A stretch of DNA of 32,000 nucleotides from Bermanella sp. WJH001. Its GTDB lineage: Bacteria > Pseudomonadota > Gammaproteobacteria > Pseudomonadales > Oceanobacteraceae. Location: contig NZ_CP194951.1 of the NCBI RefSeq assembly GCF_030070105.2, positions 965,511 to 997,510 of the forward strand. The letters run 5' to 3'. A program made the translations under genes and the position numbers. The stretch's first letter is position 1. Each line of letters starts with the position of its first letter. The notes under the pieces are model-generated. The model had not been told where the DNA came from. It ran no database searches and was given only the letters and a program-made list of their open reading frames with translations. Below are positions 1 through 32,000 of this stretch, piece by piece.

Positions 1-176
1 GCTCAGGACAGGCTCAACCCGCGCTCAGGGTGATCGGGTTTCTTTGATTACTGAAGGCAAGACCTACGCAGTCGCCCCTATGTTTTTAGGTTGCGGGCGC
101 GAAGCGCAGTCAATCCTCCTGTCAGTTGTGGCAGTCTTCTTAGTTTGTAATGCGCACCCTTGCTAGCTACTAAGTT

Positions 177-268
177 TTCCGCAAGTGCGTTTCTAGTTCA
201 CTGTTAATTTTTGAAGCCTTTACAATCAGGATAATTAAAGCCAGCACGGTTCTTTTTCTCGGGGTTGC
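177..268 (+). repeat. Truncated copy (A0) of a ~230-nt dispersed structured repeat family
   Basis: Shares the CGCAAGTGCG core (180-189) and the AGCACGGTTCTTT...GGGGTTGC block (241-268) with copies A1-A4. It stops where copy A1 starts. Confidence 0.6.
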
Positions 269-277
269 TTTAATCGT

Positions 278-510
278 CTTACCCGCGAAGGCGGGTATCC
301 ATTTTCGCAAGTGCGTTTTATGAATGTTGCTGAGTATGTGAGTAGTTTCAAGATTTATCACCTTTGCTAGCACGGTTTTCTTTCTTGGGGTTGCACCCCA
401 ACCCCCGCTTCGCGCCTAACTATCCACCGCCAACTTCATATATTCTCGAAAGGCTTGGGTGATGCGGTGGATAAAGGGCGCAGGTTGGTATCGCTACAGG
501 TTTGACTTGC
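278..510 (+). repeat. Copy A1 of the ~230-nt structured repeat family
   Basis: Hairpin TACCCGC-GAAG-GCGGGTA (280-297), then TCCATTT and core CGCAAGTGCG (306-315). TTGCTAGCACGGTT block, then hairpin TTGGGGT-TGC-ACCCCAA (385-401). Long bipartite stem GCGCC-TAAC-TATCCACCGC (412-430) pairs with GCGGTGGATA-AAG-GGCGC (464-481). Near-identical to A3. Confidence 0.8.
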
Positions 511-549
511 TGTTGGTTTTGCCAAGGTTTTGCGTGTGGTTTAAATGTA

Positions 550-790
550 AGTGGCTGCAGCGTGTTCGCAAGTGCGTTTTATGGGTGTTGCTGAGTATTT
601 GAATAGCTTCAAGATTCAACGCTTTTGCTTGCACGGTTCTTTCTTTGGGGCTGCCTAAAAAGAAATTGCCCAACCCCCTCTTCGCTCATACTTCACACCG
701 CTCGGTCTCATATATTAATAAGACGCTTTGGTTGTAGTGGTGTTCAGAAATCGCATTGTGTTATCGATACATGTTTGGTTCTCGATAAAA
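550..790 (+). repeat. Copy A2 (diverged) of the structured repeat family
   Basis: Core CGCAAGTGCG at 567-576 and TTGCTTGCACGGTT block. The GGGG hairpin carries a loop insertion. Stem ACACCGCT (695-702) pairs with AGTGGTGT (736-743). The 3' tail CGCATTGTGTTATCGATAC is shared with A3 and A4. Confidence 0.75.
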
Positions 791-816
791 TTGATAGGGT
801 TTGTGCTTGTTATAAA

Positions 817-850
817 ATTGTAGAAGGCCGCACCTGCGGCCGAATTGTAG
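817..850. repeat. Miniature palindromic insertion flanked by a 7-bp direct duplication
   Basis: ATTGTAG-AA-GGCCGCA-CC-TGCGGCC-GA-ATTGTAG: a 7-bp-stem GC-rich hairpin bracketed by identical ATTGTAG heptamers (817-823 and 844-850). This looks like a target-site duplication. Confidence 0.5.
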
Positions 851-1161
851 TTACTACTGGGAATAATGTAGGAGGGTGTTTGCACGCGACAAGGGCTCAG
901 AGGCTAAACAACAAAAGTTTAAAATGATTTTGTCATACTCGACGTGAGGCACGAACAGATCGTGTATCCATAAAATCCCCTTAGTTTGTATGAATCAAAA
1001 TAGTGAATAAGAAATGACTTTATGAAAAAGAACCACGAAAATATTTAAAGCAAAGATAGGCTTGGTTGATCTAGTGGTATTTGCTTACCATGGGTGTTTA
1101 GATTAGTTTTATTGTTTACGGCTTGATTTCCGTAGGCTTTGCAAGAGTGTTGCTTATCTAG

Positions 1162-1400
1162 TCTTACCCGCGAAGGTGGGTATCCATTTCCGCAAGTGCG
1201 ATTTATGAATGTTGCTGAGTATTTGAATAGCTTTAAGATTCAACGCTTTTGCTAGCACGGTTTTCTTTCTTGGGGTTGCACCCCAACCCCCGCTTCGCGC
1301 CTAACTATCCACGGCAGGCATCTTATATATCTAATTAGGCTTTGGTTGTTGCCGCGGATAAATGGCGCATTGTGTTATCGTTTCGGGCTTGGTTTACTGT
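1162..1400 (+). repeat. Copy A3 of the structured repeat family
   Basis: Hairpin TACCCGC-GAAG-GTGGGTA (1165-1182), core CGCAAGTGCG (1191-1200), GGGGT/ACCCC hairpin. Stem GCGCC-TAAC-TATCCACGGCA (1297-1316) pairs with TGCCGCGGATA-AAT-GGCGC (1350-1368). Confidence 0.8.
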
Positions 1401-1467
1401 AGGTTCAAAATCGACTTTGTAATTCACTTATATTTATTGGTGCAATAGATGTAGGTTGTAGATAATG

Positions 1468-1504
1468 AGCTTTAGTACCTTGCAAGGTACTAAAGCTTGC
1501 AAGG
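1468..1504. promoter_or_regulatory. Perfect 30-bp palindrome plus an extra half-site; candidate operator or hairpin at the 5' end of the orphan gene
   Basis: AGCTTTAGTACCTTG|CAAGGTACTAAAGCT (1468-1497) is a perfect inverted repeat with no spacer. The self-complementary octamer CTTGCAAG occurs twice (1479-1486 and 1495-1502), 16 bp apart, just before the ATG at 1509. Confidence 0.55.
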
Positions 1505-1508
1505 TCTT

Positions 1509-2429
1509 ATGATTAAAATGTTAGAGGGCTCCATGAAAATCAATAGTGATCTGATGGTTGATATTAATGAAGAGCTTAGTAAAAGTAATATTGAGCATAG
1601 CTTTAGGCCTCTTCGGGCAATCGCATTAGCTTCAGATAAATTAGGAATTAGCATTTCTATTCCTTCAGCTGAGGCAGACTTTATATTCCGGTGGTATGAA
1701 TTTAATGGAAAACCAGGCAGCCAGTTACAAGGCCATTTTCACCAAGGCTTATATTACTTTGATTCTGAGTTTTGGTCTGTAAGCATTCCACTTATTTATG
1801 GGCAAATTGAAGTTAATTCATTGGAAGCTCTCCATAATATGCCCTCCAATACCAAGGCATCACTTACTAAAAACAATAAAACTCTATGGGATTACGTTAT
1901 CTATTGGGCAGATTGCATTGATTTTGGGTATGCCTATGATGACCTTCGTAAAAGTAAAGAATTTGATACGTTTGGGATTAACCTGTTAAACGCAGGTTAC
2001 GAAGAATTATCATCAGCAACATCCCTATTACTGGAATCTAGACCAAATAAACGAGCAATAATGAATTGTAGGATGGCCACGGAGATGCTGTTAAAGAGTT
2101 TTATTTGCTTAAAAGAAGGGCTGTCGGAGACGCAGGCGAAAAAATTAGGTCATGATCTATCAAAGCTGCTAGATAAATTTATTGATTGTTCCGGTTATGA
2201 TCATCTTAAAAAAATAAAGCCGCTCCTATCAGTGTTTCCTAGTATTCATGAGCGCTATAGCGAACAAACAGCTACACACGCAAAGATATTTGATGCATAT
2301 TGTTTTGCACAATCTATTGGTGCATTAATTGCGAGAGAGTTTACCGATAGAGATACTTTGTCCCAAATAATGCCCTCTAACAATCATATGCAGCCACCAT
2401 TATTATTGCGCCAGTTAACGCGGCGTTAG
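1509..2429 (+). CDS. Hypothetical protein (orphan, visibly AT-rich); the C-terminal helical part has a weak HEPN-like appearance
   Basis: Long uninterrupted ORF (track 1497-2429). ATG at 1509 is preferred because the TTG at 1497 lies inside the palindrome. I recognise no family. The segment RMATEMLLKSFICLKEGLSETQAKKLGHDLSKLL resembles HEPN helices, but the canonical R-x4-6-H motif is not evident. Confidence 0.55.
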   Translation: MIKMLEGSMKINSDLMVDINEELSKSNIEHSFRPLRAIALASDKLGISISIPSAEADFIFRWYEFNGKPGSQLQGHFHQGLYYFDSEFWSVSIPLIYGQIEVNSLEALHNMPSNTKASLTKNNKTLWDYVIYWADCIDFGYAYDDLRKSKEFDTFGINLLNAGYEELSSATSLLLESRPNKRAIMNCRMATEMLLKSFICLKEGLSETQAKKLGHDLSKLLDKFIDCSGYDHLKKIKPLLSVFPSIHERYSEQTATHAKIFDAYCFAQSIGALIAREFTDRDTLSQIMPSNNHMQPPLLLRQLTRR

Positions 2430-2435
2430 TTTCAC

Positions 2436-2724
2436 TCAATAAACCGCAAACCAAATCCGTATCGATAACAACATGCGATTTCAGAGCACCGCTACAACCA
2501 AAGTGTTTTGATATACCCATAAGAGACGAGCGGTGTGATGTATGAGCAAAGAGGGGGGTGGGGATACTTCCCCACAAGAAAAAACCGTGCTAGCAAAGTC
2601 TGCGAATCTTGCGACCATTTAAATAATTCAACATGTCTAAACAACGCACTTGCGTTAAAAAAAGTCTCAAAATTCAAACGAGAAATGGATTCCGGTTTGC
2701 TCGTTCCTCGCAACCGGAATGACG
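2436..2724 (-). repeat. Copy A4 (inverted orientation, diverged) of the structured repeat family
   Basis: The reverse complement carries hairpin ATTCCGGTT-N14-AACCGGAAT (2689-2720) followed by CCATTTC. Core CGCAAGTGCG is at 2645-2654 on the minus strand, with a TTGCTAGCACGGTT block. Hairpin GTGGGGA-N4-TCCCCAC (2558-2575). Stem CACCGCT/AGCGGTG, and tail CGCATGTTGTTATCGATAC matching A2. Confidence 0.75.
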
Positions 2725-2777
2725 GCATAATTGACATGTTTAAATTGTTGACAGTAATACTTAAGCCCCTGCATCCT

Positions 2778-2864
2778 GTCTAACGTCTAACGTCTAACGT
2801 CTAACGTCTAACGTCTAACGTCTAACGTCTAACGTCTAACGTCTAACGTCTAACGTCTAACGTC
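2778..2864. repeat. Heptanucleotide microsatellite (GTCTAAC) x ~12.4
   Basis: Perfect tandem reiteration of GTCTAAC from 2778 to 2864 with no interruptions. It runs directly into the stop codon of the minus-strand maf/yceF gene (stop at 2863-2865). Confidence 0.97.
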
Positions 2865-3441
2865 AAATCACATTCACCCCAAATTCATCCAACATTTTAA
2901 TAAGCTGAATCAACGGCAAACCAATTAAGGTATTCGGATCATTACCTTCTAAACGCTCAAACAAACTAATGCCTAAACCTTCCGATTTAAAGCTACCTGC
3001 GCAGTTATACGGCTCTTCTTTTTTAAGGTAGTTCTCAATTTCGCTATCCGTTAGTTGGCGGAAGTAAACGTAGAAGGGTTCAACAGTTTCTTGGTATTGA
3101 TTGGTGCCGGCATTAAACACACATAGGCTGGTATAAAATGTGACGGTGCGACCGCTGGCATTTCTTAATTGCGCAAATGCGTTTTCAAAGTCACCGGGTT
3201 TGCCAATGATTTGCCCGTCGAGCGTGGCGCATTGGTCGGATGCAATGATAATGGATTGCGGGTGACGTTCAGCAATGGCTTGTGCCTTGGCTTTGGCTAG
3301 GCGTGCCACCATGTCTTTAGGGTGTTCACCCTTTAGTGGGGTTTCGTCGATATCTGGGCTGTCGCAGTCAAAGCTTAAATCGAGCTTTTCTAACAGGGCT
3401 TTACGGTAAGGTGAGCTTGAACCTAAAACTAAACGGGCCAT
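2863..3441 (-). CDS. yceF: Maf-like nucleoside triphosphate pyrophosphatase, YceF subfamily
   Basis: LVLGSSSPYRKALLEKL...DETP, IIASDQ...LDGQIIGKP and CAGSFKSEGLGISLFERLEGNDPNTLIGLPL are collinear with E. coli YceF as I remember it. Confidence 0.92.
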   Translation of the reverse strand: MARLVLGSSSPYRKALLEKLDLSFDCDSPDIDETPLKGEHPKDMVARLAKAKAQAIAERHPQSIIIASDQCATLDGQIIGKPGDFENAFAQLRNASGRTVTFYTSLCVFNAGTNQYQETVEPFYVYFRQLTDSEIENYLKKEEPYNCAGSFKSEGLGISLFERLEGNDPNTLIGLPLIQLIKMLDEFGVNVI

Positions 3442-3490
3442 ATTTATCTGCCAAATTACAAAATTTGGCTAAGTGTACGGGATTTTGGGC

Positions 3491-3516
3491 AAAAAAAAAC
3501 AGGCCGTAAGGCCTGT
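3491..3516 (-). terminator. Rho-independent terminator of sodB
   Basis: On the minus strand: ACAGGCC-TTAC-GGCCTGT followed by a T9 run (A-run 3491-3499 on the plus strand), 25 nt after the sodB stop. Confidence 0.85.
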
Positions 3517-3540
3517 TCTTATTTTAGACTGGGGTCTAAA

Positions 3541-4125
3541 TTACTTAGCGAAGTTTTCGTTCGCGAAGTCCCAGTTTACTAGCGCCCAGAAACCTTTTAG
3601 GTAATCAGGACGTACGTTGCGGTAATCAATGTAGTAAGCGTGTTCCCATAGATCAACTGTGATCAAAGGTGTTACGCCATCTTCAGTGATTGGAGTCGCT
3701 GCGTTAGAAGTGTTAACGATGGCTAAAGAGCCGTCAGCGTTTTTCACTAACCAAGTCCAGCTAGAACCGAAGTTGTTCACTGCTGAATCGTTGAATTTAG
3801 CTTGGAATTCTTCGAAAGAACCAAAAGCAGCATTGATTGCATCAGCAACTGCGCCAGTAGGAGCACCGCCGCCGTTAGGGCTTAGGCTGTTCCAGTAAAA
3901 AGTGTGGTTCCAGATTTGAGCAGCGTTGTTGAAAATACCACCAGAAGAGGTTTTAACGATTTCTTCTAGAGACTTGCTCGCAAGCTCAGTACCTTCTACT
4001 AGGCCGTTAAGCTTAGTTACGTAGGTGTTGTGGTGTTTGCCGTGGTGAAAATCAAGGGTCTCAGCGGAGATATGTGGCTCTAAAGCATCTTTTGCATAAG
4101 GTAGTGCTGGTAGTTCGAATGCCAT
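3541..4125 (-). CDS. sodB: Iron superoxide dismutase
   Basis: [41 protein letters not shown] and [18 protein letters not shown] are hallmark Fe/Mn-SOD motifs. Size is 194 aa. Confidence 0.96.
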
Positions 4126-4360
4126 GTTGGGCTCCCGTTATTTTTGGTGTGGACTCTCATCATCAATACTTATGAGGTGTACATCATAAGTACCTAAAAA
4201 TAGGTGGATGAATAATAGCACTAGAATCCATGGCTTTCTATTGATCACCGGCACAAATGAATTGTTCTGTGTGAACAATTTAACCAAAACACAGACACTG
4301 ACTTGCCAAAAATCCACTAACTGCCACAATAGCGAAAACTCAAGATAATCGTAAACCCCT

Positions 4361-5113
4361 ATGAATAAAGATAAAGAGCCAGAACAGTTAGCGTCTATTG
4401 CACTTAGCCGAGAGGAAATTGCCAGTCGTCAGCGCACTGCGGGTAAACTGAAACCACCCTCATCAAATACTACATCTACAAATGCGCCAAAGGTTTTGTG
4501 GGCATTAGTGGTTTTTGCCCTTGTTTTTTGTGTGGCTTTATTGGTGGAGCTTTATAGCGTTAAGCAGCAATCAGAGTTGCAATTGCAGGCGTTAACTATT
4601 TTACAAGAGAAGTTAACATCAACAGATGAACAAGCGAATTTATCGGTTGATGCGGTGAAAATTTTATTGCGTGAGCAAGACCATGAAATTAGAAAATTAT
4701 GGGATCTGGCTAATAAGCGAAATAAGGTTGATATCAGCAAAAATGCGGACCGATTAAACGATCAAAGTAAGTTGTTAACCAAGCACGCTGGCAAAATTGA
4801 TTTGTTGAATAAAGAGTTAGATAAAACTGAAAAACTGTTGTGTAGTGTCAGTACATCAAACAAACAAACTCAAGACAGTGTGAAAACCATAAAAAGTGAA
4901 TTAGAGCAGTCAAAAACCAATGTGTTACTGCTTGAGACCAAATTGGATTCAGGTTTGTCAGGTTTACCAAAAAATGTGGGTAAAACCCTAGAAGATCACG
5001 ACAAAGGCATTAAAGCTATGGATGCTACGCGCTTGCAATTAATGCGCAGGATTCAAGCACTTGAAAAAGAAATCAAAGCACTTAAGGCGCCAGCCCCCGC
5101 AGCACAACCTTAA
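4361..5113 (+). CDS. Hypothetical bitopic membrane protein with a long coiled-coil ectodomain
   Basis: Single hydrophobic helix VLWALVVFALVFCVALLVELY, then heptad-like K/E/L/Q-rich sequence. A strong terminator follows. Confidence 0.7.
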   Translation: MNKDKEPEQLASIALSREEIASRQRTAGKLKPPSSNTTSTNAPKVLWALVVFALVFCVALLVELYSVKQQSELQLQALTILQEKLTSTDEQANLSVDAVKILLREQDHEIRKLWDLANKRNKVDISKNADRLNDQSKLLTKHAGKIDLLNKELDKTEKLLCSVSTSNKQTQDSVKTIKSELEQSKTNVLLLETKLDSGLSGLPKNVGKTLEDHDKGIKAMDATRLQLMRRIQALEKEIKALKAPAPAAQP

Positions 5114-5128
5114 TGACGTGAATTCAAC

Positions 5129-5152
5129 AAAGCCCTTAATGGGCTTTTTTTT
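5129..5152 (+). terminator. Rho-independent terminator
   Basis: AAAGCCC-TTAAT-GGGCTTT followed by a T-run through 5152. Confidence 0.85.
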
Positions 5153-5162
5153 GGATGAAAAA

Positions 5163-6056
5163 ATGGATAGCAGATTCGAAACGCACCTTGCGCTGCCGTG
5201 TTTTAAACATTTTGATGAGTTTTCTGATGCGGTTTTATCACAAGATAAATCTCATAGCATGGATGTGGCGTTAAATATTGGACTGCGCTGTGTAAATTTA
5301 TCCCAAGGGTTTGCGGTGGCGTATCGTTGTGCGCTGCAAGCTTTAGTGCCGCAATTAAACCAAACACAATGGGCGGCCATGTGTGTGACAGAGCAGCAGG
5401 GAAATCATCCGCGTCATATCCAAACTCAACTTTATTCAGATGGCACGGTGAGCGGTGAAAAGAGCTTTGTGTCAATGGCTGGTTTAGCACAACAGTTACT
5501 TGTGATTGCGAAAGATACCGGCATTCAAACCCATGATGCTCGCCCGGTACTAAAAGCAGTATTGGTGGATACGAATCAAACCCAAGTAAAAATAGATAAA
5601 ATGCCCGCCATGAAAATGCTGGCCGATATTCCTCACGGTCGTTTGAGTCTAGAACATGCGAGCTGCGAAGTTTTAGAGGGCGATGGTTATGCGCAGTACA
5701 GCAAAGTATTTAGAGTGCTTGAGGATGCGCATATTTTAATGGCAGCCAGTGCCTTTATTTTGAATACGGCTTATAGGGCCGGGCAGGTGGATGTGGTTGC
5801 CAAAGCACTGTCAATTATTGGTCTATTAAAAGGCATGGATTTGAATGCAGGGCCTTGGGTGCATATACAATTAGCACAGGCATTTGAGCAGTTTTTAACG
5901 TTAAGTAATGTGTTTGAAGAGGGTTTATCTGTTTATGATGAAACGCTTGCGCAGGCTTGGCTGGCGGATAAAAAATTATTTGCCATTGCCTCTGGTGCGC
6001 GCCAAGCACGCACCGAAAAGGCCATGAGTTGGCTTAAAGCTAAGGGCGAGGAGTAG
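5163..6056 (+). CDS. Hypothetical protein, possibly with an acyl-CoA dehydrogenase-like fold
   Basis: Track ORF is 5061-6056. The start is moved to the ATG at 5163 because the upstream part overlaps the previous gene and its terminator. The segment VTEQQGNHPRHIQTQLYSDGTVSGEKSFVSMAGLAQQLLVIAK resembles the ACAD middle domain pattern (weak). Confidence 0.6.
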   Translation: MDSRFETHLALPCFKHFDEFSDAVLSQDKSHSMDVALNIGLRCVNLSQGFAVAYRCALQALVPQLNQTQWAAMCVTEQQGNHPRHIQTQLYSDGTVSGEKSFVSMAGLAQQLLVIAKDTGIQTHDARPVLKAVLVDTNQTQVKIDKMPAMKMLADIPHGRLSLEHASCEVLEGDGYAQYSKVFRVLEDAHILMAASAFILNTAYRAGQVDVVAKALSIIGLLKGMDLNAGPWVHIQLAQAFEQFLTLSNVFEEGLSVYDETLAQAWLADKKLFAIASGARQARTEKAMSWLKAKGEE

Positions 6057-6480
6057 AAACGAGCCCCCCTTGGTTTAGCACACCTGTGCTGTAGTGATTA
6101 CCATAACTGGATTCGTAATAGGTGTTCACTGGAATATTATTTTGTATCTGAATAGCAGGGGCACTGCCTTCTGTCGGAATACGTTTGCTATCTTTCAGTG
6201 ATAATAATTCTTCATCTGAGGTATCAGGTATTAATTCAGAGGTTTCACCTTCCATTTCTAAACGCGTGTCATCCAGTTCATTTAAATCTAAACGATTTAA
6301 ATCGATACTTTGTGCCGTTGTGCGTTTATATCGATAGGTGCTGCTGTAGTCATAATGATGGGGGCGTTCTTTTGCTTGGTTAACCGCATCGATTAAGTCA
6401 TCTGCATAATAGTTATCCATGGGTTCAACCCCAAAACTGTATGCGCTTGCGAATACTAAAATAAATAATAACTTCTTCAT
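6040..6480 (-). CDS. Secreted hypothetical protein, paralog 1 (C-terminus ...VSTPRP)
   Basis: Signal peptide MKKLLFILVFASAYSFG. Shares the YYxxDxxxAxxxAK, Y(S)xxYxYxRTTxxSxDL and terminal STPRP blocks with the adjacent ORF. Confidence 0.7.
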   Translation of the reverse strand: MKKLLFILVFASAYSFGVEPMDNYYADDLIDAVNQAKERPHHYDYSSTYRYKRTTAQSIDLNRLDLNELDDTRLEMEGETSELIPDTSDEELLSLKDSKRIPTEGSAPAIQIQNNIPVNTYYESSYGNHYSTGVLNQGGLVSTPRP

Positions 6481-6513
6481 AAATATCTATTCTTATTTTT
6501 TGCGACGGTAAGG

Positions 6514-7041
6514 CTAAGGCCTTGGGGTACTGGTGATCGTGCCACTGGTACTTAAGTTATTGGTGGTCACTGTATCACCACGAGGGAATTCATGGAATAT
6601 TTCCTGAATGAATCGTTCGTTATTGGGCGGTATAACAGGAGGGGCTTGCAGAGTAATCGCCGTTTCTTTGTTGGGGGTAGATTGCTCTAAATTCTTTTGC
6701 AGGGTTTGTGCTTGTTCTTCATCGGGTATGGTATCAGGGGTGCTCACCTTACCCGCGGCTGTAGGTTGAAGCGCGCCTTCTAAGCGTTCTTGTTCGAGTG
6801 CTTGAACGCCTAATTTAGGCAAATCAAATGATTTTGACGTAGTGCGGTTGTACCAGTAACGATTAGAGTAATTTACATTACGGTCGTTTTGTTTGGCTTC
6901 TAATATAGCAGCGTGAATATCATTACCGTAATAATCTTCACCCATGCGAATGTTATCTTCAGCGAGGGCAAAAGGCAGTAACAAGCATACGGGGAGTACT
7001 AACAGCAGAAACTTGCCACTTTTTATTAATATTCGTTCCAT
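6514..7041 (-). CDS. Secreted hypothetical protein, paralog 2 (C-terminus ...TSTPRP)
   Basis: Signal peptide ...LLVLPVCLLLPFALAED. Collinear with the 146-aa neighbour, including the identical C-terminal pentapeptide. Confidence 0.7.
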   Translation of the reverse strand: MERILIKSGKFLLLVLPVCLLLPFALAEDNIRMGEDYYGNDIHAAILEAKQNDRNVNYSNRYWYNRTTSKSFDLPKLGVQALEQERLEGALQPTAAGKVSTPDTIPDEEQAQTLQKNLEQSTPNKETAITLQAPPVIPPNNERFIQEIFHEFPRGDTVTTNNLSTSGTITSTPRP

Positions 7042-7152
7042 GATGTAAATTCCAGTCGCACTTATTTTGTTATTTTTTGTAATTATGTCATCATACCGGA
7101 ATATTTAAAGCGTGTTACCTCTTAACCGTTAAGAGGCGCATAGAGTCTAGAA

Positions 7153-7848
7153 ATGATAAAAATAATAACAATGATTTTTGCAACATTCGTACTAATTAAT
7201 ACGTCTGGTTGTCTGCATATCTACCAATCCCTAGGGCACAATTTTGGTGCTTATATTGCTACCGTTTCGGGTAAAGAATATTCACAGGTGGGCAATCGCT
7301 GGGATTATGAAAATAAAGCACTGCTGTATGTCTATCGCCCTAATAGTCAGTGGGCGGCTGACGAAGTTGAAGCCCCTAGTTTTTATTTAGAAGACGAGCG
7401 CGTGTTTAATATCCGTGCAAATGGCTATACCTGGTTTGAGCTTGAACCTGGTGAATATGAAGTGGTGATGCGTCGTCCATTGATGGGTCTTGAAGGCATT
7501 GCCACCGAAAGTTTTGAATTTGATCTATCGCGCATTGCACAAATGAATCTGTCGGTTGAAGCCGATAAGGTTTATTTCTTACGTTATAGTGAAATTGATC
7601 CTCCTGAACTTGAACATCAAACCTTAAAAGAAGACATGCCTTTGGGTGATGGCCCGCTGATGTTGGTTTCAACGGACCTTGCTCATAGTGAATTAGCAGC
7701 CACACGCATGTTGCCAGAAGGTGGCCGTTTTATTAAATCGAAAGGCGCTCTTAGCGAAGATGAGCTAGAAGAAGTGTTCGATAGTCGTGTCATTGACTTA
7801 AGCCAAGAAGAGCCAGAAGACACAAATACCATGAAATGGTGGTGGTAA
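7153..7848 (+). CDS. Lipoprotein, DUF2846-like
   Basis: Lipobox LINTSGC. LLYVYRPNS...FNIRANGYTWFELEPGEYEVVM fits the DUF2846 pattern as I recall it. Acidic tail ending in MKWWW. Confidence 0.65.
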   Translation: MIKIITMIFATFVLINTSGCLHIYQSLGHNFGAYIATVSGKEYSQVGNRWDYENKALLYVYRPNSQWAADEVEAPSFYLEDERVFNIRANGYTWFELEPGEYEVVMRRPLMGLEGIATESFEFDLSRIAQMNLSVEADKVYFLRYSEIDPPELEHQTLKEDMPLGDGPLMLVSTDLAHSELAATRMLPEGGRFIKSKGALSEDELEEVFDSRVIDLSQEEPEDTNTMKWWW

Positions 7849-7861
7849 CTGCGTTTGGCGG

Positions 7862-7891
7862 TTACGTCATTTTAAGCCACCATGCTACAAT
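7862..7891 (+). promoter_or_regulatory. Candidate sigma-70 promoter of the fumarase gene
   Basis: TTACGT (7862-7867), an 18-nt spacer, then TGcTACAAT (extended -10; TACAAT at 7886-7891), 44 nt before the ATG. Confidence 0.3.
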
Positions 7892-7934
7892 ACCCACACA
7901 ACTATTATTCAATTGATTATTGAGAGACCCTGCC

Positions 7935-9449
7935 ATGACTGTGATCAAGCAAGAAGATCTGATCCAGAGTGTTGCTGATGCCCTTCAGTATATTTCTTAT
8001 TACCACCCATTGGACTTCATCAAAGCGATGGAAGAAGCCTACGAGAAAGAAGAGAGCCAAGGCGCTAAAGACGCCATCGCTCAAATTCTAATCAACTCTC
8101 GTATGTGTGCCATGGGTCACCGCCCAATTTGTCAGGATACCGGTATTGTTACTGTATTTTTGACCATTGGTATGGACGTTAAATTTGAAGACGCCACTAT
8201 GGATGTAGAAGCCATGGCCAATGAAGGCGTGCGTCGTGCTTATTTGCTGCCTGATAACATTTTACGTGCATCGGTATTAGCCGACCCAGACGGTAAGCGC
8301 ACTAATACCAAAGACAATACTCCTGCGGTTATTCATACCAAGCTAGTTCAAGGTAACACTGTTGATGTACACGTGGCTGCAAAAGGCGGCGGCTCTGAGG
8401 CCAAGTCTAAGTTTGCCATGTTGAATCCGTCTGATTCGGTTGTAGATTGGGTACTTGAGCAAATTCCTAAAATGGGTGCGGGCTGGTGTCCACCAGGTAT
8501 GTTAGGCATAGGTATTGGTGGTACGGCTGAAAAAGCCATGATGATCGCCAAAGAAGCCTTGCTTGAACCAATTAACATCAAAGAATTACAAGCTCGTGGT
8601 GCGCAAAATCGTTCAGAAGAATTGCGTTTAGAGCTATACGAAAAAGTGAATAAATTAGGTATTGGTGCACAAGGTCTAGGCGGTTTAACCACTGTGTTAG
8701 ACGTTAAAGTTGCCGATTACCCAACACACGCGGCCAATAAACCCGTTGCTATCATTCCTAACTGTGCGGCTACGCGCCACGCGCACTTTGAGTTAGATGG
8801 TTCTGGTCCTGCTAAATTAGAACCGCCTAAGCTAGAAGATTGGCCTGAAATCACGTGGGAAGTAGGCGAAAGCGTACGTCGTGTTGATTTAAACACCATT
8901 ACTCGTGAAGAAATGAAAGACTGGAAGCCAGGGGAAACCATTTTGCTTAACGGTAAAATGCTTACCGGTCGTGATGCCGCCCATAAACGTATGGTGGATA
9001 TGATCGAAAAAGGCGAAGAGCTGCCAGTTGATCTTAAGAATCGTTTCATTTATTACGTGGGTCCGGTTGACCCAGTTCGTGAAGAAGTAGTTGGTCCTGC
9101 TGGCCCAACAACGGCAACACGCATGGACAAATTCACCCGTACCGTACTAGAAAAAACCGGTTTAATGGGCATGATCGGTAAAGCCGAACGTGGTCAAATT
9201 GCCATTGATGCAATCAAGGACAATCAAGCGTCTTACTTAATGGCAGTGGGTGGTGCCGCTTATCTGGTATCACAAGCCATTAAAAACGCAGAAGTAGTTG
9301 GCTTTGCAGACCTAGGTATGGAAGCTATCTACGAGTTTGATGTTGTGGACATGCCAGTTACCGTTGCGGTTGATGTGAACGGTACTTCTGTTCATAAAAC
9401 TGGCCCACAAGAGTGGTATGCGAAAATCAATGCGAAAGAAGTAAACTAA
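7935..9449 (+). CDS. fumA: Class I (Fe-S, FumA-type) fumarate hydratase
   Basis: ICQDTGIVTVF, GGGSEAKSKF, NCAATRHAHFELDG and C-terminal beta-subunit-like GPAGPTTATRMD are class I fumarase/tartrate dehydratase motifs. ATG at 7935 preferred over TTG at 7920. Confidence 0.9.
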   Translation: MTVIKQEDLIQSVADALQYISYYHPLDFIKAMEEAYEKEESQGAKDAIAQILINSRMCAMGHRPICQDTGIVTVFLTIGMDVKFEDATMDVEAMANEGVRRAYLLPDNILRASVLADPDGKRTNTKDNTPAVIHTKLVQGNTVDVHVAAKGGGSEAKSKFAMLNPSDSVVDWVLEQIPKMGAGWCPPGMLGIGIGGTAEKAMMIAKEALLEPINIKELQARGAQNRSEELRLELYEKVNKLGIGAQGLGGLTTVLDVKVADYPTHAANKPVAIIPNCAATRHAHFELDGSGPAKLEPPKLEDWPEITWEVGESVRRVDLNTITREEMKDWKPGETILLNGKMLTGRDAAHKRMVDMIEKGEELPVDLKNRFIYYVGPVDPVREEVVGPAGPTTATRMDKFTRTVLEKTGLMGMIGKAERGQIAIDAIKDNQASYLMAVGGAAYLVSQAIKNAEVVGFADLGMEAIYEFDVVDMPVTVAVDVNGTSVHKTGPQEWYAKINAKEVN

Positions 9450-9473
9450 GTTTAATCGATGCGTTGATGAATT

Positions 9474-9496
9474 AAGGGGCTTCGGCCCCTTTTTTT
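9474..9496 (+). terminator. Rho-independent terminator
   Basis: AAGGGGC-TTCG-GCCCCTT followed by T7. Confidence 0.85.
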
Positions 9497-9520
9497 ATGG
9501 GTGAATTATGAGGAGCAGTG

Positions 9521-9856
9521 ATGTTAACGGATTTACATTGTGAAATTTGTAATCGTGACTCGGTCAAAGTAACCGAGCAAGAGTGCGCTGAGTATTTAAA
9601 GTTTTTGCCTCACTGGCAAATAATTACAGAGAATAATGTACAAAAATTACGCCGTGAATTTAAATTTACTACATATCAAGCAGGATTGAACTTTACCAAT
9701 CAAGTGGCCGCGTTAGCAGAAGATGAAAACCACCATCCCGATCTGATATTGCAGTGGGGGCGCGTCACGGTAATATGGTGGACACATTCGATAAATGCTT
9801 TGCATAAAAATGATTTTATTTTAGCGGCTAAAACCGATGTTTTATATCAAGATTAA
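9521..9856 (+). CDS. phhB: Pterin-4-alpha-carbinolamine dehydratase
   Basis: About 110 aa. EDENHHPDL...WGRVTVIWWTHS...L..ND is the PCD/DCoH signature. Confidence 0.85.
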   Translation: MLTDLHCEICNRDSVKVTEQECAEYLKFLPHWQIITENNVQKLRREFKFTTYQAGLNFTNQVAALAEDENHHPDLILQWGRVTVIWWTHSINALHKNDFILAAKTDVLYQD

Positions 9857-10197
9857 CGGCTGAGCCGAATGGTACTTACTCTTAACACCCTGCCTTCACA
9901 GCCGTTGGTGATAATGGCCAGCGGCAAGCGGCTCTTGAAAGCCTCAAGGGCTAACAAAAAACGCCTTTGTGCCACCGCATCATATTCACTGTAAACCCGA
10001 TAAACATTGGAAGGCTTGCCACCGCAGTTGTGAATTTTATTACTTGAATGGATATCAAACGGAGCTTCTTCGTCATCTTCGCGCTGCTCTAAGGCACTTA
10101 CCACTAATCCCTCCACAATTTGATCGCTCGACCAAGATATGGCCGAAACTGTGCACATTAGCAGTGAGCAAATAAATATGCGTAATGACATTATCAT
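9853..10197 (-). CDS. Small secreted hypothetical protein (cysteine-containing)
   Basis: Signal peptide (MIM)SLRIFICSLLMCTVSAISWSS. The second ATG at 10191 has the better AGGA spacing. Its stop overlaps the phhB stop (TTAA, 9853-9856). A sigma-28-like promoter lies upstream. Confidence 0.55.
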   Translation of the reverse strand: MIMSLRIFICSLLMCTVSAISWSSDQIVEGLVVSALEQREDDEEAPFDIHSSNKIHNCGGKPSNVYRVYSEYDAVAQRRFLLALEAFKSRLPLAIITNGCEGRVLRVSTIRLSR

Positions 10198-10228
10198 CCT
10201 GTTTTAACTTTCTATTCTTATGTTGTGG

Positions 10229-10255
10229 CTATCGGCTTATTAACTAAAAACTAAA
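10229..10255 (-). promoter_or_regulatory. Sigma-28 (FliA)-like promoter reading into the 114-aa ORF
   Basis: The minus strand reads TTTAGTTT-N11-GCCGATAG, against the enterobacterial consensus TAAAGTTT-N11-GCCGATAA (13 of 16 positions, exact spacing). It lies about 30 nt upstream of the start codon. Confidence 0.45.
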
Positions 10256-10341
10256 GCTTTTTCAAAACTAAACATAGCGTGTGCTGATGCTTGGACTATG
10301 CTTTGTTTATAAGTGTATGGCGAAAATGGATGATGCCAAGG

Positions 10342-11442
10342 ATGAAGCATAATAACGGACTTTATTCATATAAATATGTAATTTTATCGGCACTATTTTT
10401 TATAGTTTGCGCCATATATTCGTCATATTCTGTGTCTGAAACGCGAGTTGTCACATCGGATGTTCCTGGTTTTGGCTTACCGCCTACCATGTATGCTGGT
10501 TTTTCTCGGCTTCTTGATGACGAAAGTATTTTAGTACCAGAAGAATTGTTAGACGTTGATAAAAATATCAAACGCATTGCCTTTTATTTTAATGGCGATC
10601 GCCTTCACCGAAAAATCCCCAAACAAGTCCACCTGATGATCGAGAATAAACTACTTGGTAAGTTCATGGGCCTTGGTCGTTTTGAAGTGATCGACTGTAT
10701 TGAATGCCGCACCACTCGAGTGAACTTTGAAGATTCCCGCATGCTCATTAGTCAAAGTGCTCAAAGCAACCAAGATTTGCGTAATTTATCCAAAGAAGTG
10801 CGTGCCGATGCCTTCCTGTTATGGAGTGCCAGTGTGCACGAAGAAAAATTCACCATAAATTTACGTCTAGTCAGTGCAAAAAGTAACGAACTGGTTTGGT
10901 TAAAAGAATACGCGAAAAAAACAACCCGTGAGCAAGAAGAGCTTGAATTTGAAAGCATTGAATTAGAAATGGTGGTCAGCTCTTGGGGGCTGGCGGCTGA
11001 ACGAGATGGTGTGGGGGCAGTAGAGGATGCGTCACTCAGTGGTGTAACTGGGTTTGGTATCCGTCGCCGCGAGTACACCACGTTAAATAAAGATGTGGAA
11101 TACAGCTTGGGGGTTGAATACTTCCGTAACTTTTCAAGTACCGATGAATTTAATATCAGCGGTTTTAATTTAGAAGGGCGAATTTTTGTCAACATTTCAG
11201 CGTTGAAAGACTGGGTAAATACCAAGGCCTATGTGGGTATTGGCCAAGCATTTTTTAGTGGCAGCCACGGCTTAATGATGAAGTTTGGATTGGAGTTTCC
11301 CTTTGTGACCAACGGCTTTATGGCCATAGGAGCTGTGTATTTAGTCAAAGAAGAAGTGGAATGGGATAGCAACTCAGATTATGAGGACAGCTCAGAGTTT
11401 GGTGGTGCAGGTTTAGATTTAACACTTGGCTATCGCTTTTAA
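10342..11442 (+). CDS. Putative outer-membrane beta-barrel protein with an N-terminal periplasmic domain (gene 1 of the motor-like operon)
   Basis: Signal peptide MKHNNGLYSYKYVILSALFFIVCAIYSSYSVSE. The C-terminal half shows alternating hydrophobic/G-rich strands and ends in LTLGYRF (terminal aromatic typical of BAM substrates). Start is ambiguous (10291, 10330 or 10342). Confidence 0.7.
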   Translation: MKHNNGLYSYKYVILSALFFIVCAIYSSYSVSETRVVTSDVPGFGLPPTMYAGFSRLLDDESILVPEELLDVDKNIKRIAFYFNGDRLHRKIPKQVHLMIENKLLGKFMGLGRFEVIDCIECRTTRVNFEDSRMLISQSAQSNQDLRNLSKEVRADAFLLWSASVHEEKFTINLRLVSAKSNELVWLKEYAKKTTREQEELEFESIELEMVVSSWGLAAERDGVGAVEDASLSGVTGFGIRRREYTTLNKDVEYSLGVEYFRNFSSTDEFNISGFNLEGRIFVNISALKDWVNTKAYVGIGQAFFSGSHGLMMKFGLEFPFVTNGFMAIGAVYLVKEEVEWDSNSDYEDSSEFGGAGLDLTLGYRF

Positions 11443-11452
11443 GGAATAAAAT

Positions 11453-12082
11453 ATGAAAACCATTTTATTGCCAGTCTTGATCTCAATTAGCGTTTTAGCT
11501 GGCTGCTCCATTGAGCAATTTGCTATGGAAAAAGACCCCTTTGTGGCGCAAAAGCCAGATAAAGACGTGGACCCCTTAACCGTAGACAGTGCCGAATACG
11601 CAAAAAATAATCATGGTCTAGTGAATATTCACCGCCATGGCCCAGGCTATGATGTGATGATGATGTTAAATGCGGGTGAGAGTGACATTATTTTTAGCAT
11701 GGATTTACCAGTCGGTGGTGAAACCTATATGCCTGAAATATCCGAGCAAATGAAAGCCCAGCGTGAAAAAGGAAAAGCGCCAGATAGCATTGAAGAAGAA
11801 AAAGATTTCTTTAACGAAAAAGCACTTTCATTATTTTCAGATGCCACCAAACATATGTTAAGTGCCCAAGCCTTGTTTTATCGTAAGTCCTACTGGAAAG
11901 CATTAGAAGAAACCAATAAAGCCATGTCACTGGTGCCATCGTCTGCGCAAGCTCATGCCCTGAAGGGCAGTATCTATTACAAGATGGGCAGAAAAAAAGA
12001 CGCCAAGGTTTCTTGGCAGCAAGCATTACAATTAGACCCTTCTTTAACGGACGTTAAAGAGAGTTTGAAACTCGTGAAGTAA
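11453..12082 (+). CDS. TPR-repeat lipoprotein (gene 2 of the motor-like operon)
   Basis: Lipobox VLAGC. The C-terminal sequence AQALFYRKSYWKALEETNKAMSLVPSSAQAHALKGSIYYKMGRKKDAKVSWQQALQLDP is TPR-like. AAGGA RBS, 10-nt gap to the upstream gene. Confidence 0.8.
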   Translation: MKTILLPVLISISVLAGCSIEQFAMEKDPFVAQKPDKDVDPLTVDSAEYAKNNHGLVNIHRHGPGYDVMMMLNAGESDIIFSMDLPVGGETYMPEISEQMKAQREKGKAPDSIEEEKDFFNEKALSLFSDATKHMLSAQALFYRKSYWKALEETNKAMSLVPSSAQAHALKGSIYYKMGRKKDAKVSWQQALQLDPSLTDVKESLKLVK

Positions 12083-12091
12083 GGGGCATCT

Positions 12092-14032
12092 ATGTTGAGA
12101 CAATATTTATTAGTAAGCCTTGCTCTAATTAGTATTTCGCTAATGGTTCAAGGAGCGAATAGTCCGGTAGAAGTGCAAACCAAAACCGACGACCTTGAAG
12201 AGATTCAATTAAAATCCCGCTTAGAAGAAAGCTTGGCTCGCGATATACAATCTTACTTAGGGCATAACCGCTTTATTGTGAATGTGAATGTAAGGCTTGA
12301 AAAAATACGTCAGGTGATCAAGAAAAAAAATAAACCAGAAACTAAACCTAATAAGGCATATCAGCCTACTTTTTTACCAAAGTTAACCTTTCCTAATTCG
12401 GTTGAATCAGATGACTCGGAACAAGTGGAAAGCCTGCCTGGTTTGCCGTTTGTTGATATTCCTGGTGATAAAGAAAAAGACGCAGAGCTTCAGTTTATGC
12501 GTGAGCAAATTGAACGCCTTCAAAATGAGCAGCGTCAGCCTAGGTGGCAAAACGGTGAAGGTGATGATGAGAATGGTAATGGCTCAACGGAGGAAACCGT
12601 AGGCGTATTTAATCGCATTGCAAAATTAAAAGTGACCCTTGCGGTTGAAGAAAGTATTAGCTCTGAGCAAGAGGCTTTTTTAAGAAATCTTGTTTATCAA
12701 AAAGCGGCGTTAAATGATTTACGTGGTGATGAATTAAAGATTGTTAAAACACAATTTTCTGCCTTACCCATCAGCGAAAAAGAAATGGCTAATTTGGCCT
12801 CCCCTTATACAGATGAGGCTGCACCTGCTCAAAGCTGGATGGATGAAAATTTTAACGCGCTATTATTAGGCTTGTTGAGTCTGCTTGCTTTGTTGTTAAT
12901 TAGTTTGATTATTTTGTCGTTACGTAAAAAGAATAAACCTAATGATTTACCAGCGGCCATACCTGTGCCTAAGGAACTCAGCGCTGAAAACCCCAAGCCA
13001 GCAGAGCAAGAAGGCCCAGATAATAAACAGATAATGCAAAAAACACGTCAAGAGATTATCTCTTTAGGCTTGGGCCAGCCTCAACATGTGCAAGGCACCA
13101 TGGATCAGTTGTTAAGCCAAGAAGAAAAAATCCCAATGGCGGCCTCTATTTACAAGGTATTAGGGCGCAGTTTATTTCGTTCTATTTTTCCTAATGTGGA
13201 ACAACTGCAACTGCAAAGTATCATGGCTCATTTAGCGGATCAGGCTCCTGATGAAGACCAGCAATTTCAAGATACCCAAGACTTTTATCAGTTGTTGCAA
13301 AAAGCGGTGCAAGAAACAGATGAAGTGAAATCTCATCCGTTTGAATTTTTAGGTAAGTTAAACGACAGCCAAGTGCTGTATTTGATGCAGCATGAAGATG
13401 CACGTATCCAGGCTTTAGTGATTAGTCAGTTGCAAGCACAACAAGCTGCAAGGGTTTTAAATCGAATCAATGAAAAACGCCAAGCCCAAGTGATTGCCGA
13501 ACTTGGCCAGTTTGAAACCTTCCCTCTTGATACCTTTAAGGATGTAGCAGATCGCTTAGCAAAAGCGGCACTTAAGGTTCCAAGCTTTGAAAATGTAAAC
13601 GCTGATGGCCTACACATGCTGATGAATATGTTAGATAACATGAATTCAACAGAAGAAAACAAAGTGCTAAAACGTTTAAAACAAGATAAGCCCGATACCT
13701 TTTATAAATTGCGCCAACAATATTTTACCTTTGCGGATATTGCTAAAACACCAAGGCAAATTCTTAGTAATGCCTTACGTGAAGTGGAACGTAGTTTTAT
13801 TGGGCGTGCCATTTGCGGCACACCGGATGAGTTTAAAATCCATGTTTTATCCTCGCTTACACCAAAACTCAAAGCTTTAGCGCAAGAAGATCTTAAACGC
13901 TATGAGGGACGAATAGCAGCAAAAGACATTGAACCAGCCCGTAAAGCCATTGTGCATAAACTGCGTGAGTACATTCATACGGGTAAATTTTCGATGGATG
14001 AGTTGCAAGCTAAAAAGCAGGCTGAATCATGA
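12092..14032 (+). CDS. Bitopic inner-membrane protein: FliF/YscJ-like ring-building periplasmic domain fused to a FliG-like (middle plus C-terminal) cytoplasmic domain
   Basis: N-terminal hydrophobic anchor. LEESLARDIQSYLGHNRFIVNVNVRLEK and KLKVTLAVEE...LRNLVYQKAALNDLRGDELKIVKTQF resemble FliF/YscJ RBM signatures. TM helix is LLLGLLSLLALLLISLIILSL. The C-terminal ~250 aa are collinear with FliG: FEFLGKLNDSQVLYLMQHEDARIQALVISQLQAQQAARVL..., YFTFADI (MFxF position), and KLKALAQEDLKRYEGR at the torque-helix position. Confidence 0.65.
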   Translation: MLRQYLLVSLALISISLMVQGANSPVEVQTKTDDLEEIQLKSRLEESLARDIQSYLGHNRFIVNVNVRLEKIRQVIKKKNKPETKPNKAYQPTFLPKLTFPNSVESDDSEQVESLPGLPFVDIPGDKEKDAELQFMREQIERLQNEQRQPRWQNGEGDDENGNGSTEETVGVFNRIAKLKVTLAVEESISSEQEAFLRNLVYQKAALNDLRGDELKIVKTQFSALPISEKEMANLASPYTDEAAPAQSWMDENFNALLLGLLSLLALLLISLIILSLRKKNKPNDLPAAIPVPKELSAENPKPAEQEGPDNKQIMQKTRQEIISLGLGQPQHVQGTMDQLLSQEEKIPMAASIYKVLGRSLFRSIFPNVEQLQLQSIMAHLADQAPDEDQQFQDTQDFYQLLQKAVQETDEVKSHPFEFLGKLNDSQVLYLMQHEDARIQALVISQLQAQQAARVLNRINEKRQAQVIAELGQFETFPLDTFKDVADRLAKAALKVPSFENVNADGLHMLMNMLDNMNSTEENKVLKRLKQDKPDTFYKLRQQYFTFADIAKTPRQILSNALREVERSFIGRAICGTPDEFKIHVLSSLTPKLKALAQEDLKRYEGRIAAKDIEPARKAIVHKLREYIHTGKFSMDELQAKKQAES

Positions 14033-14826
14033 TTAGCTTTAGTACGTTAATTGGCATAACCGCAGGTATTGGCTTATTTATTATGGCCATTATCAGTAGC
14101 ACTGATAATTACATGATGTTTATCAGTCTTGCCAGCGCCATGATGGTGATTGGTAGTACCTTTGCAGCGTCGTTGATTAGCTTTAGTTTTTTAGAGGTGA
14201 TGCATGCCATCAAAGCCATGTTTCAAACATTAGCGGCAAGTCGAACCACCCAAGGGCATTTACGTGACTTAGTAAAACGCTTTGTGGAATTTAGTCGTAT
14301 TTATCGTGACGGCGGTATTTCTGCCCTTGAGGACAGTTTAACCAAGCAAGAGAAAAAAGATGAATTTCTGGCGTTAGGTTTGGAGCTAATGGGTTCGGGT
14401 TACAAGCAAAGTGATATTCGCGTGATTATGGGGGATGCCATGGACAGTCATTGGCAGCGCCAAAGTTTAGAAGGCAAAATCCTCAATACCATGGGAGTGT
14501 ATGCACCGGGCTTTGGCATGGTGGGTACAATCGTAGGCTTGATCATCATGCTTGATAACATGGGTGATGATATGGCGAACTTGGGTAAGGGTCTTGCCTT
14601 GGCGTTAATCACCACCTTGTATGGTGTGTTATTGGCCAATTTGTTATTTAAACCCACCGCTGCCCAGGTGACCGAAAAACAAGAGCAGGAATATTTCCGT
14701 AATCAACTGATCACAGATGGGTTTGTATTGCTGGCCGAAAAGAAAGATGCCCTTGTGATGCAAGACCGTCTCAACGCTTATGTTAAACCCACTAAGCGCT
14801 TTACCATAGTTGAAGCCAATGAGTGA
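14029..14826 (+). CDS. MotA/PomA-family stator channel subunit
   Basis: Four-TM layout. Cytoplasmic loop RIYRDGGISALED. YAPGFGMVGTIVGLIIML...GKGLALALITTLYGVLLANLLFKP is the MotA_ExbB signature including the conserved Pro. The start overlaps the upstream stop (ATGA). Confidence 0.88.
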   Translation: MISFSTLIGITAGIGLFIMAIISSTDNYMMFISLASAMMVIGSTFAASLISFSFLEVMHAIKAMFQTLAASRTTQGHLRDLVKRFVEFSRIYRDGGISALEDSLTKQEKKDEFLALGLELMGSGYKQSDIRVIMGDAMDSHWQRQSLEGKILNTMGVYAPGFGMVGTIVGLIIMLDNMGDDMANLGKGLALALITTLYGVLLANLLFKPTAAQVTEKQEQEYFRNQLITDGFVLLAEKKDALVMQDRLNAYVKPTKRFTIVEANE

Positions 14827-15499
14827 TAAGGCCTACAAACGAGGTTTAAGACGTCGCCGGGCCACGTTTGATGCCGATGGTGAAGGCTGGTTGGTCACCT
14901 ATGCGGATGCCATAACCTTGTTATTGGCGTTTTTTGTTATGATTCTTTCAGTGTCTGACTTAAACCAAGGCAAGATAGAGGCATTAAAAGAAGGCTTGGC
15001 CAGTATTATTTCAGGCAAGCAAGCCGAAACCCCGTTTAACGATATTAAAGATGCGCTTAATGACATTGTTGCGCAGCACGATATGCAAGATAACGTGACG
15101 GTGGATATCGACATGAAAGGGGTAAGGGTAGAGTTCTCAAACTTCTCTCTTTATCAATCCGGCAGTGCCGCCATCAAGCCTGAAGCCTTGCCCATGCTGG
15201 CAGAGGTTAGCAAGGTCATCAAAGATACCAGTTCAGCCACCCATTTGATTGAAATCGAAGGCCATACTGATGATGTGCCCATCAGCACAGAGCGTTTCCC
15301 CTCAAATTGGGAGCTAAGCGCCTCACGTGCCAGCAATGTGGTGAAATACCTCATGGGTAAAGGTGTTAATAAGGAGCGCTTAAAGGCTTCTGGTTACGCA
15401 GATTCTCGTCCTAAGGCTAAACTTGAAGAAGGACAGGCCTTCACAGAAGAAGACAGGGCGGCAAATCGGCGTGTGGTGATTTATGTTCGCCGCTTCTGA
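14819..15499 (+). CDS. MotB-family stator subunit with an OmpA-like peptidoglycan-binding domain
   Basis: GWLVTYADAITLLLAFFVMIL is the MotB TM helix with the conserved Asp. IEIEGHTDDVPI...FPSNWELSASRASNVVKYL...ASGYADSRP...NRRVVI is the OmpA/MotB C-domain. ATG at 14819 overlaps the motA-like end by 8 nt. Confidence 0.88.
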   Translation: MSDKAYKRGLRRRRATFDADGEGWLVTYADAITLLLAFFVMILSVSDLNQGKIEALKEGLASIISGKQAETPFNDIKDALNDIVAQHDMQDNVTVDIDMKGVRVEFSNFSLYQSGSAAIKPEALPMLAEVSKVIKDTSSATHLIEIEGHTDDVPISTERFPSNWELSASRASNVVKYLMGKGVNKERLKASGYADSRPKAKLEEGQAFTEEDRAANRRVVIYVRRF

Positions 15500-15572
15500 G
15501 GCCCATTTATCAGGGTGTAACGAGAAAGTTTGTAAAAATATGTGTATATGCCTGAATATGGGGCAATCTTAA

Positions 15573-17288
<1,716 letters not shown>

Positions 17289-17311
17289 ATTTTTACGATT
17301 AACGATTTTGA

Positions 17312-18628
<1,317 letters not shown>

Positions 18629-18753
18629 AAACCTAACTATGTGGCTTGTGCTTTGTTAAAAAGATTTTTTGCCTCGCACAACAGGCCTCGTTAACGGTTT
18701 TAGAGCTACCTGTTTCGGTGACGCTCTTATGCCAGATCGCGAAAGCGAAAAAA

Positions 18754-18777
18754 GGGAAACTGCGGTTTCCCTTTTTT
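18754..18777 (+). terminator. Rho-independent terminator of eno
   Basis: GGGAAAC-TGCG-GTTTCCC followed by T6. Confidence 0.85.
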
Positions 18778-18950
18778 ATGTAAAAGATTGTAGGATGGGT
18801 TAACGAGGTACGAGGGTAACCCATCAAAATGTCATACCTTTAAAGTCAGGTATCCAATGCAGATGGCCAATGGATTCATTCTTATATGGGGTGACAGCTT
18901 GCTCAATTTAATAACACTTAAATATACAAACCGCTGATAACGATAATAAT

Positions 18951-19262
18951 ATGGCCTTAGTTGACTCAATTAAACAACATGCTTGGAAGCCCTTCGCGCT
19001 GGTGGTTTTTATTTGGCTGCAATATCAATTGTGGTTTGATGAAACCGGTGTGTTTGCCAATTATGCGTTGAAAGATCAAATTGAAAATCAAGCTGAATTG
19101 AATCGTGCAGGTAAGGCTCGTAATCAAGTACTTGAAGAAGAAATTTGGTCAATTAAGTCGGGTATGGACAGTATCGAAGCTAAGGCTCGCAAAGAGCTAG
19201 GCATGATAAAAAAAGACGAAACCTTCTTTATTATTGTTGACCCGGATAACAAACATGAGTGA
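18951..19262 (+). CDS. ftsB: Cell division protein FtsB
   Basis: About 100 aa with an N-terminal TM plus coiled coil. ARKELGMIKKDETFF is a typical FtsB/DivIC C-terminus. Conserved position upstream of ispD. Confidence 0.88.
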   Translation: MALVDSIKQHAWKPFALVVFIWLQYQLWFDETGVFANYALKDQIENQAELNRAGKARNQVLEEEIWSIKSGMDSIEAKARKELGMIKKDETFFIIVDPDNKHE

Positions 19263-19947
19263 TCAACTATACGCTGTTGTGCCCGCTGCGGGCATTGGTT
19301 CACGCATGCAGGCTGATCGACCTAAGCAGTATTTATCGATTTTAAATAACACCATTTTAGAGCATACCCTTAATCAGCTTTTGGGGTTTTCTGCGTTTAA
19401 AAAAATTATTTTACCCATAGCAAAGCATGACGACTTTTTTACAAAGTTAGAAATCTCGCAACACTCAAAAATTGATACCTGTTCAGGGGGCGCGGAGCGT
19501 TTTGAGTCAGTACTCAATGGTTTGACTAAGCTTTTGTCAATCGGTGCGAAAGAAAGTGACTGGGTAATGGTGCATGATGTGGCTCGCCCTTGTATTCGCC
19601 AACAGGATTTACAAGCCTTGTTTGAGCAGCGTAATACACAAGGTACCATTTTAGGTATGCAGGTACGCGACACCATGAAACGATGTGATGAACATGGTCG
19701 TATTATCACAACGGTTGAACGTGACAATCTTTGGCATGCTTTAACACCACAAATGGCCCCAATTGGTTTATTAAAAACCTGCATCGAAACCTGCATTTCA
19801 GATAATCATAATATTACCGATGAAGCCAGTGCCCTAGAATATTGTGGTTATCAACCCGTGATGGTGGCAGGTCATCCCAGCAATATAAAAGTAACTCGTC
19901 CCGATGATCTCATGATGGCGCAAGTGTTTTTACAGGAACAACAATGA
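19255..19947 (+). CDS. ispD: 2-C-methyl-D-erythritol 4-phosphate cytidylyltransferase
   Basis: [22 protein letters not shown] and [10 protein letters not shown]. Start at the internal ATG (19255) overlaps the ftsB end. Confidence 0.93.
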
Positions 19948-20453
19948 TGACTTTTCGTATCGGCCATGGTTTTGATGTACATAAGTTTTCAGAACCTAAA
20001 ACCAATGCCAACATAATGATATGCGGTGTGGCCATTCCTTATGAGTGTGAATTAGTGGCACACAGTGATGGCGATGTAGCATTACATGCGCTTTGTGATG
20101 CGTTGTTAGGTGCGGCGGCGTTAGGGGATATTGGTCATCATTTTCCAGATACCGATCCGGCATTCAAAGGCGCAGATTCCCGCGTGTTGTTGCGTACCGT
20201 TATGACCGAAATTCAGAAAAAAAATTATGCCATTAATAATGTGGATATCACGATTATGGCGCAGGCGCCAAAAATGGCCCCACATATTCAAACCATGCGT
20301 GCCACCATTGCTCAAGATTTAAAACTGGATTTAGATCAGGTTAATGTGAAAGCCACGACAACCGAGAAATTGGGTTTTGTAGGAAGAAAAGAAGGGATCG
20401 CAGTAGAAGCGGTGGCCCTAATTCATAAACTCGATCACAAGCCATCAGCCTAA
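19944..20453 (+). CDS. ispF: 2-C-methyl-D-erythritol 2,4-cyclodiphosphate synthase
   Basis: [43 protein letters not shown] and [16 protein letters not shown] overlap with ispD. Confidence 0.95.
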
Positions 20454-20462
20454 GGCAATGCC

Positions 20463-21524
20463 ATGACAGATTTTACCGTAAATTGGCCAACGGCTTATCC
20501 AAAACTGGATGTGACCGCAGAGTTTCGCACATTTGATGAAGATTTTTTGGTAAGTGAAATCACCAACCGTAAACTGCATGAAAGTGGCCCTCACTTATAT
20601 TTGCAAATAGAAAAGCGTGGTGCCAATACACAATGGTTAGCCCGTCAACTTGCTAATCATGCCAAGCTAGATTTAAAAGATGTAGGTTATGCAGGTTTAA
20701 AAGATCGCCATGCTGTTACGCGACAATGGTTTAGTCTACCGATTAAAAATACTGAGCCCGATCTTACTCATTTATTTTCTAAAGAAGAGTTCACGCTATT
20801 AGCCAAAGGTTATTATGGTGTGAAATTAAAACGCGGTGCTCTAGGGGGTAATGCATTTCGAATCGTGTTGCGCAACGTGCAGGGTGATCAAGCTAGCATT
20901 AATCAGCGATTGGAGTTAATTCGCAACCAAGGTGTGCCCAATTATTTTGGTGAGCAGCGTTTTGGTCATGACTTTGAAAACCTGAAGCAAGCTCAGCATT
21001 TATTTGAAACAGGCAAGCGTCCACGTAATCGTCAAAAAGCCTCCATGTATATGTCGGCCGCCCGTTCATACCTGTTTAATAATATGTTGGCAAAACGGAT
21101 TGAAGAAAATTGTTGGGACACTCCAATTAATGGTGAAGTGTTTGGTTTTGCTGGCAGCTTACGCGGTTTTATTCAAGAAAATACCTCTGAAGAACGTACG
21201 CGGTTACGTGAACAGCGTATTCATCCAAGTTGTGCGTTATGGGGCAAGGGTGACAGTCTAAGCCAAACAGACCTTCTTGCACTTGAGCAAGAGCAAGCAC
21301 AACGGTTTCCTGTATTAGCGGCAGGCTTAGAAAAACAAGGCATGAAACAAGAGCGACGTGCCACGCGAATGTTGTTACCGGATTTATTTTGGCATTGGCT
21401 TGATGACAGCACATTGGTGCTGCGTTTTAATTTAGCTTCGGGTTACTTTGCCACTTCAGTTTTACGGGAGTTAGGCGTGATCACGCAGGCTCAACGGGAT
21501 ATTGAAAACGAGTCCTTGGAATAG
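20463..21524 (+). CDS. truD: tRNA pseudouridine(13) synthase
   Basis: GYAGLKDRHAVTRQWFS and VPNYFGEQRFG are TruD motifs. Conserved ispF-truD-surE order. Confidence 0.93.
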   Translation: MTDFTVNWPTAYPKLDVTAEFRTFDEDFLVSEITNRKLHESGPHLYLQIEKRGANTQWLARQLANHAKLDLKDVGYAGLKDRHAVTRQWFSLPIKNTEPDLTHLFSKEEFTLLAKGYYGVKLKRGALGGNAFRIVLRNVQGDQASINQRLELIRNQGVPNYFGEQRFGHDFENLKQAQHLFETGKRPRNRQKASMYMSAARSYLFNNMLAKRIEENCWDTPINGEVFGFAGSLRGFIQENTSEERTRLREQRIHPSCALWGKGDSLSQTDLLALEQEQAQRFPVLAAGLEKQGMKQERRATRMLLPDLFWHWLDDSTLVLRFNLASGYFATSVLRELGVITQAQRDIENESLE

Positions 21525-21529
21525 AATTG

Positions 21530-22267
21530 ATGAAACTATTACTCAGTAATGATGACGGGGTTCATGCAAAAGGCCTGACCGTATTAAGACAGTTTTGCCA
21601 GCAAGCGGGTTGGGATGTGCAAGTGATTGCCCCCGATCGTGATCGCAGTGGAGCCAGTAACTCGTTAACACTTACGCGTCCATTATCCCCTTTATATTTA
21701 GCCGATGGTGCCATCAGTATTGATGGCACGCCCACTGACTGTGTGCATCTAGGGTTAAATACCTTGTGTCCTTACCCTCCTGAGCGCGTCATCGCCGGTA
21801 TTAATGCGGGCCCAAATCTAGGCGATGATGTGATTTATTCTGGGACCGTGGCAGCTGCCATGGAGGGGCGTTTTCTAGATTTACCACCTTTGGCTATATC
21901 ATTGGCAGGCAAACATCATTATGAAACCGCAGCACAAGTATTGATTGAGCTCTTACCCAAGTTGCATGTTTTACAGTTAGCCCCGCGCACATTATTAAAT
22001 ATTAATGTGCCGGATGTACCATATGCTGAATTAGCTGGCACACAAATCACGCGATTGGGTCATCGCCAACGTAGTGATAATCCGGTGCATGCACAAAACC
22101 CCCGTGGCAAAGAATGTTATTGGATTAACGCACAAGGTAAAGGTGCGGATGCGGGCCCGGGAACGGATTTTTATGCCATTGCTCACAACATGGTTTCGAT
22201 TACACCTATTCAAGTGGATATGACAGGCCACGAAAGCATAGATGCGCTGAAGGAAGTATTGTTATGA
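21530..22267 (+). CDS. surE: 5'/3'-nucleotidase SurE
   Basis: LLLSNDDGVHAKGL, DRDRSGASNSLT and GINAGPNLGDDVIYSGTVAAAMEG. Confidence 0.95.
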   Translation: MKLLLSNDDGVHAKGLTVLRQFCQQAGWDVQVIAPDRDRSGASNSLTLTRPLSPLYLADGAISIDGTPTDCVHLGLNTLCPYPPERVIAGINAGPNLGDDVIYSGTVAAAMEGRFLDLPPLAISLAGKHHYETAAQVLIELLPKLHVLQLAPRTLLNINVPDVPYAELAGTQITRLGHRQRSDNPVHAQNPRGKECYWINAQGKGADAGPGTDFYAIAHNMVSITPIQVDMTGHESIDALKEVLL

Positions 22268-22929
22268 CACCGTTGCAATTACAAGGCATCGGCATGACCA
22301 GCCAACGCACGCGGGATCGTTTAATTACCCGTTTAAAAGAAAAAGGCATTAAGAACCAACAGGTACTTGAAGTCATGGCCAATACGCCGCGTCATTTATT
22401 TATTGATGAGGCACTGAGTCATAAAGCTTACGAAGATACCGCACTGCCCATCGGTTATGGTCAGACCATTAGCCAGCCGTATACCGTTGCAAAAATGACG
22501 GAGATTATCTTGGCAGCCGGTGAATTGGATAACGTCTTGGAAATCGGCACGGGCTGCGGTTACCAAACTTTAGTGCTGTCACAGTTGGTGCGCCGAGTGT
22601 ATAGCGTTGAGCGCATTGAACCCTTACAGAAAAAAGCAAAAGAGCGTATGCAATTATTGCGAGTAAATAATGTGCGCTTTCAACACTCTGATGGTAATTG
22701 GGGCTGGCCAGATGAAGGCCCATTTGATGCCATTTTATCCTGTGCAGCTCCTGAAACCATTCCCATGGATTTAGTGTCACAGTTAAAAATTGGTGGTCGC
22801 TTGTTAATGCCAGTGGGCCCTGATGGTAAACAAATGCTGCATTTATTAATTCGTGAAGAAGATGGTGTAACCAAAAAAATAATTGAGCCGGTGAACTTTG
22901 TACCCATGCTTAGTGGCACTCAAAAATAA
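22264..22929 (+). CDS. pcm: Protein-L-isoaspartate O-methyltransferase
   Basis: GYGQTISQPYTVAKMTE, VLEIGTGCGYQTLVLSQL, and start overlapping the surE stop. Confidence 0.95.
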   Translation: MTPLQLQGIGMTSQRTRDRLITRLKEKGIKNQQVLEVMANTPRHLFIDEALSHKAYEDTALPIGYGQTISQPYTVAKMTEIILAAGELDNVLEIGTGCGYQTLVLSQLVRRVYSVERIEPLQKKAKERMQLLRVNNVRFQHSDGNWGWPDEGPFDAILSCAAPETIPMDLVSQLKIGGRLLMPVGPDGKQMLHLLIREEDGVTKKIIEPVNFVPMLSGTQK

Positions 22930-22974
22930 TAACCGCAACTGTGATAACCAATAAAAGCGGTACTAAGGAAGAAC

Positions 22975-23871
22975 ATGATAGGTAATTTTTTTAGAGGCAT
23001 GGCCATGGGAGCGGCAGATATCGTCCCTGGCGTATCGGGTGGCACCATTGCGTTATTGACCGGTATCTATGAACGCCTCATTAGTGCCATTAAAAGTGTG
23101 GGCTGGGATACCTTGGTTACGCTTAAGCAAAAAGGCATCAAGGCCGCTTGGCAGCAAATCGACGGCACGTTTTTGTTAAGTATTCTTTTTGGTGCTGCTA
23201 CTAGCATCATTTTATTATCTAAAGTGCTGCATTATTTAATAGAAACTCAGCCCATTATGTTGTGGTCGTTTTTCTTTGGTCTGGTGTTAGCGTCTGTTGC
23301 CTATGTGGTCAAACAAGTGGATAGCTGGAATCCGGCTCGTATTTTACTGCTTGTTTTGGGCACCATAGTGGCGGCATTTATTAGTTTATCTCAAGCCACT
23401 GAAATAGAAGTCACCTCGTTTAGCCTATTCTTTGCCGGCTCCATTGCCATATGTGCCATGATTTTGCCGGGTATTTCTGGCAGTTTCATCTTATTACTAA
23501 TGGGGATGTACGGTTTTATAATCGGGGCGGTGAAAAGTTTTGATCTGGTTAGCCTAGGGATTTTTGCTAGCGGTTGCCTTGTGGGCATCATGTTATTTTC
23601 GCGGGTGTTATCTTGGTTATTACAGCACTTCCATAGTGCCACCATGGCCGTTTTAAGCGGTTTTATGCTGGGTGCCCTAGTGAAGTTGTGGCCTTGGAAG
23701 GCAGTATTAAGCTATCGCACTAATAGTGCTGGTGATCAGGTGCCATTTATTGAAACCCCAGTGTGGCCGTGGTTGCACCAAGATCCTCAGATTATCTTGG
23801 CAATCGTAGCCGTTATCATTGGCTTTTCTATTGTGTTTGTTATGGATAGACTGTTAAAAAACACAAAATAG
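22975..23871 (+). CDS. DUF368-family polytopic membrane protein (family recently linked to undecaprenyl-phosphate translocation)
   Basis: GMAMGAADIVPGVSGGTIALLTGIYERL and the internally repeated ILPGISGSFILLLMGMY are the DUF368 signature. About 8 hydrophobic helices. Confidence 0.8.
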   Translation: MIGNFFRGMAMGAADIVPGVSGGTIALLTGIYERLISAIKSVGWDTLVTLKQKGIKAAWQQIDGTFLLSILFGAATSIILLSKVLHYLIETQPIMLWSFFFGLVLASVAYVVKQVDSWNPARILLLVLGTIVAAFISLSQATEIEVTSFSLFFAGSIAICAMILPGISGSFILLLMGMYGFIIGAVKSFDLVSLGIFASGCLVGIMLFSRVLSWLLQHFHSATMAVLSGFMLGALVKLWPWKAVLSYRTNSAGDQVPFIETPVWPWLHQDPQIILAIVAVIIGFSIVFVMDRLLKNTK

Positions 23872-24050
23872 TATAAAAAATACACGCTAGTTAACCGAGT
23901 CAAAAGACTACAAATAGCAAATTTGCCAGCAGAAAATTGGCAAAGACTGAAAAGAAGTGTTACGAAATGTGAACTAACTCTTTTTTTTAGACGATTTTCA
24001 AATATAGCGGTAATGTTTGAGAATACATACCTATTAAAACAAAAAAGAAA

Positions 24051-24869
24051 ATGGATGAGAGCCTAGTGCAAATACTCAAGTGTCAAAAAATCCATCAAAT
24101 TAGGGTATTCACTCAAATACCTGCGCTAATCGTCATAAGTGTGATGCTTGCAGTGCTTTCTGGCTGCGCTGGTTTTGTCTCGGTTGAGCAAAAATTCGAC
24201 CCTGTTTCAGGGGATCGAAACACTCACATTGTGCAAAAAAGCGAGACCTTATTCTCCCTTGCATGGCGCTATGGCTGGGATTACAAAGCGTTAGCAAGTG
24301 CTAACAACATTTCTTACCCCTATACCATTTACCCAGGCCAAAAACTCACCATTCGTCAGAGTGAATATGCTTCAGCCAGTGATTTTTCAAGCAGTAGCAA
24401 AAGTTTGACGAAAAACAAGAGTACAAAAAATAGCCATGGCCCAAGTGCTTATAAAAATAGCCCGCAAGCGCCAAAACAGGTGGTTACTCAAGGCAGTTTG
24501 AATTGGAGCTGGCCTGCAAAAGGTGAGGTAATCGCCAAATTCTCAACGAAAGCACCTACCAACAAGGGGATTGATATCAGCGGGTCCTTGGGAGAATCTG
24601 TGTTTGCGGCAGCGGCCGGTTCAGTTGTGTATGCAGGTAGTGGGTTACTTGGATACGGCAACTTGGTAATCATAAAACACGACGACCAATTCCTAAGTGC
24701 CTATGCACATAACAAAGAATTATTGGTCAAAGAGAACCAAGAAGTTAAAGCTGGACAGACAATTGCCGAAATAGGATCTAGTGGCACAGATAAAGTGAAG
24801 CTTCACTTTGAAATACGCCACAAAGGGAAACCGGTAGACCCATTGAAATATCTTCCTAGGGCGAAATAA
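24051..24869 (+). CDS. nlpD: Murein hydrolase activator NlpD (LysM + M23 lipoprotein)
   Basis: Lipobox VLSGC. LysM segment HIVQKSETLFSLAWRYGWDYKALASANNI...IYPGQKL. M23 segment GIDISG...GYGNLVIIKHDDQFLSAYAHN...LHFEIRHKGKPVDP. Confidence 0.93.
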   Translation: MDESLVQILKCQKIHQIRVFTQIPALIVISVMLAVLSGCAGFVSVEQKFDPVSGDRNTHIVQKSETLFSLAWRYGWDYKALASANNISYPYTIYPGQKLTIRQSEYASASDFSSSSKSLTKNKSTKNSHGPSAYKNSPQAPKQVVTQGSLNWSWPAKGEVIAKFSTKAPTNKGIDISGSLGESVFAAAAGSVVYAGSGLLGYGNLVIIKHDDQFLSAYAHNKELLVKENQEVKAGQTIAEIGSSGTDKVKLHFEIRHKGKPVDPLKYLPRAK

Positions 24870-24992
24870 TGAAATCGCCATAGAAGATTGGGTCAAAAAT
24901 TATTTTTTTTGTTGGAAAGTTGGAACAGCTTTTGAATAGTCAAAGCAAAGTGACAACATAACAACAAATAAACATTGGCGGGGCAATTAGCT

Positions 24993-25964
24993 ATGGCAGC
25001 TATCAAGGGACTTAAAAAAAACGAAGCAGATTCTGACTTAGCACTTGTAGACGCTGAAGAAGAAACGGCAGAAAAAGAAGAAGTGATTGAAGAAATTGCA
25101 CAAGATACGGAAGTGCAGAAAAACCTAGATGCAACTCAGTTATATTTAAATGAAATTGGCTTTTCGCCACTACTGACTCCAGAAGAAGAAGTACACTTTG
25201 CACGCCTTGCTCGTAAAGGGGACGAAAAAGGCCGCAAACGTATGATTGAAAGTAACCTTCGCCTAGTTGTTAAAATATCACGTCGTTATGTTAATCGCGG
25301 TTTAACTCTTTTAGACCTAATTGAAGAAGGTAATCTTGGCCTAATTCGCGCGGTTGAAAAATTTGATCCAGAACGCGGTTTCCGCTTTTCAACCTACGCC
25401 ACTTGGTGGATTCGTCAAACCATTGAACGAGCCATCATGAATCAGACTCGTACCATCCGTTTACCCATTCATGTTGTTAAAGAATTGAATGTGTATTTAC
25501 GCGCCGCCCGCGAATTGACTCAAAAATTAGACCATGAGCCAAGTGCTGAAGAAATAGCAGAATTATTAGAAAAACCAGTGAGCGATGTAAAACGCATGCT
25601 GGGCTTAAATGAACGTGTCACCTCGGTGGACTCTCCTCTGGGTTACAACAGTGAAAAATCGGTATTAGATACCATTGCAGATGAGTCCATTAGTGACCCT
25701 TGCCAAGTCCTACAAGACGATGACATCAGCTCAAGCCTTGACCAATGGCTTGATGATCTGACTGAAAAACAACGTGAAGTGATTTCCCGCCGTTTTGGCC
25801 TTAGGGGATATGAAACCAGCACACTAGAAGAAGTTGGCCATGAGATCGGTTTGACCCGTGAACGTGTTCGCCAAATTCAAGTAGAAGCCTTAAAACGCAT
25901 GCGCGAAATTATGGAAAAACACGGCCTAAATGCCAGTGCCATATTTGGCGTGCAAGAAGCGTAA
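24993..25964 (+). CDS. rpoS: RNA polymerase sigma factor RpoS (sigma-38)
   Basis: [58 protein letters not shown] and [20 protein letters not shown]. Position after nlpD. ATG at 24993 preferred over TTG at 24975. Confidence 0.95.
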
Positions 25965-25995
25965 CCGAACATACTCATCGATTCGAGTGTATTTG

Positions 25996-26022
25996 AACCC
26001 GCCCTAGTTGGCGGGTTTTTTT
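25996..26022 (+). terminator. Rho-independent terminator of rpoS
   Basis: AACCCGCC-CTAGTT-GGCGGGTT followed by a T-run. Confidence 0.88.
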
Positions 26023-26255
26023 ATTCCTGTTTTATAACTGAACCATTTTGCCACTGGAGCCGCCCCTCTTGACGACCTCAAGCTAAAAAACAAACCCCCA
26101 AGGCTCATAATCATCAAGCCTGAAAAATACAGTCATGAGTAATTTAAGCGCGCAAGGCTAATAAGCAATTACAGATAAGGGCTGTCTTAATGACGGGTTT
26201 TTTCATGGTGTGGCTTAATGCTATGATGTGCCTCTAAATAAAAGGTAAGTGTTAT

Positions 26256-26633
26256 ATGTCTAAATCTTTCGAAGCTCAGGGTGTTGTTCATTCCATCGGT
26301 GCCACCACAGAATACGGTAACAACGGCTTTACTAAGCGTGAGTTTGTCATCCAGTTAACCGGTGATGGCGAAAACCCAGATTACCCAAATTTTGTCGCTT
26401 TAGAGTTAATCAAAGACAAGTGTGCACTTATGGATAATTACAACATTGGTGATGAGATCACTGTGCACTTCAACCTATCTGGACGTCTATGGAACGCCCC
26501 TGGCAAGCCAGAGAAATGTTTTACTAGTCTACAAGCATGGCGCATTGAAAGTGGCGCACAGGCTCAACAAGGGGCGCCAGCGTTTGATCAGTCACAGCCA
26601 GGTCACGGCTTTGATGACGACGTACCGTTTTAG
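26256..26633 (+). CDS. DUF3127-like small protein (OB-fold-like)
   Basis: GVVHSIGATTEYGNNGFTKREFVIQ...YPNFVALELIKDKCALMD.YNIGDEITVHFNLSGRLWN...FTSLQAWRIE matches my memory of the DUF3127 pattern. Confidence 0.7.
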   Translation: MSKSFEAQGVVHSIGATTEYGNNGFTKREFVIQLTGDGENPDYPNFVALELIKDKCALMDNYNIGDEITVHFNLSGRLWNAPGKPEKCFTSLQAWRIESGAQAQQGAPAFDQSQPGHGFDDDVPF

Positions 26634-26650
26634 AGGTCACCTATGATAAT

Positions 26651-26680
26651 AGCCGCCATGCCAAGGGCGGCTTTTATTCT
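26651..26680 (+). terminator. Rho-independent terminator
   Basis: AGCCGCC-ATGCCAAG-GGCGGCT followed by TTTTATT. Confidence 0.75.
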
Positions 26681-26772
26681 TCGAGGTATGTGAAATTCAT
26701 ATGCTCTTAGTAGTGCCAATCGAGCACATTTGGTAAGCTGAGCTATTAATCTGTACCTGCTGAGCCTTTGTT

Positions 26773-28410
26773 ATGCCCATCGAAATTGCTATTTACGCTG
26801 CCATCATCGCGACATTTTCCACTGGTGTATTTATTATGCACCGCCAGTTTGCCCAACAACGCCAAGCCTTTTTGCAAGAAAAACAGGCACTGGAGCAAGT
26901 TAACCAAGGGCTGGTTCACAACCAAGAGCAATACCGCAATCAGTTACAACAGGTTCAAACCCAGCTTGCCTTAAGTGAAAATCAAGCAGACAACAGCAAG
27001 CAGCAGCTTCAGCAAGTGCAACAAAGCTTGCAGCAAGCTCAAACTCAATTAGAACTAAACCGTAGCCAATTAAGCCAAGCCGAAGGCCAGCTTAAGCATC
27101 AACAAGCCACATTAGAACAACGTGAACTGGATGTGCAAAAGCTTGCGCAAAAAGAAGCTTTAATAGAGACGCTCAATACCCAATTGAGTGACCTAAAAAC
27201 CCAGCTCAACCAAGAACAAGTGGAGCGTCAAAAAGATCAGCAAAATCTTGAAGAGAAGCTTGAATTGCTGCAAGCCAATAAAGCCCAATTGAGTCAAGAA
27301 TTTGAAAACCTATCTAATAAAATATTTGAAGAGAAAAACAAACAATTCAAACAAACCTCACAAGAAGGTTTGAGTAGTTTATTAAACCCATTTAAAGACC
27401 AACTTGAAGGCTTACGTAAAAAAGTAGATGACGTTTACGTAGAAGAAAGTAAAGACCGTGCTGCTCTTAAAGCTCAAATTGGCGAGTTACATAATTTAAA
27501 TAAGCAAATCACAGAAGAAGCGGCCTCATTGGCGCGGGCGTTACGTGGTGAAAAGAAAACCCAAGGTAACTGGGGCGAACTAGTTTTAGAAACCGTATTG
27601 GAAAAATCCGGTTTGCGCCAAGGTGAAGAATTTACCCGTGAAAAAAGCATTAATAATGACGAGGGTACGCGTTATCGCCCAGACGTTATTATTAACTTAC
27701 CAGAAGATAAACATATTGTGGTGGATGCTAAAGTATCTTTAAACGCCTACACAGATTACATCAATGCAGAAAACGATGCAGACCGTATACGCTTTCTAAA
27801 GCAACATGTAGATGCGGTGCGTATGCACATTAAAACGCTGGCCGATAAGTCTTACGCTAAATTACCAGGTGTAAATAGTCCGGATTTTGTTTTCATGTTT
27901 ATGCCAATTGAACCGGCTTTTATGATTGCATTTGAGCATGATGATAAATTATTTAATGACGCGTTTGAGCAACGTATTGTGGTGGTAACGCCAACCACCT
28001 TATTGGCCAGTTTGCGTACGGTTTCCAGCTTATGGAGTATTGAGCGTCAAAATAAGAGCGCCAAACAGTTAGCGGATCAAGCTGCAAAAGTGCATGACAA
28101 GTTAGTCGGTTTTGTCGAAAGTATGGAGAAAGTCGGTGCCCAGTTACATACCGTACAAGGAACCTACGATAAAGCGTGGAGCCAACTTAAAGAAGGCCGT
28201 GGTAACTTAATAAGCCAAGCCCATAAATTCAAAGACCTAGGTGTGCGCACGAAAAAAGAATTATCGTCACAGGTGACCGAGTCCGCTGAACTTGAGTTTG
28301 AAGATGACGAAGCAAAAAGCCTTGTCATAGAAAAACCGAAGGCCAAAAAAGATAAACACGCCGACAGTGCGGTTATCCCACAAACGGCATTTGAATTAAG
28401 CGATGATTAA
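26773..28410 (+). CDS. rmuC: DNA recombination protein RmuC
   Basis: N-terminal TM, a long Q-rich coiled coil, then the RmuC nuclease-like core: GNWGELVLETVLEKSGL, RPDVIINLPEDKHIVVDAKVSL, FVFMFMPIEPAF and VVTPTTLLASLRTV. Confidence 0.92.
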   Translation: MPIEIAIYAAIIATFSTGVFIMHRQFAQQRQAFLQEKQALEQVNQGLVHNQEQYRNQLQQVQTQLALSENQADNSKQQLQQVQQSLQQAQTQLELNRSQLSQAEGQLKHQQATLEQRELDVQKLAQKEALIETLNTQLSDLKTQLNQEQVERQKDQQNLEEKLELLQANKAQLSQEFENLSNKIFEEKNKQFKQTSQEGLSSLLNPFKDQLEGLRKKVDDVYVEESKDRAALKAQIGELHNLNKQITEEAASLARALRGEKKTQGNWGELVLETVLEKSGLRQGEEFTREKSINNDEGTRYRPDVIINLPEDKHIVVDAKVSLNAYTDYINAENDADRIRFLKQHVDAVRMHIKTLADKSYAKLPGVNSPDFVFMFMPIEPAFMIAFEHDDKLFNDAFEQRIVVVTPTTLLASLRTVSSLWSIERQNKSAKQLADQAAKVHDKLVGFVESMEKVGAQLHTVQGTYDKAWSQLKEGRGNLISQAHKFKDLGVRTKKELSSQVTESAELEFEDDEAKSLVIEKPKAKKDKHADSAVIPQTAFELSDD

Positions 28411-28450
28411 ATCAAGATAGTTTGAATCTTCTATATTAAAAGGATGTTGT

Positions 28451-29299
28451 ATGGCGAGTCACTTAACCGAAAAAGAAAGTAATTCTGTCATTGATCAAAA
28501 GCGTTTTGCATTTTTAGAGTTGCTTTTAATTTGGGAAGGGCGCATTCAGCCAAAACACCTTGCACAACAATTTGAGCTAGGCGAAAAGCTCGCCAAGCAT
28601 GTTATTCAAAAGTATAAAAACCTTTACCCTGAAAATATTCAATATCACGGTGCCAGTGATAGTTATCAGGCCGGTTTAAATATGCTGGCACAATTTACAA
28701 ATGGCACGTTGCAAGAATACATGCAGTATATGGCCAATACTGAAACCGTATCCAGTTTAGAGTTGCCTAATCGGAATTTACAACCTGCATTAGTGCGTCC
28801 TATCTTACAAGCCATCCGCGAAAAATTGAGATTAAAGATTGGATATGCATCGGTCTCAAACCCTAATTTCGTAGAGCGTGTTATCCAACCCCACCATTTG
28901 GTATTTGACGGTATGCGTTGGCATGTTCGTGGTTATTGTGAAAACAATCAGGGCTACCGTGATTTTGTATTGAGTCGCTTTCAGCCTGACACACCTGCAC
29001 AATTGTTGGATGGTGCAGACCAGTTTGATATTCAAGATGAGGTTTGGCACAACCTGTTAAACGTTGAGTTTATGCCGGACCCAAGGTTAGATGAGAATCG
29101 CGCTCGCATTATTGCATTAGATTACGACATGCCGCTTACCAGTCATGGATATCGTAAAACGCAACAAGTACGCCAAGCTTTGTTGATGTATTGGGTGCAG
29201 CGTATGGGCCTGAATCAATATCATAACAATCCACAAGCACAGCAGATTATTTTGACGCCCGAATGTGATCAGGCGTTGAAAGAGTATTTACCCAGCTAA
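28451..29299 (+). CDS. WYL-domain transcriptional regulator (wHTH + WYL)
   Basis: The N-terminus FAFLELLLIWEGRIQPKHLAQQFELGEKLAKHVIQ is HTH-like. IGYASVSNPNFVERVIQPHHLVFDGMRWHVRGYCENNQGYRDFVLSRF is a WYL-domain pattern. AAGGA RBS 40 nt after rmuC. Confidence 0.75.
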   Translation: MASHLTEKESNSVIDQKRFAFLELLLIWEGRIQPKHLAQQFELGEKLAKHVIQKYKNLYPENIQYHGASDSYQAGLNMLAQFTNGTLQEYMQYMANTETVSSLELPNRNLQPALVRPILQAIREKLRLKIGYASVSNPNFVERVIQPHHLVFDGMRWHVRGYCENNQGYRDFVLSRFQPDTPAQLLDGADQFDIQDEVWHNLLNVEFMPDPRLDENRARIIALDYDMPLTSHGYRKTQQVRQALLMYWVQRMGLNQYHNNPQAQQIILTPECDQALKEYLPS

Positions 29300-29580
29300 T
29301 TACAAGAGTTGTTCTTGTCTAGCTGAATGACTTTGAAATGAGGGTTATCCGTTATAGCGCGCATCTTATGAATGGTCATTAGCTCTATGTTAATAATCTG
29401 GTTGTTTATTAATGCCAAATCCAAAACCTCTTTTCTAACATCGCCATCTTTTACCACTTTTACATTATGTGCCTTGCCAATCACCACATCACCATTGTTA
29501 AGCGTTAACTCAACTTCATAGCGGTGCATACAAGCGATTTCAAAATAATCATATTGTGCGCAAGAGATGATATGTGTCAT
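29296..29580 (-). CDS. rof: Rof-like (Rho-binding antiterminator family) small protein
   Basis: ISCAQYDYFEIACMHRYEVELTLNNGDVVIGKA resembles the E. coli Rof C-x2-YD-x2-E-x-AC motif plus beta-rich fold. Size is 94 aa. Confidence 0.6.
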   Translation of the reverse strand: MTHIISCAQYDYFEIACMHRYEVELTLNNGDVVIGKAHNVKVVKDGDVRKEVLDLALINNQIINIELMTIHKMRAITDNPHFKVIQLDKNNSCN

Positions 29581-29607
29581 AAGGCTCTCATTCTTTTCAT
29601 CAAAGTG

Positions 29608-30705
29608 TTACTTGCTTTGTTGTAAAGCAATGCCTTTAATTTGAGCGTAAAGGGTTTGCCACATTTCAATATTTAAGCGTTCAAATGAATACTGGGAAAT
29701 TTCACTTAATAAATACTGATCGGCAATTTTTAATTGTATGAGATATTGGCCATTTGGGGTTTCCTCAATGCGCGACACCTTGCCTTGTAGAATATTCATA
29801 ATACTACTGTCTTGTGCAGCGCTTAAAGCAAGGCTGACATCGCTGGCTGCAATGCATAATCGCAATGGTTTATCTGTTGGCATGTAATCAGTGATGGGTA
29901 AACGCATAACCTGCTCACCAATATGACAATGCATTAACCCATTTTCATTGGTTTGCAGCGAATCACTGATTAAGATGCTGCTTTTACCTAGACCATAAAA
30001 AGGGTGAAGGTCATCTTGTAATACATCAATTAACGCACGAGGTTGATTAACCACAGTGGTGCTGTGTTGTTTTTCGAGCATGATGATATGGTCAGCCAAG
30101 CTCAATACTTCATTAATATCATGAGTGACGTATAAAACCGGTAATTGCCATTCGTGATTTAAGCGTTTGATATAACGCATAATATCGTGTTTCCCCTGCC
30201 AATCTAATGAGGCAAGCGGCTCGTCTAAAATCAATAAAGTGGGTTTGCTTAATATCGCCCGAGCCAGTGCAACTCTTTGAGCTTGACCGCCACTGAGCTC
30301 GTGCACGTGATGAGCAAGTAAATCACCTAGCTCTAAAGCAGTAATGCAATGTTGCCAATCTGTTCGCTCAGCCGGTGAGCGATCAAACGCAAACCGTAAA
30401 TTTTGCTCAACATTTAAGTGATTAAATAATTGGTGATCTTGAAAAACCATGGCCACGTGACGCTGTGAACAAGGGGTGCTAAATTTATTTTTACTATTAA
30501 GCCAGTGCTCAATGTGTTGGCCATCTTGCCATGTGATGGTGCCTTGAGGGTTTTCTAAACCGCAAATGCTGCGTAATAAGTGTGTTTTACCAATGCCGCT
30601 TTTACCAAAGATGACATGGGTGCTCGGTTGTTGCCAATTAATACTTAAATTGGCCGTTAACACGAACTCACCTTTTTGCAGTTTAATGTTTAAATCTAAA
30701 TTCAT
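29608..30705 (-). CDS. modC: Molybdate ABC transporter ATP-binding protein
   Basis: Walker A GKSGIGKT, signature LSGGQAQRVALARA, Walker B LLILDEPLASLD, and a C-terminal TOBE/Mop-like domain. Start overlaps the modB stop. Confidence 0.9.
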   Translation of the reverse strand: MNLDLNIKLQKGEFVLTANLSINWQQPSTHVIFGKSGIGKTHLLRSICGLENPQGTITWQDGQHIEHWLNSKNKFSTPCSQRHVAMVFQDHQLFNHLNVEQNLRFAFDRSPAERTDWQHCITALELGDLLAHHVHELSGGQAQRVALARAILSKPTLLILDEPLASLDWQGKHDIMRYIKRLNHEWQLPVLYVTHDINEVLSLADHIIMLEKQHSTTVVNQPRALIDVLQDDLHPFYGLGKSSILISDSLQTNENGLMHCHIGEQVMRLPITDYMPTDKPLRLCIAASDVSLALSAAQDSSIMNILQGKVSRIEETPNGQYLIQLKIADQYLLSEISQYSFERLNIEMWQTLYAQIKGIALQQSK

Positions 30706-31367
30706 AGCATGCCAGCCTTATTTGCATTTTTACGACTAGCATAAATGACAGTAAGCATAACAAATGAAATACTTAATAGGATCGCCGACATAATGTGAGC
30801 GTCGTTATATTGCAGTGCTTCAACGTGTTCGAAAATTTTAATTGAGATCACTTGGGTTTCACCAGGAATATTACCGCCAATCATAAGTACCACCCCAAAT
30901 TCACCAAGGGTATGGGCAAAACCTAATGTGGCTGCGCTGATATATGCGGACTTGGCCAGTGGAAAAATAATGGTACGCCAAGCATCTTTAAATGAAGCGT
31001 TTAAGGTGTAGGCCACTTCTAATGGTTTTTTTCCAATCAAGCTAAAGCCGTTCTGTAATGGTTGAACCACAAATGGCAAGCTGTAAATGATTGAGCCAAT
31101 CAATAGTCCTGTAAAACTAAACGCGAGTGTTCTCTCATCCCATAATTGTGCAATCCAACCACCAGGACCTTGAGGTCCTAATGCAATTAATAGATAAAAC
31201 CCCAAAACGGTAGGAGGTAAAACTAATGGAAGTGCAATTAATGCTTCAACTAAGAATTTACCTTTAAATTGACTGTGTGCTAAAAACCAAGCAATGGGAG
31301 TTGCGATAACGATTAAAATAGCGGTGCTAAAAAAAGCCAGTTTCAGTGTAAGCAGTAAAGCATCCAT
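30702..31367 (-). CDS. modB: Molybdate ABC transporter permease
   Basis: Five or six TM helices. PLVLPPTVLGFYLL and ARTLGEFG-type motif (AHTLGEFGVVLMIGGNIPGET) are typical of ModB/CysTW permeases. Confidence 0.9.
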   Translation of the reverse strand: MDALLLTLKLAFFSTAILIVIATPIAWFLAHSQFKGKFLVEALIALPLVLPPTVLGFYLLIALGPQGPGGWIAQLWDERTLAFSFTGLLIGSIIYSLPFVVQPLQNGFSLIGKKPLEVAYTLNASFKDAWRTIIFPLAKSAYISAATLGFAHTLGEFGVVLMIGGNIPGETQVISIKIFEHVEALQYNDAHIMSAILLSISFVMLTVIYASRKNANKAGML

Positions 31368-31378
31368 ACAATGTCCAA

Positions 31379-32000
31379 TTAATTGGGTAAATAGTAGCCG
31401 TGATTTTCAATGATGCTACGAGCAGCTTGGCTATTCAAAAAATTCATAAAATCAAAGCTGGCAGGTTTATTATTCAAGCGTAAAGCCATTTGATTGATAT
31501 CGTTATAACAACCTTCATCCACATACCGAATACGGGTGGGATCTTTTTTTAGCACTTGAGAGAGTGCCACAAATCCGCCGTCGACACTTTGGCTGTCAAT
31601 GAATTGAAGTGCTTGTGCAACATTTTGACCAATAACCAATTTTGTTTGCCATTTCTGCTGGTTTAAACAGGTTAATGTTTGCATGGCGGCTAACCCGTAT
31701 GGGGCCAATATTGAATTCGCAATGCTTAGGCGTTTGTAGCGTTCATCGTTTAAAATATCATTGATTGTTTGTGTTTGGTTTACATCAATATTGCTATAAA
31801 ACACTAACCTTCCCTTAGCATAAACACTTAAAGCAGCTAAATCTAAATTGCGTGATTCGTGAATGTGTTGCCAAAGTAACTGTGGGTGTGCGGTATTCGC
31901 GGCCAGTAAAATATCAAACGGTGCGTGTTGGGATATTTGTTGTACAAGTTGACCCGTGCTAGCACTTATAATCGTTATGGTATGGGGTGAACTTTTCTCA
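31379..32000 (-). CDS. modA: Molybdate-binding periplasmic protein ModA (5' end lies beyond the window)
   Basis: The C-terminal part is in the ORF track. Translating the minus strand on to the window edge gives ...ITIISASTGQLVQQISQHAPFDILLAANTAHPQLL..., the ModA SxSxxLxxQIxxGAPxDxxxSA pattern. The frame is continuous only if the A-run at 31798-31801 has 4 As, as the ORF track implies; the printed text shows 3. Confidence 0.8.
   Translation of the reverse strand, partial: EKSSPHTITIISASTGQLVQQISQHAPFDILLAANTAHPQLLWQHIHESRNLDLAALSVYAKGRLVFYSNIDVNQTQTINDILNDERYKRLSIANSILAPYGLAAMQTLTCLNQQKWQTKLVIGQNVAQALQFIDSQSVDGGFVALSQVLKKDPTRIRYVDEGCYNDINQMALRLNNKPASFDFMNFLNSQAARSIIENHGYYLPN

Follow-up and report, generated by a model that had tools for sequence, protein, structure and literature searches.

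What are the repeats at the start of this stretch of the Bermanella sp. WJH001 genome, and why do their hairpins keep pairing while the sequences of their stems differ? An earlier note on this DNA had described five copies, A0 to A4, and had read them as a transcribed structured RNA or a strand-specific single-stranded DNA substrate rather than a plain protein-binding site in duplex DNA. Coordinates without a contig name refer to the window, the whole 32,000-nt stretch that we analysed. C1 and C2 are contigs, and G-numbers are the genus genomes that we compared.

All five copies are real. A profile made from the copies recovered each of them with nhmmer (E-values from 1e-16 to 1e-57), A0 to A3 on the forward strand and A4 on the reverse, and the shared blocks and stems that had been quoted are present in the sequence (Table 1). 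The core unit is about 210 nt of non-coding DNA that runs from CGCAAGTGCG to GGTTTGGTTT. With the same profile we found 19 independent copies at 8 loci of contig C1, leaving out the copies on C2 because that contig is a 100% duplicate of C1 1273529-1352502. Truncated copies are common. A covariance model of the unit, R1, gave 130 matches in 14 of the 23 genus genomes, with 18 units counted in G021, 20 in G007 and 10 in G001. In 139 genomes from elsewhere in the order (90 genera) it matched nothing. A distant BLAST against a plasmid collection and a pattern scan of viral contigs found no unit. We ran cmscan with Rfam 15 on window positions 1-4000 at E <= 1, and no known RNA family matched inside the repeat units. 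The sole match in that region is an unrelated one at 3439-3525 (26.6 bits). We have found this previously undescribed family only in Bermanella-type marine bacteria. The repeat stretch holds a single credible ORF, of 310 aa, as had been claimed, and there are no tRNA or tmRNA genes in the window.

Table 1. Repeat units and neighbouring features in the window, in order of position.
Feature	Position	Strand	Remarks
A0, incomplete copy with just the 5' module (profile positions 14-104)	177..267	+	nhmmer E=1.4e-16
REP-like palindrome GTCTTACCCGCGAAGGCGGGTATCCATTTT (hairpin 1 of the earlier note)	276..305	+	Separate insertion, 5' edge of A1
A1, full unit, type I stem TATCCACCGC/GCGGTGGATA	290-510 by profile; 306-510 as annotated	+	nhmmer E=2.9e-54; R1 152 bits; outer helix GCGCC/GGCGC
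A2, full unit, stem type III	563..783	+	nhmmer E=3.3e-47; R1 114 bits; insertion in loop of hairpin 2 (alignment)
REP-like palindrome, second copy, G·T in stem	1161..1190	+	5' edge of A3
A3, full unit, type I	1176-1397 by profile; 1191-1412 as annotated	+	nhmmer E=1.6e-57; R1 167 bits
Orphan attI-like module	1451..1510	+	Core also beside the genome's integron integrase
Cargo cassette, 310-aa orphan ORF (1497/1509-2429)	1511..2425	+	No Pfam/PADLOC match; right boundary between GCG and TTAGTTTC
A4, full unit, type III, inverted	2446-2657 by profile; 2426-2657 as annotated	-	nhmmer E=5.4e-48; R1 132 bits
Different REP-like palindrome GTCATTCCGGTT...AACCGGAATCCATTT	2683..2723	-	5' edge of A4
Microsatellite (GTCTAAC)12	2778..2864	+	Between A4 and the maf stop codon; probably outside the unit family

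One of the hairpins has to be taken out of the unit. The earlier note counted hairpin 1 (280-297, 1165-1182 and 2687-2722) as part of the repeat and took its unrelated yet pairing versions as covariation, but it falls outside the unit and is a REP-like palindrome. The same element is also found on its own at C1 1001143, 1752367, 2296942 and 2323548. At copy G1 its place is occupied by a REP that flanks a RAYT gene, and this small palindrome 5' of the unit has the very sequence of the REPs that flank RAYT Y1c. By eye, the palindrome beside A4 has the same frame, GTCAT.CC...GG.ATCCA, as hairpin 1. Since hairpin 1 is a separate inserted element, its divergent versions are different insertions and not covariation. 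The unit itself is not a REP or BIME, as a GTAG plus GC-rich palindrome is absent from it and only the palindrome 5' of G1 qualifies. Arrays of the GTCTAAC microsatellite occur nine times in the genome, all on the plus strand in the first 1.6 Mb and all on the minus strand beyond 2.8 Mb.

The unit proper consists of conserved unpaired blocks (CGCA[A/T]GTGCG, GCYAGCACGGTTT, CCCCGCTTCGC, the loop CTTATATAT...TTTGGTTGT, CGCATnTTGTTATCG and GGTTTGGTTT) linked by a GGGG/CCCC hairpin, hairpin 2, and by a long interrupted stem. The long stem exists in at least three subtypes that differ in sequence and keep their pairing, and the loops accept insertions of 20-90 nt, REP-like ones included. We set the structure by hand and then checked it on an alignment made from sequence only. 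With 21 copies in a plain MAFFT alignment, 82.1% of the cells pair, against 33-47% when the partners are slid; two-sided pair changes number 12 against 2-6, and the covariation score is 0.263 against 0.104 or less. When 68 distinct copies were aligned with the covariance model, 19 of 23 pairs had changed on both sides and the score was 0.320, with slid partners reaching at most 0.078. RNAalifold on the raw MAFFT alignment of whole units returned almost no structure because the stems are misaligned there, and a blind all-versus-all scan of columns was too noisy, the stems being misaligned likewise. Hairpin 2 and the long stem are held by compensatory change, and therefore the family is not a plain duplex binding site. 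The earlier note was right in this, although the strand argument that it gave for the same conclusion did not survive.

That argument held that one-sided changes give wobble pairs on the sense strand. Two positions go unpaired throughout whole subfamilies; with these left out, we counted 39 G·T mismatches against 33 A·C across the 68 distinct copies. These two positions are C·A in type I and A·C in types II and III, and they become G·U if read on the minus strand. The long stem of A3 itself has an A·C, which is a wobble on the other strand. By folding energy the plus strand is the more stable one in only 30 of the 68 copies and the strands differ by -0.2 kcal/mol on average, and the MFE z-scores are weak (-0.9 plus, -1.5 minus) with no strand preferred. 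A scan for sigma-70 promoter and terminator consensus found none at equivalent positions across the window's copies, and a terminator-like match at 280-297 is the REP-like palindrome at A1.

These counts bear on the idea that the unit is a structured RNA or part of one, for example a multi-copy sRNA, an element in the 3' UTR of the core gene upstream, or a cargo leader. The conserved loops would then be functional contacts and the stems a scaffold, which fits covarying stems joined to conserved unpaired blocks and loops that tolerate insertions. Several distinct subtypes are retained side by side in arrays, and the units strongly tend to share the orientation of the upstream gene and the downstream cargo, as a transcribed plus strand would lead one to expect; with no known family matching, such an RNA would be new. 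However, the scattered substitutions are without wobble asymmetry, and the two positions that are non-Watson-Crick throughout subfamilies point to the opposite strand. The z-scores, the lack of a recurring promoter or intrinsic terminator in the window's copies and the many truncated copies also count against it, and the unrelated genes downstream do not suit a dedicated RNA-protein pairing of the type III toxin-antitoxin kind. We rejected that system in particular, having found no cognate homologous toxin. A small conserved peptide, as in a type I toxin, was dropped as well; by eye, short ORFs on both strands are not conserved across subtypes. Overall, we regard a structured RNA as somewhat unlikely.

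The placement of the units is polar. Arrays are head-to-tail, mix the subtypes and lie at the edges of accessory-gene slots. On its 5' side an array abuts the 3' end of a core gene, and a REP has often been inserted where the two meet; its 3' tail is directed at variable cargo. Reading from ORF maps, we found 9 of the 10 arrays in G000 just downstream of a co-oriented gene. Among the relatives, 15 arrays are co-oriented with the upstream ORF and two are not where that ORF could be called, although many cases of co-orientation are orthologous too. Neighbouring matches within 6 kb are tandem 32 times, convergent eight times and never divergent; because one orthologous locus accounts for five of the eight convergent pairs, the rule of no divergent pairs reflects few independent cases. 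Where a slot lies between two core-gene ends, two arrays face each other. A3 and A4 are an example, the G/T-rich 3' tail of A3 being directed at the cassette slot and the 3' tail of A4 facing the cassette.

The segment that A3 and A4 bracket is an integron-type slot, with an orphan attI-like site and one cassette. The attI-like module has a -10-like GATAAT and two 17-nt direct repeats, ACCTTGCAAGGTACTAA and AGCTTGCAAGGTCTTAT, that form a 30-bp palindrome, and its core is GATTAAAATG joined to TTAGAG. The core GATTAAAATGTTA also adjoins the genome's real integron integrase, intI, at C1 1272123. Orthologous modules are present in G019, G021 and G009. Four further attI-like modules, at C1 308454, 404009, 1937960 and 3176107, are all without units, and therefore units are not needed for cassette capture. 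In all, one intI and about nine attI-type sites occur in one genome. A strict attC scan of 85 kb beside intI found no array, mostly housekeeping genes and one clear cassette only, and a loose TAAC...GTTA scan was very noisy. True attC sites of the genus are of the form TAACAA...GCGTTA and are 50-110 nt long.

The cargo turns over between genomes. At the maf locus, five genomes have five different cargos between conserved units; four relatives have other genes in place of the window's 310-aa cargo, and G021 has at least four cassettes with canonical attC sites. Loci 0 and 6 have different cargo in G019, G021 and G022. At loci 5 and 6, G006 has neither units nor cargo, and homology stops at the 5' edge of the unit. 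The locus 2 cargo (GmrSD_N/NsnA-like plus HEPN) is the first cassette beside intI in G021, and at least two slots carry an integron cassette. Genes downstream of the arrays are mutually unrelated (orphans, SLFN_AlbA_2, GmrSD + HEPN, methyltransferase, SUFU, DUF6980).

The units could themselves be unusually long attC-type sites or non-coding cassettes, and the region an integrase-less cassette array (CALIN). The attI-like core in the A3-A4 slot is identical to the one beside intI, there are attC-bearing cassettes at the orthologous locus in G021, and the GCCTAAC of type I units conforms to RYYYAAC. But the unit is not overall a hairpin and fails the basal pairing of R'' (RYYYAAC) with R' (GTTRRRY) in one imperfect hairpin, having no R' partner at the mirror position, and its TAAC is unpaired and is missing from types II and III. 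Sites of the attC type are typically 57-141 nt, and the unit, at ~210 nt, exceeds that range. No unit lies in the intI-adjacent arrays of any genome compared, and units are also found at loci where no attC was seen. We consider this explanation very improbable.

Another alternative is that the units are cis-acting ends or recombination sites of mobile blocks that carry cargo. They would be single-stranded DNA substrates of a recombinase acting in trans (HUH, tyrosine or other); arrays would be scars of repeated insertion, convergent pairs the two ends of one element, and near-empty inverted pairs miniature derivatives. The 5' edge of the unit is the edge of inter-genome indels, inverted pairs are solely convergent, and two of them have just 19-21 bp between units. 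Comparing empty G006 with filled G000 at locus 6, we found no target-site duplication in this single case: the junctions fall between CACTTT and ACCC... and between ...GCTAGCT and CAAG, and the insertion lies directly after a REP hairpin, as in single-stranded 'peel-and-paste' elements. Head-to-tail arrays in one orientation fit strand-specific insertion beside an earlier copy, and the genome has four RAYT-like Y1 genes as well as the integron integrase. Against this, no cargo contains a transposase. Neither of the two enzymes correlates with the units: unit-rich G021, G007 and G001 have no Y1_Tnp match at 1e-5, and intI is also present in genomes free of units. The sequence just before units is T-rich and lacks a strict target motif, in most arrays only one side of the cargo is flanked by a unit, and the similar order of mixed subtypes at different loci is unlike recent serial insertion. 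We think mobile ends unlikely.

Known elements of this kind did not fit either. The earlier note had allowed that the copies might be ends of a known IS or MITE; neither terminal inverted repeats nor target duplications were found, nor a correlated transposase. Unlike MITEs such as ERIC and Correia, the unit has no inverted match between its own two ends; a repeat search found such matches solely between units. Read by eye, the 5' block CGCAAGTGCG... recurs in direct and not inverted orientation as the 3' block CGCATnTTGTTATCG. An origin as IS200/IS605-derived PATEs does not fit the three unit-rich genomes without Y1_Tnp. In G000 there is neither a TnpB nor the IS91/ISCR-type Y2 transposase (PF04986); the latter occurs in just 3 of the 23 genus genomes, and two of those three are unit-free. 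Resemblances to Xer/dif-like sites and DnaA boxes, seen by eye, are limited to some subtypes, and we set them aside for that reason.

Our preferred reading, to which we give a probability of roughly 45%, is that the family is a BIME/NIME-like mosaic repeat that may mark and promote slots of cargo exchange. By description it is a mosaic intergenic repeat (NIME/BOX-like): non-coding, modular, head-to-tail, intergenic, hairpin-forming and lineage-restricted. The units would act through hairpins of nucleic acid, formed by single-stranded DNA or by transcripts that read through from the upstream gene. They would bound foreign cargo and supply portable homology, and whole cargo blocks could move by homologous recombination or by integrase capture in trans. 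We have observed the family itself, the covariation, the polar placement, the turnover of cargo and indels that share an edge with the unit's 5' end; we infer that the units insulate and promote recombination, and either selection or template-switch correction of quasi-palindromes may maintain the hairpins. Several points speak against the mosaic-repeat reading. Besides the small number of independent convergent pairs, the orthology among co-oriented arrays and the attI-like modules that have no units, conserved loops with covarying stems are the classic signature of a functional RNA and not of a passive repeat. The stems vary here, where those of classic REP/BIME elements are conserved, and no transposase correlates with the units, which leaves the route of copies to new loci unexplained.

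A bolder version makes the units cis-acting landing pads of an undescribed cargo-capture system, or a new multi-copy structured RNA that controls the slots. Polar hairpin elements at core-gene 3' ends would recruit integron cassettes and other accessory genes, a single integrase would act in trans on orphan attI-like sites, and integron-like slots would thereby be dispersed round the chromosome. We see this as a long shot. If the mosaic-repeat reading is true, a family supported by covariation joins the short list of bacterial mosaic repeats, and such repeats become tied to a genomic role at the boundary between core and exchangeable cargo, including integron cassettes far from the integrase. 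A culturable marine genus would be a test system for hairpin repeats as cassette-turnover promoters, insulators or RNA genes. Integron specialists may be more interested in the one intI with its many attI-type sites than in the repeats.

How does the family compare with known systems? Like structured RNAs of the Rfam type, the units have helices backed by covariation, loops that are conserved and a narrow spread across taxa, but they lack strand asymmetry and a defined transcription unit, and their copies occur in arrays and in inverted and truncated forms. Integron attC sites and CALIN or SALIN arrays (Cury et al. 2016, PMC4889954; Loot et al., bioRxiv 10.1101/2022.09.11.507474) are a second comparison. 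In these and in the Bermanella unit alike, structure is conserved more than sequence and a folded single strand is a plausible substrate, and the window slot has a cassette and an attI-like core with no neighbouring integrase. The unit differs in having no R''/L''/L'/R' anatomy, in being about twice as long and in its absence from arrays next to intI.

BIME/REP clusters and pneumococcal BOX elements are similar in being intergenic, hairpin-forming, modular, tandem and mostly downstream of genes, and true RAYT-type REPs lie directly beside Bermanella units. However, the unit does not have the GTAG-plus-short-palindrome form, its pattern of varying stems and conserved loops is opposite to that of REPs, and its presence across genomes is uncorrelated with RAYT genes. 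The neisserial NIMEs are RS units between dRS3 repeats, found at 'minimal mobile element' sites. They are genus-restricted, non-coding, modular head-to-tail arrays between conserved genes with whole-gene cargo that varies by strain, and the cargo is probably exchanged through flanking homology. The Bermanella family shares the genus-restricted modular arrays between conserved genes and the swappable cargo. Unlike a NIME, its unit is not bounded by a 20-bp dRS3-like inverted repeat, is longer (~210 nt), has covarying internal helices and is placed in a polar manner relative to the core gene, and in at least two slots its cargo is an integron cassette.

A profile search bore out the five repeat copies that the earlier note had described in the window (A0–A4), which spans C1:965511-997510, and beyond it found 14 further independent units at seven other loci of the C1 chromosome (3.64 Mb, G+C 42.7%). 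We left two units on contig C2 out of this count because C2 duplicates C1 1273529-1352502 at 100%. The single credible gene said to lie between the window copies is there too, as a 310-aa orphan ORF with no match in Pfam or PADLOC. The observation of a repeat family is confirmed and extended; the interpretation first placed on it is partly supported.

Each core unit spans roughly 210 nt. Its conserved unpaired blocks are, from 1 to 7, CGCA[A/T]GTGCG; AATTAT.T.AAT; GCYAGCACGGTTT, then a pyrimidine run; CCCCGCTTCGC; a loop CTTATATAT...AATTAG...TTTGGTTGT; CGCATnTTGTTATCG; and GGTTTGGTTT. A GGGG/CCCC hairpin and a long stem fall between these blocks. The long stem has at least three sequence types: I, GCGCC-TAAC-TATCCACGGCA / TGCCGCGGATA-AAT-GGCGC; II, GCGGC...CC-TCA-CGCCAC / GTGGCG-CTC-GG...GCCGC; and III, CT-TCA-CACCGCT / AGCGGTG-CTC-AG. 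More distant relatives have yet another sequence, TTTCGGCCTTTA / TAAAGGCCGAAA. The loops hold insertions of 20–90 nt, some of them REP-like. The 5' block (CGCA[A/T]GTGCGTTATCG in some copies) resembles the 3' block CGCATnTTGTTATCG, giving direct repeats of about 16 nt that may represent a core that was duplicated or a pair of binding sites.

Coordinates of the features discussed (C1, chromosome of the window's genome; window positions count from its first base)
Feature	Position	Strand	Remark
A0	window 177-267	+	partial unit
A1	window 290-510	+	
A2	window 563-783	+	
A3	window 1176-1397	+	
A4	window 2446-2657	inverted	
5'/3' direct-repeat blocks of A3	window 1191-1206; 1368-1383		
Palindrome in A2-A3 spacer	window 817-850		
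Orphan ORF	window 1497-2429		
RAYT-like Y1 transposase genes	C1 503757-504353; 1648882-1649349; 1756519-1756983; 2157280-2157873		
(GTCTAAC)n arrays	window 2778-2864; C1 234447; 478061; 540183; 1566676	+	
(GTCTAAC)n arrays	C1 2802814; 2849381; 3058640; 3429253	-	
Imperfect 7-nt run, locus 0	L054:4020-4120 (C1 ~385220-385320)		far edge of cargo region
Imperfect 7-nt run, locus 7	C1 ~3502450-3502500		downstream of unit tail
Integron integrase (intI)	C1 1270854-1271795		
Orphan attI-like module	window 1451-1516		between A3 and cargo
Other orphan attI-like modules	C1 308454; 404009; 1937960(-); 3176107(-)		
Canonical 320-bp attI region beside intI and three extra copies	C1 1272123; 1352490; 1610526(-); 2141757(-)		
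attC-like hairpins	C1 404568; 1607163-1609249; 1936133; 2141203		

Hairpin 1, which had been counted as part of the repeat, does not belong to it: GTCTTACCCGCGAAGGCGGGTATCCA stands alone at four other places. In G1, a copy at another locus, its position is occupied by a REP that flanks one of four RAYT-like genes (Y1a–Y1d), and where the site is empty in a relative, the same REP is still present and the units are absent. GTAG-type REP arrays of their own clearly surround Y1a, Y1c and Y1d, and Y1b has REP-like palindromes in one flank only. Around the gene at 503757, TGTAGGTCGGGCATTGCCCGAC recurs about every 90 bp. The A2-A3 spacer holds a GC-rich palindrome, GGCCGCACCTGCGGCC, between ATTGTAG repeats; it looks like another GTAG-type REP, since the spacer also contains TGTAGGAGGGTG.

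The compensatory pairing reported for the unit hairpins is sound, because covariation holds on two alignments. With MAFFT only, fitted to no structure, 82% of cells were paired vs 33–47% for slid partners, both sides had changed in 12 of 23 pairs vs 2–6, and the covariation score was 0.263 vs at most 0.104. With 68 distinct copies aligned to the model, the figures were 81% vs 34–52%, 19 of 23 pairs, and 0.320 vs at most 0.078. Conserved loops with covarying stems are the hallmark of a structured RNA, and so this rival stays serious, if unlikely. The claim that wobble pairs point to one strand fails: once two positions are left out at which entire subtypes never form a Watson-Crick pair, the mismatches number 39 G·T vs 33 A·C. 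Those two would be G·U on the minus strand, and by our reading pyrimidine-pyrimidine pairs beside one of them would become tandem G·A there; no more than one or two ancestral events lie behind them. The plus strand is more stable in 30 of the 68 copies, folding z-scores are modest (plus -0.9, minus -1.5), and a consensus scan of the window's copies gave neither a promoter nor a terminator at corresponding positions. Template-switch correction of quasi-palindromes could produce the covariation without selection, and it is strand-symmetric, as are the data.

Covariance model R1, which covers the 3' two-thirds of a unit, matched 130 units in 14 of the 23 genus genomes; two complete genomes of the genus gave no match, nor did 139 further genomes from 90 genera of the order. 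Public records with a 20-mer of the repeat are labelled Bermanella sp., Oceaniserpentilla sp., one Oceanicoccus sp. MAG and one unclassified gammaproteobacterial MAG. Rfam, a plasmid collection and a pattern scan of viral contigs gave nothing, and as far as these sources show the family is undescribed.

Neighbors at most 6 kb apart are tandem (32) or convergent with 3' tails inward (8, five of which are one orthologous locus), never divergent. In the window's genome, ORF maps show that 9 of 10 arrays lie directly 3' of a conserved gene that has the same orientation; among arrays of relatives for which the upstream ORF could be called, 15 are co-oriented and 2 are not. Arrays mix subtypes, with type I often first and type III often last. 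The variable side is the one to which the tails point: at the maf locus, in the window, five genomes carry five different cargos between conserved units, and at loci 0 and 6 cargo also differs among G000 (the window's genome), G019, G021 and G022. G006 has neither units nor cargo at loci 5 and 6, and homology stops at the unit 5' edge; the locus 6 comparison of G006 with G000, a single case, showed no target duplication. Given this shared absence and the variable cargo, the units are part of the accessory block and lie along its outer margin. That a unit is a recombination site or mobile-element end is rather improbable, its standing due to the unit edge being the indel edge and to inverted pairs being only convergent. 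No transposase or recombinase correlated with the units.

At least two unit-flanked slots hold integron cassettes. In G021 the orthologous maf locus contains four or more cassettes with canonical attC sites between them, and in G019 a 48-nt attC-like hairpin closes the cargo; a GmrSD_N/NsnA-like and HEPN pair that forms the first cassette next to intI in G021 lies, in G000, between the convergent units of locus 2. The unit itself was considered as an attC and rejected, as it lacks attC anatomy and was never found in arrays next to intI. Along with the genome's single integron integrase (TIGR02249, 389 bits) come, by our reading, a LexA box, an attI whose core reads GATTAAAATG|TTATG, and a single clear cassette that carries an attC. 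The window's orphan module (1451-1510, between A3 and the cargo) has a -10-like GATAAT and the same core, GATTAAAATG|TTAGAG, and two 17-nt direct repeats make up its 30-bp palindrome. Each of the five orphan modules has a -10-like CATAAT, 2–4 copies of the 17-nt AGCTTGCAAGGTAGTGA and a core GATTAAAATG|TTA. For the one integrase there are about nine attI-type sites, several with correctly oriented attC-like hairpins 0.5–3.4 kb beyond; such dispersed platforms served by one integrase are perhaps more notable than the repeats. Contig C2 (80,367 bp) is an exact circular permutation of C1:1271901-1352502, mostly housekeeping-type genes, from the attI beside intI to another attI-region copy (core 1352490-1352502). 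Either the 234–320-bp repeat misled the assembly and the contig is an artefact, or it is a real circle excised by recombination between two attI copies.

Arrays of (GTCTAAC)n with at least four perfect copies (up to about 20) occur at nine loci, two of which adjoin units (the window and locus 3). Those within the first 1.6 Mb are all on the plus strand and those beyond 2.8 Mb all on the minus strand, so orientation follows the replichore. GTCTAAC matches RYYYAAC, while the complementary GTTAGAC matches GTTRRRY, the integron core. Imperfect 7-nt-periodic runs (GTCTCCC, GTCAGAC, GTCTCTC) on the cargo side at loci 0 and 7 recall this microsatellite.

The most economical reading, which we put at roughly 45%, is that the unit is a mosaic intergenic repeat. 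It would fold as hairpins in single-stranded DNA or read-through RNA, form a border where a core gene meets foreign cargo, and supply homology by which cargo blocks may be swapped. Repeats of this kind include BIME, NIME and BOX; the units make up a new family of an already known kind of element, with a putative genomic role that is unusual and testable.

Follow-up and report, generated by a model that had tools for sequence, protein, structure and literature searches.

A natural fusion of the flagellar rotor proteins FliF and FliG is already known from the Chlamydiaceae (Bergeron 2016, PMC4768692). This protein of ~330 aa joins an RBM2-like domain and a second RBM to a region that resembles only FliG_M, lacks the torque-generating FliG_C and has no dedicated MotAB, and an injectisome has been proposed as its partner (PMC4768692). 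Engineered FliF–FliG fusions form rings (PDB 8z4d; PMC11481574). In the scaffolds of Vibrio, Campylobacter and spirochaete motors (the FlgO/FlgP/FlgT H-ring, the MotX/MotY T-ring, PflA/PflB and FlcA), outer-membrane-associated proteins of the FlgO/FlgT_M type and TPR-class proteins ring the rotor and position the stators. The TolQR–TolA–TolB–Pal–CpoB, ExbBD–TonB, AglRQS–Glt, GldLM and ZorAB systems combine an inner-membrane ion motor with co-encoded periplasmic or outer-membrane partners, as does the locus described here. We propose, with a probability of roughly 0.6, that a five-gene operon of Bermanella sp. [quoted passage not shown] It appears to be a rotary machine not described before.

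The operon lies in a window of 32,000 nucleotides, the whole stretch analysed (contig NZ_CP194951.1, positions 965,511 to 997,510). Its features, in window coordinates, are:

10230..10345, + strand: conserved upstream/leader region (alignment of 7 Bermanella-clade upstream regions)
10291-15499, + strand: five-gene operon
10291..11442, + strand: g1, secreted outer-membrane protein (longest ORF, from TTG)
11453..12082, + strand: g2, outer-membrane TPR lipoprotein (lipobox LAGC with Ser at +2; C-terminal TPR at ~aa 119-205)
12092..14032, + strand: g3, rotor protein, mini-FliF fused to full-length FliG (Pfam, PDB profile, Foldseek, family alignment)
12167..12757, + strand: g3 periplasmic domain, aa 26-222, RBM3-type fold (profile and Foldseek)
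12854..12925, + strand: g3 transmembrane helix, aa 255-278 (sequence; helix 254-278 in the model)
13022..13993, + strand: g3 cytoplasmic FliG (N-like aa 311-409, FliG_M aa 418-496, FliG_C aa 528-634)
13862..13903, + strand: g3 torque helix, aa 591-604, PKLKALAQEDLKRY (BLASTP alignment to E. coli FliG)
14029..14826, + strand: g4, MotA/PomA-type stator A subunit, four TM segments (Pfam MotA_ExbB 5e-22)
14819..15499, + strand: g5, MotB-type stator B subunit (Pfam MotB_plug 2.1e-14, OmpA 8.5e-18)

An earlier, sequence-only reading had reported five tightly spaced ORFs on one strand, and ORF analysis agrees with it on both the ORFs and their junctions. By ORF coordinates, 10 nt separate g1 from g2 and 9 nt separate g2 from g3, g3 and g4 overlap in ATGA (g4 starts at 14029 and g3 ends at 14032), and g4 and g5 overlap by 8 nt (14819-14826). 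The block start it gave, 10198, is however merely where the intergenic region begins, and the N-termini of homologs place the true g1 start probably at an ATG at 10330-10342. Among the 7 aligned upstream regions, TATCGGC is invariant at 10230-10236, AAACATAGCG is conserved at 10270-10279, an inverted pair CATAG…CTATG is present, and nucleotide conservation extends up to the probable g1 start. Searches of this leader found no σ70-type promoter above background and no matching Rfam family; it is possibly a promoter or operator. As had been claimed, fumarase/phhB flank the operon on one side and pyrG/eno on the other, and no flagellar, chemotaxis, pilus or secretion gene was found elsewhere in the whole window, whose remaining genes have housekeeping functions (maf, sodB, ispDF, truD, surE, pcm, nlpD, rpoS, rmuC).

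The g3 protein (~646 aa) had been read as FliF/YscJ-like in its periplasmic half and FliG-like in its cytoplasmic half, and profile searches found both FliF and FliG homology in 12092-14032. The FliG assignment was confirmed by Pfam (FliG_M 1.9e-12, FliG_C 2.8e-17), by PDB profile matches to FliG (3hjl 1e-20, 1lkv 2.6e-20) and by Foldseek, which aligned ~315 columns to full-length FliG 3hjl and 8umx; Pfam FliG_N is found in distant members of the family. We place this half in the cytoplasm because RKKNK comes after the transmembrane helix. In the torque helix, BLASTP aligns K592 with E. coli FliG R281 and E599/D600 with D288/D289, and throughout 35 family sequences K592 never varies and position 600 holds D or E. 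Alignment to E. coli FliG and wider comparison showed that the FliM-binding EHPQR motif has been lost.

For the periplasmic half the claim holds in part: a likeness to FliF exists, but it is confined to RBM3 and the β-collar, and RBM1 and RBM2 are absent. This mini-FliF consists of a signal peptide, an RBM3/β-collar-like domain and the transmembrane helix. In a PDB profile search, A1 positions 157-323 aligned with Salmonella FliF 355-523 (6scn, E 1e-4), and Foldseek matched the S-ring/RBM3 structures 8z5v, 7bk0, 6sd1 and 7d84 (E ~1e-3, prob 1.0), using an AF2 model of moderate confidence (pLDDT 71, pTM 0.29). Pfam YscJ_FliF_C scored 4.6e-4 on g3, under the gathering score, and PF08345 is precomputed for relatives at ~38% identity. 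A single-sequence PDB search with residues 1-330 returned nothing relevant, and the FliF-like call on the Bermanella protein itself comes solely from profile and structure-level comparison. Long β-strands at aa 61-79 and 165-186 resemble those of the FliF β-collar; between them, a disordered insertion (aa 80-165) carries LPGLP at aa 115-119, and RGD stands at the C-terminal end of the domain (aa 211-213), both motifs being invariant in the family alignment.

Pfam, NCBIfam and PDB alignments also bear out the MotA/PomA-type and MotB-type identities suggested for g4 and g5. The best NCBIfam match of g4 was MotP (3.9e-48), with MotA and PomA also found, all below cutoff, while TolQ (3.6e-3) and ExbB reached only ~3e-3; PDB matches were 8ucs/6ysf (2.6e-34) and PomA (1e-29). 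Its cytoplasmic torque-generating loop, YRDGGISALED, aligns an R and an E with PomA R88/E96, the residues through which the stator meets FliG. The g5 protein starts with a basic cytoplasmic N-terminus, continues through a TM segment and a plug, and carries an OmpA-like domain for peptidoglycan binding; it matches NCBIfam MotD (1.6e-54, below cutoff), 6ysf_A (3e-27) and PomB. Its channel Asp, in TYAD, is D30 counted from the ATG at 14819 and is invariant across 9 lineages. A TTG at 14810 is an alternative start. In a multi-lineage alignment the pair formed by a basic FliG and an acidic MotA residue is retained in 8/9 lineages. The second charge pair has been lost jointly, from FliG and MotA alike, in L014/15, L018 and L019. 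The MotA Arg and the FliG acidic pair are not kept in the most distant lineages, where the alignment is uncertain.

A match of g5 to ZorB profiles (5e-20), expected of any MotB, raises anti-phage defence of the Zorya kind, in which a MotAB-like motor is coupled to effectors. We regard this as highly improbable: the ZorA match (2e-3) covers 70 residues only, with no sign of the long ZorA tail, PADLOC gives g1-g3 no match, and ZorC/D, a nuclease or another effector are lacking. The module also keeps a stable chromosomal position among housekeeping genes across genera, and a search for a plasmid copy found none.

The two remaining genes encode the predicted outer-membrane partners. In g1, a Sec signal peptide is followed by a conserved, unstructured N-terminal peptide, then by a periplasmic α/β domain of LpoB/TolB-N/FlgO-like type, in which a CxxC is invariant, and by a barrel at the C-terminus. 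Pfam matches in the family are weak (FlgO in 27/30 members, FlgT_M in 7/30, LpoB in 3/30, CsgG in 2/30). A moderate-confidence AF2 model (pLDDT 71, pTM 0.45) shows an 8-stranded barrel, and Foldseek matched this model to OmpA, OmpX, NspA and Ail (E 5e-6 to 3e-4) as well as to LpoB and TolB, in accord with the proposed outer-membrane β-barrel ending in YRF. As modelled, the barrel is of the small anchor type (OmpA/OmpX), not a channel. That g2 is an outer-membrane or periplasmic TPR lipoprotein is upheld by its lipobox and by Pfam (TPR_1 3e-9, TPR_2 1.6e-8); NCBIfam matches to PilW, GltE, Tgl and FlcA (E 0.012) are weak and sub-threshold. A g2 homologue occurs in every complete module, Fibrobacterota included.

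A gene-neighbourhood check showed that the block is kept together as a unit. All five families occur, with intact reading frames, in 47 of 74 related loci; in 26 others contig ends cut exactly where the absent gene is expected, and a single locus has the rotor alone, its partners missing despite room for them. Because of this co-occurrence, with contig ends explaining all the remaining loci but one, the grouping of g1-g5 exceeds chance. The related loci show three gene orders and unrelated flanks, and the module stays intact where rotor identity falls to 23-27%. It spans Oceanospirillales to Fibrobacterota, all five genes being homologous in Fibrobacterota MAGs, and an unfused variant (L021) reads MotA-MotB-miniFliF-FliG, with mini-FliF and FliG as separate genes. 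Since every recognisable domain is derived from the flagellar motor, the operon might be what is left of a secondary or lateral flagellar system in decay. Against this stand dN/dS values of 0.02-0.05 across all five genes (g1, 0.020; g2, 0.049; g3, 0.027), intact frames in the 47 complete loci, retention of the five genes across this taxonomic range and two non-flagellar outer-membrane partners that are always present. Nor was the module ever found inside a secondary or lateral flagellar locus: in ~10 distinct genomic contexts all Pfam-annotated neighbours were non-flagellar, no related locus had a second FliG, MotA or MotB within ±10 kb, and no FliM/FliN, export gate, rod, hook or filament genes accompany the module. 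The selection and co-occurrence data thus make decay very improbable and all but refute it.

The module might instead play an auxiliary part in the canonical polar flagellum of its host, whether as an alternative or 'parking' rotor on which a second set of stators is sequestered or pre-activated, as a brake or clutch, or as an assembly platform. Thalassolituus, Bermanella and Vibrio nigripulchritudo, all cultured hosts, are flagellated, and TPR proteins, common stator scaffolds in polar motors, count towards such a role. Those cultured hosts that were identified carry polar flagella, as in Oleispira (PMC3759055), and in its periplasmic domain g1 bears a weak resemblance to FlgO and FlgT_M, proteins of the Vibrio H-ring (Pfam; PMC13626733). 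The Oleispira genome paper counts 'two stator systems', which may include the module, and places the complete flagellar and chemotaxis cluster of Oleispira antarctica within one 75-kb region (PMC3759055); the neighbours of an Oleispira-type copy of the module (metagenome scaffold, identical g1 protein) include no flagellar gene. We nevertheless consider an auxiliary role unlikely: a FliG and a ring-building FliF domain of its own would be superfluous, the FliM-binding motif is gone, and the five genes move together across phyla in shuffled order, never adjoining flagellar genes.

In the autonomous machine that we favour, the RBM3 domain would let g3 assemble into a ring in the inner membrane, uniting MS-ring and FliG ring in a single polypeptide with stoichiometry fixed at 1:1. 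Peptidoglycan-anchored g4/g5 units, presumably 5:2, would dock on the FliG_C ring and open, and the flow of H+ or Na+ through them would turn the g3 ring; rotation is presumably unidirectional, because there is no switch complex. The g1 and g2 proteins may form a periplasmic assembly tethered to the outer membrane, acting either as a bushing or scaffold for the stators, on the model of the FlgO/FlgT H-ring and the TPR/Sel1 proteins MotX, PflA/B and FlcA, or as a load driven by the rotor, perhaps via the LPGLP loop at the β-collar tip. From these parts we infer, as did the sequence-only reading, a complete envelope-spanning machine, which would be a concrete case of flagellar rotor parts employed outside the flagellum. 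If rotor (via g1/g2) and stator (via peptidoglycan) are both envelope-tethered, as they seem to be, free rotation needs explaining. This tethering, the lack of an axle or filament and a loose resemblance of the parts to Tol-Pal (ion-driven inner-membrane motor, TolB-N-like g1 fold, CpoB-like TPR protein, OmpA-like anchor) would suit a non-rotary device, in which the FliG ring merely provides a docking site that unplugs the MotAB-type channel and ion flow supports envelope work or signalling via g1/g2, in the manner of Tol-Pal or ExbBD-TonB, with no sustained rotation. We think this improbable, in that g4 is clearly of flagellar type by its MotP and TolQ scores and retains the large cytoplasmic torque-generating loop with its charges, the FliG torque helix is conserved, and RBM3/β-collar is a ring-forming module.

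The sequence-only reading could assign the module to no described system. None of the profile libraries (Pfam, NCBIfam, PADLOC) has a name for it and a literature search found no published description of the five-gene system, but a natural FliF–FliG fusion was known, though of different architecture and with no stator. In the chlamydial protein as in g3, one polypeptide leads from a reduced periplasmic FliF through a TM helix to a FliG-like region in the cytoplasm, and each locus is without most flagellar genes; g3 differs in its length, its RBM3/β-collar, its complete FliG and its constant pairing with a stator. With the flagellar motor core (FliF/FliG/MotAB/PomAB) the module shares the RBM3/β-collar ring domain, full FliG N/M/C, torque-helix charges opposite the conserved MotA Arg/Glu, a flagellar-type (PomA/MotP/MotC-like) stator, and the MotB channel Asp, plug and OmpA-like peptidoglycan anchor, although NCBIfam flagellar equivalog cutoffs are all missed (fliG, 73 vs 226.7 bits; MotP, 164 vs 394; MotD, 185 vs 283). 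Unlike that motor, it has FliF and FliG in one polypeptide, lacks RBM1/RBM2 and therefore any housing for an export gate, has no FliM/FliN switch, export apparatus, rod, LP-ring, hook or filament, and sits outside flagellar loci with its own outer-membrane barrel protein and TPR lipoprotein. These two proteins belong to the fold classes of the H-ring, T-ring, Pfl and FlcA scaffolds, but the likeness of g1 to FlgO is weak (best E 1.3e-4, below the Pfam cutoff), its integral barrel is absent from FlgO, and the module has no LP-ring or rod to surround. With the other 5:2 motors it has in common a TolB-N-like fold, a TPR protein, an OmpA-like anchor and an envelope-spanning logic; g4 is not of TolQ/ExbB type, and g2 matches GltE and Tgl far under cutoff. 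Whereas those motors work via a periplasmic or transmembrane partner, the module would work via a cytoplasmic FliG ring.

The five plus-strand ORFs that the sequence-only reading had likened to a rotor-stator machine are present in the sequence, with the junctions it described, and are listed here with the genes on one flank:

10291-11442, + strand: g1, outer-membrane barrel protein, taken as the longest ORF
11453-12082, + strand: g2, TPR lipoprotein, after a 10-nt gap
12092-14032, + strand: g3, FliF-FliG fusion and putative rotor, 646 aa, after a 9-nt gap
14029-14826, + strand: g4, MotA-type stator subunit, 265 aa, sharing an ATGA overlap with g3
14819-15499, + strand: g5, MotB-type stator subunit, with an 8-nt overlap with g4
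7920-9449: class I fumarase, on one flank of the block
9518-9856: phhB, on the same flank as the fumarase gene

Its close relatives place the organism in Bermanella/Oceanospirillaceae. The other flank is formed by pyrG and eno, and the rest of the window, of unremarkable GC content, is housekeeping by Pfam (maf, sodB, ispD, ispF, truD, surE, pcm, nlpD-like, rpoS and rmuC). Pfam scans of the window, which covered the remaining ORFs of at least 120 aa save three at its 3′ end, returned no export apparatus, rod, hook, filament, FliM/N or chemotaxis gene. Between sodB and a DUF2846 gene lie two adjacent plus-strand and two minus-strand ORFs, among them 4361-5113, 5061-6056 and 6040-7041 (− strand), with little or no Pfam signal, the sole match being a marginal one to Acyl-CoA_dh_M. 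Oleispira-type loci have unannotated genes at this position, alike in size and arrangement, and the ORFs seem unrelated to the module.

The start of g1 is probably an ATG at 10330-10342, because its homologues all begin with an ordinary Sec signal peptide. In seven Bermanella-clade loci, conservation at the nucleotide level continues into the annotated 5′ end of g1, and the sequence upstream of the gene includes an invariant TATCGGC (10230-10236), AAACATAGCG (10270-10279) and a common inverted pair, CATAG…CTATG, within 10230-10345. Possible roles for this conserved block are those of an operator or a leader RNA. By eye, its plus strand matches neither the σ54 nor the σ28 consensus; read in reverse complement, TATCGGC is similar to the σ28 −10 element GCCGATAA, with no matching −35 seen. 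A promoter/terminator scan gave no σ70-like sites above shuffled expectation, and the Rfam search for regulatory RNAs near the operon gave only two chance-level matches, both upstream of phhB. The interval between phhB and the module also holds a small divergent ORF (9853-10197, − strand, 114 aa) with a signal-peptide-like N-terminus and no Pfam match. Unannotated ORFs of 115-119 aa occur on the same strand and at the same position in the Oleispira-type loci L009, L010 and L020 (L numbers denote related loci from other genomes and metagenomes) and are missing from lineages with other flanks; the ORF is probably outside the module.

At the centre of the operon, g3 is a membrane-anchored fusion, as against the soluble FliG of ~330 aa. 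It consists of a signal peptide, an RBM3-type domain made of two long β-strands with an 85-residue disordered insertion, a transmembrane helix (255-278) followed by RKKNK, a disordered linker, and FliG N-like, M and C regions. The FliG homology proposed for 12092-14032 was recovered directly: Pfam detects FliG_M (PF14841, 1.9e-12) and FliG_C (PF01706, 2.8e-17), a profile of 35 family members matches the FliG structures 3hjl (1e-20) and 1lkv (2.6e-20) in the PDB, and Foldseek aligns ~315 columns of an AF2 model (pLDDT 71) to full-length FliG in 3hjl, 8umx and others (3e-10). For the N-like region (aa 311-409), Pfam FliG_N is not significant in g3 itself; the Foldseek alignment covers full-length FliG, and distant family members match PF14842 (FliG_N) in the equivalent region. 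Against the fliG equivalog TIGR00207, g3 scores 73 bits, with a cutoff of 226.7.

The FliF homology, likewise predicted, is found with the family profile and with Foldseek, while the Pfam score of g3 itself (YscJ_FliF_C, residues 54-222) is 21.1, below the cutoff of 23.8. Positions 157-323 of the family profile correspond to Salmonella FliF residues 355-523 (E 1e-4), and the periplasmic model resembles the RBM3/β-collar of the FliF S-ring structures 8z5v, 7bk0, 6sd1 and 7d84 (Foldseek E ~1e-3, prob 1.0, TM ~0.45), SpoIIIAG being a weaker match. PF08345 passes its threshold in g3 relatives of ~38% identity and in a split mini-FliF. Detecting this similarity requires a profile or a structure, because a single-sequence PDB search with residues 1-330 found only spurious amyloid-precursor matches. 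The periplasmic region measures only ~230 aa and lacks the SctJ-like RBM1/RBM2 domains, with no match to the N-terminal YscJ_FliF Pfam family and nothing aligned before FliF residue ~355. In FliF, RBM1 and RBM2 house the flagellar export gate.

Three features of g3 bear on its contacts. First, an LPGLP motif (aa 115-119, window 12434-12448) lies within the variable disordered insertion of the β-collar-like hairpin, and an RGD (aa 211-213, window 12722-12730) at the end of the RBM3-like domain; in a 20-sequence alignment at ~20% identity, LPG is invariant or nearly so and LPGLP and RGD are largely kept. LPGLP is a candidate contact for the TPR domain of g2 or for g1. Second, the FliM-binding EHPQR motif of FliG_M has been lost ('QHEDARI' versus 'DEHPQII' in E. 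coli), which fits the absence of FliM and FliN, genes for which were found neither in nor near any module. Third, the torque helix (aa 591-604) retains charged residues: K592 aligns with R281 of E. coli FliG and is invariant in 35 family members, and E599/D600 align with D288/D289, position 600 being D or E in 35 of 35 and position 599 E in 17 of them. The E. coli FliG and V. alginolyticus PomA sequences that served as positional guides reproduce the published numbering and agree with the PDB alignments.

The partner surface is conserved in g4, a protein with four transmembrane segments that matches MotA_ExbB (PF01618, 5e-22) and can be aligned over its full length with cryo-EM structures of MotA and PomA (8ucs, 2.6e-34; 8bri, 1.2e-29). 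Its NCBIfam matches are MotP (3.9e-48), MotA (3.6e-41) and PomA (7e-40), as against tolQ (3.6e-3) and exbB (3.4e-3). In the alignments, 'YRDGGISALED' falls opposite 'ARREGLLSLED' in 8ucs and 'ARKGGFLALEE' in PomA, which puts an Arg and a Glu of the cytoplasmic torque-generating loop at the rotor-contacting positions R88/E96 of PomA, equivalent to R90/E98 in E. coli. In g5, Pfam finds MotB_plug (2.1e-14) and OmpA (8.5e-18), the best matches are flagellar B subunits, and the channel Asp, kept within 'TYAD', does not vary across nine lineages. These alignments identify g4 and g5 as a predicted flagellar-type stator, although the pair scores below every named flagellar stator equivalog cutoff (MotP 163.8 versus 394, PomA 136.9 versus 341, MotD 185.2 versus 283). 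Judged by NCBIfam cutoffs, which are missed widely, the module proteins are relatives of the named flagellar proteins and not their orthologs. The FliG basic and MotA acidic residues are kept in eight of nine lineages. The second pair, acidic in FliG (D288/D289) and Arg in MotA (R88/R90), is absent together in L014/L015, L018 and L019, all of which have an acidic residue two positions later on the torque helix; within a small sample and an uncertain alignment, this joint loss suggests rotor-stator co-variation.

The remaining two genes pair this rotor and stator with the outer membrane. The g2 product has an LAGC lipobox and C-terminal TPR repeats (Pfam). TPR domains bind extended peptides, and in other polar motors the placing of stators falls to TPR or Sel1 proteins such as MotX, PflA/B and FlcA. 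No Pfam family matches g1 above threshold; across its family, 27 of 30 members show weak matches to FlgO, and some match FlgT_M, LpoB or CsgG. In Vibrio, FlgO and FlgT belong to the H-ring (PMC13626733). An AF2 model of g1 (pLDDT 71) has an α/β periplasmic domain similar to LpoB and TolB and a C-terminal eight-stranded barrel similar to OmpA, OmpX, NspA and Ail, a barrel type that serves as an anchor rather than a pore. A CxxC in the periplasmic domain (CIEC, aa 136-139, window 10696-10707) is invariant in 30 family members; it recurs in the distant homologue at L016 (CMEC), is missing from the Fibrobacterota one, and could be a disulfide or metal site.

The block is a unit. An exhaustive search of representative sequences recovered 2,660 proteins with E ≤1e-3, of which 481 reach ≤1e-10; many measure 560-720 aa and align over residues ~175-640, and the FliG M and C domains are kept in 10 of 10 distant representatives scanned. 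Using HMMs built from seven lineages, we found all five families together in 47 of 74 loci, in several gene orders and between unrelated flanks; another 26 loci end at a contig edge where the missing gene would lie. The 74 loci are not independent observations, because several duplicate one contig or population. The same five genes are present in the Oleispira/Thalassolituus clade at ~38% rotor identity, L012 has flanks wholly different from those of the window, and all five proteins have phmmer homologues in L014-L016. L018 retains the window's gene order at 27% rotor identity and L019 the five-gene set at 23%; L016 has the order g1-g2-g4-g5-g3, and Fibrobacterota MAGs, whose rotor members surfaced among the matches listed in a profile search with a very divergent family alignment, have the order g3-g1-g2-g4-g5. 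The module thus spans Gammaproteobacteria to Fibrobacterota. No copy was found by tblastn against 72,556 plasmids at 1e-10, and a plasmid-borne or mobile module was rejected.

Variants of the rotor are also informative. At L021:2-3227, on a contig cut upstream, MotA and MotB are followed by a mini-FliF (382 aa, PF08345) and a separate FliG-like protein (310 aa), so that g3 is a fusion of two genes also found side by side; standalone FliG-like proteins of this ~310-aa type reach 86-158 bits, where the fliG equivalog requires 226.7. Only L017, among the 74 loci, is without partners despite room to spare. There (L017:10001-13709, on a 2.1-Mb contig), the family member has 771 aa and extends at its C-terminus into a long acidic stretch. 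A KAP-family NTPase comes after it, and MotA, MotB, g1 and g2 were not found within 10 kb; this could be another use of a membrane-anchored FliG, or the partners could be encoded elsewhere. In three Oleispira-type loci (L009:13595-17280, L010:13562-17138 and L020:13368-17062) a ~630-aa protein without a Pfam match comes next on the strand of the module, with an Aq_1262-family protein after it, and at L018:13581-14927 a 448-aa protein, again without a Pfam match, begins 17 nt downstream of MotB. All of these may be extra partners peculiar to their lineages; the window has no equivalent because pyrG follows the module.

Purifying selection acts on all five genes. Relative to L001, the closest relative, dN/dS from g1 to g5 is 0.020, 0.049, 0.027, 0.035 and 0.025 (dS 0.36-0.87), and more distant comparisons agree but are saturated. 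That the module is a relic is very unlikely: these ratios of 0.02-0.05 and the conservation of the module argue against it.

The named hosts are Bermanella, Oceaniserpentilla, Oleispira antarctica RB-8, Thalassolituus spp., Saccharospirillaceae and Vibrio nigripulchritudo, to which two other Vibrio strains and the Fibrobacterota MAGs are added. Source annotations read 'hypothetical', 'FliG C-terminal domain-containing protein' or, automatically, 'flagellar motor switch protein FliG'. A role as a flagellar accessory would agree with the kinship of the parts and with hosts such as O. antarctica, which has one polar flagellum. We nevertheless consider it unlikely. No second FliG, MotA or MotB lies within 10 kb in any of the 74 loci, and the block sits outside flagellar loci, with no flagellar gene among the Pfam-annotated neighbours in L009-L020. 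The flagellar and chemotaxis genes of O. antarctica form a single 75-kb cluster (PMC3759055), and an Oleispira-type copy of the module, on a metagenome scaffold with an identical g1 protein, lies amid gspD, maf, sodB, fumarase and phhB genes with no flagellar neighbour. The O. antarctica genome paper described 'two stator systems MotAB and PomAB' and speculated on swarming (PMC3759055); one of the two may be the module stator rather than a second flagellar stator, and stators of this module may be similarly miscounted in other genome annotations.

We favour the reading, at a probability of roughly 0.6, that the five genes encode an autonomous rotor-stator module, of which the ring, the docking and the turning are inferred. 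Established are the identities of the domains, the interface and channel residues that are kept, the lost FliM-binding motif, the lack of export, axial and switch genes, and the obligate company of two OM proteins. According to this model, g3 would oligomerise by way of RBM3 in the inner membrane, forming a single ring that combines MS-ring and FliG ring; engineered FliF-FliG fusions do form such rings (PDB 8z4d; PMC11481574). Peptidoglycan-anchored g4/g5 units, presumably of A5B2 stoichiometry, would bind to FliG_C, open their plugs and drive the ring round by H+ or Na+ flow, presumably in one direction only, because there is no switch complex. The g1 and g2 proteins would build an OM-tethered periplasmic structure, which might be a stator scaffold or bushing, by likeness to the FlgO/FlgT H-ring and the TPR/Sel1 proteins, or might be the driven load, engaged by the rotor through the invariant LPGLP in a loop at the tip of the β-collar. 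It is also conceivable that the same proteins act as a non-rotary envelope energiser or signalling device. The charged residues kept at the rotor-stator interface would suit a rotating device, and we regard the non-rotary role as improbable.

If the module is an autonomous rotor-stator, we suggest tentatively that it represents an unrecognised class of envelope machine, possibly extending to non-flagellated lineages, in which a FliF-FliG ring is spun by its own stator for something other than a filament. [quoted passage not shown] Its output might be the moving or remodelling of OM-tethered components, or surface-associated behaviour where the substrate is insoluble, for example oil droplets or polysaccharides. 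The identified hosts live largely attached to insoluble material (oil, possibly polysaccharide); for the output, this is no more than a hint. The prevailing view takes FliG for a rotor protein specific to flagella and confines the action of flagellar-type stators to flagella; the module, widespread and under strong selection, offers a concrete candidate for rotor parts with a non-flagellar function. Should it rotate, it would join the short list of biological rotary machines, provide a drastically simplified system for stator-rotor mechanics, and bear on whether secretion or rotation came first in the origin of the flagellar motor. Cultured carriers open to genetics, including Oleispira antarctica RB-8, Thalassolituus spp. 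and Vibrio nigripulchritudo, make the question testable.

The observation behind the sequence-only reading holds, and its interpretation is supported, with refinements. The module matches no described system; profile scores, together with the kind of partner involved, exclude Zorya, Tol-Pal, ExbBD and Agl-Glt. For Zorya, the ZorA match (E 2e-3) spans 70 residues, g4 is too short at 265 aa for the long ZorA tail, and effector genes are absent. PADLOC matches only generic MotB and returns nothing for g1-g3; a defence system, for which that MotB match would speak, has almost no credence with us. Tol-Pal and ExbBD-TonB were set aside on the g4 scores (tolQ and exbB ~3e-3 versus MotP 3.9e-48), there being no TolA- or TonB-like protein, and Agl-Glt gliding on GltE (18.7 bits versus a cutoff of 225) and Tgl (17.1 versus 225). 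The only natural FliF-FliG fusion that we found in the literature is that of Chlamydiaceae, a ~330-aa protein with an RBM2-like periplasmic region, a FliG_M-only cytoplasmic region and no stator (PMC4768692). By that published description it differs from g3, which has 646 aa, RBM3/β-collar, FliG N/M/C and an adjacent MotAB pair. An mBio 2025 survey places flagellar-type stators in a clade specific to flagella, and a partner fused to FliG goes unmentioned there (PMC12505986). An ISME J 2025 survey reported rotor proteins without filament genes in 11% of non-motile species and asked about other functions of rotor components, a question that it left unresolved, naming no system (PMC12199754); a Lysobacter paper concerns loss of fliG/motAB, not retention. 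We found no description of the module in the full-text literature, a search that left subscription journals mostly uncovered, so that an earlier description is possible. The closest likeness is to the flagellar motor core, which the module would resemble in its working, but it falls outside the flagellar FliG, FliF and MotAB/PomAB equivalog families. It holds the minimal torque-generating unit of ring, FliG and stator, at a fixed 1:1 ratio of FliF to FliG and with neither switch nor export apparatus; what would be new is a flagellar-type rotor-stator that is filament-less, switch-less and export-less, and that has outer-membrane partners of its own.

What the first reader, a model, noticed from the sequence alone, without database searches (positions are those of the whole stretch)
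12092..14032. Natural FliF-like/FliG-like fusion that keeps torque-helix charges but lacks the FliM-binding EHPQ motif
The topology mimics FliF: N-terminal hydrophobic anchor, a ~235-aa periplasmic region, a second TM (LLLGLLSLLALLLISLIILSL), then cytoplasm. The periplasmic part is far shorter than FliF. It carries LEESLARDIQSYLG...VNVNVRLEK and KLKVTLAVEE...ALNDLRGDELKIVKTQF, which resemble RBM signatures such as the FliF ...RGDxVxV..F motif. FliF normally recruits FliG non-covalently, but here the cytoplasmic ~370 aa are themselves FliG-like. Aligned from memory to E. coli FliG without gaps, LQNEHPQTIALILSYL corresponds to LMQHEDARIQALVISQL, so the EHPQ FliM-contact motif is lost. MFVF corresponds to YFTF. 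The torque helix RAADILRDDLANRGPVR corresponds to KLKALAQEDLKRYEGRI, so the basic...acidic-acidic...basic charge pattern that contacts MotA is retained. This suggests a rotor that engages a stator but has no C-ring or switch complex.
Basis: partly seen in the sequence, partly recalled or inferred. Interest (0 to 1): 0.85.

Follow-up and report, generated by a model that had tools for sequence, protein, structure and literature searches.

The report
Flagellum-less FliF–FliG rotor with own stator
A single gene fuses the ring-forming part of the flagellar membrane ring (FliF) to the torque-receiving rotor protein (FliG), and sits in a conserved five-gene operon with its own MotA/MotB ion motor, a lipoprotein and an outer-membrane protein but no other flagellar parts; this looks like an undescribed, stripped-down relative of the flagellar motor whose job is unknown.

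Summary
ORF 12092–14032 (646 aa) has four parts: a probable signal peptide, a FliF RBM3/β-collar-type periplasmic domain, one TM helix, and a FliG-like cytoplasmic region. FliG_M and FliG_C are significant; FliG_N-likeness rests on fold coverage only.

The FliM-binding EHPQR motif is replaced by (H/E)EDxR. The two key stator-contact positions are kept: K592 (R281 equivalent) and D/E600 (D289 equivalent). The adjacent flagellar-type MotA keeps the partner residues R93 and E101, and MotB keeps its channel Asp, plug and OmpA domain.

The gene is the third of five translationally coupled genes: a small OM β-barrel with an LpoB-like domain, a TPR lipoprotein, the fusion, MotA and MotB. All five are collinear in every locus that covers them, among 38 Saccharospirillaceae-type genome loci and four metagenome loci. 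The set recurs, sometimes reordered, in Vibrio sp. SCSIO 43136 and in Fibrobacterota-type contigs. An exhaustive search finds 156 representative clusters at E<1e-30, nearly all with this architecture.

The window holds no other flagellar genes. RBM1 and RBM2, which house the export gate, are absent.

Best reading: a switchless, export-less, ion-driven rotor–stator machine linked to the outer membrane, with unknown output. Rotation is inferred, not shown. I found no description beyond a very different chlamydial FliF–FliG fusion and engineered fusions.

The parts
10342..11442 (+). Gene 1: outer-membrane protein. It has a signal peptide, a periplasmic LpoB/TolB-N/PelC-like α/β domain (weak FlgO hit) and a C-terminal small OmpX/Ail/OmpA-type β-barrel ending in …GYRF. 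The start is uncertain: TTG 10291, ATG 10330, 10333 or 10342.
   Evidence: ORF. AF2 model pLDDT 79. Foldseek hits Ail, NspA, OmpA and OmpX at E~1e-5, and LpoB, TolB and PelC at E~1e-4. Pfam FlgO E=0.002, below cutoff. Always adjacent to the fusion gene in the clade, and its profile hits neighbours of distant fusion genes.
11453..12082 (+). Gene 2: TPR lipoprotein with lipobox VLAG|C and Ser at +2, so probably sorted to the outer membrane.
   Evidence: Pfam TPR_1/2/11. N-terminus MKTILLPVLISISVLAGCS. Profile hits the gene next to the fusion in L043, L045, L046, L047, L048 and L049.
12092..14032 (+). Gene 3: the FliF(RBM3)–FliG fusion protein, 646 aa (the finding).
12092..12157 (+). aa 1–22: probable Sec signal peptide (…MVQG|AN), not a retained FliF-type TM1.
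   Evidence: Family N-termini show AxA-type sites followed by a conserved mature N-terminus. Inference; no signal-peptide predictor was available.
12191..12328 (+). aa 34–79: first half of the RBM3-like module, helix 34–56 and long strand 61–79.
   Evidence: AF2 secondary structure. Pfam YscJ_FliF_C alignment covers 54–222. Weak top hit to SpoIIIAG α1β1, E=0.25.
12329..12583 (+). aa 80–164: insertion between the two RBM3 halves, at the position of the FliF β-collar insertion. It is mostly low-confidence and acidic/Pro-rich. It carries the near-invariant LPGL(P) motif (aa 115–118, nt 12434–12445) and an amphipathic helix at 127–148.
   Evidence: (L125/P131/G127 of 137 family members).
12584..12757 (+). 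aa 165–222: second half of RBM3 (long strand, helix, strand) with the FliF-type RGD…F motif (R211 G212 D213 … F222).
   Evidence: Formal alignment to Salmonella FliF 380–446, RGDTLNVVNSPF. RGD is near-invariant in 137 members.
12860..12922 (+). aa 257–277: the single transmembrane helix, the equivalent of FliF TM2.
   Evidence: Hydropathy peak. AF2 helix 249–279. Aligns with FliF TM2 spacing.
13022..13321 (+). aa 311–410: conserved helical region (motifs RQEIISLGLGQPQ and YKVLGRSLFRS). It may be a FliG-N-like domain or a remnant of the FliF C-terminal helix.
   Evidence: Foldseek alignments to full-length FliG span 315–330 columns. No sequence support: PDB profile search found nothing and hhalign gave probability 2%.
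13367..13579 (+). aa 426–496: FliG middle domain. EHPQR is replaced by HEDAR(I) at aa 434–439.
   Evidence: Pfam FliG_M 47.6 bits. Alignments to FliG. Conservation.
13673..13993 (+). aa 528–634: FliG C-terminal domain, including the YFTF hinge (544–547) and the torque helix (aa 591–604, nt 13862–13903) with K592, E599 and D600.
   Evidence: Pfam FliG_C 63.4 bits. Foldseek 1qc7 rmsd 1.8 Å and 8ucs_H rmsd 1.9 Å. Conservation.
14029..14826 (+). Gene 4: flagellar-type MotA/PomA-like stator A subunit, 265 aa. The start overlaps the fusion's stop (ATGA). The rotor-contact loop has R93 and E101. Channel residues are T167, T195 and T196.
   Evidence: Pfam MotA_ExbB. NCBIfam MotP, MotA and PomA at 137–164 bits against ExbB and TolQ at 17. 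PDB 8ucs_C E=2.6e-34 and PomA E=1e-29. Conservation.
14810..15499 (+). Gene 5: MotB-like stator B subunit, with TM Asp33, plug and an OmpA-type peptidoglycan-binding domain. It overlaps the end of MotA.
   Evidence: Pfam MotB_plug and OmpA. NCBIfam MotD, MotS and MotB. D33 invariant in 45 of 45.
10278..10305 (+). Conserved element TAGC(G)…N17…CTATGCT about 40 nt upstream of gene 1. Candidate promoter or operator of the operon, type unknown.
   Evidence: Alignment of 13 upstream regions. Coordinates are approximate.

Best explanation
The five genes 10342–15499 encode a flagellum-independent, envelope-spanning machine built from flagellar motor parts.

Proposed mechanism:
1. After signal-peptide cleavage, the fusion protein is a single-pass inner-membrane protein.
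2. Its periplasmic RBM3/β-collar module oligomerises into an S-ring-like ring. In FliF, RBM3 alone suffices for ring formation.
3. This places one FliG-like domain per subunit on the cytoplasmic face, forming a built-in 1:1 rotor.
4. The operon's own MotA5B2-type stator units anchor to peptidoglycan through MotB. They use ion flow (Asp33 and Thr167/195/196) to push on the FliG-like torque helix through the conserved pairs MotA R93–rotor D/E600 and MotA E101–rotor K592, turning the ring.
5. RBM1 and RBM2 are missing, so there is no housing for a type III export gate. The FliM-binding EHPQR motif is not conserved, so there is no rod, hook, filament or switch complex, and rotation would be unidirectional.
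6. The output is taken in the periplasm, most plausibly through the collar insertion with its invariant LPGL motif, by the TPR lipoprotein and the OM β-barrel/LpoB-like protein. This couples inner-membrane torque to the outer membrane or cell surface.

Shown here: the homologies, the residue conservation, the operon structure, and conservation of the module across lineages. Inferred: ring formation, rotation, absence of a C-ring, and the output path. The physiological role is unknown. My guess is a cell-surface or envelope process, because several relatives have very large adhesin-like or PorP/SprF-like neighbours.
For: Identity of the parts:
- FliG_M and FliG_C are significant; the FliG profile E=5.6e-21 and FliF E=1.4e-5.
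- Foldseek matches full-length FliG at E=1e-10 and FliF S-ring structures at E~1e-4, with SpoIIIAG also listed.
- The FliF RGD…F motif and TM2 spacing align.

Stator:
- It is flagellar-type, not ExbB/TolQ-type (137–164 bits vs 17).
- The best PDB hit is the MotA of the MotAB–FliG complex 8ucs.

Contact residues:
- MotA R93 in 40/44, E101 in 42/44; MotB D33 in 45/45.
- Rotor K592 in 36/36 and position 600 D/E in 36/36 within the clade. Position 592 is basic in 119/137 of the broad family.
- Both pairs are kept in the window clade, Vibrio and L051.
- The accepted pairs R90–D289 and E98–R281 are as stated in PMC7564593 and PMC12505986.

Operon: gaps are ≤10 nt with SD motifs, and there are ATGA and 8–17-nt overlaps.

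Module conservation:
- All five genes are collinear in every locus that covers them, among 38 genome loci and 4 metagenome loci of the clade.
- The same five genes occur in a different order in L043, L048 and L049 (Fibrobacterota-type), and in the window's order in Vibrio sp. SCSIO 43136.
- Gene 1 and gene 2 profiles hit those neighbours.
- There are 156 representative clusters at E<1e-30, almost all 560–720 aa.

Other support:
- RBM3 forms rings without RBM1 or RBM2, and the RBM2 ring houses the export gate (PMC11739650).
- Engineered FliF–FliG fusions assemble rings (PMC11481574, PMC10941966, PDB 8z4d).
- There are no other flagellar genes in the 32-kb window.
- Gene 1 is an OM barrel plus LpoB-like domain, and gene 2 is a lipoprotein.
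Against: - No experiment or oligomer prediction shows ring formation or rotation.
- The window protein's own FliF Pfam score is below cutoff (21.1 vs 23.8 bits).
- Only 3 of the 5 classical FliG charged residues are kept. In the Fibrobacterota-type loci the MotA Arg and the rotor acidic residue are often both absent, so the electrostatic interface is not universal in the family.
- Two distant family members have no MotAB nearby (L044, L047).
- The hosts of the window clade are flagellated (my own knowledge of Oleispira, Thalassolituus and Bermanella). Host FliM/FliN could in principle still bind, or the module could serve the flagellum.
- A σ28-like promoter lies next door, though it points at a different gene.
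- The output partners are assigned by gene adjacency only.
Confidence: 0.6

Rival explanations
1. Non-rotating scaffold or regulator. The membrane-anchored FliG-like ring (or smaller oligomer) is a docking platform that activates, stores or titrates stator units. It could be a peptidoglycan-anchored ion leak, a mechanosensor, or a decoy that modulates the cell's real flagellar motor. No mechanical work is transmitted to the outer membrane.
For: Rotation is not shown by anything here. The hosts of the window clade have flagella (own knowledge), and flagellar stators are known to exchange dynamically. The FliM-binding motif is lost, which fits a non-switching, possibly non-motor role. In some distant loci the MotA/FliG charge pairs are degenerate.
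Against: The operon carries its own dedicated MotAB, with plug, Asp and rotor-contact residues under strong conservation. A decoy would not need these, nor a periplasmic S-ring, a TPR lipoprotein and an OM protein that are co-inherited in all loci. The module also occurs in Fibrobacterota-type genomes; that order is non-flagellated as far as I know.
Confidence: 0.2
2. Accessory structure of the host's ordinary polar flagellum, for example an extra ring or second rotor associated with the basal body (compare Vibrio FlgO/FlgP/FlgT and MotX/MotY), rather than an independent machine.
For: Gene 1 has a weak FlgO-type hit and an LpoB/TolB-N-like fold. A near-consensus σ28-type promoter lies in the divergent intergenic region. 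The stator is of the PomA/MotP type.
Against: The σ28-like promoter faces the other way and would drive the 114-aa gene. There are no flagellar genes in the window or in the flanks of any relative. An RBM3 ring of its own and a full FliG-like domain duplicate, rather than complement, the basal body. The module is present in Fibrobacterota-type contigs.
Confidence: 0.12
3. Decaying relic or annotation artefact: a frameshifted or read-through fliF–fliG remnant with no function.
For: fliF and fliG are adjacent in flagellar operons, and spontaneous in-frame fusions arise in the laboratory (cited in PMC4768692).
Against: The full-length architecture is conserved from 96% down to about 25–38% identity in more than 150 representative clusters, with invariant motifs along the whole protein. 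The genes are translationally coupled to intact partners.
Confidence: 0.03
4. Generic ARM/MgtE_N-type cytoplasmic domain on an unrelated membrane protein, with the resemblance to FliG and FliF superficial.
For: MgtE_N gives a weak hit (16.2 bits). FliG and MgtE_N are distantly related helical repeats.
Against: FliG_C scores 63.4 bits and FliG_M 47.6 bits, both above cutoffs. PDB and Foldseek hits are all FliG, and MgtE appears only at E=0.23. The torque-helix register and the MFXF hinge are conserved. A flagellar-type stator is adjacent.
Confidence: 0.02

Closest known systems
Flagellar rotor–stator core: FliF MS-ring plus FliG with MotAB/PomAB stator units
   Same: RBM3/β-collar module with the RGD…F motif followed by a TM helix. 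FliG_M and FliG_C with the MFXF-type hinge and a torque helix carrying the R281 and D288/D289 equivalents. A 4-TM MotA with the R90 and E98 equivalents. MotB with plug, Asp and an OmpA-like domain.
   Different: One polypeptide instead of two. No RBM1 or RBM2, hence no seat for the export gate. An N-terminal signal peptide instead of TM1. EHPQR is not conserved. The K264 and R297 equivalents are lost. There are no fliE, fliHIJ, fliMN, flhAB, fliPQR, rod, hook or filament genes nearby. The partners are a TPR lipoprotein and an OM barrel instead. Scores are far below the NCBIfam FliG, MotA and MotB equivalog cutoffs.
Engineered or spontaneous FliF–FliG fusions of Salmonella and Vibrio (PDB 8z4d/8z4g; PMC11481574; PMC10941966; Francis 1992 and Thomas 2001 as cited in PMC4768692)
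   Same: Covalent 1:1 FliF–FliG that still assembles rings. This is a proof of principle that such a fusion is mechanically viable.
   Different: Those are laboratory constructs of full-length FliF (RBM1–3, two TMs) inside complete flagella. This is a natural, truncated, widely conserved gene in a non-flagellar operon.
Chlamydiaceae natural FliF–FliG fusion (Bergeron 2016, PMC4768692)
   Same: A natural fusion of a shortened FliF to FliG-like sequence, in an organism or context without a flagellum.
   Different: The chlamydial protein is about 330 aa, keeps RBM2 plus one further RBM, and lacks the SpoIIIAG-like RBM3. Its cytoplasmic tail resembles only FliG_M. It has no torque-helix domain and no MotAB partner, and it is thought to relate to the injectisome. 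The protein here is the complementary case: RBM3 only, FliG M and C domains, and its own stator.
SpoIIIAG ring of the sporulation channel
   Same: RBM3-type fold with a β-insertion that forms a large ring. It appears among the Foldseek hits and as the weak top sequence hit for the first RBM half.
   Different: No FliG-like domain, no stator, and a Firmicute sporulation context.
Non-flagellar 5:2 ion-driven motors: GldLM (T9SS and gliding), AglRQS–Glt (Myxococcus gliding), ExbBD–TonB, TolQR–TolA–Pal, Zorya ZorAB
   Same: An inner-membrane ion-driven MotAB-family motor coupled through the periplasm to OM proteins, TPR lipoproteins or adhesins. Some relatives have large adhesin-like or PorP/SprF-like neighbours.
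   Different: Those systems use ExbB/TolQ-type or specialised A subunits and transmit force through an extended B-subunit or TonB/TolA-like rod. None uses a FliG-type rotor ring. Here the stator is of the flagellar type. PADLOC finds no Zorya partners.

Membership tests
FliG (flagellar rotor/switch protein; PF14842+PF14841+PF01706; TIGR00207) | FliG middle domain (ARM_M) | tested here: met
   Pfam FliG_M 47.6 bits against cutoff 25, aa 426–496. Foldseek 4fq0_C rmsd 1.2 Å.
FliG (flagellar rotor/switch protein; PF14842+PF14841+PF01706; TIGR00207) | FliG C-terminal domain with torque helix | tested here: met
   Pfam FliG_C 63.4 bits against cutoff 23.3, aa 528–634. Foldseek 1qc7 rmsd 1.8 Å and 8ucs_H rmsd 1.9 Å.
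FliG (flagellar rotor/switch protein; PF14842+PF14841+PF01706; TIGR00207) | Charged stator-contact residues (E. coli K264, R281, D288, D289, R297) | tested here: inconclusive
   R281 corresponds to K592 (invariant), D288 to E599 (E/S/A), and D289 to D600 (always D or E). K264 corresponds to an invariant Cys575 and R297 to Ala609. The two pairs regarded as key are present; two of the five residues are not.
FliG (flagellar rotor/switch protein; PF14842+PF14841+PF01706; TIGR00207) | EHPQR FliM-binding motif in the middle domain | tested here: not met
   It aligns to HEDAR(I). Only the Glu is conserved (124/137). The other positions vary across the family.
FliG (flagellar rotor/switch protein; PF14842+PF14841+PF01706; TIGR00207) | FliG N-terminal domain that binds the FliF C-terminus | tested here: inconclusive
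   Foldseek alignments to full-length FliG span 315–330 columns. There is no sequence support: one search found nothing and hhalign gave probability 2%. The Pfam FliG_N hit falls on the M region.
FliG (flagellar rotor/switch protein; PF14842+PF14841+PF01706; TIGR00207) | Equivalog-level score (TIGR00207 ≥226.7 bits) | tested here: not met
   73 bits, covering only model positions 106–325.
FliF (MS-ring protein; PF01514+PF08345) | RBM3/β-collar (S-ring) module with C-terminal RGD…F motif before TM2 | tested here: met
   Family profile against FliF 6scn gives E=1.4e-5. Formal alignment to FliF 380–446. Foldseek S-ring structures at E~1e-4, TMt ~0.5. PF08345 is in the precomputed Pfam list of the ~38%-identical relatives. 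The window protein itself scores 21.1 bits against cutoff 23.8.
FliF (MS-ring protein; PF01514+PF08345) | RBM1 and RBM2 (SctJ-homology region, PF01514) that form the inner ring housing the export gate | tested here: not met
   No PF01514 hit. The periplasmic region is only about 230 aa and is fully accounted for by the RBM3 halves plus the insertion.
FliF (MS-ring protein; PF01514+PF08345) | Two transmembrane helices (N-in, C-in hairpin topology) | tested here: inconclusive
   There is one clear TM (aa 257–277). The N-terminal hydrophobic stretch has signal-peptide features. No predictor was available.
FliF (MS-ring protein; PF01514+PF08345) | Assembles a ~33–34-mer ring | not testable with these tools
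   Only monomer prediction was offered. The literature says RBM3 alone forms rings (PMC11739650).
Flagellar-type stator MotAB/PomAB | MotA with four TMs and a cytoplasmic loop carrying the R90 and E98 equivalents | tested here: met
   End-to-end alignment to 8ucs_C, 6ysf and PomA 8bri. R93 and E101 are conserved in 40/44 and 42/44.
Flagellar-type stator MotAB/PomAB | MotB with TM Asp, plug helix and OmpA-like peptidoglycan-binding domain | tested here: met
   Pfam MotB_plug 53 bits and OmpA 65 bits. D33 in 45/45.
Flagellar-type stator MotAB/PomAB | Equivalog-level score to a named flagellar stator (NCBIfam) | tested here: not met
   The best MotA-side score is MotP at 164 bits against cutoff 394. 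The best MotB-side score is MotD at 185 against 283. This is a divergent branch of the flagellar type.
Chlamydial FliF–FliG fusion | ~330 aa; RBM2-type periplasmic region; only a FliG_M-like tail | tested here: not met
   The protein here is 646 aa, has RBM3 only, and has FliG M and C domains. The chlamydial description is from PMC4768692.
Zorya anti-phage system | Long ZorA with tail, plus ZorC/D/E partners | tested here: not met
   ZorA scores only 14.8 bits. The other three proteins have no PADLOC hit. The ZorB hits reflect generic MotB similarity.

The most novel reading that the evidence does not exclude
This is a previously unrecognised class of ion-driven rotary machine. It is a self-contained FliF(RBM3)::FliG ring turned by dedicated flagellar-type stators and coupled to the outer membrane by a TPR lipoprotein and an OM barrel. 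It operates without any type III export apparatus, rod or switch, and it is present in non-flagellated lineages (Fibrobacterota) as well as in flagellated marine gammaproteobacteria. It would be either a radical exaptation of the flagellar motor for a surface or envelope function, or a surviving relative of the pre-flagellar rotor–stator module.
Probability: 0.4. Interest if true: 0.92.

Novelty: new variant of a known kind. Interest (0 to 1): 0.82.

Why it matters
The FliG–MotA interface is so far known only as the engine of the flagellum. A conserved operon that keeps only the ring-forming module, the torque-receiving domain and the stator, and replaces everything else with outer-membrane partners, has several consequences.

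1. It would show that the flagellar rotor–stator pair can work as a portable module.
2. It would offer a minimal, naturally 1:1 and probably unidirectional rotor for structural and single-molecule work, free of the symmetry mismatch and switching complications.
3. It gives a concrete handle on whether rotor–stator coupling and type III export are separable in evolution, in either direction.
4. It points to an unknown envelope or surface function. The carriers named in the source records include Oleispira and Thalassolituus, which I know as oil degraders. Fibrobacterota are known to me for cellulose degradation. Both live on insoluble substrates; that ecological link is my speculation.

A cultured carrier, Vibrio sp. 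SCSIO 43136, and the sequenced Oleispira antarctica RB-8 make this experimentally accessible.

Tried and rejected
- **Literature.** Ten full-text searches found no description of this operon. They returned only engineered fusions and the chlamydial case. The Fibrobacter proteomics paper concerns an unrelated TonB/ExbBD cluster.
- **Zorya or another defence system.** Rejected.
- **Generic MgtE_N/ARM domain.** Rejected.
- **Canonical flagellar FliF or FliG.** Rejected on the missing RBM1/2, sub-equivalog scores and gene context.
- **Relic or artefact.** Rejected on conservation.
- **Sequence evidence for a FliG_N domain or a FliF C-terminal helix in aa 300–425.** None found.
- **Whether LPGL is a FliF collar motif.** Not resolved. 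The profile of aa 28–128 found only a weak SpoIIIAG match that does not reach the motif.
- **Organism names for distant loci through exact look-up of their housekeeping neighbours.** No names were returned. The taxonomy of L043–L049 and L051 rests on two 'Fibrobacterales/Fibrobacteres' names and a Fib_succ_major neighbour.
- **σ70, σ54 and σ28 patterns for the operon promoter.** No convincing match on the + strand.
- **A script timeout and a bad coordinate.** Both were repeated successfully.
- **Gene 1 start.** I first used 10345, one codon after the ATG at 10342. No result is affected.

Full report
**1. The observation**

Hydropathy shows only two hydrophobic segments: the N-terminus and aa 257–277.

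**2. The cytoplasmic half is FliG**

- Pfam gives FliG_C (aa 528–634, 63.4 bits, E=2.8e-17) and FliG_M (aa 426–496, 47.6 bits, E=1.9e-12). Both are well above their cutoffs. MgtE_N scores only 16.2 bits.
- NCBIfam's FliG equivalog aligns to model positions 106–325 at 73 bits, far below its 226.7-bit cutoff. This is a FliG homologue, not an orthodox FliG.
- A 36-sequence family profile (A1) hits the solved FliG structures at E=5.6e-21 to 1e-17.
- The AlphaFold2 model (mean pLDDT 72.8; folded parts 77–91) matches FliG chains with Foldseek at E=1e-10. FliG_C 1qc7 superposes at 1.8 Å, and the FliG fragment of the MotAB–FliG complex 8ucs at 1.9 Å. MgtE appears only at E=0.23.
- The Foldseek alignments to full-length FliG span 315–330 columns. 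This suggests that aa ~311–410 also mimic FliG_N. However, neither a PDB profile search of that region nor hhalign against Aquifex FliG_N (probability 2%) supports this. I leave FliG_N as inconclusive.

**3. The periplasmic half is the FliF S-ring module only**

- Pfam YscJ_FliF_C covers aa 54–222 at 21.1 bits (cutoff 23.8) in the window protein. It is in the precomputed Pfam list of the ~38%-identical relatives.
- The family profile hits Salmonella FliF at E=1.4e-5.
- A formal alignment puts …KIkkLtvtLvv…eqeeFlrnlv…lRGDelnivkteF on FliF 380–446 (DIERLSVAVVV…RGDTLNVVNSPF), followed by the TM helix at the same spacing.
- The model has helix 34–56, a long strand 61–79, an ~85-residue largely disordered insertion, a long strand 165–186, helix 191–204 and strand 214–220. 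This is an RBM split by an insertion, as in FliF RBM3 with its β-collar.
- Foldseek returns the RBM3/collar ('S-ring') structures of Salmonella and Vibrio (E=1e-4 to 3e-3, target-normalised TM ~0.45–0.52) and SpoIIIAG.
- There is no PF01514 hit and no room for RBM1 or RBM2.
- According to PMC11739650, neither RBM1 nor RBM2 is needed for RBM3-ring formation, and the RBM2 ring is what accommodates the export complex. This protein keeps the ring-former and has lost the seat of the type III gate.
- The N-terminal hydrophobic stretch is preceded by one or two basic residues. Across the family it ends in AxA-type sites (VQA|AD, VWA|AN, AYA|ET, ASA|ET) followed by a conserved mature N-terminus. I read it as a cleaved signal peptide, giving a single-pass protein. 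This is an inference.

**4. Motifs**

Alignment with Thermotoga and Aquifex FliG gives the following.

| Flagellar feature | In this protein | Conservation |
|---|---|---|
| EHPQ(T/R) | HEDAR | Only the Glu is conserved family-wide (124/137) |
| MFVF / MFTF hinge | YFTF | — |
| R281 | K592 | Invariant in the clade; R or K in 119/137 of the broad family |
| D288 | E599 | E, S or A in the clade |
| D289 | D600 | D or E in 36/36 of the clade |
| K264 | Cys575 | Invariant Cys in the clade |
| R297 | Ala609 | Variable |

The accepted contacts are MotA R90–FliG D289 and MotA E98–FliG R281 (PMC7564593 abstract; PMC12505986). Both rotor partners are therefore present.

**5. The stator**

- The next two genes overlap the fusion gene and each other (ATGA at 14029–14032; MotB start inside the end of MotA).
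- The 265-aa MotA aligns end to end with C. sporogenes MotA (8ucs and 6ysf, E=2.6e-34) and Vibrio PomA (E=1e-29).
- It scores 137–164 bits on the NCBIfam MotP, MotA and PomA models, against 17 bits for ExbB and TolQ.
- Its loop 'sriyRDggisalED' aligns to PomA 'daaRKGGFLALEE'. So R93 and E101 are the equivalents of PomA R88/E96 and E. coli R90/E98.
- Across 44 orthologues R93 is Arg in 40 and E101 is Glu in 42. The three channel threonines and MotB Asp33 are invariant.
- MotB has the plug and an OmpA-type domain.

**6. The operon and its partners**

- A strong terminator follows fumarase (9474–9491). Next come a pterin dehydratase gene and a divergent 114-aa gene. Then five genes run from about 10342 to 15499 with 9–10-nt gaps containing SD motifs, or with overlaps.
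- Gene 1 has no Pfam domain and only clade-restricted 'hypothetical' homologues. Its model (pLDDT 79) is a periplasmic α/β domain plus a C-terminal β-barrel ending in GYRF.
- Foldseek matches the barrel to Ail, NspA, OmpA and OmpX (E~1e-5), and the other domain to LpoB, TolB-N and PelC (E~1e-4). This fits a weak FlgO hit.
- Gene 2 is a TPR protein with a lipobox (LAG|CS).
- On paper the five products span the cytoplasm, inner membrane, peptidoglycan and outer membrane.

**7. Distribution**

- The genome scan found the fusion gene in 38 genomes: Bermanella, Oceaniserpentilla, Thalassolituus, Oleispira, Oceanobacter, Bacterioplanoides and Saccharospirillaceae MAGs.
- In every locus that covers them, all five genes are collinear and sit just downstream of fumarase. 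The module is therefore vertically inherited.
- Between the Bermanella and Oleispira groups the fusion protein is the fastest evolving component (~38% identity). MotA is at 65%, MotB at 60%, gene 1 at 55% and gene 2 at 49%.
- An exhaustive HMM search of 1.84 billion representatives found 156 clusters at E<1e-30. Nearly all are 560–720 aa and match from the second RBM half through the FliG C-terminus.
- In a 137-sequence alignment the RGD motif, an LPGL motif inside the insertion and the first-half Y/F positions are near-invariant. The whole architecture is therefore shared.

Sampled contexts:

| Locus | Gene order |
|---|---|
| L043, L048, L049 | fusion – gene-1-like – TPR – MotA – MotB |
| Vibrio sp. 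SCSIO 43136 chromosome CP071849.1 | surface-Ig-like protein – gene-1-like – TPR – fusion – MotA – MotB |
| L045 | 1798-aa adhesin-like protein – 83-aa ORF – OprF-like protein (also hit by the gene-2 TPR profile) – fusion – MotAB |
| L046 | gene-1-like protein – two TPR proteins (one with a weak FliF_C hit) – fusion – MotAB |
| L051 | TPR – fusion – MotAB – MoxR/DUF58/VWA |
| L044 | fusion followed by a KAP NTPase; no adjacent stator |
| L047 | gene 1 – TPR – fusion – PorP/SprF-like |

- For L043, L048 and L049, relatives are named Fibrobacterales or Fibrobacteres, and there is a Fib_succ_major neighbour.
- Profiles of genes 1 and 2 detect the neighbours in the distant loci: E=2e-11 to 1e-6 for gene 1 and 1e-13 to 1e-20 for gene 2.
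- In the gammaproteobacterial versions both charge pairs are intact. In the Fibrobacterota-type loci the MotA Arg and the rotor acidic residue tend to be missing together. This is suggestive of co-variation, but the loop alignments there are uncertain.

**8. Interpretation**

The best-supported reading is an independent rotor–stator machine. An RBM3 ring carries one FliG-like domain per subunit and is driven by its own flagellar-type stators. It lacks an export gate, axial structure and switch, and is coupled to outer-membrane partners.

- **Shown:** the homologies, the conservation of contact residues on both partners, the operon structure, and the conservation of the module across lineages.
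- **Inferred:** oligomerisation (from FliF biology and engineered FliF–FliG rings: PMC11481574, PMC10941966, PDB 8z4d), rotation, absence of a C-ring, and the output path.
- **Rivals:** a static stator-docking or regulatory ring; an accessory of the host's polar flagellum; a relic; a generic ARM domain. They are weighed in the rival list, and the last two are effectively excluded.

**9. Comparison and novelty**

- The only natural FliF–FliG fusion I could find in the literature is the chlamydial one (PMC4768692). It is structurally complementary rather than similar: it has RBM2 and a FliG_M-like tail, no RBM3, no FliG_C and no stator.
- Public annotations of this family read 'hypothetical protein', 'FliG C-terminal domain-containing protein' or, wrongly, 'flagellar motor switch protein FliG'.
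- The recent survey of MotAB relatives treats flagellar-type stators as flagellar (PMC12505986).
- I therefore rate it a new variant of a known kind (flagellar rotor–stator). There is a substantial chance that it is a new class of machine.

**10. Limits**

- There was no multimer prediction, no whole-genome access to test for flagellar genes in the Fibrobacterota-type hosts, and no organism names for several distant contigs.
- Two fold libraries were unavailable.
- The literature library does not cover most subscription journals.

Noticed in passing
window 10229–10255 (minus strand): A near-consensus σ28/FliA-type promoter: TTTAGTTT, an 11-nt spacer, then GCCGATAG. The consensus TAAAGTTT-N11-GCCGATAA is from my own knowledge. 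It points at the divergent 114-aa secreted-protein gene (9853–10197, no Pfam hit). Both halves are conserved in 13 Bermanella-group upstream regions. This suggests the small neighbour belongs to the flagellar regulon, although the five-gene operon is transcribed the other way.
   Followed up: partly
window ~10278–10305 (+): An invariant TAGC(G)…N17…CTATGCT element about 40 nt upstream of gene 1 in all 13 aligned relatives. It matches no σ70, σ54 or σ28 consensus. It may be the operon's promoter or an operator.
   Followed up: partly
window 12434–12445 (aa 115–118 of the fusion protein): The LPGL(P) motif is the most conserved feature of the periplasmic region across 137 distant family members (L 125, P 131, G 127). 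Yet it lies in a segment that AlphaFold models with pLDDT <50. This fits a partner-binding or ring-interface motif. Whether canonical FliF has an equivalent could not be established.
   Followed up: partly
window 13814–13816 (Cys575): The position equivalent to the E. coli FliG charged residue K264 is an invariant cysteine in all 36 clade members. It is hydrophobic or variable in the wider family.
   Followed up: no
window 14527–14529 (T167) and 14611–14616 (T195–T196), MotA: The MotA-like protein has threonines at the positions of PomA T158, T185 and T186, and they are invariant in 44 orthologues. In Vibrio these residues are linked to Na+ coordination (my own knowledge). The hosts are marine, so the motor may be sodium-driven. 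This was not tested.
   Followed up: no
L001 13537–17850; L003 13562–17890: In the Oleispira/Thalassolituus branch, three or four further genes follow MotB in the same orientation. L003 has three: 633 aa without Pfam hits, a 507-aa PF27085 Aq_1262 protein, and 251 aa. L001 has four: 119, 519, 523 and 245 aa. They are absent from the window, where pyrG follows directly. They could be lineage-specific accessories of the module.
   Followed up: no
L045 529–5925; L050 4845–7190; L047 2–3532 and 7303–8715; L043 15221–18982: Several distant versions of the module sit next to very large surface or adhesin-like proteins (PKD/cadherin/Big_1/invasin domains, Bact_surface_Ig-like, TPR plus transglutaminase) or a PorP/SprF-like OM barrel. 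This hints at a cell-surface output.
   Followed up: no
L044 10001–13709: A 771-aa family member occurs without any MotAB nearby and is followed by a KAP-family NTPase. Its FliG_M hit is only faint. It may be a functionally diverged offshoot.
   Followed up: no
L018 (whole locus); protein P0185: A contig labelled 'Crocinitomicaceae bacterium' (Bacteroidota MAG) carries the Bermanella-type synteny, with fumarase and pyrG 91–93% identical to the window. A gene-1 homologue is labelled 'Psychrobacter glaciei'. Both look like mis-binned or mislabelled contigs rather than real occurrences in those taxa.
   Followed up: no
window 24975–29299: Downstream of rpoS lie a DUF3127 protein (26256–26633), RmuC (26773–28410) and a WYL-domain protein (28451–29299). 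They are unrelated to the finding and were not examined.
   Followed up: no
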